Virus record (IMG/VR): IMGVR_UViG_2541047761_000008
Span: 1-7,626 of that record
Length of the DNA stretch: 7,626 nucleotides
Source: a virus
Lineage: Duplodnaviria; Heunggongvirae; Uroviricota; Caudoviricetes
Reading direction: 5' to 3' (one strand)
Made by a program: the position numbers and the translations under genes. The notes under the pieces are model-generated. The model ran no database searches. It had not been told where the DNA came from and saw only the letters and a program-made list of their open reading frames with translations. Positions 1 to 7,626 of this stretch are shown one piece after another. How positions within the stretch are numbered: the first letter of the stretch is position 1; the number at the start of each line of letters is the position of its first letter.

Positions 1-513
1 CACATCGAAAAATGTTTCGACCTGCCTGTCGGATGGCTTGATCAAGAACACCAGACAACAAACATCACAAAAAAACCTGATGTTTCAATTACTAACAAAC
101 AAATAACGTTAGTCCCTGTCATATCATGGGTACAGGCCGGAGCATGGAAAGAAGTTGGCTATTCTGAGGTTGATTTGAGCACAGCAGAAACTTATCCCTG
201 CCCTGTACCCTGTGGCGAAATGACTTATATCTTGCGGGTGATTGGTGATTCAATGATTGATGAGTACCGCCCGGGAGACATGATTTTTGTAGATCCTGAA
301 GTCCCTGCCTGCCACGGTGACGACGTTATTGCATTGATGCACGATACAGGCGAAACCACCTTCAAGCGATTGATAGAAGATGGAACACAGCGTTATCTCA
401 AAGCATTAAACCCAAACTGGCCTGAGCCTTACATTAAGATCAACGGTAATTGCTCTATAATTGGTACAGTAATTTTCTCAGGAAAACCAAGAAGATACAA
501 AATAAAGGCCTAA
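1..513 (+). CDS. CI/LexA-family phage repressor, C-terminal S24 peptidase (autocleavage) domain; 5'-partial, N-terminal HTH lies upstream of the window
   Basis: The reading frame is open from nt 1 to the stop at 511-513, so the track ORF start at 175 (a TTG) is an artefact. Translation carries the linker motif VPVISWVQAGAW (Ala-Gly cleavage site at nt 136-141), catalytic Ser in ILRVIGDSM (nt 250-252), Lys in TFKRLIEDG (nt 364-366) and LNPNWP, closely resembling lambda CI. Confidence 0.85.
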   Translation, partial: HIEKCFDLPVGWLDQEHQTTNITKKPDVSITNKQITLVPVISWVQAGAWKEVGYSEVDLSTAETYPCPVPCGEMTYILRVIGDSMIDEYRPGDMIFVDPEVPACHGDDVIALMHDTGETTFKRLIEDGTQRYLKALNPNWPEPYIKINGNCSIIGTVIFSGKPRRYKIKA

Positions 514-524
514 TCAATATTTAT

Positions 525-547
525 AACCTGCTTCGGCAGGTTTTTTT
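525..547 (+). terminator. Rho-independent terminator downstream of the repressor gene
   Basis: Stem AACCTGC (525-531) / GCAGGTT (536-542) with a TTCG tetraloop, running into a T7 tract (541-547), 12 nt after the repressor stop codon. Confidence 0.6.
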
Positions 548-551
548 ATAC

Positions 552-580
552 TTGACAATGTACCCTTGAGATACATAATG
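552..580 (+). promoter_or_regulatory. Sigma70-type promoter (pL-like) driving the downstream early operon
   Basis: Perfect -35 TTGACA (552-557), 16-bp spacer, -10 CATAAT (574-579); the upstream T-tract could act as a UP-like element. Predicted start around 586-588. Confidence 0.5.
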
Positions 581-585
581 TATCT
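569..585. promoter_or_regulatory. 17-bp palindromic operator-like site overlapping the -10 element
   Basis: AGATACAT-A-ATGTATCT: perfect 8-1-8 inverted repeat (569-585) covering the -10 hexamer. A possible extra half-site ATGTAC lies at 558-563. Size and placement resemble lambdoid OL operators. Confidence 0.45.
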
Positions 586-1199
586 AAAAGAAACATGCCA
601 CAGGCAAGATTAAACAAAATTTGGTTGTAACACGGCGTATGGCACATGCGTCGTTAGCGGTCTGGGGACGTTAAAGGGGACAATCCACTCCTTGCTCGGG
701 CAAACAAACCAGATAGCCGGAATGTGCAAGTCAATGAGGATGCTGATAAGACGCCTAACCAGCGTGGCGATTCGGTTTGACGCCTGGGAAGAGACCAGGG
801 TGCAACGATGAGGGCATTTATGGAACCGCGACAAAGTGTGGTGCCGTAACTGGCTAAGTGCTCTCAGCGTTGTGGTGAATGCGCAGGCTGATGCGCGAAA
901 GACATTGCAGCTATTGCGGAAAAGAGCTGTTCGGCGGGGCAATTAAACGCCCGTGAGAGTCTGAAATAACCGCAAGCCGGAGATCAGCACCGGTCACCAC
1001 AACAGCCACTGCTTTGGCGGTACCAGTTTGTACACTTGCTTCCGGCTGGTACCGCTCTTTTTACAAAACAGAGAAGAGCATCACCGGACGACGGGCTCAT
1101 AACCCAATCCATCCGGGCGGCTGTCACCGCAGGTGTTCTTCTCTGTTTTGTGGAGAAACCAACCGACCTTGCAGGGTCGGTATGATGAGGAGCAGCAAA

Positions 1200-1562
1200 A
1201 TGGCTAGCGTACGCAGTACTGATGTGCAGGTATTTATCGTAGAACTGGACGGCGGCGTATTTGAAACCAAACTCGGCGCAGTTCTCAGTGAAGTCGCTTC
1301 CGGTGTGATGAACACGAAAAACAAAGGTAAAGTCTCGGTCAATCTGGACATCGAACCGTTTGATGAGAACCGTGTGAAAATCAAACACAAACTCTCATAT
1401 GTTCGCCCGACTAACCGCGGGAAAATTTCCGAAGAAGACACCACCGAAACGCCGATGTATGTCAATCGAGGTGGTCGCCTGACTATTCTGCAGGAAGACC
1501 AGGGACAATTACTGACTCTTGCCGGTGAACCTGACGGAAAACTCCGCGCAGCAGGTCATTAA
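1200..1562 (+). CDS. yfdP: YfdP-like prophage protein (120 aa), function unknown
   Basis: ATG at 1200 is preceded by a strong SD GAGGAG (1187-1192, 7-nt spacing). The track ORF from 1014 adds a Cys/Arg-rich, non-protein-like N-terminal extension, so it is rejected. Length 120 aa and position directly upstream of yfdQ match the KplE1/CPS-53 yfdP gene as recalled. Confidence 0.7.
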   Translation: MASVRSTDVQVFIVELDGGVFETKLGAVLSEVASGVMNTKNKGKVSVNLDIEPFDENRVKIKHKLSYVRPTNRGKISEEDTTETPMYVNRGGRLTILQEDQGQLLTLAGEPDGKLRAAGH

Positions 1563-1627
1563 TATCGTTCTTAATTAACTGATTATTTATCTCATCACTG
1601 AATATCTTAATATAGTGAGGACTTATT

Positions 1628-2452
1628 ATGTCTCAGAACTTAGACGCAACCGCAATTAATCAAATCCATGCCCTTATTTCTGCTCAGGGTGTTAATGAAA
1701 TTATCAGTAAGATTGGTGCCGACGCAGTGGCATTACCTGAAAATTTCCGCATTCATGATCTGGAAAAATTTAATTTAAATCGCTTCCGTTTCCGTGGTGC
1801 GCTTTCCACTGCCAACATCGATGACTTTACCCGTTATTCTAAAGATCTTGCAGATGAAGGCACCCGCTGCTTTATCGATGCCGATAATATGCGTGCCGTC
1901 AGTGTGCTTAACCTGGGTACTATTGGTGAACCAGGTCACGCAGATAACACCGCCACACTCAAACTGAAAAAGACAGCACCGTTCTCTGCTCTGTTGTCTG
2001 TTAACGGCGAGCGTAACTCCCAGAAGTCACTGGCAGAATGGATTGAAGACTGGGCCGACTATCTTGTGGGCTTTGATGCTAATGGTGACGCTATTAAGGC
2101 AACAAAAGCGGCTGCGGCGGTCCGTAAAATCACGATTGAAGCAAACCAGACCGCTGATTTTGAAGATAATGACTTCAGCGGCAAACGCTCCCTGATGGAG
2201 TCTGTCGAAGCGAAGACCAAAGATATTATGCCAGTGGCATTTGAATTTAAATGCGTTCCGTTTGAAGGCCTGAAAGAACGTCCGTTTAAATTACGCCTCA
2301 GCATTATCACTGGCGATCGTCCTGTACTGGTTCTGCGCATTATTCAGCTGGAAGCAGTGCAGGAAGAAATGGCTAACGAATTTCGTGATCTGCTTGTTGA
2401 GAAATTCAAGGACAGCAAAGTAGAAACCTTTATTGGTACTTTTACCGCCTGA
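1628..2452 (+). CDS. yfdQ: YfdQ-like protein (DUF2303 family), 274 aa
   Basis: ATG at 1628 with SD GAGG (1617-1620). N-terminus [20 protein letters not shown] and the 274-aa length match recalled E. coli YfdQ; gene order yfdP-yfdQ-yfdR-yfdS is conserved. Confidence 0.88.
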
Positions 2453-2464
2453 TTTCATTACTGC

Positions 2465-2486
2465 AAATGCCCCTGCGGGGGCATTT
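2465..2486 (+). terminator. Stem-loop between yfdQ and yfdR; weak candidate intrinsic terminator or attenuator
   Basis: AAATGCCCC (2465-2473) / TGCG loop / GGGGCATTT (2478-2486), a 9-bp stem. The U-rich stretch is short (AUUUAU), so termination would be partial at best. Confidence 0.3.
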
Positions 2487-2579
2487 ATGGAAACGTAATT
2501 GACTCAATAATCGCCGGATGGTGAGGGCTTTCTTTTACCAGAATTCAGCGCGGTGCAGCGCATATACGTGGAGAACAAA

Positions 2580-3116
2580 ATGTCATTTATTAAAACTTTT
2601 TCCGGGAAGCATTTTTATTATGACAGGATAAATAAAGACGACATCGTGATTAACGATATCGCGGTTTCCCTTTCAAATATCTGTCGCTTTGCAGGACATC
2701 TTTCACACTTCTACAGTGTCGCCCAGCATGCGGTGCTTTGCAGCCAGCTGGTGCCGCAGGAATTTGCTTTTGAAGCGTTAATGCATGATGCAACAGAAGC
2801 GTATTGCCAGGATATTCCCGCTCCACTGAAACGCCTTCTTCCTGACTATAAACGGATGGAAGAAAAAATAGACGCCGTAATCCGTGAGAAATACGGGTTA
2901 CCCCCGGTTATGAGCACGCCTGTGAAATATGCCGATCTCATCATGCTGGCAACCGAACGCCGCGATCTCGGGCTTGATGATGGCTCTTTCTGGCCAGTAC
3001 TGGAAGGTATCCCGGCAACAGAAATGTTCAAAGTTATTCCACTGGCTCCGAGCCATGCCTACGGGATGTTTATGGAACGTTTTAACGAGTTATCGGAGTT
3101 ACGCAAATGCGCATGA
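2580..3116 (+). CDS. yfdR: HD-domain 5'-deoxynucleotidase YfdR (178 aa)
   Basis: ATG at 2580 with SD GGAG (2570-2573) gives 178 aa starting MSFIKTFSGKHFYYD, matching recalled K-12 YfdR; the track start at 2553 is an upstream GTG. HD-domain motif H...HD is present (SVAQHAV ... ALMHDATEAY). Confidence 0.9.
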   Translation: MSFIKTFSGKHFYYDRINKDDIVINDIAVSLSNICRFAGHLSHFYSVAQHAVLCSQLVPQEFAFEALMHDATEAYCQDIPAPLKRLLPDYKRMEEKIDAVIREKYGLPPVMSTPVKYADLIMLATERRDLGLDDGSFWPVLEGIPATEMFKVIPLAPSHAYGMFMERFNELSELRKCA

Positions 3117-3469
3117 ATGTTTTCGAAATGGAAGGGTTTCTTCGCGGGAAATGTGTACCACGAGATCTGAAAGTGAATGAAACAAATGCTGAGTACCTAG
3201 TACGTAAATTCGATGCGCTTGAAGCTAAATGTGCGGCACTGGAAAACAAAATAATACCAGTGTCAGCTGAACTGCCGCCAGCAAATGAAAGTGTTCTGTT
3301 ATTTGATGCTAACGGAGAAGGCTGGCTAATTGGCTGGCGTTCTCTCTGGTACACCTGGGGACAAAAAGAAACCGGAGAATGGCTGTGGACATTTCAGGTC
3401 GGGGACCTTGAAAACGTCAATATCACTCACTGGGCAGTAATGCCGAAAGCACCGAAGAATAAAAAATGA
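3107..3469 (+). CDS. yfdS: YfdS-like protein with C-terminal DUF551-type domain (120 aa)
   Basis: Start overlaps the yfdR stop by 10 nt. The 120-aa length matches recalled YfdS. C-terminus GWLIGWRS...ITHWAVMPKAP is typical of DUF551. Confidence 0.85.
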   Translation: MRMNVFEMEGFLRGKCVPRDLKVNETNAEYLVRKFDALEAKCAALENKIIPVSAELPPANESVLLFDANGEGWLIGWRSLWYTWGQKETGEWLWTFQVGDLENVNITHWAVMPKAPKNKK

Positions 3470-3669
3470 GCGTGATAAAAACTCATACAGGAATTGTTAT
3501 CACCCGAGACGGTCCGCAGGTAAAAAAACTGCACCAGACAAAGCGGATGTGGGTCGTCGGAAAAAACGAGTTTTACCACAAAGAAACCGGACGCCGCCAC
3601 TTTGCAGAAAATACTCGCCGCCGACTGCTGATCGATACCATCAAGCCTATCGAGGTGAAGCATGTTTAA
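3466..3669 (+). CDS. Hypothetical small protein (67 aa), basic
   Basis: ATG at 3466 overlaps the yfdS stop (ATGA coupling). Same strand and coupled to flanking genes. No family recognised. Confidence 0.55.
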   Translation: MSVIKTHTGIVITRDGPQVKKLHQTKRMWVVGKNEFYHKETGRRHFAENTRRRLLIDTIKPIEVKHV

Positions 3670-3901
3670 ACAGAACGAAAAATCTATCGCTCAAATTGCT
3701 GAGTATATCCCGCGTGCGTGCCGGGGTATGCAGTTGCAGGAAGCCAAAGCACGCCTGGAGAAAAAAATTGCGCTCTATATCGATGACGGCTGTGATGCTG
3801 CCGTTCTTAACGCGGCGTTCGCGCCAGCTCTTAACAGTCATACGCGAAAGTCTTTTTTTTCGTGCATCGCAGCGCAGATCCGTAAAGGAGGCAACCAGTG
3901 A
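3662..3901 (+). CDS. Hypothetical small protein (79 aa)
   Basis: ATG at 3662 with SD GAGGTG 6 nt upstream, overlapping the end of the previous ORF by 8 nt. Contains a T8 homopolymer (3853-3860) in frame. No family recognised. Confidence 0.6.
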   Translation: MFKQNEKSIAQIAEYIPRACRGMQLQEAKARLEKKIALYIDDGCDAAVLNAAFAPALNSHTRKSFFSCIAAQIRKGGNQ

Positions 3902-4497
3902 GCAACATTAACTATCAGGTACTGCGTGAAAAGGCAGAGAAAGCAACTAAAGGAAGCTACATCGTAGGGCATACATCTGTTAACCAACACGGCAATTTAA
4001 CAGGAGTTTTTGTTTGTCAAAAATGGAAAGGAGAACCCGGTGGCGTAATTGCAGAATGTCACGTTAACTGCCTGGTTGAAACAGATGCTCAGGCTTATGC
4101 AAACGCTGAATTCATAGCAGAGGCTAACCCGGCTACCGTGCTGGCACTGCTGGATGAACAGGAAAGAAACCAGCAATACATCAAACGCCGCGACCAGGAG
4201 AACGAGGATATTGCGCTAACGGTAGGGAAGCTGCGCGTTGAGCTTGAGGAGACAAAATCAAAACTCAACGAGCAGCGCGAGTATTACGAGGGAGTTATCT
4301 CTGATGGGTGCAAGCGTATTGCTGAACTGGAAGCGCGGGAAGTTCAATTACCGACTCGCTACGACCTTCGATATGGACACCCCATAAATGCAGATGAGCG
4401 ACAAGTCATGATACCTAAAGAAAATGGCAGTTGGCTTTACCTGATTGACCTAGAACACGCATTACGCGTCGCTGACATTCGCATCAAAGGAGAGTGA
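3898..4497 (+). CDS. Ead/Ea22-like family protein (199 aa)
   Basis: GTG start at 3898 with a perfect SD AGGAGG (3886-3891), overlapping the previous stop (GTGA). Motifs MSNINYQVLREKAEKATKG and ANPATVLALLDE resemble recalled Ead/Ea22-like prophage proteins. The central segment is heptad/charge-rich (LRVELEETKSKLNEQREYYE), a likely coiled coil. Confidence 0.85.
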   Translation: MSNINYQVLREKAEKATKGSYIVGHTSVNQHGNLTGVFVCQKWKGEPGGVIAECHVNCLVETDAQAYANAEFIAEANPATVLALLDEQERNQQYIKRRDQENEDIALTVGKLRVELEETKSKLNEQREYYEGVISDGCKRIAELEAREVQLPTRYDLRYGHPINADERQVMIPKENGSWLYLIDLEHALRVADIRIKGE

Positions 4498-4498
4498 T

Positions 4499-4763
4499 AT
4501 GGCAACTTTGACAAAAAAAGAACAAGCATGGTTGAGCGAATTACAGGACGTTCTTGATCGCTGCCCATCACCGAAAAAAAATTGGTTTTTACACCATTGG
4601 CGATAAAAGCATTTACCTGTATGACCTGCGCCGCATGGATGAAATCATGGAGGCTCTTGATAATCGTTCGTCAATGGATTGGTGTGTTGCTGTTCATGAT
4701 ATGAATGCCGGATTTGATGAAAAGATTTTATTCCCCTCATCAGTTGAAAGTACAGCAGGATAA
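4499..4763 (+). CDS. Hypothetical small protein, apparently frameshifted in an A8 tract (two frames, 4499-4606 and 4554-4763; about 87 aa if A7)
   Basis: ATG at 4499 with SD AAGGAGAG and a 1-nt gap after the Ead stop opens a frame that stops at 4604-4606. The downstream frame to 4763 has no ATG before the tract, only a TTG at 4554. The two frames join across A8 (4574-4581) if one A is removed. Confidence 0.5.
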
Positions 4764-4773
4764 GGACTAACAC

Positions 4774-5535
4774 ATGACCACTATTACCAAAGAGCGACTG
4801 CTGACAATCAGGCAGTGGCGCGAAACATACGGACCTGGTAGCAACGTTGTACTGCCAGCAGAAGAAGCGGAAGAACTGGCACGAATTGCTCTGGCATCGC
4901 TGGAAGCAGAGCCGATAGGTTTCCGTTGCAGGCGCAATGATAACCTTGGTGATTGGAGTTACGTATATCATCGAGAGCCAGATGATTTTGAGCGCAAACA
5001 TTTAGTGATAGAGGGCATTTACGCCGCCCCTCCAGCACCGGTAGTGCCTGAAGAAGCAACTCCGGAAAACGTAGAAATGCTCTCTGGCTATGTTTCAACG
5101 TACAAATTAACCGATAGCGAGCGCGATATTGCTGCCGAAATATGGAACGCCTGCCGCGCCGCCATGCTTCAGTCCGGAAACTTTCGGGAAAACAAGAATT
5201 CGTCAACCAATAATTTTCGGGAAATCGCGGAAACGTCAACCAACTATCCGGCAATTCCTAGTGAGGTGTTGTCCGCAATCCTGAAGGTTGCCAGGATTCG
5301 TGCCGATTTCGATGATTTTGACGGTGACAGGCGAGGTATCGGTGATTGTCTGGATGAGGCTGAGCAAGAGCTTATCGTTACCATTAACAAATATGCCAGT
5401 CAGTTGGCAGCAGAACCTATAGCGCCTAATGACGTTCGAGAGCAGACAGCCATTCCACAAGTTCCGGTAACTCCGGATGGTTGGATAAGCTGTAGTGAGC
5501 GAATGCCGGACGACAGGCAGGAGGTGAATCAATGA
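4774..5535 (+). CDS. Hypothetical prophage protein (253 aa) ending in the start of a DUF551-like motif; internal 11-residue tandem repeat
   Basis: ATG at 4774 with an AAGGA-type SD. The C-terminal WISCSERMPDDRQEV parallels YfdS residues IPVSAELPPANESVLLF but stops where the DUF551 body should continue. Contains the tandem repeat NFRENKNSSTN / NFREIAETSTN. Confidence 0.8.
   Translation: MTTITKERLLTIRQWRETYGPGSNVVLPAEEAEELARIALASLEAEPIGFRCRRNDNLGDWSYVYHREPDDFERKHLVIEGIYAAPPAPVVPEEATPENVEMLSGYVSTYKLTDSERDIAAEIWNACRAAMLQSGNFRENKNSSTNNFREIAETSTNYPAIPSEVLSAILKVARIRADFDDFDGDRRGIGDCLDEAEQELIVTINKYASQLAAEPIAPNDVREQTAIPQVPVTPDGWISCSERMPDDRQEVNQ
5179..5243 (+). repeat. Imperfect 33-bp tandem direct repeat (2 copies), in frame within the 253-aa CDS
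   Basis: Copy 1 AACTTTCGGGAAAACAAGAATTCGTCAACCAA (5179-5210) and copy 2 TAATTTTCGGGAAATCGCGGAAACGTCAACCAA (5211-5243), about 75% identical. They encode the protein-level repeat NFRE...STN twice. Confidence 0.5.
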
Positions 5536-5615
5536 GCTGGCCTGATGCAATCGTAACTCTGGGGGTGGTCTTCGCAGCAGCGTTTGTTGTGTTCTCGATT
5601 TGTCGATGGGGATAA
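5532..5615 (+). CDS. Candidate 27-aa hydrophobic (single-TM-like) small peptide
   Basis: ATG at 5532 overlaps the previous stop (ATGA) and sits 8 nt after a perfect SD AGGAGG (5518-5523). Translation MSWPDAIVTLGVVFAAAFVVFSICRWG has an 18-residue hydrophobic core. Below the track length cutoff; not verified by homology. Confidence 0.4.
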   Translation: MSWPDAIVTLGVVFAAAFVVFSICRWG

Positions 5616-5619
5616 CCAC

Positions 5620-5862
5620 ATGTTCGCTTTGATTCAACGCGGTCAGATATACACGGACAGAGCTGGATACCCCGTGGTGATTACTCGCATCACTGAGCAC
5701 TCAGTGTTCTTTCGACGGATGGACGGACGATCCGGGCGGGTACGCATTGGTGAGTTAAACTGCCTGTTCGAACATATTGACCACCAGGAGTACCGCAAAA
5801 TTCTCGCGGACACTGAGCAGGAAAAGCACCTGAAAAAATTACGAGCCATAAAAAGGAAGTAA
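5620..5862 (+). CDS. DUF4222-like small prophage protein (80 aa from ATG 5620; the track uses a TTG at 5584)
   Basis: ATG at 5620 with a GGGGA SD-like motif (5607-5611). Sequence MFALIQRGQIYTDRAGYPVVITRITEHSVFFRRMDGRSGRVRIGELNCLFEHI resembles recalled DUF4222 proteins found near prophage xis/int. Confidence 0.7.
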   Translation: MFALIQRGQIYTDRAGYPVVITRITEHSVFFRRMDGRSGRVRIGELNCLFEHIDHQEYRKILADTEQEKHLKKLRAIKRK

Positions 5863-5865
5863 AGA

Positions 5866-6012
5866 ATGAATAAAGCATTTGAACGATGGGTCCACCAGCG
5901 TTACGGCAATCGCTATGACCTGACGCGAGATGTTGACGGCTTCTACTGTCGTGAAGTTGTGAAGCGAATGTTTGAAGTGTGGTGCCACTGCCGTGGGCTG
6001 AGTGTTGTGTGA
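5866..6012 (+). CDS. Candidate 48-aa Cys/His-containing small protein
   Basis: ATG at 5866 with SD AAGGAAG (5853-5859, 6-nt spacing), starting 3 nt after the upstream stop and ending 8 nt before xis. Translation MNKAFERWVHQRYGNRYDLTRDVDGFYCREVVKRMFEVWCHCRGLSVV. Absent from the track because it is under 60 aa. Confidence 0.45.
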   Translation: MNKAFERWVHQRYGNRYDLTRDVDGFYCREVVKRMFEVWCHCRGLSVV

Positions 6013-6020
6013 GGTAATAC

Positions 6021-6257
6021 ATGGGCAATGTGATTCAACTGGCTCCCAATGAATGGGTTTGTGAAAGCGTTCTTATCGCAATTACCGGGCTCAAACCAGG
6101 CACAATTCTTCGGGCCCGGAAAGAATGCTGGATGGTTGGAAGAGAGTATATTCACGTATCACCAGACGGTAATCCAAAGCCTTCCAGTGAATGTATGTAT
6201 AACAGAAAAGCAATAGATGCCTGGGTCGCCTCAATGAAAAACAAACAACCCAGGTGA
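6021..6257 (+). CDS. xis: Excisionase (Xis-like small DNA-binding protein, 78 aa)
   Basis: ATG at 6021 with SD GAGGT (6011-6015). Small basic protein directly upstream of and co-directional with the integrase; recalled similarity to putative-excisionase family proteins (LIAITGLKPGTILRARKECW). Confidence 0.72.
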   Translation: MGNVIQLAPNEWVCESVLIAITGLKPGTILRARKECWMVGREYIHVSPDGNPKPSSECMYNRKAIDAWVASMKNKQPR

Positions 6258-6312
6258 TTTAATATCATGAAATATGTAAGCTCGTATCGCTCTTGGGCGT
6301 CTGGAGGTATCG

Positions 6313-7626
6313 ATGGATAAAGTCAAATATCCAACAGGCGTCGAAAACCACGGCGGCACATTACGCATCTGGTTTAATTTTAAAGGTAAACGTGTCAGGG
6401 AAAATCTTGGTGTCCCTGACACTGCCAAGAACAGGAAGATCGCCGGGGAACTGCGGACATCAGTATGTTTTGCCATCCGCACAGGAAGCTTTGATTATGC
6501 TGCACAGTTCCCTGACTCCCCCAACCTTCAGGCTTTTGGGGTAAGTAAAAAAGAAATTACGGTGAAGGAACTTGAAGAAAAGTGGCTGGATCTGAAACGA
6601 ATGGAAATCTCTGCAAATGCATTCAATCGCTATGAATCCGTTGCAAGAACGATGGTTCCGAAAATTGGAGGCAGCAGACTGGTGTCATCGGTAACTAAAG
6701 AGGAATTGCTGTATATCAGGAAAGATTTGCTGACCGGGTATCAGCATTCAACGAAAAACAAAGCAGCAGCAAAAGGACGGAGCGTCGTTACTGTAAATTA
6801 TTACATGACGACAATCGCTGGAATGTTTCAGTTTGCTGCAGATCACGGTTACTTAGAAGCAAATCCCTTCCAGGGAATTAAGCCTCTTAAAAGAGCCAGG
6901 GCAGAGCCAGATCCGCTAACTCGTGACGAATTTATTCGCCTGATAGATGCTTGCCGACATCAGCAGACGAAAAACCTGTGGTCATTGGCTGTGTACACAG
7001 GAATGCGTCACGGTGAACTGGTCTCCCTGGCCTGGGAAGATATCGATCTGAAAGCAGGAACTATTACTATCAGGCGCAATTATACGAAACTCGGTGAGTT
7101 CACTCTACCTAAAACTGAAGCAAGTACAAACAGGGTTGTGCATCTTATCCAGCCCGCTATCAGTGTCCTGAAAAATCAGGCTGAAATGACAAGACTGGGT
7201 AAGCAGCACCACATCAAGGTTCAACTACGTGAATATGGGCGTTCAGTGAATCATGAATGTACTTTCGTATTTAACCCCCAGGAGGTTAGAAAAAGCAAAC
7301 AGGTCGGTTTTATCTACAAGGTAGATTCTATTGGCGACTCATGGGAAACAGCCATTAAGCGTGCGGGCATCAGGCACCGGAAAGCATACCAGTCACGACA
7401 CACTTATGCGTGCTGGTCATTATCTGCCGGAGCAAACCCAAGCTTCATTGCCAGCCAGATGGGCCATGCAAGTGCCCAGATGGTGTTCAATGTATACGGA
7501 GCATGGATGACTGACAGTAATGCAGAACAGATCGCAATGCTGAATCAGAAGCTGGCAGATTATGTCCCAATGATGTCCCATGGTCACCAAAGTGACACAA
7601 GAGACTTATTAAAATCAGTAGGTTAG
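6313..7626 (+). CDS. int: Site-specific tyrosine recombinase / phage integrase with N-terminal arm-binding domain (DUF3596 type), 437 aa
   Basis: ATG at 6313 with SD GGAGGT (6303-6308). N-terminus YPTGVENHGGTLRIWFNFKGKRVRENLG resembles e14/Sf6-type integrases. Catalytic region has GMRHGELVSLAWEDIDL, HRKAYQSRHTYACW and MGHASAQMVFNVYGAW (R, H-x-x-R and Tyr nucleophile). Stop TAG at 7624-7626. Confidence 0.95.
   Translation: MDKVKYPTGVENHGGTLRIWFNFKGKRVRENLGVPDTAKNRKIAGELRTSVCFAIRTGSFDYAAQFPDSPNLQAFGVSKKEITVKELEEKWLDLKRMEISANAFNRYESVARTMVPKIGGSRLVSSVTKEELLYIRKDLLTGYQHSTKNKAAAKGRSVVTVNYYMTTIAGMFQFAADHGYLEANPFQGIKPLKRARAEPDPLTRDEFIRLIDACRHQQTKNLWSLAVYTGMRHGELVSLAWEDIDLKAGTITIRRNYTKLGEFTLPKTEASTNRVVHLIQPAISVLKNQAEMTRLGKQHHIKVQLREYGRSVNHECTFVFNPQEVRKSKQVGFIYKVDSIGDSWETAIKRAGIRHRKAYQSRHTYACWSLSAGANPSFIASQMGHASAQMVFNVYGAWMTDSNAEQIAMLNQKLADYVPMMSHGHQSDTRDLLKSVG

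Follow-up and report, generated by a model that had tools for sequence, protein, structure and literature searches.

Positions 552 to 596 of the window, by which we mean the whole 7,626-nucleotide stretch of viral DNA analysed here (positions 1 to 7,626 of IMG/VR record IMGVR_UViG_2541047761_000008), are likely to constitute the early-left promoter PL and the operators OL of an SfV/cdtI/e14-type lambdoid prophage, with two 19-bp repressor sites. The unit recognized by the repressor is probably the dyad ATGTACC-N5-GGTACAT, binding itself being deduced from the pattern of sites. Regarding the perfect 17-bp palindrome AGATACAT-A-ATGTATCT, which a sequence-only reading had proposed as the operator, it appears to have no role as a unit and would simply arise from the inverted half-sites of two adjacent operators lying one base apart. 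The control region is an ordinary lambdoid PL/OL with its own recognition sequence: it is located downstream of cI on the same strand, it carries dyads of the family found in the OR of its relatives, and its operators overlap promoter elements.

The window is the cI-to-int arm of a prophage of this type. Its positions 1-1300 match phage cdtI (98.4%), Stx2c-converting phages, Ayreon and 2H10, as well as, in part, SfV and SfIV, and some part of this stretch is carried by 3000 of 5426 complete E. coli genomes. Every annotated relative has the same gene order, with cro and cI diverging from an intergenic region and, beyond cI, the terminator, the promoter, genes on the cI strand (yfdP, yfdQ, yfdR and others) and xis/int. 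In the window, the integrase (6313-7626) lies on the same strand as cI and PL and ends the sequence, while PL is directed away from cI, toward yfdP/yfdQ/yfdR and int. The earlier proposal of a repressor-controlled early-left promoter is thus supported by its position directly 3' of a cI-type gene and by its orientation toward int.

The translated end of the repressor gene contains the residues expected for self-cleavage, i.e., Ala-Gly at 136-141, the Ser of GDSM at 250-252 and the Lys of FKRL at 364-366. The full-length orthologue from cdtI matches Pfam Peptidase_S24 (PF00717; E 1.5e-26), and the best PDB matches of the repressor are structures of the lambda cI C-terminal domain. With the S24 domain, the Ala-Gly site and the Ser/Lys dyad all found, the protein is predicted to be a self-cleaving repressor of the cI/LexA type. 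In RefSeq it is called ymfK, LexA family, ymfK being the name of the e14 repressor. In its N-terminal 90 residues no Pfam helix-turn-helix was found at E <= 0.01; residues 1-92 match PHROG repressor families and, weakly, the N-domain of the SPC32H repressor in the PDB (E 0.0026).

Several elements described by the sequence-only reading were recovered exactly: the consensus -35 TTGACA, the near-consensus -10 CATAAT, the palindrome (8+1+8) lying over this -10 and the location of the promoter just 3' of the terminator of the repressor gene (Table 1). The repressor ORF ends with a stop codon at 511-513, followed by the terminator hairpin and its T-run, and the promoter starts two bases further on, positions 552-596 reading TTGACA ATGTACCCTTGAGATACAT A ATGTATCTAAAAGAAACAT. 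The SfV and Ayreon records both annotate this terminator, which is conserved among orthologues with a covarying stem; the GenBank record of Ayreon also has a "promoter" annotated at the position equivalent to PL. As read from its hexamers, the promoter is of the near-consensus sigma-70 type, and the promoter scan ranked it first in the whole window, with 11 of 12 hexamer positions matched. Among 1000 random windows matched in composition, 12.8% nevertheless contained a match of at least 11/12, and perfect palindromes with 8-bp arms occurred 0.48 times per random window. Taken alone, the promoter match and the palindrome are each statistically unremarkable, and because both are common by chance the case depends on context and comparison. 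What does stand above chance is placement, the palindrome falling on the -10 of the single best promoter, together with conservation: none of the 12 hexamer positions shows appreciable variation among 21 distinct orthologous sequences, which come from many genera. The recurrence of the half-site motif in the cI-cro region of relatives likewise exceeds chance. The palindrome was also considered as an RNA hairpin and rejected, as it lies upstream of the predicted start and its loop would be 1 nt.

Table 1. Features of the control region and of the leader, with positions in the window (a dot stands for features given without strand).
Feature	Positions	Strand	Description and basis
cI/YmfK(CohE)-type repressor, last 170 codons	1..513	+	Translation; linker and S24 self-cleavage domain
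Intrinsic terminator of the repressor gene	525..549	+	AACCTGC-TTCG-GCAGGTT then T7; terminator scan
-35 of early-left promoter PL	552..557	+	TTGACA; promoter scan; invariant in 21 distinct orthologous sequences
Predicted OL1 dyad	558..576	.	ATGTACC-CTTGA-GATACAT; one mismatch to ATGTACC-N5-GGTACAT
Perfect palindrome	569..585	.	AGATACAT-A-ATGTATCT; OL1 right half and OL2 left half with one base (A577) between
-10 of PL	574..579	+	CATAAT, 16-bp spacer; promoter scan; invariant in orthologues
Predicted OL2 dyad	578..596	.	ATGTATC-TAAAA-GAAACAT; three mismatches; weaker
Predicted PL transcription start	586..588	+	7-9 nt past -10; from usual promoter geometry
First ~25 nt of transcript, immunity module	586..612	+	Shared leader module begins at ~613
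Conserved RNA-like element, ~185 nt	628-812	+	Five-version alignment: 47 predicted pairs, 11 with compensatory double changes
Intrinsic terminator in the PL leader	1016-1062	+	GGCGGTACCAG...CTGGTACCGC plus TCTTTTT
Three-armed RNA-like element	1063-1158	+	33 predicted pairs, 8 with compensatory changes

The sequence-only reading had seen only one full site, accompanied by a possible half-site at 558-563. This count was wrong, since two sites can be discerned: the ATGTAC present at 558-563 belongs to a full site, OL1, of which it forms the left half, and OL1 takes up the promoter spacer and extends into the -10 by three bases. Next comes the weaker OL2, which shares the final two bases of the -10 and covers the predicted start site. 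The distance between the two centres is 20 bp. No third operator was found in OL, where two sites only lie within 3 mismatches of the dyad; OR has three. The 8-bp half-site is not enriched in the window when one mismatch is allowed (8 vs 5.4 expected), so that half-site counts alone are uninformative and it is the fixed-spacing dyad that stands out.

A search for the half-site in the repressor-cro region had been suggested as a check. This region of the prophage lies outside the window, and OR was taken from close relatives (98-99% identical), phage cdtI and E. coli NR3736, whose cI-cro regions were used because their OL is identical to that of the window. The half-site recurs there, within three copies of the 19-bp dyad and in none of the 17-bp arrangement. 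In the 15.3-kb NR3736 sequence, ATGTAC-N7-ATACAT occurs exactly twice, once in the cI-cro spacer and once as OL1, and none of 200 shuffles matched. When up to 3 mismatches are allowed, the same sequence contains five matches to the dyad ATGTACC-N5-GGTACAT, three in OR and two in OL, against 0.39 expected; this consensus was built from the same sites, the ATGTAC-N7-ATACAT search and the comparison with phage mEp460 described below being the only tests free of circularity.

A wider comparison was made over 21 distinct orthologous loci (~0.13 Mb), obtained from a one-genome-per-species search with the cdtI repressor and from phage records. The orthologous repressors are 73-99% identical and originate from Escherichia, Pseudocitrobacter, Klebsiella, Leclercia, Atlantibacter, Phytobacter, Enterobacter, Pantoea, Trabulsiella, Kluyvera, Limnobaculum, Rahnella, Edwardsiella and others. 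Across these genera OL reads TTGACA-ATGTACC-(five variable)-G(G/A)TACAT-A-ATGTACC-(variable)-roughly G.AACA, the 7-bp half-sites of OL1 being invariant and its central 5 bp freely variable in 21 distinct OL sequences, and the cI-proximal OR site follows the same scheme, TTGTACC-(five variable bases)-GGTACA, in 20 distinct OR sequences. The invariance of 552-557 and 574-579 is explained by the promoter hexamers. These hexamers do not account for that of 558-564, 570-573 and 580-584, which is explained by operator half-sites. At a shorter evolutionary distance, 25 OL variants are seen in 79 viral contigs encoding a repressor 99-100% identical to that of cdtI, with variation concentrated in OL2 and in the five-base centre of OL1 and not in the half-sites of OL1. 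The motif, its architecture and its conservation, like its co-occurrence with the repressor type, can be read directly in these loci.

The status of OL2 is the point on which another reading carries some weight. OL1 could be the sole real operator, one dimer in the spacer sufficing to shut PL, and 578-596 would then not be a repressor site. OL2 does deviate from the consensus at three positions. Its left half is invariant, which might reflect constraints from the promoter and the initial transcript, and its right half (GNWACA) is only moderately conserved, with two mismatches in the window and no counterpart in four orthologues (L009, L012, L015, L016); a second OL site was scored in only 5 of the 21 loci at the thresholds of the arrangement scan described below. 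Nevertheless, GTACC at 580-584 is needed by no promoter element and yet is invariant across genera, and the right half retains G..ACA in most loci. Moreover, at PR a strong site, the cro-proximal OR site, likewise begins in the last two bases of the -10, a placement identical to that of OL2 at PL and which supports OL2 as a real site. We thus regard a single-operator OL1 as unlikely and retain two sites in OL.

Even less probable, indeed very unlikely in our view, is that the 17-bp palindrome is a single operator accommodating one repressor dimer, 558-563 being no more than a stray half-site. It is true that the perfect palindrome is centred on the -10 and that a palindrome at the seam, GGTACAT-A-ATGTACC in other genera, is kept in all orthologues. 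However, when both half-site orientations were scanned at every spacing from 0 to 12 in the 21 loci, facing half-sites across 5 bp, i.e., the 19-bp dyad, gave 60 occurrences in OR, 26 in OL and 5 elsewhere, OL containing none at any other spacing, whereas back-to-back half-sites across 1 bp, i.e., the palindrome, were found 21 times in OL, once in OR and once elsewhere. The proposal that the palindrome is the operator is not borne out by such a distribution. In addition, the seam between two OR sites is GGTAC-TT-GTACC, with a spacing three bases shorter than that of the OL seam; a single rigid dimer could not fit both, which leaves the 19-bp dyad as the constant feature. With up to 3 mismatches allowed, the 17-bp pattern has no match besides itself in the 15.3 kb of NR3736, and a single-palindrome operator leaves the invariant ATGTACC at 558-564 unexplained. 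Finally, the perfect 8+1+8 form is found only in the window/cdtI lineage, whereas SfV/e14-type sequences with the same repressor have GATACAT-A-ATGTACC.

The two positions responsible for this difference are 583 and 585. SfV/e14-type sequences have ATGTACCC where the window has ATGTATCT, and the letters of the window at both positions render the right arm exactly complementary to the left one. The perfect variant is linked to the window-type leader. Such changes would be consistent with a template-switch mutation at a quasi-palindrome or, simply, with an exchange of modules by recombination.

Phage mEp460 (ST64B-type repressor) provides a natural specificity-swap control. Like the window, it has a repressor gene, a terminator and a promoter with dyads, and from position 613 onward its leader is 99.3% identical to that of the window. 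In contrast, its repressor, although of the same general type, is a different one, ATGTACC is absent, and both OL and OR have TTGC...GCAA dyads that match each other. The operator sequence thus changes with the repressor type, and since the dyads differ while the leader is shared, they travel with the repressor and not with the downstream sequence. Within the immunity module, AAGAAACA-N4-ACAGGCA(A/G)GA is common to both leader types linked to the repressor of the window. That the promoter might be constitutive or governed by another factor, for instance as a moron-type promoter with neutral repeats, is scarcely credible despite the individual commonness of the promoter match and of the palindrome, given that the motif is shared with OR at an exact spacing, is conserved from Escherichia to Edwardsiella while spacers vary, and is replaced along with the repressor in mEp460.

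The OR region of the relatives has an unusual organization. Three dyads are present in the cI-cro region of cdtI (L002, 2754-2822), and likewise in SfV (L003), with centre-to-centre spacings of 33 and 17 bp, so that two sites overlap by 2 bp, and the cro-proximal site covers the cro ribosome-binding site. In cdtI and SfV, a TTTAAT -10 precedes the cI ATG by 6 nt, in keeping with the leaderless ymfK mRNA published for e14 (PMC4681348); by analogy, cI is probably made from a leaderless mRNA. A "putative operator region" is annotated in the GenBank record of SfV (U82619), and both of its ends coincide exactly with the first and the last of the three OR dyads. Judging from this record, the OR sites seem to have been recognized long ago. 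In the records of the relatives examined, only the OR region is annotated and the OL sites in none. The papers mentioning YmfK that were examined contained no operator data, and binding or expression data for this repressor were likewise not found in the literature examined.

Among well-known systems, lambda PL/OL (OL1-OL3) is the obvious counterpart. As in the window, it follows directly the repressor gene and fires away from it toward recombination and int genes, its operators are common to OL and OR and overlap promoter hexamers, and its repressor has the same kind of S24 self-cleaving C-terminal domain. In contrast to the 17-bp sites of lambda, those described here are dyads of 19 bp in which two 7-bp half-sites flank an unconstrained 5-bp centre, and the recognition sequences are unrelated. 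Furthermore, lambda, 434 and P22 have three tandem operators whereas OL here has two sites 1 bp apart, and the OR spacings, including the 2-bp overlap, are unlike those of lambda. Close parallels are SfV and the E. coli K-12 e14 element with its CohE(YmfK)/CroE pair, which share the repressor family, the three OR dyads, the PL -35, OL1 and the -10. A cI protein 99-100% identical to that of cdtI is found in many SfV-like contigs. In the SfV/e14 type, however, OL2 is ATGTACCCAAGAGAAACAA, which makes the seam palindrome imperfect there, and the leader is a different module after about +25. With the LexA (SOS) box, the locus shares a palindrome placed over a promoter in an SOS-inducible element. 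The earlier statement that this palindrome is not a LexA box held, however, since CTGT-N8-ACAG has no match near 552-596 or within 3 kb with up to one mismatch, and SOS control would here be indirect, via self-cleavage of the phage repressor.

Repressor binding, cooperativity, repression and the transcription start are what we infer from these comparisons, and they lead to a simple scheme. In the lysogen, repressor dimers would sit side by side on OL1 and OL2, probably cooperatively, and exclude RNA polymerase from PL. Following DNA damage, RecA-stimulated cleavage at the Ala-Gly site would remove the repressor and PL would fire, while the small Cro-like protein (YmfT) presumably re-uses the same sites later. 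As the OR spacings differ from those of lambda, cooperativity of the lambda kind should not be taken for granted.

The operator code ATGTACC-N5-GGTACAT and the OL/PL layout are thereby defined for a very common enterobacterial immunity group, which includes e14-like and SfV-like prophages as well as cdt- and Stx2c-converting phages. This code will be useful to predict superinfection immunity, to annotate prophages and to design induction reporters. It also calls for caution, as a striking perfect palindrome can be the by-product of two adjacent operators and not the site itself. The more interesting lead is nonetheless found behind PL, in the form of structured and unannotated leader RNA modules which may bear on terminator read-through without N.

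The first convincing gene of the operon, yfdP, starts at 1200, leaving a leader of about 610 nt. Within this leader, the element at 628-812 is conserved in blocks in very different phages, namely mEp460, Stx2a/Stx2c phages, TL-2011b, P1/P7, D6 and SPC32N. In P1/P7, D6, TL-2011b and SPC32N, only a few bases separate it from a tRNA gene, which is on the same strand in P7, D6, TL-2011b and SPC32N. It is annotated in none of the phage records examined and is a candidate new phage noncoding RNA. Further downstream, the terminator at 1016-1062 has a stem that covaries among genera, with TTGGCGG fixed; its long loop caused it to escape the pattern scan. Lying ahead of the first gene, this terminator implies that the early-left genes depend on read-through or antitermination for their expression. 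The three-armed element sits directly after this terminator and before the ribosome-binding site, and different first genes follow it in different loci. It consists of a 19-20-bp closing stem, a hairpin with a conserved CTCATAA loop and a variable third arm, and its long perfect stem might suit RNase III, as in the lambda N leader.

Searches for known RNAs returned little. Rfam gave nothing for the whole window at E <= 1 and, in four other phage loci with the leader element, only flanking tRNAs; ARAGORN detected no tRNA in the window, and strings of the leader RNA sequence were not found in the literature. Folding of 586-1085 as a single sequence gave a modest z-score of -2.3. Regarding coding potential, the minus-strand ORF at 610-942 has no PHROG match. 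Two ORFs overlap on opposite strands, 984-1388 (minus), which matches phrog_3651 (E 1e-78), and 1200-1562 (plus), which is yfdP and matches phrog_204 (E 2.5e-48). The former is probably a propagated mis-annotation (cdtI orf40), because it crosses the terminator and the three-armed element.

SfV/e14-type leaders contain another structured module, absent from the window: a 65-nt element that starts about 15 nt into the PL transcript (L003, 3601-3659; L005, 3263-3321) and whose stem shows clear compensatory changes (CCTGG/CCAGG, CCGGT/ACCGG, CCCCA/TGGGG and CCCGG/CCGGG). It may be a cis-acting antiterminator RNA in phages devoid of N. On the cro side of the loci examined, the element was not found again. 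A relationship with HK022 put was considered and rejected, as the element has no sequence similarity to any part of HK022. In addition, a small covarying hairpin in the e14-type PL leader is followed by an exact rrn-type boxA, GCTCTTTAACAA (L005, 3353-3364; L019, 1961-1972), and this boxA is found within 400 nt of PL in 29 of the 79 viral contigs with the window-type repressor. The presence of this boxA suggests Nus-factor-dependent antitermination without an N protein.

Because phages of the SfV/e14-type group are reported to lack N, cII and cIII (PMC3851460), RNA- or Nus-factor-based read-through of the leader terminator is an attractive idea. Going further, it is possible, if rather doubtful, that the first product of PL is a noncoding transcript of ~480 nt, running from 586 to the leader terminator around the 628-812 RNA, and that N-less SfV/e14-type phages gate their early-left operon by RNA modules and not by N, using the 628-812 RNA in the lineage of the window and the 65-nt RNA together with the rrn-type boxA in the SfV/e14 lineage.

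Finally, between the first leader element and the terminator, a ~40-nt stretch on the plus strand at 855-900, beginning GCTAAGTGCTCTCAGCGTTGTGGTGA..., has ~90% matches in many unrelated phages of Klebsiella, Salmonella, Cronobacter and Escherichia, including ~157-kb ones. In TL-2011b, a tRNA gene begins directly after a stretch of this type.

Follow-up and report, generated by a model that had tools for sequence, protein, structure and literature searches.

A mosaic of structured RNA modules between the early promoter and yfdP of a lambdoid prophage

The early-left region and its leader

The window analysed here is a stretch of 7,626 nucleotides from a Caudoviricetes virus (IMG/VR record IMGVR_UViG_2541047761_000008). 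An ORF at 175-513, which matched Peptidase_S24 in a Pfam search, is followed by the terminator of this cI-like repressor gene, an early promoter and a leader (586-1199) that precedes yfdP. The features of this region are as follows.

525-548, + strand: intrinsic terminator of the cI-like (Peptidase_S24) repressor gene, with a 7-bp stem, a 4-nt loop and a T-run
552-579, + strand: sigma-70 promoter, analogue of pL, 11/12 consensus matches
558-596: two repressor-operator palindromes (ATGTAYC-N6-GAWACAT), one overlapping the promoter and the other just 3′ of it
633-799, + strand: module A, a conserved pseudoknotted RNA
803-872, + strand: Px, a long hairpin (803-818 pairs with 857-872) with an internal loop and a variable tip
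872-1000, + strand: module B, a tRNA-shaped scaffold RNA
1001-1015, + strand: single-stranded linker between B and the terminator, with an RprA-like tail (UUGCUGUGUGWAGUCUUGG) in related phages
1016-1062, + strand: T, an intrinsic terminator in which 1016-1028 pairs with 1044-1056 around a 15-nt loop, with a U-tract at 1058-1062
1058-1160, + strand: module C, in which a helix of about 25 bp (1058-1082 with 1132-1158) carries a three-way junction at its tip
1162-1181, + strand: H, a GC-rich hairpin separated by 6 nt from the ribosome-binding site (RBS) and found at the same position as GGCGG...CCGCC in four related phages
1187-1562, + strand: RBS GAGGAG (1187-1192) and yfdP (1200-1562; phrog_204 match), the first protein gene of the early-left operon

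The pL-like promoter noted in a preliminary description of this DNA is borne out by its sequence (TTGACA-16-CATAAT, immediately 3′ of the terminator at 525-548) and by the operators at 558-596. The 20-nt operator motif is also present in phage Ayreon (L001), with two copies between cI and cro and two at the equivalent promoter, and, judged from these operator sequences, the early promoter is under repressor control. Transcription would start near 586, given the position of the -10 hexamer. The G+C content is 0.52-0.545 over 601-1200 versus 0.34-0.48 in the flanks, and the GC skew is positive. In every relative examined, a structured RNA of 630-990 nt is kept between the early promoter and the first gene.

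The leader is not a scar but a mosaic, built of structured-RNA modules that move independently and are arranged 5′ to 3′ as A, Px, B, linker, T, C and H, followed by yfdP. All sequence strings quoted in the preliminary description were found where it had placed them. It had offered a cis-acting RNA, an sRNA or a deletion scar as possible explanations; of these, a function at the RNA level stands, the sRNA option gains support from B and T (an STnc100-like architecture) and a cis role is plausible for C and H, whereas a scar is contradicted by the finding that every module is conserved, covarying and recurrent in unrelated phages. Among the checks it had proposed, a search of the whole window against Rfam (E up to 1) gave no match, folding of 1005-1215 gave z = -7.6 relative to shuffles, and the alignment revealed paired-site covariation in the stems of A, Px, B, C and T.

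Structure and distribution of the modules

The modules of greatest interest in the leader are A and B (633-1000). Module A comprises H1 (633-653), a loop at 642-645 complementary to 724-727, H2 (661-664 with 710-713), an invariant block (712-730), H4 (751-765), the loop of which (757-760) pairs with 774-777, and H5 (783-799). Among 28 diverse copies, the share of paired cells is 96.6% and 14 pairs are changed on both sides, and none of 500 shuffles equalled this result. Module A occupies the 5′ region of ban in phage P1, and a promoter was found directly 5′ of A or B at three of the loci compared (L213, L059 and L115). Outside enterics, module A is absent from the position 5′ of B. On energy alone, z relative to shuffles is -1.8 for A and -0.9 for B; covariation supports both. 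Neither module figured in the preliminary description, which had overlooked 633-1000.

The outer half of Px covaries, for example GAUGAGAG:CUCUCAGC versus UCAAAGAG:CUCUUUUUGA. The first base of B, or of a true tRNA in other phages, is also the last of the 3′ strand of Px; in phiV10-like phages, a genuine tRNA-Arg begins exactly at the end of Px. B1, B2, a true tRNA or nothing at all interchange in this one slot, a pattern of modular swapping.

Module B is closed by stem P1 (872-877 with 995-1000, extendable by 869-871 with 1001-1003), which is followed by AAU (878-880) and encloses two 5-bp hairpins, P2 (881-885 with 892-896) and P3 (976-980 with 990-994), the loops of which pair with each other (GCUGA at 887-891 with UCAGC at 984-988), and a hypervariable insert of 79 nt (897-975). 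Of the cells in 90 distinct scaffolds, 98.3% are paired, and 14 of the 21 pairs show double changes (0/500 shuffles equal); the loop-loop helix itself is paired in 99.3% of cells and occurs elsewhere as ACUGA:UCAGU and GCUAA:UUAGC. The G-U pairs of B are compatible with the + strand only, and this strand specificity rules out an integron attC-like or other DNA-level hairpin. Hammerhead, twister and HDV-like ribozymes, Y RNA and tmRNA were ruled out on topology or by their absence from the Rfam matches.

The core sequence of B is near-invariant in phages and prophages of several phyla, far outside Enterobacteria, while the inserts range from 12 to approximately 200 nt. B is absent from Rfam and unannotated in many phages and bacteria, including at least 845 complete E. 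coli genomes; literature searches with the core sequence strings returned nothing, and keyword searches for tRNA-like phage RNAs returned no description of the scaffold. A terminator-like site is located within 110 nt downstream in 54 of 129 distinct copies (42%) versus 16/129 in the upstream flank. Clustering of the ORFs downstream of 114 elements gave no conserved protein neighbour, and one B subfamily lies directly 5′ of an RBS and start codon. No host look-alike of the window's insert was found. The near-invariant stems go beyond the idea of a pure stability scaffold and suggest, from sequence conservation, that B may have a sequence-specific partner.

Terminator T has 13 pairs (-21.2 kcal/mol) followed by CUUUUU on the transcribed strand, and was missed by a consensus terminator scan because the loop limit of the scan is 8 nt. 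What had been described as imperfect direct repeats are mainly the two arms of this hairpin (1016-1028 and 1044-1056; -21 kcal/mol), which form an inverted repeat. In ST64B, Kp4866-6, phiNP and LLS, the equivalent hairpin differs in sequence (-20 to -31 kcal/mol), and CUUUUUACAC follows it in each case; five phages retain the terminator, each with its own stem sequence. The supposed boxA, CGCTCTTTTTACAA (1053-1066), is the 3′ arm of T plus its U-tract: a nut boxA (CGCUCUUA) with boxB was not found, and relatives have CGCCCUUUUU, CGACCUUUUU or GGCACCUUUUUU at this place, each of which covaries with the 5′ arm as expected of a terminator.

The 9-nt long-range complementarity of the preliminary description is real but is only the core of the helix of module C. 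Of the 37 pairs of this module, 8 show double changes in 16 sequences, and its cap contains the invariant CGACGGGCUCAUWACCCAAUCCAYCCGG. The paired strands (1058-1082 with 1132-1158) provide about two turns of near-perfect dsRNA, a predicted RNase III site. Comparable RNase III sites are those of the lambda N leader and T7 early mRNA. C is similar in that about 25 bp of nearly perfect helix immediately precede an early operon's first gene; its conserved three-way tip, in which unpaired bases are invariant, has no counterpart in such simple sites. The hairpin reported at 1163-1180 is likewise genuine, and related phages have a hairpin of another sequence at the same position. T, C and H always accompany yfdP, and 18 of 80 relatives have T-C-H only.

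Resemblance of module B to tRNAs and small RNAs

Several features of B recall a tRNA. It has a four-arm topology in which an acceptor-like stem of 6-9 bp abuts a 5-bp T-like arm, P1 and P3 being contiguous and both P2 and P3 having 5 bp; a 3-nt connector leads to a D-like arm, the two loops make an 'elbow' contact and the insert occupies the place of the anticodon arm. The genomic position agrees as well: B begins after ...GCGUU at the same base as tRNA-Arg(UCU) in L004, adjoins tRNAs in P1, phiEt88, L013 and L084, heads or abuts true tRNA arrays on the same strand, and is also located inside the tRNA arrays of virulent phages, although adjacency to tRNAs in bacterial genomes is only occasional. 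Because B shares the tRNA-Arg register behind Px, its 5′ end may be cut by tRNA-type processing (RNase P). Recognition by this enzyme is a conjecture, since B has no canonical D-loop or T-loop and no encoded CCA and is rejected by both ARAGORN (0 tRNA or tmRNA genes in the window) and the Rfam tRNA model. B also differs from tRNAs in lacking an anticodon arm and in having an elbow built of Watson-Crick pairs.

Known small RNAs offer a second comparison. The Rfam consensus of STnc100 (RF02076), caUGGUGAAU-P2-variable-CCGGGAGGCACCCGG-CACCAug, has the same architecture as B, namely a closing stem with GGUG/CACC that is followed by AAU, by hairpin P2 and, beyond a variable middle, by a hairpin P3 (CCGGG...CCCGG) that abuts the 3′ strand of the closing stem. 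True STnc100 loci consist of a promoter, a scaffold with varied inserts, a linker and a terminator, the loci ending in GCCCCUCUCCGGAGGGGCUUU, and in the window B is likewise followed by a linker (1001-1015) and a terminator (1016-1062). PasD was detected by northern blot and RIL-seq as an Hfq-associated prophage sRNA (PMC8550237). PasD (northern-validated and Hfq-dependent) and STnc100 (detected by RT-PCR in vesicles) share a structure but have different seeds (PMC8550237; bioRxiv 10.64898/2026.05.13.724894; PMC12370729), and their variants differ chiefly in the middle or 'seed' region, as described in a preprint whose subject is late-region sRNAs (bioRxiv 10.64898/2026.05.13.724894). Like the window's B, STnc100 and PasD are intergenic in lambdoid prophages, and B with T is likened to PasD1 and PasD2, prophage sRNAs of Salmonella and E. 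coli. By sequence and predicted structure, B plus T has the architecture of an STnc100/PasD-type prophage sRNA.

There are also clear differences. P2, P3 and both loops differ in sequence from those of STnc100, the P3 loop of B being 9 nt long and its loop-loop helix 5 bp; STnc100 is transcribed from a promoter of its own, whereas 285 nt of a longer transcript, with A and Px, precede B; and the B core reaches far outside Enterobacteria. Searches of the whole window (E up to 1) and of 840-1080 (E up to 10) gave no STnc100 match for the window's B (gathering threshold 47 bits), while the B-type element of ST64B (B3), which occupies the equivalent genomic slot, matched the STnc100 model with 35.1 bits. 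Conversely, with a covariance model of the B scaffold without insert, matches split into halves and true STnc100 loci were not detected. Since the models fail to cross-detect, homology between B and STnc100 rests on architecture, short shared motifs and the intermediate B3.

In the search of 840-1080 (E up to 10), the only Rfam match besides noise was a partial one to RydB (RF00118; 13.7 bits versus a gathering score of 50), which covers model positions 30-47 only. These positions (GCCGGAGAUAAGCGCCGG) correspond to P3 and its loop in B, and the closing stem of the K-12 gene (CCCC/GGGG) abuts a P3-like hairpin, as in a minimal B; in contrast to B, RydB has no clear P2 and resides at a chromosomal, non-prophage locus. 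RydB is a 68-nt sRNA of E. coli K-12 of unknown function (Rfam RF00118).

Interpretation of the leader

The reading that we consider probable is that the leader is a non-coding RNA operon heading the early-left unit, in which the terminated RNA yields an STnc100-like sRNA and read-through reaches yfdP. Upon derepression, RNA polymerase would start near 586, transcribe A, Px and B and mostly stop at T (about 1062), giving an RNA of approximately 475 nt, of which B, linker and T (872-1062, about 190 nt) would form an sRNA of the STnc100/PasD type. In the predicted fold, the closing stem of B would be stacked on P3 and P2 on the insert, with the loops clamped by five Watson-Crick pairs, and the scaffold may serve to keep the insert stable and correctly trimmed. 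Transcription past T would extend into C, H and yfdP; the C helix, as a likely RNase III site, may part the sRNA from the mRNA, and H may protect or tune the 5′ end of yfdP. We infer the expression of B plus T, the termination efficiency of T, the processing enzymes, Hfq binding and the roles of the insert and of A. An antitermination mechanism, which the early-left genes would need if T is efficient, was not found. This organization gives a defined anatomy to the first RNA of an induced prophage group widespread in E. coli, Shigella and Salmonella, in which the early promoter is followed by a terminator rather than by a nut or put site. The shared architecture links STnc100 and PasD, Hfq-binding sRNAs known only from enterobacterial prophages, to a far broader set of constant-scaffold, variable-insert RNAs, and module A is a further structured, pseudoknotted RNA.

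More tentatively, B may be an ultraconserved tRNA-shaped scaffold, distantly related to STnc100, that acts as a universal carrier across phyla, with A as a second new class; we regard this broader proposal as possible rather than likely. A constant core of about 50 nt would be matured by the tRNA-processing machinery of the host, and very different payload RNAs (12 to approximately 200 nt), at least one of which may mimic a 16S rRNA helix, would be plugged into it and would function in the infected cell as decoys, guides or regulators. In this view, module A would be a pseudoknotted RNA with conservation of ribozyme or riboswitch grade, located before tRNAs, B elements or genes. A natural tRNA-like carrier, if it exists, would offer a testable route to new phage-host RNA interactions and would be a natural counterpart of a biotechnological tool for RNA expression, the engineered 'tRNA scaffold' for recombinant RNAs that Ponchon and Dardel reportedly described in 2007.

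Alternatively, the 600-nt leader could be purely a cis-acting 5′ UTR of yfdP that sets mRNA stability or translation as a riboswitch, thermosensor or RNase site and yields no trans product. The constant association of T, C and H with yfdP, the distance of 6 nt between H and the RBS, the exceptional stability of the C helix, the position of module A before ban in P1 and the B subfamily directly before an RBS and start codon all speak for such a role. However, A and B precede unrelated genes or tRNAs or stand alone with terminators, without a conserved downstream protein, and T separates them from C, H and yfdP; in addition, the swapping of B1, B2 and tRNA in one slot is unlike what would be expected of a dedicated yfdP sensor. 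A leader acting in cis only is, in our view, unlikely.

The preliminary description had also considered a put-like antiterminator. We think it improbable that A, B or C acts in this way in cis, binding polymerase, letting it read through T and later terminators and thus replacing N. The location would suit it, just after a repressor-controlled early promoter and before both T (1016-1062) and the terminator-like hairpin 3′ of yfdQ that is annotated in Ayreon; neither the ORF list nor the Pfam search revealed an N-like gene between promoter and yfdP, structured RNA of 630-990 nt is retained there in the relatives, and the near-invariant B stems would fit binding of a universally conserved protein such as RNA polymerase. 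The situation also resembles that of HK022, a lambdoid phage without N that has a non-coding RNA between its early promoter and first terminators. Nevertheless, when putL and putR of HK022 (two stem-loops, core GAACGGC...GGAUGA...CAAUG) were extracted, folded and compared, only chance 7-9-mers were in common, with no sequence or structural likeness. C cannot act on T because it lies downstream of it. A and B are dispensable or swappable before T-C-H-yfdP, as the relatives with T-C-H only illustrate, and B elsewhere often stands directly, within tens of bases, before its own terminator and is also found inside virulent-phage tRNA arrays, a distribution incompatible with an obligatory cis role.

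The mosaic nature of the region, in which different modules have different relatives, might also be taken for evolutionary debris, that is, decayed tRNA genes and recombination joints left by phage mosaic exchange and without present function. True T-arm fragments (GGUUCGAUUCC), which ARAGORN does not call as tRNA, adjoin related elements, and E. coli rydB resembles a decayed copy of B. Yet every helix is maintained by compensatory changes, the B core remains near-invariant across phyla while the outer stem covaries freely, 890 matching records (845 E. coli genomes) have the window's insert at 95% identity or more, with a single exception, and the related scaffolds STnc100 and PasD are expressed, Hfq-bound RNAs (PMC8550237); debris is therefore a very unlikely explanation.

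The region 586-1199 has no conserved coding capacity, which confirms the non-coding leader of the preliminary description. Its + strand ORFs are of 39 aa (692-811), 36 aa (836-946) and 49 aa (1036-1185), with another of 110 aa on the - strand (610-942); a Pfam search of all short ORFs in the region gave no match, and only the 49-aa ORF, which runs across T and C, matched a PHROG (phrog_33599, of unknown function). The yfdP frame is open for 81 codons 5′ of its start (ORF 1014-1562, TTG start, no SD), but this extension is not conserved, because the frame is closed 5 (phiNP) and 1 (LLS) codons upstream of the start. RefSeq/PGAP annotates nothing in 586-1199 in E. coli genomes. That one or more of these ORFs encodes a kil/cIII-like peptide is hardly credible despite the phrog_33599 match and the hypothetical proteins annotated at this place in some phage records, considering that the candidates start with TTG or GTG without an RBS, that homologues differ in length by numbers not divisible by three (103 versus 107 nt for C; the inserts of B) and that substitutions follow paired-site covariation.

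Further parallels to A and B are the stable RNAs C and D of phage T4 and a set of structured phage and prophage ncRNAs published in 2017 (PMC5737381). Like A and B, these have no assigned function and are often located beside tRNA genes; some of them lie before terminators, and a fixed association with a 5′ UTR is seen in none. The Rfam families concerned had no match in the window, and GOLLD and ROOL are much larger than modules A and B.

Layout of the early-left arm and coding capacity of the leader

The window spans the early-left arm of a lambdoid prophage (SfV/mEp460/cdtI/Ayreon type). The leader under study (586-1199) lies between an early promoter and yfdP and holds the structured RNA modules A, Px, B, T, C and H.

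Features of the window
175-513, C-terminus of the Peptidase_S24 repressor
525-548, terminator of the repressor gene
552-579, near-consensus sigma-70 promoter
between promoter and yfdP, about 600 nt without annotated genes
633-799, module A
803-872, module Px
872-1000, module B
1016-1062, module T
1058-1160, module C
1162-1181, module H
1200-1562, yfdP
after yfdP, in order, yfdQ (DUF2303), more small genes, an excisionase-like gene and the integrase

The early promoter is repressor-controlled. In the homologous phage Ayreon, four copies of a 20-nt palindrome (ATGTAYC-N6-GAWACAT) are present, two in the cI-cro interval and two over and just after the early promoter, and these operator palindromes justify the 'pL-like' label used in the preliminary description. 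That description had also called the leader GC-rich and non-coding, and both points hold: the interval exceeds its flanks in G+C, and family, frame and length tests show no conserved coding capacity; the strings it quoted were all found where it had placed them. The short leader ORFs have no Pfam match, and the sole PHROG match among leader ORFs concerns one that spans two RNA hairpins. The yfdP frame is open for 81 codons upstream in the window and is closed 5 (phiNP) and 1 (LLS) codons before the start, and insertions in homologous leaders are not multiples of three. The NCBI pipeline annotates nothing in the leader in E. coli genomes carrying this sequence.

Modular composition of the leader

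The leader is an array of structured RNAs. Compared by BLAST with phages and E. coli genomes, it broke into pieces with different relatives, and among 80 close yfdP relatives T-C-H is constant and the part upstream varies.

Arrangements upstream of T-C-H among the 80 close yfdP relatives
A-Px-B1 (B1, the window's type of B), 22
A-Px-B2 (B2, another structured element occupying that slot), 33
B1 alone, 6
without A and without B, 18

The more distant ST64B, Klebsiella Kp4866-6, Citrobacter phiNP and Escherichia LLS have 630-990 nt of non-coding sequence from repressor to yfdP, composed of the same kinds of parts. Alignment of homologues, a check suggested beforehand, revealed compensatory changes in A, the outer half of Px, B and C.

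Module A, common across viral contigs, comprises five nested helices and two loop-to-downstream pairings, which hold in 96.6% of cells among 28 diverse copies (slid controls, 26-49%), with both-side changes at 14 pairs that were matched by none of 500 shuffles. In the window's lineage, the pseudoknot pairing CACC:GGUG is replaced by AACC:GGUU; the pairing GCAC:GUGC is uninformative because it is invariant. Long invariant single-stranded stretches, such as GGUAGCCGGAAUGUGCAAG, are also present, and in phage P1 this module sits between tRNA-Ile and ban. Px forms a long hairpin with covariation in its outer half; in distant bacteria, long hairpins resembling it but unrelated in sequence precede B. 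Inside the Px-like hairpins of Kp4866-6 and phiNP (500-590 of loci L381 and L382, respectively), hairpins with a true T-loop, GGUUCGAUUCC, were not called as tRNAs by ARAGORN and could represent pieces of tRNAs or additional tRNA-like elements.

T is a terminator, with a 13-pair stem (1016-1028 with 1044-1056, -21 kcal/mol) ahead of CUUUUU; it was missed by the consensus scan because of a loop limit of 8 nt. Four related phages have hairpins of differing sequence in its place, each followed by CUUUUUACAC. The supposed direct repeats of the preliminary description are the arms of this hairpin, and its boxA-like element, not conserved in sequence, is the 3′ arm plus U-tract, which removes the case for a nut site.

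The fold of 1005-1215 has a z of -7.6. C forms a helix of ~25 bp with a three-way junction at its tip, the core of which is invariant, and 8 of its 37 consensus pairs show double changes (16 variants), whereas H is kept in position, not in sequence. Since C and H always accompany yfdP among the 80 close relatives, action in cis is the natural reading; C might be an RNase III site parting the sRNA segment from the mRNA, and H a protective 5′ hairpin.

The B scaffold, its settings and its relatives

B consists of the conserved blocks GUGGUGAAUGCGCAGGCUGAUGCGC and GCCGGAGAUCAGCACCGG(C/U)CACCAC flanking an insert of 12 to ~200 nt, the inserts being unrelated in sequence (at least 120 viral contigs). 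When the blocks fold, P1 closes the structure as its stem and P2 and P3 form hairpins of 5 bp each; P3 adjoins the 3′ strand of P1, and the loops of P2 and P3 are complementary (GCUGA versus UCAGC). Across 90 distinct scaffolds, 12 with loop-length differences having been left out, pairing holds in 98.3% of cells, compared with only 25-56% in slid controls. Both-side changes at 14 of the 21 pairs were matched by 0/500 shuffles, the G-U pairs are compatible with the + strand alone, and copies outside this set add the loop covariants ACUGA:UCAGU and GCUAA:UUAGC. In the per-species genome scan described next, the inner core is nearly invariant, and the outer three pairs of P1 vary freely with compensation.

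A scan for the 3′ block in one genome per species gave 75 sites, 55 of which had the 5′ block upstream. B sites occur in Gamma-, Beta- and Alphaproteobacteria and in single assemblies assigned to Coriobacteriia, Phycisphaerales, Syntrophomonadaceae, Acidobacteriota, Synechococcus, Verrucomicrobiota and Magnetococcales, a taxonomic spread to be taken with caution since several B-bearing assemblies are metagenome bins. The near-invariant stem sequences across phyla point to a possible sequence-specific partner, and there is a fair chance that the B scaffold family and module A merit description as new RNA classes. GUUG at 869-872 can pair with either CAAC 803-806 (closing Px) or CAAC 1000-1003 (extending the closing stem of B), and these mutually exclusive pairings could constitute a folding or processing switch.

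B has the layout of a tRNA, with P1 stacked on P3 in the manner of acceptor stem and T arm, P2 in the place of the D arm, the insert in that of the anticodon arm, and an elbow built by loop-loop pairing. None of the tRNA detectors recognised B. In phiV10-like phages, A-Px is followed by a genuine tRNA-Arg(UCU) that starts, after ...GCGUU, at exactly the position of B's first base. B-type elements lie directly after tRNA-Asn and tRNA-Thr in phage P1, at the head of a Ser-Thr-Arg-Met tRNA array (locus L084), 12-21 nt before a tRNA (phiEt88 and locus L013), and in the late leader of HK620 between qut and the late terminator. No consistently adjoining protein gene was found for B copies; a terminator-like site occurs within 110 nt downstream in 54 of 129 distinct copies (16/129 for the upstream flank), and some copies are directly preceded by a promoter. 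Across from the elements after tRNA-Asn and tRNA-Thr, on the other strand, the P1 annotation places the putative genes plp and upl (463-1032 of phage P1 locus L005; AF234172 69472-70041), and these protein annotations may be spurious. In Stutzerimonas stutzeri (locus L225), B (2681-2873) has a DUF3800-VII RNA (2879-2963) 6 nt after it and an int-alpA RNA (2008-2072) before it, so B can belong to arrays of prophage RNA motifs.

The inserts of one subfamily (loci L080, L090 and L101) share 85-87.5% identity over 40 nt with E. coli 16S rRNA, in what we take to be the helix 11 region, and may represent a host-RNA mimic displayed on the scaffold. The window's insert, for which no host look-alike was detectable, is also found in P1-like plasmids and, always unannotated, in 845 of 5426 complete E. 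coli genomes, with at least 95% identity in all matching records but one.

STnc100 (RF02076) and PasD are reported to be related prophage sRNAs whose seed regions differ (bioRxiv 10.64898/2026.05.13.724894), and PasD is Hfq-dependent and northern-validated (PMC8550237). The STnc100 consensus and structure line share the plan of B (caUGGUGAAU, hairpin, variable region, CCGGGAGGCACCCGG, CACCAug), and genuine STnc100 loci, retrieved with a published primer sequence, have a promoter, a scaffold carrying any of several inserts, and then a linker and a terminator. The Rfam model scores 35 bits, under the gathering score of 47, against the B-type element of ST64B, which holds the same slot as the window's B. 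It did not detect the window's B even in a small search space, nor did a model of B find the STnc100 loci, and on these comparisons B is filed as a probable divergent variant of the STnc100 kind and not as a member.

In LLS (locus L383, 770-906), the B-type element is followed by a linker and terminator (UUGCUGUGUGUAGUCUUUGCCC...) similar to the 3′ part of the host sRNA RprA (40.8 bits, E 0.04), a resemblance shared by the ST64B, Kp4866-6 and phiNP leaders. Such a linker has the appearance of a typical sRNA tail; given this feature in relatives and the terminator T, B and T together are a complete sRNA-like unit of ~190 nt. The centrepiece of the leader is a divergent, tRNA-shaped STnc100 relative with its own terminator. 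The E. coli sRNA RydB has the P3 hairpin in common with B: in the K-12 core genome (locus L386, 6714-6781, - strand), rydB contains GCCGGAGAUAAGCGCCGG adjoining a CCCC/GGGG closing stem and resembles a minimal, decayed version of the scaffold.

Proposed pathway and alternative readings

Upon induction, the early promoter would first yield a terminated non-coding RNA, A-Px-B-T, from which B would be freed by enzymes of tRNA-type 5′ processing. Freed B would act as an STnc100-like sRNA, probably binding Hfq and regulating targets, with the scaffold stabilising the variable insert, and read-through transcripts would take C and H into yfdP. A purely cis-acting leader would account for C and H but not for A and B. 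Put-like antitermination would suit the position of the leader, but HK022 put shows no similarity to it and the same operon also occurs without A and B, so a put site is unlikely. The earlier choice among cis-acting RNA, sRNA and deletion scar is narrowed to RNA-level function, probably sRNA-like for B and T and cis for C and H; a scar or other debris is contradicted by covariation and conservation of the modules. Leader-encoded peptides are contradicted by the frame and family tests.

Several other observations concern the window and its phage group. The yfdQ-yfdR intergenic region (2453-2580) has a terminator-like hairpin, GCCCCUGCGGGGGC, and its Ayreon equivalent (locus L001, 4425-4605) a weak STnc100 match (23 bits, E 0.18); this region may be a second, degenerate scaffold-type element. 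At 4499-4763, overlapping + strand ORFs in different frames (4499-4606, 35 aa; 4554-4763, 69 aa) meet at an eight-A run (~4575-4582), a configuration suggestive of a frameshifted gene, a slippery site or a sequencing error. Outside the window, Ayreon (L001 409-597, - strand) matches C4 antisense RNA (80.7 bits) and isrK (58.9 bits) in the immunity-region genes right of cro, which suggests that Ayreon-type phages also carry a P1-type RNA immunity module.

Follow-up and report, generated by a model that had tools for sequence, protein, structure and literature searches.

The stretch of DNA analysed here (the window, 7,626 nt) opens inside a prophage repressor gene and closes with an integrase gene, and the region of interest forms the beginning of an early-left operon, that of an N-less lambdoid prophage of the SfV/mEp460/cdtI type. 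Its features are as follows.

1 to 513, + strand: 3' part of a prophage repressor gene (LexA/cI-like), the N-terminus lying outside the window
525 to 542, + strand: terminator-like hairpin and T-run, predicted by a consensus scan to end the repressor transcript
552 to 579, + strand: predicted strong early-left (PL-like) sigma-70 promoter, TTGACA, 16 nt, CATAAT (11/12 matches)
558 to 576 and 578 to 596, no strand: two adjacent 19-bp operator-like palindromes, ATGTA-N9-TACAT, overlapping the promoter from its spacer through the -10 hexamer to the expected start of transcription
630 to 812, + strand: structured RNA 1, with helices P1, P2, P4 and P5 and a possible loop pseudoknot
869 to 1003, + strand: structured RNA 2, closed by a stem of 869-878 with 994-1003
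1017 to 1061, + strand: terminator-like hairpin GCGGTACCAG ... CTGGTACCGC, then TCTTTTT (inverted repeat I5)
1063 to 1151, + strand: long hairpin with 25-nt arms just 5' of yfdP, common to phage ST64B
1200 to 1562, + strand: yfdP, 120 aa, apparent obligate upstream partner of yfdQ
1628 to 2452, + strand: yfdQ, 274 aa, DUF2303
2465 to 2486, + strand: GC-rich, terminator-like hairpin AAATGCCCC-TGCG-GGGGCATTT between yfdQ and yfdR
2580 to 3116, + strand: yfdR, 178 aa from an internal ATG, HD-domain phosphohydrolase
3107 to 3469, + strand: yfdS, 120 aa, overlapping yfdR by 10 nt
3466 to 6012, + strand: the operon's variable downstream genes (orf67, orf79, Ea22-like, orf69, DUF551, DUF4222, orf48)
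3898 to 4497, + strand: the Ea22-like gene among these
4774 to 5535, + strand: the DUF551 protein gene among these
6021 to 6257, + strand: excisionase gene xis, DUF1233 family (Pfam, 9.5e-33)
6313 to 7626, + strand: tyrosine integrase gene int (Arm-DNA-bind_2 and Phage_integrase)

The repressor fragment carries a Peptidase_S24 domain (Pfam, 1.4e-26) and shares 169 of 170 residues with a protein of E. coli B1-56 that is YmfK-like and named "LexA family protein". The ATGTA-N9-TACAT palindrome recurs in the cI-cro intergenic region of two relatives of the same immunity (L002 and L005), and relatives with other repressors lack it; moreover, the annotation of phage Ayreon places a promoter at the position homologous to 552-579. 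The S24 repressor (LexA-like, self-cleaving) would hold this promoter via the operator-like palindromes, and the repressor, promoter and palindromes together support the earlier proposal that the operon is repressor-controlled.

The early-left operons of SfV, mEp460, cdtI, Ayreon, ST64B and LLS share the plan of the window, i.e., a cI-like repressor and a long gene-free leader, followed by yfdP, yfdQ and yfdR (and yfdS), with N missing. Window positions 613-1199 have a 99%-identical counterpart in mEp460, whose YfdQ is 98.9% identical, yet the mEp460 immunity region, like those of relatives L001 and L004, differs from that of the window and encodes another repressor. ST64B has a different leader, without RNA 1. 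Among SfV/mEp460-type relatives the downstream genes and integrases are shuffled.

The operon of the window is held together by translational coupling and short intergenic gaps, most of the downstream genes at 3466-6012 overlapping by 4-8 nt or standing 3-56 nt apart. The cassette had been described as adjacent to xis-int; the two do lie on one strand with only short gaps and overlaps along the way, but about 2.5 kb with seven ORFs lies between yfdS and xis. That the integration module differs from that of the K-12 prophage was borne out, as Int has 24% identity to IntS across 113 aa and Xis has no relationship to TorI. In relatives, the 3' end of int abuts a host DUF72 gene beside yecN-cmoA.

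Identity and inheritance of the yfdPQRS block

The original prediction equated the four genes with those of the cryptic prophage CPS-53 (KplE1) of E. coli K-12, and they are indeed orthologues of yfdP, yfdQ, yfdR and yfdS. The ORFs have the predicted lengths (120, 274, 178 and 120 aa, all on the + strand), that of yfdR being counted from the internal ATG at 2580, while the mechanical ORF opens at a GTG at 2553. By blastn, window positions 1178-3454 align with yfdP-yfdS of MG1655 CPS-53 as a single gapless block of 2278 bp at 96.4% identity, with the same gene order and spacing, and the proteins are 93-98% identical (YfdP 112/120, YfdQ 269/274, YfdR 174/178, YfdS 115/120). The similarity ends abruptly, 22 bp 5' of the yfdP start and 15 bp short of the yfdS stop, and because of the latter the last four residues of YfdS differ from those of K-12; positions 1178 and 3454 are the mosaic borders of the block. 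CPS-53 is a decayed prophage, with a truncated yfdO upstream and without a repressor/promoter region, and it continues downstream with yfdT, ypdJ and torI, its IntS lying at argW. The window, in contrast, has an intact repressor/operator/leader region, different downstream genes, no yfdT, and an unrelated Int and Xis.

Profile searches gave the following family assignments: YfdQ in DUF2303 (PF10065, 1.7e-90, residues 7-272 of 274) and PHROG_210 (5.6e-119), YfdP in PHROG_204 (2.5e-48), YfdR in PHROG_318 and YfdS in PHROG_583 (1.9e-81). For YfdP, the assignment is further backed by its K-12 homology and its position directly 5' of yfdQ, and its listed homologues all carry PF27127 in their precomputed annotation. 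YfdS combines a coiled-coil N-terminus with a DUF551-like C-terminus, residues 50-117 covering the whole 68-position profile (PF04448) at 21.0 bits, against a gathering cut-off of 22. The names yfdP, yfdQ and yfdR already stand in RefSeq for the closest E. coli relatives, which are near-identical prophages, and the cassette is an extra copy of a gene set already annotated and described. In itself it adds little: pipelines name its genes, the K-12 study dates from 2016, and the lambdoid spread was noted in 2025.

The portability that had been proposed for the cassette is real and already published, a 2025 survey having found the yfdR/yfdQ/yfdP cluster to be common in early-left operons of lambdoid phages (PMC12315714), but the four genes do not make up a single module. 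Among 80 close IMG/VR loci, yfdP and yfdQ are present in all 80, yfdR in 78 and yfdS in 53, with variable genes downstream. Across the phage collection, YfdP (175 records) and YfdQ (184) have near-identical taxonomic counts, and YfdR-type proteins occur in 330 records, mostly of other phages. Searching for related loci with the enterobacterial YfdQ alignment retrieved only 99%-identical loci, and the Xanthomonas protein only four loci; the distant contexts given here are those of five loci from annotated phage records. In all five, yfdP lies directly upstream of yfdQ (E values from 2e-69 to 2e-25), with yfdR present in two and yfdS in none. By these comparisons, the block is a mosaic of separately inherited units, i.e., a fixed, obligate yfdP-yfdQ pair that reaches phages of Vibrio, Pseudomonas and Xanthomonas, an HD phosphohydrolase gene (yfdR) that travels independently, and a yfdS that is local to enterobacterial phages.

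The unit worth studying is, in our view, the yfdP-yfdQ pair, whose order is constant and which usually sits beside SSB, exonuclease or recombinase genes. An SSB, exonuclease, RecT/Erf or DnaQ-like gene neighbours it in Xanthomonas phages CP2 and MET23-P3, Vibrio phage 34E29.1 and E. coli phage PA2. Members of the YfdQ family are all 264-288 aa long and free of fusions (best 150 of 1811 clusters). The YfdQ homologue of a CP2-like Xanthomonas phage is deposited as PDB 9o7m, with 36 chains; our literature search found no publication on this entry, and the YfdP homologue and DUF1351 neighbour of the same phage are not in the PDB. The original prediction had called the role of YfdQ unknown, and so it stands, now with this homologue structure to hand. 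Searches of PDB sequences with YfdP and YfdS returned chance matches only. We infer that YfdP and YfdQ form a large assembly, in which the conserved, predicted-disordered tail of YfdP (SEEDTTETPMYVNRGGKLTILQEDQGQL) probably docks on YfdQ. Since SSB, exonuclease and RecT/Erf genes are its recurrent neighbours, such an assembly would act in phage DNA replication or recombination. YfdQ is acidic (pI 5.1), which weakens the guess that 9o7m is a DNA filament and disfavours direct DNA binding.

These neighbours also invite a different account of the locus, in which YfdP-YfdQ is an accessory to recombination or replication of the phage DNA, alongside SSB, an exonuclease and annealing proteins, has no part in host takeover, and is linked to yfdR in enterobacterial phages merely by incidental mosaicism. 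It would explain why three of the five distant phages keep the pair without yfdR, and it fits the hairpin that separates yfdQ from yfdR, at whose homologous place the Ayreon annotation has a terminator. However, the phages in which the 2025 survey met the cluster included some with a complete Rec module and others without any, and its authors considered a role as recombinase unlikely (PMC12315714), the K-12 initiation phenotype genetically requires yfdQ, YfdP being dispensable for it (PMC4776307), and the YfdQ model matched no known fold and had no fold similarity to any DNA-metabolism protein. We regard this account as possible but doubtful. Far less probable still is that YfdQ is virion-associated and delivered with the DNA. 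Mass spectrometry detected gp10, the DUF2303 protein of phage JC1 (Bcep22-like), in virions (PMC9144972), and the 36 copies in 9o7m would fit a large symmetric assembly; yet this is a single proteomic report, called unexpected by its own authors (PMC9144972), and in every genome examined yfdQ sits in the early operon, distant from the structural genes.

YfdR and the host initiator

YfdR has the H...HD...D metal-binding residues that define the HD-domain phosphohydrolase superfamily and that it has in common with YfbR and other HD 5'-deoxynucleotidases, namely H50, H69-D70 and D119, and it also has H40 and E73. The motif residues align with those of the solved HD protein Atu1052 (PDB 2gz4), which YfdR matches at 9e-14 over residues 19-175. 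The prediction of an HD-domain 5'-deoxynucleotidase thus held for the motif but not at the level of the YfbR family, for which YfdR falls below the cut-offs (24.4 bits against PF12917, cut-off 25.9; 19.9 bits against NF003009, cut-off 122, the sole match in NCBIfam). Judged by these profiles, YfdR is a relative of YfbR and not its equivalog.

The DnaA study to which the original prediction referred exists as described. In K-12, YfdR binds domain I of DnaA around Phe46 (Noguchi and Katayama 2016, PMC4776307) and competes moderately with DiaA and DnaB, and multicopy yfdQ plus yfdR plus either yfdS or yfdT inhibits initiation at oriC (PMC4776307). In pull-downs, YfdQ, YfdS and YfdT did not bind strongly to YfdR or DnaA; deletion of yfdQRST left initiation unaffected, and the authors allow that the multicopy effect may be an artefact (PMC4776307). 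By orthology, the window holds the minimal gene set (Q, R and S) of this phenotype, and the presence of these three genes, with YfdR identical at 174 of 178 residues, suggests that the YfdR encoded here would likewise be a DnaA-binding inhibitor of initiation.

Our overall explanation, to which we give a probability of about 70%, is an N-less early-left operon that carries yfdPQRS, is expressed upon SOS induction and curbs host initiation. Cleavage of the repressor during the SOS response would lead to expression of the early cassette, YfdR together with YfdQ and YfdS would block DnaA-dependent initiation of the host chromosome, and the cassette would shift the dNMP pool in the phage's favour, a role in host takeover or nucleotide supply being extrapolated from overexpression in K-12. 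Of the interpretation offered beforehand, the gene identities, the literature, the repressor control and the separate integration module were upheld, but the view of the block as a single module was not. Small initiator-binding proteins that block host initiation have precedents in lambda P and B. subtilis SirA, the latter using, according to a statement in PMC4776307, the residue equivalent to DnaA Phe46. YfdR nevertheless has no sequence relationship to either, has an HD fold, and in vivo needs YfdQ plus YfdS or YfdT.

The same HD fold raises the question of whether YfdR acts chiefly as a nucleotide phosphohydrolase, reshaping the dNMP/dNTP pool or destroying a nucleotide signal of host defence, with DnaA binding as a side effect of overexpression. 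Its intact HD residues, its match to PHROG_318 ("deoxyribonucleoside 5' monophosphate phosphatase", 9e-110) and its RefSeq name, 5'-deoxynucleotidase, given also to the K-12 protein, agree with this, and the 330 records with YfdR-type proteins, mostly of lytic or large phages of unrelated hosts and without YfdP and YfdQ, argue for a generic enzymatic role. Enzymes of the T5 Dmp type, which PHROGs groups with YfdR, are thought to reshape nucleotide pools. [quoted passage not shown] 2008, as cited in PMC4776307), its DnaA binding is specific and Phe46-dependent and extracts inhibit initiation in vitro (PMC4776307), and none of the eight operon proteins submitted to the PADLOC defence models gave a match. 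We consider a mainly enzymatic YfdR possible but doubtful.

A benefit to the lysogen, as proposed for cryptic CPS-53, would have the genes confer stress tolerance through low-level prophage expression. They survive in the decayed K-12 prophage, and reports cited in PMC4776307 have yfdQ and yfdS deletions raising sensitivity to H2O2 and a yfdQ deletion raising sensitivity to MMS. We think this quite improbable for the window, where an early promoter under repression and terminator-like hairpins precede them, and the genes are equally conserved in the functional phages mEp460, SfV and ST64B and in CP2-like Xanthomonas phages. Returning to inhibition of host initiation, functional phages such as mEp460 and SfV carry the cassette intact and under repressor control, and so provide a natural setting in which to ask whether the DnaA effect obtained by overexpression in K-12 matters in phage growth.

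The leader and its structured RNAs

Between the promoter and yfdP lies a leader of 620 nt that is gene-free and highly structured, and with its two conserved structured RNAs it is the less ordinary part of the region. RNA 1 was matched by its covariance model at 142.8 bits; 98.9% of its cells are paired, versus 24-46% in slid controls, with double changes at nine pairs. Within its closing stem, RNA 2 has a central domain that varies and two hairpins that are invariant and whose loops are complementary; its covariation support is that of the closing stem, in which seven of eight pairs show double changes. An Rfam scan of the window, RNA 1 and RNA 2 included, gave no match up to E = 1, and in other carriers of the leader RNAs Rfam reported just flanking tRNAs and sub-threshold tmRNA-like matches; neither RNA family was found in Rfam or in the searchable literature.

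Several candidate genes in the leader were rejected. The - strand ORFs at 610-942 and 984-1388 overlap the covarying RNA or yfdP, a 39-aa ORF that the Ayreon annotation places within RNA 1 overlaps the covarying RNA, and all three are without RefSeq annotation in close relatives. Compared with a lambda-type PL operon, the N-like first gene after the early-left promoter is missing: positions 514 to 1013 contain no + strand ORF of at least 40 aa, which leaves yfdP as the first real gene. SfII, SfIV, SfV and LLS have likewise been reported to be without N.

The hairpin at 1017-1061 is predicted to act as a terminator, and for transcription from the promoter to reach yfdP and continue beyond the hairpin between yfdQ and yfdR, an antitermination device other than N would be needed. 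An RNA-based device for early antitermination has long been suspected in N-less lambdoid phages such as SfV, mEp460 and LLS, and RNA 1 and/or RNA 2 may be that device; it would let RNA polymerase pass the hairpins at 1017-1061 and 2465-2486 and run on through yfdP to int. The authors of the LLS study proposed RNA-mediated early antitermination, as in HK022, for this phage group. Like the put RNA of HK022, an N-less lambdoid phage, RNA 1 is structured and lies just 3' of an early promoter, with terminators after it. The two nevertheless differ: RNA 1 has no blastn similarity to put, its covariance model finds nothing in the HK022 immunity region, and it is about 180 nt long versus about 70 nt for put. 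Moreover, RNA 1 begins about 45 nt after the expected transcription start and, unlike put, also occurs elsewhere free-standing or next to tRNA genes. The leader RNAs would matter more than the cassette if they prove to be real regulators in this N-less phage group. This reading, in which yfdPQRS would be the cargo of an early operon that is independent of N and relies on the new structured RNAs for its expression, we consider unlikely.

RNA 1 and RNA 2 are widespread in phages and are frequent neighbours of tRNA genes. Blastn matches beside phage tRNAs had raised the suspicion of tRNA genes in the leader itself, and ARAGORN found no such gene there. In P1-like and epsilon15-like phages, RNA 1 occurs as a free-standing gene, also beside tRNA genes. 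By analogy, the two RNAs may be stable RNAs of phage tRNA operons that were captured in the leader, which would be compatible with the antitermination reading; the tRNA cluster of phage T4 likewise includes unexplained small stable RNAs.

Gene identities and operon control

An ORF scan of the window gave the following genes, set out here with the control elements around them.

Genes (ORFs) and control elements of the operon
1-513, + strand: repressor gene, 3' part
525-542: hairpin and T-run at the end of the repressor gene
552-579: near-consensus promoter, TTGACA, 16 nt, CATAAT
558-576 and 578-596: two adjacent 19-bp palindromes, ATGTA-N9-TACAT, overlapping the promoter
between the repressor fragment and 1200: ~690 bp without a credible gene
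1200-1562, + strand: yfdP, 120 aa
1628-2452, + strand: yfdQ, 274 aa
2465-2486: 9-bp GC-rich, terminator-like hairpin in the yfdQ-yfdR gap, where a terminator is annotated in phage Ayreon
2580-3116, + strand: yfdR, 178 aa
3107-3469, + strand: yfdS, 120 aa
after yfdS, + strand: nine more ORFs, the last two being excisionase (6021-6257) and integrase (6313-7626)

The original prediction had assigned 1200-3469 to yfdP-yfdQ-yfdR-yfdS of the E. coli K-12 prophage CPS-53 (KplE1), with products of 120, 274, 178 and 120 aa, and both identities and lengths held. Using blastn, we aligned yfdP-yfdS of K-12 MG1655 with 1178-3454 of the window in one gapless 2278-bp piece of 96.4% identity; at the protein level, identities were 112/120 (YfdP), 269/274 (YfdQ), 174/178 (YfdR) and 115/120 (YfdS). 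The similarity breaks off sharply 22 bp 5' of the yfdP start and 15 bp 5' of the yfdS stop, and such abrupt ends are typical mosaic borders. Profile searches placed YfdP in PHROG_204 (2.5e-48), YfdQ in DUF2303 (1.7e-90), YfdR in PHROG_318 (9e-110, with weak matches to Pfam YfbR-like and HD_3) and YfdS in PHROG_583 (1.9e-81, with a borderline DUF551 match). Moreover, the names yfdP, yfdQ and yfdR are already in use in RefSeq for the nearest E. coli prophages, which are 97.5% identical to 863-7625 and whose insertion site adjoins a DUF72 gene, yecN and cmoA. None of the collection's complete E. coli genomes holds the whole window (best single match 863-7625, 97.5%), which is therefore a new mosaic of known segments; its repressor-to-leader part derives from relatives other than the best-matching genome.

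Further along the operon lies a second DUF551-related protein (4774-5535, 253 aa), whose match to the DUF551 profile is confined to the profile's first 16 positions and falls at the protein's extreme C-terminus. Relatives are annotated with the same length, so we take it for a probable natural short form and not a truncation.

Repressor control of the operon, also proposed at the outset, found support. The repressor fragment matches Peptidase_S24 (1.4e-26) and is identical to a YmfK-like LexA-family repressor at 169/170 residues; the operator-like ATGTA-N9-TACAT palindrome recurs in the cI-cro intergenic region of relatives with the same repressor (L002 and L005) and was not found in relatives carrying other repressors. 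The S24 domain suggests that the operon may be SOS-inducible. In a functional phage, we infer, the cassette would be expressed early, once the repressor is cleaved; that the genes instead serve the lysogen seems improbable to us. From yfdR on, neighbouring genes mostly share 4-10 nt or leave 3-56 nt between them, the larger gaps being those between yfdP and yfdQ (65 nt) and between yfdQ and yfdR (127 nt). The integration module does differ from that of CPS-53, as predicted, and is unrelated to it: whereas K-12 carries IntS, TorI and yfdT, the window encodes an integrase with 24% identity to IntS over 113 aa and an excisionase (DUF1233) without similarity to TorI, and yfdT was not found in it.

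Separate inheritance of yfdP-yfdQ, yfdR and yfdS

Comparing synteny across prophages, we found the pairing of yfdP with yfdQ to be constant and yfdR and yfdS to be separable. Of 80 IMG/VR loci with a YfdQ of 98% identity or more, all 80 have YfdP, 78 have YfdR and 53 have YfdS, and all that follows the yfd genes varies. In the annotated phage collection, YfdQ occurs in 184 records and YfdP in 175, with near-equal taxonomic counts (YfdQ/YfdP: Escherichia 53/52, Vibrio 32/27, Stx2a-converting phages 26/26, Xanthomonas 15/15, Pseudomonas 5/5). YfdR, in 330 phage records, occurs mainly in Bacillus, Caulobacter, Rhizobium, Vibrio, Pseudomonas and Stenotrophomonas phages; the Stx2a-converting phages are not among the groups listed for it. 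We also compared five distant phages (ST64B, PA2, Vibrio 34E29.1, Pseudomonas pAN and Xanthomonas CP2). All five carry a YfdP homologue directly upstream of yfdQ (hmmsearch E 2e-69 to 2e-25; hhalign probability 99.2% for that of CP2), YfdR lies beside the pair only in ST64B and three genes off in pAN, and YfdS is in none of the five. Given this shared distribution and adjacency, yfdP-yfdQ is an obligate pair. By the same comparisons, yfdR is an independent HD enzyme joined to the pair in enterobacterial lambdoids, and yfdS a local addition, so that the single module originally proposed gives way to three separately inherited units.

A 2025 survey of lambdoid early-left operons (PMC12315714) had found the yfdR/yfdQ/yfdP cluster to be common there, in phages that have a canonical recombination module and in phages that have none; hence the idea of a portable cassette is correct but not new. 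In the distant phages the pair often neighbours a gene for SSB, an exonuclease, RecT/Erf or a DnaQ-like protein, as might be expected of a pure replication or recombination accessory; the survey judged a recombinase role unlikely, and we regard the accessory reading of the pair as possible but less likely than not.

Protein features and proposed function

In K-12, over-initiation of hda-185 and further mutants is suppressed by multicopy yfdQ and yfdR with either yfdS or yfdT, yfdP being dispensable; YfdR binds DnaA in a Phe46-dependent manner and has a moderate inhibitory effect on DiaA-DnaA and DnaB-DnaA binding (Noguchi and Katayama, PMC4776307). The DnaA binding and the multicopy inhibition of initiation that the original prediction attributed to published work are both in that paper, which also reports that deleting yfdQRST left initiation unchanged; its authors concede that what they saw on overexpression might be artefactual. 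Carried over from K-12, YfdR would bind domain I of DnaA and, over-supplied together with YfdQ and YfdS or YfdT, inhibit initiation. The cassette would thereby restrain host initiation, and it would alter the dNMP pool.

YfdR carries the HD-motif residues (H40, H50, H69-D70, E73, D119), can be aligned with Atu1052, an HD protein of known structure (2gz4, 9e-14), and scores under the curated YfbR-family cut-offs; it is therefore an HD phosphohydrolase, not a YfbR equivalog. Its true function may be enzymatic, a reading we consider possible but less likely than not; its nucleotide affinities are much below those of YfbR (PMC4776307, citing Zimmerman et al. 2008).

YfdQ is acidic (pI 5.1). A PDB sequence search identified a homologue in entry 9o7m, 'YfdQ Protein', of 36 chains (3e-43; 1.7e-58 with a profile). 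The entry was released after April 2026, we found no associated paper in the literature, and its sequence is 98.8% identical over 246 tblastn-aligned residues to a protein of the CP2-like Xanthomonas phage MET23-P3. From the entry we conclude only that this homologue assembles, or crystallises, as a large structure of many copies. The predicted YfdP model comprises a long helix, a sheet of three strands and a tail of low confidence; this tail is also the protein's most conserved part, a pattern pointing to a segment that takes up its fold on a partner. YfdP and YfdQ would together form a large complex in phage DNA metabolism. In one proteomic study, virions of a Bcep22-like phage contained a DUF2303 protein (PMC9144972); a virion-associated YfdQ nevertheless strikes us as a remote prospect. 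None of the proteins matched defence-system models.

Structured RNAs in the leader

The yfdPQRS finding is real but ordinary, the cassette being already annotated and published; the part meriting follow-up is the RNAs of the leader, the structured stretch between promoter and yfdP.

Features of the leader
630-812, + strand: RNA 1, structured RNA of ~180 nt, five helices with covariation
869-1003, + strand: RNA 2, structured RNA, closing stem GTTGTGGTGA / TCACCACAAC
1017-1061: terminator-like hairpin after RNA 2
1063-1151: 25-bp hairpin

These 620 nt hold no + strand ORF of at least 40 aa, have a G+C content of 53% (41-50% in flanking windows) and show folding z-scores of -5.9 (+ strand) and -3.8 (- strand), and pieces of them recur in many unrelated phages (blastn).

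RNA 1 contains an invariant 17-nt block, TAGCCGGAATGTGCAAG, found in >120 IMG/VR contigs (43 clusters at 95% identity). In a 30-sequence alignment its five helices are 98.9% paired, as against 24-46% with partners slid a few columns, and compensatory changes affect nine pairs (62 cells), which 0/500 shuffles reached; the frequent G-U pairs assign it to the + strand. A covariance model located RNA 1 at 35 of the 80 yfdQ loci, each time on the same strand 0.8-1 kb upstream of yfdQ, and not in K-12, ST64B, PA2 or the N-less lambdoid phage HK022. A tRNA gene lies directly beside it on the same strand in 46/126 instances, either tRNA-Arg on the downstream side in epsilon15-like phages or, in P1-like phages, a CAT-anticodon tRNA on the upstream side. 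Visual inspection of the alignment suggests that some copies come with a promoter and a terminator of their own. RNA 1 has no Rfam match or ARAGORN tRNA call, and a sequence search found it in no paper.

In RNA 2, compensatory changes occur in 7/8 pairs of the closing stem, and two invariant hairpins bear complementary loops (GCUGA and UCAGC), making a kissing interaction possible; the central domain varies (~25-110 nt). More than 120 viral contigs carry it, including siphovirus swi2 (genus Swiduovirus) and Ackermannviridae phages, a Taipeivirus among them. It sometimes lies just 5' of a tRNA, and in swi2 170 nt upstream of tRNA-Met. Rfam, ARAGORN and papers searched by sequence gave no match.

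No N-like gene follows the early-left promoter (514-1199), and N, the lambda early antitermination protein, is missing from SfII, SfIV, SfV and LLS according to their published genome papers. Because this phage group lacks N, RNA-based antitermination is an attractive hypothesis for the leader RNAs; a stable, processed RNA fits the tRNA-linked and apparently free-standing copies at least as well.

The ST64B leader is also gene-free (815 nt, L332:1757-2571, between cI sb38 and the yfdP homologue sb37) and folds with z = -7.7. RNA 1 is missing from it, but it carries a closing stem resembling that of RNA 2 (TTGTGGTG ... CACCACAA) and ends in the same long hairpin as the window's leader; a long structured leader is thus present in another yfdP-yfdQ-yfdR lambdoid phage.

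Between the two RNAs, in the spacer 803-866 (+ strand), GATGAGGGCATTT (803-815) and AAGTGCTCTC (857-866) can form a stem that encloses a variable insert. The matching position in swi2 holds a canonical T-arm, GCGG-TTCGACT-CCGC, and gives weak, sub-threshold Rfam matches to permuted tmRNA; the element may be a degenerate tRNA-like or tmRNA-like one.

What the first reader, a model, noticed from the sequence alone, without database searches (positions are those of the whole stretch)
4499..4763. Small gene split across two frames at an A8 homopolymer: frameshift, pseudogene or slippage site
A well-initiated ORF (ATG 4499, SD AAGGAGAG, coupled to the Ead stop) terminates at 4606 after 35 codons, while the next frame stays open to 4763 but lacks an ATG start. 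Removing one A from the A8 run (4574-4581) joins them into a single ~87-aa protein (MATLTKKEQAWLSELQDVLDRCPSPKK-IGFYTIGDKSIYLYDL...). This could be a homopolymer sequencing error, an inactivating +1 insertion, or slippage-based expression control.
Basis: seen in the sequence. Interest (0 to 1): 0.55.

Follow-up and report, generated by a model that had tools for sequence, protein, structure and literature searches.

The report
Frameshifted small prophage gene (extra A)
A small, conserved prophage gene of unknown function is broken in this E. coli strain by one extra A in a run of seven A's; this is an ordinary, occasionally recurring knockout mutation and not a programmed frameshifting device.

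Summary
An A8 run at 4574-4581 splits one gene into a 35-codon ORF (4499-4606) and a +1-frame remainder open to 4763. Removing one A restores an 87-aa protein that matches phrog_1714 end to end and is nucleotide-identical to the intact A7 allele (WP_000224220.1) in many E. coli prophages.

A7 with a single ORF is overwhelmingly the common state:
- No A8 allele in 5,426 complete E. coli genomes.
- 0 of 120 matches in IMG/VR contigs.
- 1 of 76 metagenome contigs.

The A8 allele is probably real rather than an assembly error. It recurs, in the same prophage context and 100% identical, in three independent sequencing runs, and at 99.7% in a fourth. It also arose on at least two, probably three or more, other allele backgrounds, so the tract is a slippage hot spot.

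Nothing supports programmed recoding. The run is not conserved in distant homologues (AAG AAA, GAG AAA). No stimulatory signal or RNA structure is present. Published reporters show no deletion-type rescue by E. coli RNA polymerase on poly(A) runs up to A8.

The intact gene is under strong purifying selection (dN/dS about 0.05). Its confident predicted fold has no solved relative, so its function stays unknown.

Verdict: an ordinary homopolymer frameshift pseudogene, of low interest.

The parts
4499..4763 (+). The whole frameshifted gene, a phrog_1714 / WP_000224220.1 homologue. It is 265 nt here and 264 nt when intact.
   Evidence: After removing one A it is 100% identical to the intact gene in L001, L002 and L004-L010. 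It matches phrog_1714 over 87/87 positions, E = 1e-50.
4487..4494 (+). Shine-Dalgarno AAGGAGAG serving the ATG at 4499. The upstream Ead stop TGA 4495-4497 abuts the start, so the two genes are probably translationally coupled.
   Evidence: Read directly from the sequence.
4499..4606 (+). ORF1: 27 native N-terminal codons (M1-K27), then 8 out-of-frame codons (NWFLHHWR) and a TAA stop.
   Evidence: This 35-aa product was called as a gene only once in the large collection.
4574..4581 (+). The A8 homopolymer, site of the +1 insertion. It is A7 in the intact CCG-allele, encoding K26-K27 and the first base of I28 within the conserved motif RCPSPKKIGFYTIGD.
   Evidence: Motif conservation is from alignment A1.
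4554..4763 (+). Mechanical ORF2 (TTG start, 69 aa). Native residues I28-G87 are encoded from 4581 onward in the +1 frame. There is no ATG and no convincing SD.
   Evidence: The exact 69-aa product was seen on 51 contigs (66 blocks) of other assemblies.

Best explanation
This is a genuine +1 insertion in a homopolymer (A7 to A8, by strand slippage during DNA replication). It sits inside a small conserved gene of the early-left operon of a lambdoid prophage, between the ead/Ea22-like gene and a DUF551-related gene. The window is E. coli draft assembly GCA_000457715.1, scaffold KE699926.1, and the prophage lies next to the DUF72 and yecN (MAPEG) genes. The insertion falls in the most conserved motif of the 87-aa protein (RCPSPKK|IGFYTIGD). 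Translation from the well-placed ATG therefore ends after 35 codons, and the C-terminal 60 codons are left without a usable start, so the allele is a null or pseudogene. The tract is a mutational hot spot: the same +1 event has occurred independently on several allele backgrounds, but it stays rare. Shown here: the indel, its rarity, its recurrence, and the selection acting on the intact gene. Inferred: loss of function, and replication slippage as the cause. At most trace amounts of full-length protein would be expected from non-programmed polymerase or ribosome slippage.
For: (1) The repaired gene is 100% nucleotide-identical to the annotated intact 87-aa gene in 9 directly fetched loci and 26 loci overall.
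(2) Intact is the norm. A 76-nt query around the run hits 961 records in 947 of 5,426 complete E. coli genomes; none is 100% identical, and the 30 listed best hits all span 75 nt, i.e. A7. An A8-specific 45-mer finds nothing. Pattern scans that allow any run length give 119/120 in-frame in IMG/VR and 75/76 in metagenomes. Whole-gene integrity is 111/112 and 70/72.
(3) The allele is real, not an error. Logan assemblies of SRR6111937, SRR18944103 and SRR8730119 are 100% identical to the window over 1.5-2.2 kb, including A8 and the same Ead199/253-aa neighbours; SRR21752625 is 99.7% identical. The window differs from its closest complete-genome relative by only 2 indels in 6.7 kb.
(4) The event recurs. 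A8 is found on the L025-type allele (12 SNPs away, different gene neighbours), on L022 (14 SNPs), and on the L032/P0136 'IAVHH' type. The exact A7 parent alleles of the window type and the L025 type exist in 26 and 13 loci.
(5) The intact gene is functional: 61 distinct intact nucleotide alleles, median dN/dS 0.054; 87-aa homologues across Enterobacterales with invariant C22, P23, G29, Y41 and R44; AlphaFold2 model with pLDDT 92.
(6) The gene caller made no call here in the source assembly (L011).
Against: Raw reads for GCA_000457715.1 could not be inspected. The supporting Logan and ENA contigs are short (all under 10 kb) and carry no metadata, so some may be re-sequencing of related strains, and several metagenome contigs have only 2-4x coverage. 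No high-quality complete genome carries the allele, which is also what would be expected if some A8 calls were artefacts. Loss of function is inferred, not measured.
Confidence: 0.8

Rival explanations
1. Sequencing or assembly error: the strain really has A7 and an intact gene, and the extra A is a homopolymer miscall in the draft assembly.
For: It is a single-base difference in a homopolymer within an otherwise identical gene. There is no A8 in any of 5,426 complete genomes. Some A8 contigs elsewhere have very low coverage, e.g. NODE_2229 at 2.9x. Other odd run-length variants that look like errors exist in the databases, such as P0017 and L027.
Against: The identical A8 allele, embedded in the same prophage mosaic (Ead199 + this gene + the 253-aa gene), turns up in three to four independent SRA runs. 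That mosaic was never seen with A7 among the loci fetched. The window has no other gene-breaking indel against its closest relative over 6.7 kb, so the assembly is not generally error-prone at homopolymers.
Confidence: 0.13
2. Slippage-based expression: the A8 state is used, and full-length protein is made at a controlled level by transcriptional slippage (A8 read as A7) or by +1 ribosomal frameshifting on AAA-AAA-A; or the tract works as a reversible phase-variation switch.
For: A +1 slip of the P-site tRNA-Lys on the run, or a 1-nt deletion in the transcript, would regenerate exactly the native sequence (read from the sequence). The +1 event has recurred on several backgrounds. Productive slippage on 8 A's has been inferred for some IS elements in other bacteria (PMC1088944).
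Against: The split state is rare, about 0.5% or less, and is not conserved. Distant homologues break the run with synonymous or near-synonymous codons (AAG AAA, AAG AAG, GAA AAA, GAG AAA), so the amino acids are selected and the run is not. The A-site codon after the run is the ordinary AAU; there is no SD-like element upstream and no stop or rare codon. The downstream RNA folds no better than shuffled sequence (z = -0.54). With E. coli RNA polymerase, no deletion-type rescue was detected on poly(A) runs up to A8 (PMC6260861 section 19). Selection against A/T runs typically starts at about 9 nt (PMC1088944).
Confidence: 0.05
3. Two genuine separate small genes: a 35-aa peptide and a 69-aa protein started at TTG 4554.
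For: Gene callers did call the 69-aa ORF in other assemblies.
Against: TTG 4554 has no convincing SD. The two pieces are collinear halves of one conserved single-domain protein whose predicted first helix and first strand lie on opposite sides of the break. Homologues are single 87-88-aa ORFs.
Confidence: 0.02

Closest known systems
phrog_1714 / RefSeq WP_000224220.1 ('hypothetical protein', 87 aa) of lambdoid and P22-like prophages, Stx phages and phage-plasmids of Enterobacterales
   Same: After removal of one A, the sequence is identical to WP_000224220.1. It occupies the same position, after an ead/Ea22-like gene and before a DUF551-type gene.
   Different: Here the gene carries a +1 frameshift at codons 26-28. 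The family has no known function, no Pfam, NCBIfam or PADLOC match, and no solved structural relative.
Ordinary homopolymer frameshift pseudogenes in prophages, e.g. the T9 'frameshifted' neighbour gene annotated in E. coli 10034292-3 (L228)
   Same: A single-base length change in an A/T run of 7-9 breaks a small early-operon gene while everything around it stays intact.
   Different: None of substance. This instance is simply in a different gene.
Programmed transcriptional slippage sites (Thermus dnaX A9, Shigella mxiE T9, IS-element A8/A9 runs)
   Same: An A-rich homopolymer sits at the junction of two overlapping frames, and slippage would fuse them (PMC1088944).
   Different: In those systems the split arrangement and the run are conserved among homologues and the run is usually 9 or longer. 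Here the split is a rare derived state, the run is not conserved, and rescue needs a deletion-type slip that E. coli RNA polymerase was not seen to make on poly(A) runs up to A8.
Programmed +1 ribosomal frameshifting (prfB / RF2 type)
   Same: The required shift is +1, and re-pairing of the P-site tRNA in the new frame would be perfect.
   Different: There is no in-frame stop or hungry codon at the A site and no upstream SD-like stimulator, and the frameshift configuration is not conserved.

Membership tests
phrog_1714 / WP_000224220.1 family | End-to-end profile match of an ~87-aa protein | tested here: met
   The repaired protein matches phrog_1714 over 1-87 of 87 positions, E = 1e-50. It is identical to cluster member P0121, seen on at least 1000 contigs.
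phrog_1714 / WP_000224220.1 family | Conserved core motif RCPSPxKIGFYTIGD and C-terminal FPSxVESTAG | tested here: met
In the window as it stands, the first motif is split by the frameshift.
phrog_1714 / WP_000224220.1 family | A single uninterrupted ORF | tested here: not met
   The window has A8 and the ORF is broken at codon 28. It is therefore a frameshifted (pseudogene) allele of the family.
Programmed transcriptional slippage site | The split-ORF arrangement and the slippery run are conserved among homologues | tested here: not met
   194 of 196 sampled tracts have the in-frame run length; one is +1 and one is -1. The run is interrupted in Raoultella, Klebsiella, Edwardsiella, Leclercia and Pectobacterium homologues.
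Programmed transcriptional slippage site | A run long enough for efficient slippage by the host RNA polymerase in the required direction | not testable with these tools
   Literature only. No deletion-type rescue was seen on poly(A) runs up to A8 with E. coli RNAP (PMC6260861), and the usual threshold is about 9 (PMC1088944). Neither was measured for this sequence.
Programmed +1 ribosomal frameshift (prfB-like) | A slow or stop codon in the A site plus an upstream SD-like stimulator | tested here: not met
   The A-site codon is AAU. The upstream sequence CCCAUCACCG has no SD-like element. There is no notable downstream structure.
Phase-variable contingency locus (homopolymer switch) | Both ON and OFF tract lengths are common in the population, and the tract is maintained against synonymous interruption | tested here: not met
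   The OFF (A8) state is found in 0 of 5,426 complete genomes and in about 0.5% of sampled contigs. The tract is interrupted in distant homologues. Recurrence on several backgrounds shows mutability only.

The most novel reading that the evidence does not exclude
The A7 tract in this widespread prophage early gene may act as a low-rate, reversible ON/OFF switch. Independent A7-to-A8 events on several allele backgrounds would then reflect selection for silencing a costly or defence-triggering 87-aa protein in some hosts, possibly with trace rescue by slippage.
Probability: 0.05. Interest if true: 0.4.

Novelty: already known. Interest (0 to 1): 0.1.

Why it matters
It matters little beyond annotation. 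The locus should be annotated as a frameshifted pseudogene of the WP_000224220.1 / phrog_1714 family, not as two ORFs or a recoding site. The minor points of interest are two. First, the A7 tract is a recurrent slippage hot spot. Second, the intact 87-aa protein is very widespread, under strong purifying selection and confidently foldable, yet it has no known fold relative or function, which makes it a reasonable target for functional study of prophage early-operon 'moron' or accessory genes.

Tried and rejected

**RNA-based explanations.** No Rfam family matches anywhere in the window. There is no stable structure downstream of the run. Promoter and terminator scans around the gene are at background level.

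**Independent start for ORF2.** There is only TTG 4554, without an SD, so this was rejected.

**Shigella sonnei origin.** I considered that the window might come from Shigella sonnei because of P0023, but that variant has a replaced N-terminus and is a different lesion.

**Gaps.** The CCA-allele with A9, which would be the equivalent frameshift on the other allele, was not specifically searched for in complete genomes.

Full report
**1. The observation**

- An ATG at 4499 is preceded by AAGGAGAG (4487-4494) and abuts the TGA stop (4495-4497) of the upstream Ead/Ea22-like gene (3898-4497; Pfam Ead_Ea22, E = 1e-40).
- This frame stops at TAA 4604-4606 after 35 codons.
- The +1 frame stays open to TAA 4761-4763. 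It has no ATG, and its first possible start is TTG 4554.
- The frames change at a run of eight A's at 4574-4581, the only A8 in the window.
- Deleting one A yields a 264-nt ORF encoding an 87-aa protein.

**2. It is one gene**

The repaired protein matches phrog_1714 over all 87 positions (E = 1e-50). The repaired DNA is 100% identical over 264 nt to a gene annotated as an intact 87-aa hypothetical protein (WP_000224220.1) in E. coli chromosomes and phage-plasmids. Homologues of 87-88 aa occur across Enterobacterales, including Salmonella, Klebsiella, Enterobacter, Edwardsiella, Tatumella and Pectobacterium. The most conserved segment is RCPSPKKIGFYTIGD, and the frameshift falls inside it, between K27 and I28.

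**3. Source and setting**

The window is identical over 5,853 overlapping bases to E. coli draft assembly GCA_000457715.1, scaffold KE699926.1 (L011). The gene caller there left the interval between Ead and the next gene empty.

The region is the early-left arm of a lambdoid prophage. The genes run in this order:
- the C-terminal part of a LexA/CI-family repressor
- YfdP, YfdQ and YfdR
- several small genes
- Ead
- this gene
- a 253-aa gene
- a DUF4222 gene
- excisionase
- integrase (6313-7626)

DUF72 and yecN follow immediately outside the window.

**4. How common each state is**

| Data set | Result |
|---|---|
| 5,426 complete E. coli genomes, 76-nt query centred on the run | 961 records in 947 genomes match; none at 100%; the 30 listed best hits are all 75/76 and span 75 nt (A7) |
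| Same genomes, 45-mer that can only seed on the A8 allele | no match |
| IMG/VR contigs, pattern allowing any tract length | 116 CCG+A7, 3 CCA+A7 (a natural in-frame A8), 1 with one A fewer |
| Metagenome contigs, same pattern | 73 CCG+A7, 2 CCA+A7, 1 CCG+A8 (a 2.9x-coverage contig) |
| Whole-gene integrity in those two samples | 111/112 and 70/72 intact |

The single-ORF A7 state is therefore the rule.

**5. Real mutation or error?**

The exact ORF2 product led to contigs from independent data sets. Three Logan assemblies (SRR6111937, SRR18944103, SRR8730119) are 100% identical to the window over 1.5-2.2 kb, and a fourth (SRR21752625) is 99.7% identical. All four carry A8 and the same neighbouring genes, the 199-aa Ead and the 253-aa protein. 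I did not find this particular mosaic with A7.

Against its closest complete-genome relative (97.5% identity over 6.7 kb), the window has only two indels. One is this A8. The other is a T8 (window, intact) against a T9 in the relative, where the gene is annotated 'frameshifted'. The assembly is therefore not riddled with homopolymer errors.

I conclude the A8 is most probably a heritable allele of one prophage lineage. Without the raw reads, an artefact keeps a probability of roughly 10-15%.

**6. Recurrence**

A8 also occurs on other nucleotide backgrounds:
- an allele 12 SNPs away, with different neighbouring genes (L025, L026, L029, L031; human-gut metagenomes)
- one 14 SNPs away (L022)
- 'IAVHH'-type variants (L032, P0136, P0146, P0147)

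The exact A7 parents of the window-type and L025-type alleles exist in 26 and 13 fetched loci. The SNPs lie on both sides of the tract. Independent +1 events are therefore more parsimonious than transfer of the tract by recombination.

Other lesions at the two A-runs are also seen: A6 at the first run (L027, L059), and an in-frame deletion between the two runs (P0142). The tract is a slippage hot spot, as expected for A7/A8 runs.

**7. Not a programmed device**

- The split state is rare and derived (section 4).
- The run is a by-product of the Lys-Lys-Ile codons. Distant homologues encode the same residues with AAG AAA ATC, AAG AAG ATC, GAA AAA ATC or GAG AAA ATT.
- Restoring the frame needs either a +1 ribosomal shift or a 1-nt deletion in the transcript.
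- For the ribosomal route there is no stop or rare codon in the A site (it is AAU) and no SD-like stimulator upstream. The downstream RNA folds no better than shuffled sequence (z = -0.54).
- For the transcriptional route, out-of-frame GFP reporters with E. coli RNA polymerase gave no detectable deletion-type rescue on the poly(A) runs examined (up to A8), and no detectable activity at all below A8 (PMC6260861, section 19).
- Genome-wide avoidance of A/T runs typically begins at about 9 nt (PMC1088944).
- Any full-length product from this allele should therefore be trace-level noise.

**8. The intact gene**

Sixty-one distinct intact nucleotide alleles were recovered. For alleles at least 10 nt apart from the window's, the median is 12 nucleotide differences but only 2 amino-acid differences, with dN/dS about 0.05. 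The intact protein is clearly under purifying selection.

AlphaFold2 with a 66-sequence alignment gives a confident model (pLDDT 92, pTM 0.74) with the topology helix-strand-strand-helix-helix-strand. No significant match was found by any of these:
- Foldseek against PDB
- a profile search of PDB sequences
- Pfam, NCBIfam and PADLOC

BFVD returns only unnamed phage proteins. The function remains unknown. The break separates helix 1 from the rest of the fold, so neither fragment should fold on its own (inference).

**9. Consequence and verdict**

The most likely state of this locus is a null allele. A 35-residue peptide (27 native and 8 foreign residues) is made from the strong start. That leaves 167 untranslated nucleotides before the next gene's ATG at 4774, which has its own SD. 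This gap could cause mild polarity, although N-type antitermination in such operons would blunt it (inference from general lambda biology, not tested).

This is an ordinary homopolymer frameshift pseudogene of a known, uncharacterised prophage gene family. Interest is low.

Noticed in passing
window 3853-3860 (T8) within the 79-aa ORF 3662-3901: This is a second homopolymer hot spot. The run is T8 and the ORF is intact in the window. In the closest complete-genome relative (L228, E. coli 10034292-3) it is T9 and the gene is annotated 'frameshifted'.
   Followed up: partly
window 4774-5535: The 253-aa protein matches Pfam DUF551 only with its last 16 residues (profile positions 1-16 of 68) and then stops, so the DUF551 domain is truncated. 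The same 253-aa allele is nevertheless very common, being listed in 1,468 blocks of the collection.
   Followed up: partly
window 4513-4519 (A7, codons T5-K6-K7-E8 of the same gene): A second A7 run sits 55 nt upstream in the same gene and is also unstable. L027 and L059 have one A fewer there, and P0142 looks like an in-frame deletion between the two A-runs (MATLTKKKKIGFYT...).
   Followed up: partly
P0023 (Shigella sonnei, 832 contigs): In Shigella sonnei the same gene has a replaced N-terminus (MVVSAIASTPHPSPKKIGF...). This is a different, lineage-wide disruption of the gene, and its cause was not examined.
   Followed up: no
window 514-1200: The stretch between the repressor C-terminus (175-513) and YfdP (about 1200-1562) has no convincing ORF on either strand. 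Close relatives only begin to align at about 863. This is presumably the pL/operator/nut region or a mosaic junction, and it has no Rfam hit.
   Followed up: no
L229, L230, L237 (genome contigs): Short contigs carrying this E. coli prophage gene at 95-97% identity are binned into MAGs labelled Segatella copri and Collinsella sp. This is almost certainly binning contamination.
   Followed up: no
L003, L018, L021 (divergent allele): An intact allele uses CCA for Pro25 and so carries a natural in-frame A8 run (CCA AAA AAA ATT). Tract length alone therefore does not indicate a frameshift in this family.
   Followed up: yes
window 6313-7626 and beyond (L011, L228): The 437-aa integrase gene ends at the window edge, and its 3' end overlaps the start of the flanking DUF72 gene, which is followed by yecN (MAPEG). 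This marks the prophage attachment site.
   Followed up: no

Follow-up and report, generated by a model that had tools for sequence, protein, structure and literature searches.

A conserved 27-codon gene for a predicted membrane peptide in the accessory regions of Escherichia and Shigella phages

Results

A short reading frame lies between a truncated DUF551 gene and a DUF4222 gene

The stretch of viral DNA analyzed here (IMGVR_UViG_2541047761_000008:1-7626; 7,626 nucleotides, referred to as the window) corresponds to the left early arm of a lambdoid prophage, with every gene on the + strand. It opens with the C terminus of a repressor, followed by DUF2303, HD-domain, and DUF551 genes and an Ead/Ea22 gene, and continues with a truncated-DUF551 gene, a 27-codon open reading frame (ORF), a DUF4222 gene, a 48-aa ORF, a DUF1233 excisionase gene, and the integrase gene. 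The ea/DUF551 genes lie on one side of the 27-codon ORF in this left early region, and DUF4222-xis-int lies on the other. Positions 5300-5900 have a 100%-identical match in a prophage of E. coli AR_0013, where the integrase gene adjoins mlrA. The features at the locus are as follows.

4774..5535, + strand: upstream early-region gene, 253 aa; DUF551 domain cut by an in-frame deletion; its last codons carry the Shine-Dalgarno (SD) sequence of the small gene
5518..5520, + strand: CAG at the deletion junction, as placed by aligning the window with Stx2a_1447 and PhiR12_1; full-length relatives have a CAG at each end
5519..5524, + strand: SD sequence AGGAGG, with a 7-nt spacer to the ATG of the 27-codon gene
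5532..5535, + strand: ATGA start/stop overlap; the TGA of the upstream gene is 5533-5535
5532..5615, + strand: 27-codon gene plus stop, ATG at 5532 and TAA at 5613-5615; product MSWPDAIVTLGVVFAAAFVVFSICRWG
5547..5603, + strand: predicted transmembrane helix, residues 6-24 (Kyte-Doolittle, Hessa scale)
5608..5612, + strand: GGGGA, likely SD of the DUF4222 gene, within the last codons of the small gene
5620..5862, + strand: downstream DUF4222 gene, beginning 4 nt past the stop of the small gene

A sequence-only reading of this DNA had proposed a 27-aa ORF at 5532-5615 with AGGAGG at ideal spacing and an ATGA overlap with the upstream gene, and each of these elements is present. The sequence around the start reads ...GACGACAGGCAGGAGGTGAATCAATGAGCTGG... 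in the window. Read in the frame of the upstream gene, the SD hexamer is part of the C-terminal residues QEVNQ, and the ATGA is where we infer that termination-reinitiation coupling takes place. The GGGGA lies 7 nt 5' of the DUF4222 ATG and is the likely SD of that gene. DUF4222 is a neighbor at this locus and not an obligate partner, since the DNA 3' of the 27-codon gene varies between loci.

Taken on its own, the 27-codon ORF is not beyond chance; its significance derives from conservation. Positions 4800-6400 hold 32 ORFs of at least 20 aa, and the arrangement AGGAGG-N5-9-ATG occurs once in the window against 0.23 expected, with at least one occurrence in 42 of 200 shuffles.

The DUF551 deletion leaves the small gene unaffected

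The upstream 253-aa protein matches only positions 1-16 of the 68 in the DUF551 profile, which bears out the earlier suggestion that this domain is truncated. Alignment with full-length relatives places the loss of approximately 52 codons, in frame, between two CAG triplets. The deletion is wholly upstream, and the final codons of the gene, the SD, and the small ORF are unaffected. The 27-codon ORF predates the deletion and does not depend on it. No such peptide follows the second DUF551 gene of the window (3107..3469).

The reading frame is conserved at the protein level

A sensitive blastn search with positions 5515-5625 returned copies of approximately 75% identity in 933W, VT2-Sakai, Stx2a_1447, and the Vequintavirinae phage Av-05. 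In each distant record, an annotated gene stops approximately 19 nt into the match and is followed by an unannotated gap that holds a 27-codon ORF. The predicted peptides are MTWPEAFANVGTVMAVVLVVYSICRWR for 933W, MTWPDAFAIVGVAMSIALIVFAICRWG for Stx2a_1447, and MTWPEAFTTVGVVMAVAFAVYSVCRWG for Av-05; each has 27 codons, and each overlaps an upstream gene. Such distant copies are unannotated in the eight phage records examined.

IMG/VR was then scanned with a degenerate pattern that fixed M-[ST]-W-P-[DE]-A and C-R-W at the right spacing and left the stop free. The stop falls exactly after codon 27 in 126 of the 127 matches. Across the 17 codons unconstrained by the pattern (codons 7-23), entropy at codon positions 1, 2, and 3 is 0.40, 0.28, and 0.76, which makes third positions approximately twice as variable as first and second positions. 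Values of dN/dS were calculated by the Nei-Gojobori method over 61 distinct alleles in all six frames.

Sense frame: dN/dS 0.31; alleles with stops, 0/61
Other two forward frames: dN/dS 1.06 and 1.98; alleles with stops, 55-60/61
Codon-aligned antisense frame (open minus-strand ORF 5529..5621): dN/dS 1.36; alleles with stops, 10/61
Third antisense frame: dN/dS 2.19; alleles with stops, 38/61
Antisense frame sharing third positions: dN/dS 0.27; alleles with stops, 1/61

The sense-frame value is moderate. The value of 0.27 in the antisense frame that shares third positions is the expected mirror of the sense-frame signal, so it is the ATG, the SD, the stop, and hydrophobicity that decide the strand; the window list includes no ORF with a start codon and 20 aa or more in that antisense frame.

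As a control for ascertainment, a second sample was collected with the first 20 nt of DUF4222 as its sole anchor. This sample holds few deep lineages and comprises 126 loci with enough upstream DNA: 122 have intact homologues of 27-28 codons, three have unrelated DNA upstream, and one has an in-frame 14-codon deletion that leaves a 13-aa remnant (MSWPDAFAIYHWG). An interrupted frame between conserved flanks, which the sequence-only reading had named as a result that would count against a gene, is represented by this single in-frame deletion. The anchored sample also gained alleles missed by the first pattern, namely MNWPEAFTAVGVAIAVAFILYSLFRWG, a P4R variant, and MNWSDV.... The P1-like phage SJ46 carries an in-frame variant of 24 aa, and the indels observed in the family, in SJ46 and in the 13-aa remnant, are in frame. 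No degenerate extra copies were found by nhmmer across all fetched loci.

Clustering at 88% identity resolved 11 lineages, all intact, with pairwise nucleotide identity down to 63%; even the most diverged copies retain the ATG, 27 codons, and the stop. In a neutral simulation, the observed numbers of substitutions were placed at random along the minimum spanning tree of these lineages, and the joint probability that ATG, open frame, and stop all survive was approximately 10^-6.9. The 17-residue core (residues 7-23) is free of charged and polar residues in nine of the 11 real lineages, compared with 22% of the intact simulated sequences. It is thus the ORF, and not just the nucleotides, that is conserved in related prophages, and on this comparative evidence 5532..5615 is very probably a real gene on which purifying selection acts to keep a small hydrophobic peptide.

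The product is a predicted single-pass membrane peptide

The peptide is made up of an acidic N-terminal cap (MSWPD), a hydrophobic helix of approximately 19 residues, and a basic/aromatic C-terminal cap (CRWG). The earlier expectation of a single membrane helix agrees with the predictions: one helix at residues 6-24, scoring 2.63 as a Kyte-Doolittle 19-residue mean and -1.85 kcal/mol as a Hessa sum. At 27 aa with one predicted bilayer-spanning helix, the peptide falls within the usual definition of a small single-pass membrane protein (50 aa or fewer, one such helix). By the positive-inside rule, an acidic residue 5 and Arg25 point to a topology with the N terminus out and the C terminus in. 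The peptide is most probably a single-pass inner-membrane protein made with the early operon.

All 38 pattern-selected peptide variants have W3, R25, and W26, and P4, A6, G11, S22, and C24 are nearly invariant, although the first search pattern fixed W3, P4, A6, C24, R25, and W26 and the relaxed pattern fixed W3, R25, and W26. Most alleles were gathered with patterns that fix the terminal motifs, so the apparent conservation of the termini is inflated; part of it could also be conservation at the nucleotide level, of the restart region at the 5' end and of the SD of the next gene at the 3' end. Core positions 8, 10, 12, 14, and 19 are variable, with substitutions among hydrophobic residues. 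Cys24 is replaced by Phe in one allele group, and the SJ46 variant lacks both Cys24 and Arg25. A 100-degree test for periodicity of variability along a helical face found none (p = 0.64) and so gave no positive sign of a helix-packing interface.

Several other identities were considered and rejected. A lipoprotein signal peptide would have a basic n-region and a lipobox L-[AS]-[GA]-C, whereas the N terminus here is acidic (MSWPD), the candidate box F-S-I-C has Ile at -1, and some variants lack the Cys, which is replaced by Phe in the allele group MNWPEAF...SLFRWG. A holin or antiholin, encoded in a lysis cassette beside endolysin and spanin genes, is not indicated by location: no lysis genes adjoin the small gene in the window, the Stx-phage loci, or vB_EcoS-666R9. 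In the window and the examined Stx-phage loci, it lies among ea/DUF551-type accessory genes, and in vB_EcoS-666R9, it sits after replication genes. The peptide has no PF04448 match at E <=1, and the DUF551 proteins sampled from its database clusters do not contain the peptide sequence; the DUF551 name that it sometimes bears appears to have been carried over from the neighboring gene. A programmed frameshift fusing the peptide to the upstream protein was also rejected: GTGAATCAATGA contains no slippery heptamer, and the peptide is missing from the DUF551 proteins sampled from its clusters.

The gene behaves as a one-gene mosaic module

Upstream partners were classified at 199 loci and belong to at least six protein groups.

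Full-length DUF551 upstream: 86 loci
Family ending ...KLPDKAMDYLERNGLISVEDILR, without a Pfam match: 47 loci
Window-type truncated DUF551: 34 loci
190-aa protein ending AQEHPE: 14 loci
933W L0139-like: 10 loci
Other genes, including the Av-05 protein: a few loci

The start of the small ORF and the stop of the gene before it share 4 nt (ATGA) or 1 nt at most of the 199 loci. A strong SD is retained in each of its two sequence contexts, AGGAGGTGAATCA and GGAGGATATTTTACG, with AGGAGG in most related loci and GGAGGA in the second upstream context. The C-terminal QEVNQ, KVNQ, or MNQ that otherwise unrelated upstream proteins have in common is the SD and spacer read out of frame. The downstream DNA is equally varied and comprises DUF4222 at +4, mok/hok-sok at approximately +150, an overlapping 80-aa gene, GC-rich hairpin-like repeats, or nothing. 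Upstream and downstream types combine freely, which indicates that the mobile unit consists of SD, ORF, and stop. On these comparisons, the 27-codon gene is a self-contained one-gene mosaic module that travels between accessory regions of Escherichia and Shigella phages.

Translation is probably coupled to the early operon

Scans found no promoter-like sites on either strand and no terminator-like sites beyond chance at the small gene, and no Rfam family matched the region at E <=1. Of 200 shuffles of the 136-nt region, 198 fold more stably than the native sequence (z = +1.96). With no detectable transcription signals of its own, an unstructured mRNA, and no known RNA family, we infer that the gene is translated from the early polycistronic transcript by termination-reinitiation. 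Ribosomes that end the upstream gene at its TGA would restart at the overlapping ATG, aided by the consensus SD in unstructured mRNA, and the peptide would be made during infection or induction, with no detectable contribution in the lysogen from a dedicated promoter. Indirect evidence for translation comes from the consensus SD with its 7-nt spacer, the ATGA coupling, the unstructured mRNA, and selection at the protein level.

The family is widespread in Escherichia and Shigella and scarcely annotated

Across 185,579 species representatives, the strict motif is limited to Escherichia and Shigella, plus three very short contigs of other genera that look like contamination. A tblastn search returned 94 phage records (Stx1/Stx2, P1-like, and Av-05-like phages and one "Actinobacillus" phage with an E. 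coli-like locus) and did not find the 27-codon ORF in phage lambda. Among 5426 complete E. coli genomes, 182 have the window-type allele and 1610 (approximately 30%) have the commonest allele group, the latter with up to seven copies per genome and 163 places on plasmids. A third query allele matched 1300 genomes, overlapping in part with the genomes of the other queries. Stx phages 933W and VT2-Sakai and prophages of O104:H4 outbreak-lineage strains carry family members.

The earlier description of the ORF as unannotated holds for the window allele. At a 100%-identical RefSeq locus, the 84 nt are left empty, and across the 182 window-type genomes, nothing is annotated beneath the ORF interior for most of the matches listed. 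At the two loci examined for the commonest allele, the RefSeq annotation under the match is the last base of the upstream gene only. The description fails for some sibling alleles. Where an in-frame ATG lies upstream, PGAP predicts a 40-aa version with an N-terminal extension (WP_021501359.1), and GenBank entries for sibling 27-aa alleles are named "hypothetical," "bacteriophage," or "prophage protein," with "DUF551 domain-containing protein" as an occasional and misleading alternative. The annotation of Shigella phage POCJ13 has the antisense frame in place of the small gene. An 84-nt gene is shorter than the length limits of gene finders.

Protein-level resources returned little. The exact peptide of the window is absent from a 15-billion-protein collection, and searches of Pfam, NCBIfam, and PHROGs with four alleles gave nothing significant, the best match being phrog_22915 "membrane protein" at E = 0.1 for one allele. 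A query with the 40-aa PGAP version returned only four near-identical proteins, which implies that protein databases are nearly blind to the family. A tblastn search of phages and plasmids with the 24-aa SJ46 variant found no match, not even itself, presumably because of low-complexity masking. No paper with the peptide sequences was found when 8 million papers were searched by peptide string, and the strings are absent from the supplements of the Sakai Ribo-seq study and an Enterobacteriaceae microproteome study. The Sakai (EHEC) Ribo-seq screen considered ORFs of at least 30 aa only; therefore, a 27-aa product could not have been reported there. SMP7 of the CFT073 study is a different ORF, of 63 aa. 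By sequence, the peptide appears to represent a new family, without similarity to any described, although its kind is familiar from phage and bacterial small membrane proteins.

Discussion

Several chromosomal small membrane proteins of E. coli work by binding a larger membrane protein. YohP (27 aa), PmrR (29 aa), KdpF (29 aa), MgtS (31 aa), MgrB (47 aa), and AcrZ (49 aa) fall in the same size class as the phage peptide and, like it, have one predicted transmembrane helix and no other domain and were missed by gene finders (reviewed in PMC12648545; YohP in PMC12719787). The phage peptide has no sequence similarity to them (no Pfam or NCBIfam match). It differs further in being phage borne, mosaic, and multi-copy, and its translation is probably coupled within an early operon and not driven by a stress-regulated promoter of its own. 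Hok/Gef, TisB, DinQ, Ibs, and ShoB are likewise short hydrophobic inner-membrane peptides, as the phage peptide is predicted to be, and a hok/sok cassette is the downstream neighbor of the small gene in many related loci. Compared with Hok, the phage peptide is shorter, has no sequence similarity, and lies in an operon with a consensus SD, and neither an antisense RNA, an own promoter, nor a sequestered SD of the type I toxin kind was found. Membership of a type I toxin-antitoxin system was rejected on two grounds: the promoter scan, the Rfam search, and the overlap with the upstream gene speak against a separate transcription unit with an RNA antitoxin, and the folding result and consensus AGGAGG speak against an SD hidden by mRNA structure.

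The setting of the gene invites two further comparisons. T4 Imm, HK97 gp15, and P22 SieA are phage inner-membrane proteins that block superinfection and are non-essential, mosaic, and encoded in accessory regions. They are larger than the 27-aa peptide (approximately 80-160 aa or more), often with several transmembrane segments, and those of temperate phages are expressed from the prophage, whereas the small gene has no evident promoter of its own. Ea22, Ea8.5, Orf60a, Orf61, Orf63, and Orf73 of the lambdoid exo-xis/ea region share the genomic neighborhood of the small gene. The small proteins of that region are soluble and 55-180 aa long, and to our knowledge, none is a membrane peptide. The exo-xis/ea genes are early accessory genes of the PL operon, conserved in Stx phages, with an influence on the choice between lysis and lysogeny (PMC3824215, PMC8614690, PMC10834534); none of these papers was returned by the peptide-string search.

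Conservation of the frame, retention of the SD and overlap, and the transmembrane prediction together support the earlier proposal of a genuine, translationally coupled small membrane-peptide gene missed by annotation. The best explanation as a whole, to which we assign a probability of roughly 0.7, is that this is a genuine gene for an inner-membrane peptide, carried as a mosaic module, translated early by coupling, and acting through contact with a membrane protein. Its site of action would be the membrane, where it would contact a membrane protein of host or phage and not form a non-specific pore. Such contact is suggested by a core that varies freely while the two interface motifs are nearly invariant. 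Our guess is that the mode of action is to modulate a target, with the peptide serving either as a small modulator in the manner of MgtS, AcrZ, or MgrB or as an exclusion factor. These modes are favored over a pore-forming toxin because the end motifs are conserved (in part an effect of how the alleles were collected), the core is free, and strong, unregulated translation signals lie in an early operon. A more specific version is only tentative: the peptide might act early in infection or induction on a specific host inner-membrane complex, either along a DNA-entry route, giving exclusion of competing phages, or on the FtsH/HflKC machinery that governs the lysis-lysogeny decision.

Two alternatives accept the peptide and give it a different role. 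It may instead damage the membrane, as a Hok/TisB/DinQ-like toxin or a holin-like helper that depolarizes or permeabilizes the inner membrane once the early operon is on. Its 27 aa and single helix are typical of type I toxins in size and hydrophobicity, a mok/hok-sok cassette lies approximately 150 nt downstream in approximately 40% of the IMG/VR loci, and a core that tolerates many substitutions is as expected if bulk hydrophobicity alone matters. We nevertheless consider this unlikely: a consensus SD, unstructured mRNA, and coupling to an early gene are the opposite of the tight translational silencing of type I toxins, the scans gave neither an antisense promoter nor a known RNA family, and the gene lies outside any lysis cassette. 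The interface motifs are also more strongly conserved than the core, and strong depolarization early in infection would be expected to hurt phage replication. A role as membrane anchor or partner of the upstream protein, typically DUF551, held at a fixed ratio by translational coupling, would account for the start/stop overlap in most loci, for a DUF551-type gene (full or truncated) upstream at 120 of the 199 classified loci, and for databases that cluster the peptide with DUF551 proteins, sometimes under that name. This is less probable still, given upstream groups of which several have no Pfam match or DUF551, a domain that is deleted in the window and at 34 loci of the same arrangement while the peptide stays intact, a second DUF551 gene in the window with no peptide after it, and clustered DUF551 proteins that do not hold the peptide sequence.

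The other two alternatives dispense with the peptide. The DNA or RNA could be what is conserved, as a recombination "linker" at mosaic boundaries or a short ORF that passes ribosomes on, and the segment does lie exactly at mosaic junctions with different genes on either side. Its last codons contain the likely DUF4222 SD, the Pro4 codon is nearly always CCT, and the first 18 nt vary very little. Set against this are the concentration of variation at third positions and the low dN/dS, the hydrophobicity kept where neutral change would bring in charges, and the many loci at which no coding DNA comes next, only hairpins or a gap of approximately 150 nt. Divergence to 63% identity would also make a poor linker for homologous recombination, and no stable or known RNA structure was found, so that we regard this account as improbable, slightly more so than the anchor. 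The last, that the frame is a fortuitous product of the DUF551 truncation scar, was raised in the sequence-only reading. Neither a 27-codon ORF nor an SD-like hexamer would be surprising by chance in the window, but the same ORF stands behind 86 full-length DUF551 genes and behind non-DUF551 groups, the in-frame deletion ends 5' of the SD, and the ORF is intact in the 11 diverged lineages and in 122 of the 126 anchored loci. The scar origin is refuted on these grounds, and we give it next to no weight.

The gene has gone essentially unrecorded. Its commonest allele group alone is present in 1610 of 5426 complete E. coli genomes, frequently with more than one copy, and the family occurs in Shiga-toxin phages. 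Its ribosome-binding site dictates the C-terminal residues (QEVNQ) of whichever gene precedes the module. The peptide is a new candidate within the early accessory region that tunes the lysogeny and induction of Stx phages, and if it does target a host inner-membrane complex, it may be a hidden contributor to phenotypes that have been credited to the exo-xis/ea region.

Upstream genes and antisense frame of the small gene

Unrelated proteins encoded immediately upstream of the 27-codon small gene end alike, in QEVNQ, KVNQ, or MNQ. These shared C-terminal residues arise because the Shine-Dalgarno sequence and spacer of the small gene are read in the frame of the upstream genes. The tail of any gene that precedes the small-gene module is dictated by the incoming module. 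In the window, the upstream gene has also undergone a clean in-frame loss of approximately 52 codons between two CAG triplets, which removed its DUF551 domain. This truncated form is recurrent (n = 34 among the fetched loci), and it is accompanied by the window-type peptide allele in every case.

Window 5521-5535: shared-tail region, with counterparts at the upstream-gene ends in the related loci L002, L004 (phage 933W), L005, and L006
Window 5440-5535: DUF551 deletion region, junction at 5518-5520

A reading frame of 30 amino acids is also open on the opposite strand. Its dN/dS ratio was 1.36, and it was interrupted by stop codons in 10 of the 61 small-gene alleles. The annotated counterpart of this frame is gp73 of Shigella phage POCJ13 (L227 1506-1634, minus strand), which is probably a wrong-strand call.

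Window 5529-5621, minus strand: antisense ORF, 30 amino acids, open

Neighboring genes

A 48-amino-acid ORF lies directly 3' of the DUF4222 gene, and the two were kept together in every locus examined. No Pfam match was found for this ORF, and its counterparts in RefSeq and phage records are labeled as hypothetical proteins. The second DUF551 gene of the window belongs to a trio similar to the K-12 CPS-53 prophage genes yfdQ-yfdR-yfdS, overexpression of which is reported to inhibit replication initiation (PMC4776307); no small peptide gene follows this DUF551 gene. In approximately 40% of the IMG/VR loci, a mok/hok-sok toxin-antitoxin cassette is located approximately 150 nt downstream of the small gene; in such loci, the hok promoter region would abut or overlap the 3' end of the small gene. 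This proximity may be functional or may simply reflect shared cargo space.

Window 5866-6012: 48-amino-acid ORF (MNKAFERWVHQRYGNRYDLTRD...)
Window 1628-3469: DUF2303, HD-domain, and DUF551 gene trio
L004 1516-1965: small gene and mok/hok-sok arrangement in 933W

Probable database artifacts and breadth of the peptide family

Perfect motif matches were found on very short contigs (369-2875 nt) from genera distant from Escherichia, namely Xanthomonas pisi (L219), a Planctomyces MAG (L221), and Acinetobacter idrijaensis (L223); these most likely represent E. coli or phage contamination of the assemblies. Two 90%-identity protein clusters (1 and 3) group 27-amino-acid peptides with DUF551 proteins of 121-185 amino acids in which the peptide sequences are absent, and the inherited name "DUF551 domain-containing protein" is attached to some of the peptide entries; both look like artifacts of clustering or name propagation.

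L232 901-975: 24-amino-acid peptide variant, MSWPEAFAIVGVAMAIAAIFIFWG, in the P1-like Salmonella phage SJ46

Among phage records, this variant was seen only in SJ46. It retains the N-terminal motif and the terminal WG but lacks the S-I-C-R motif; the peptide family is therefore broader than the search patterns used.
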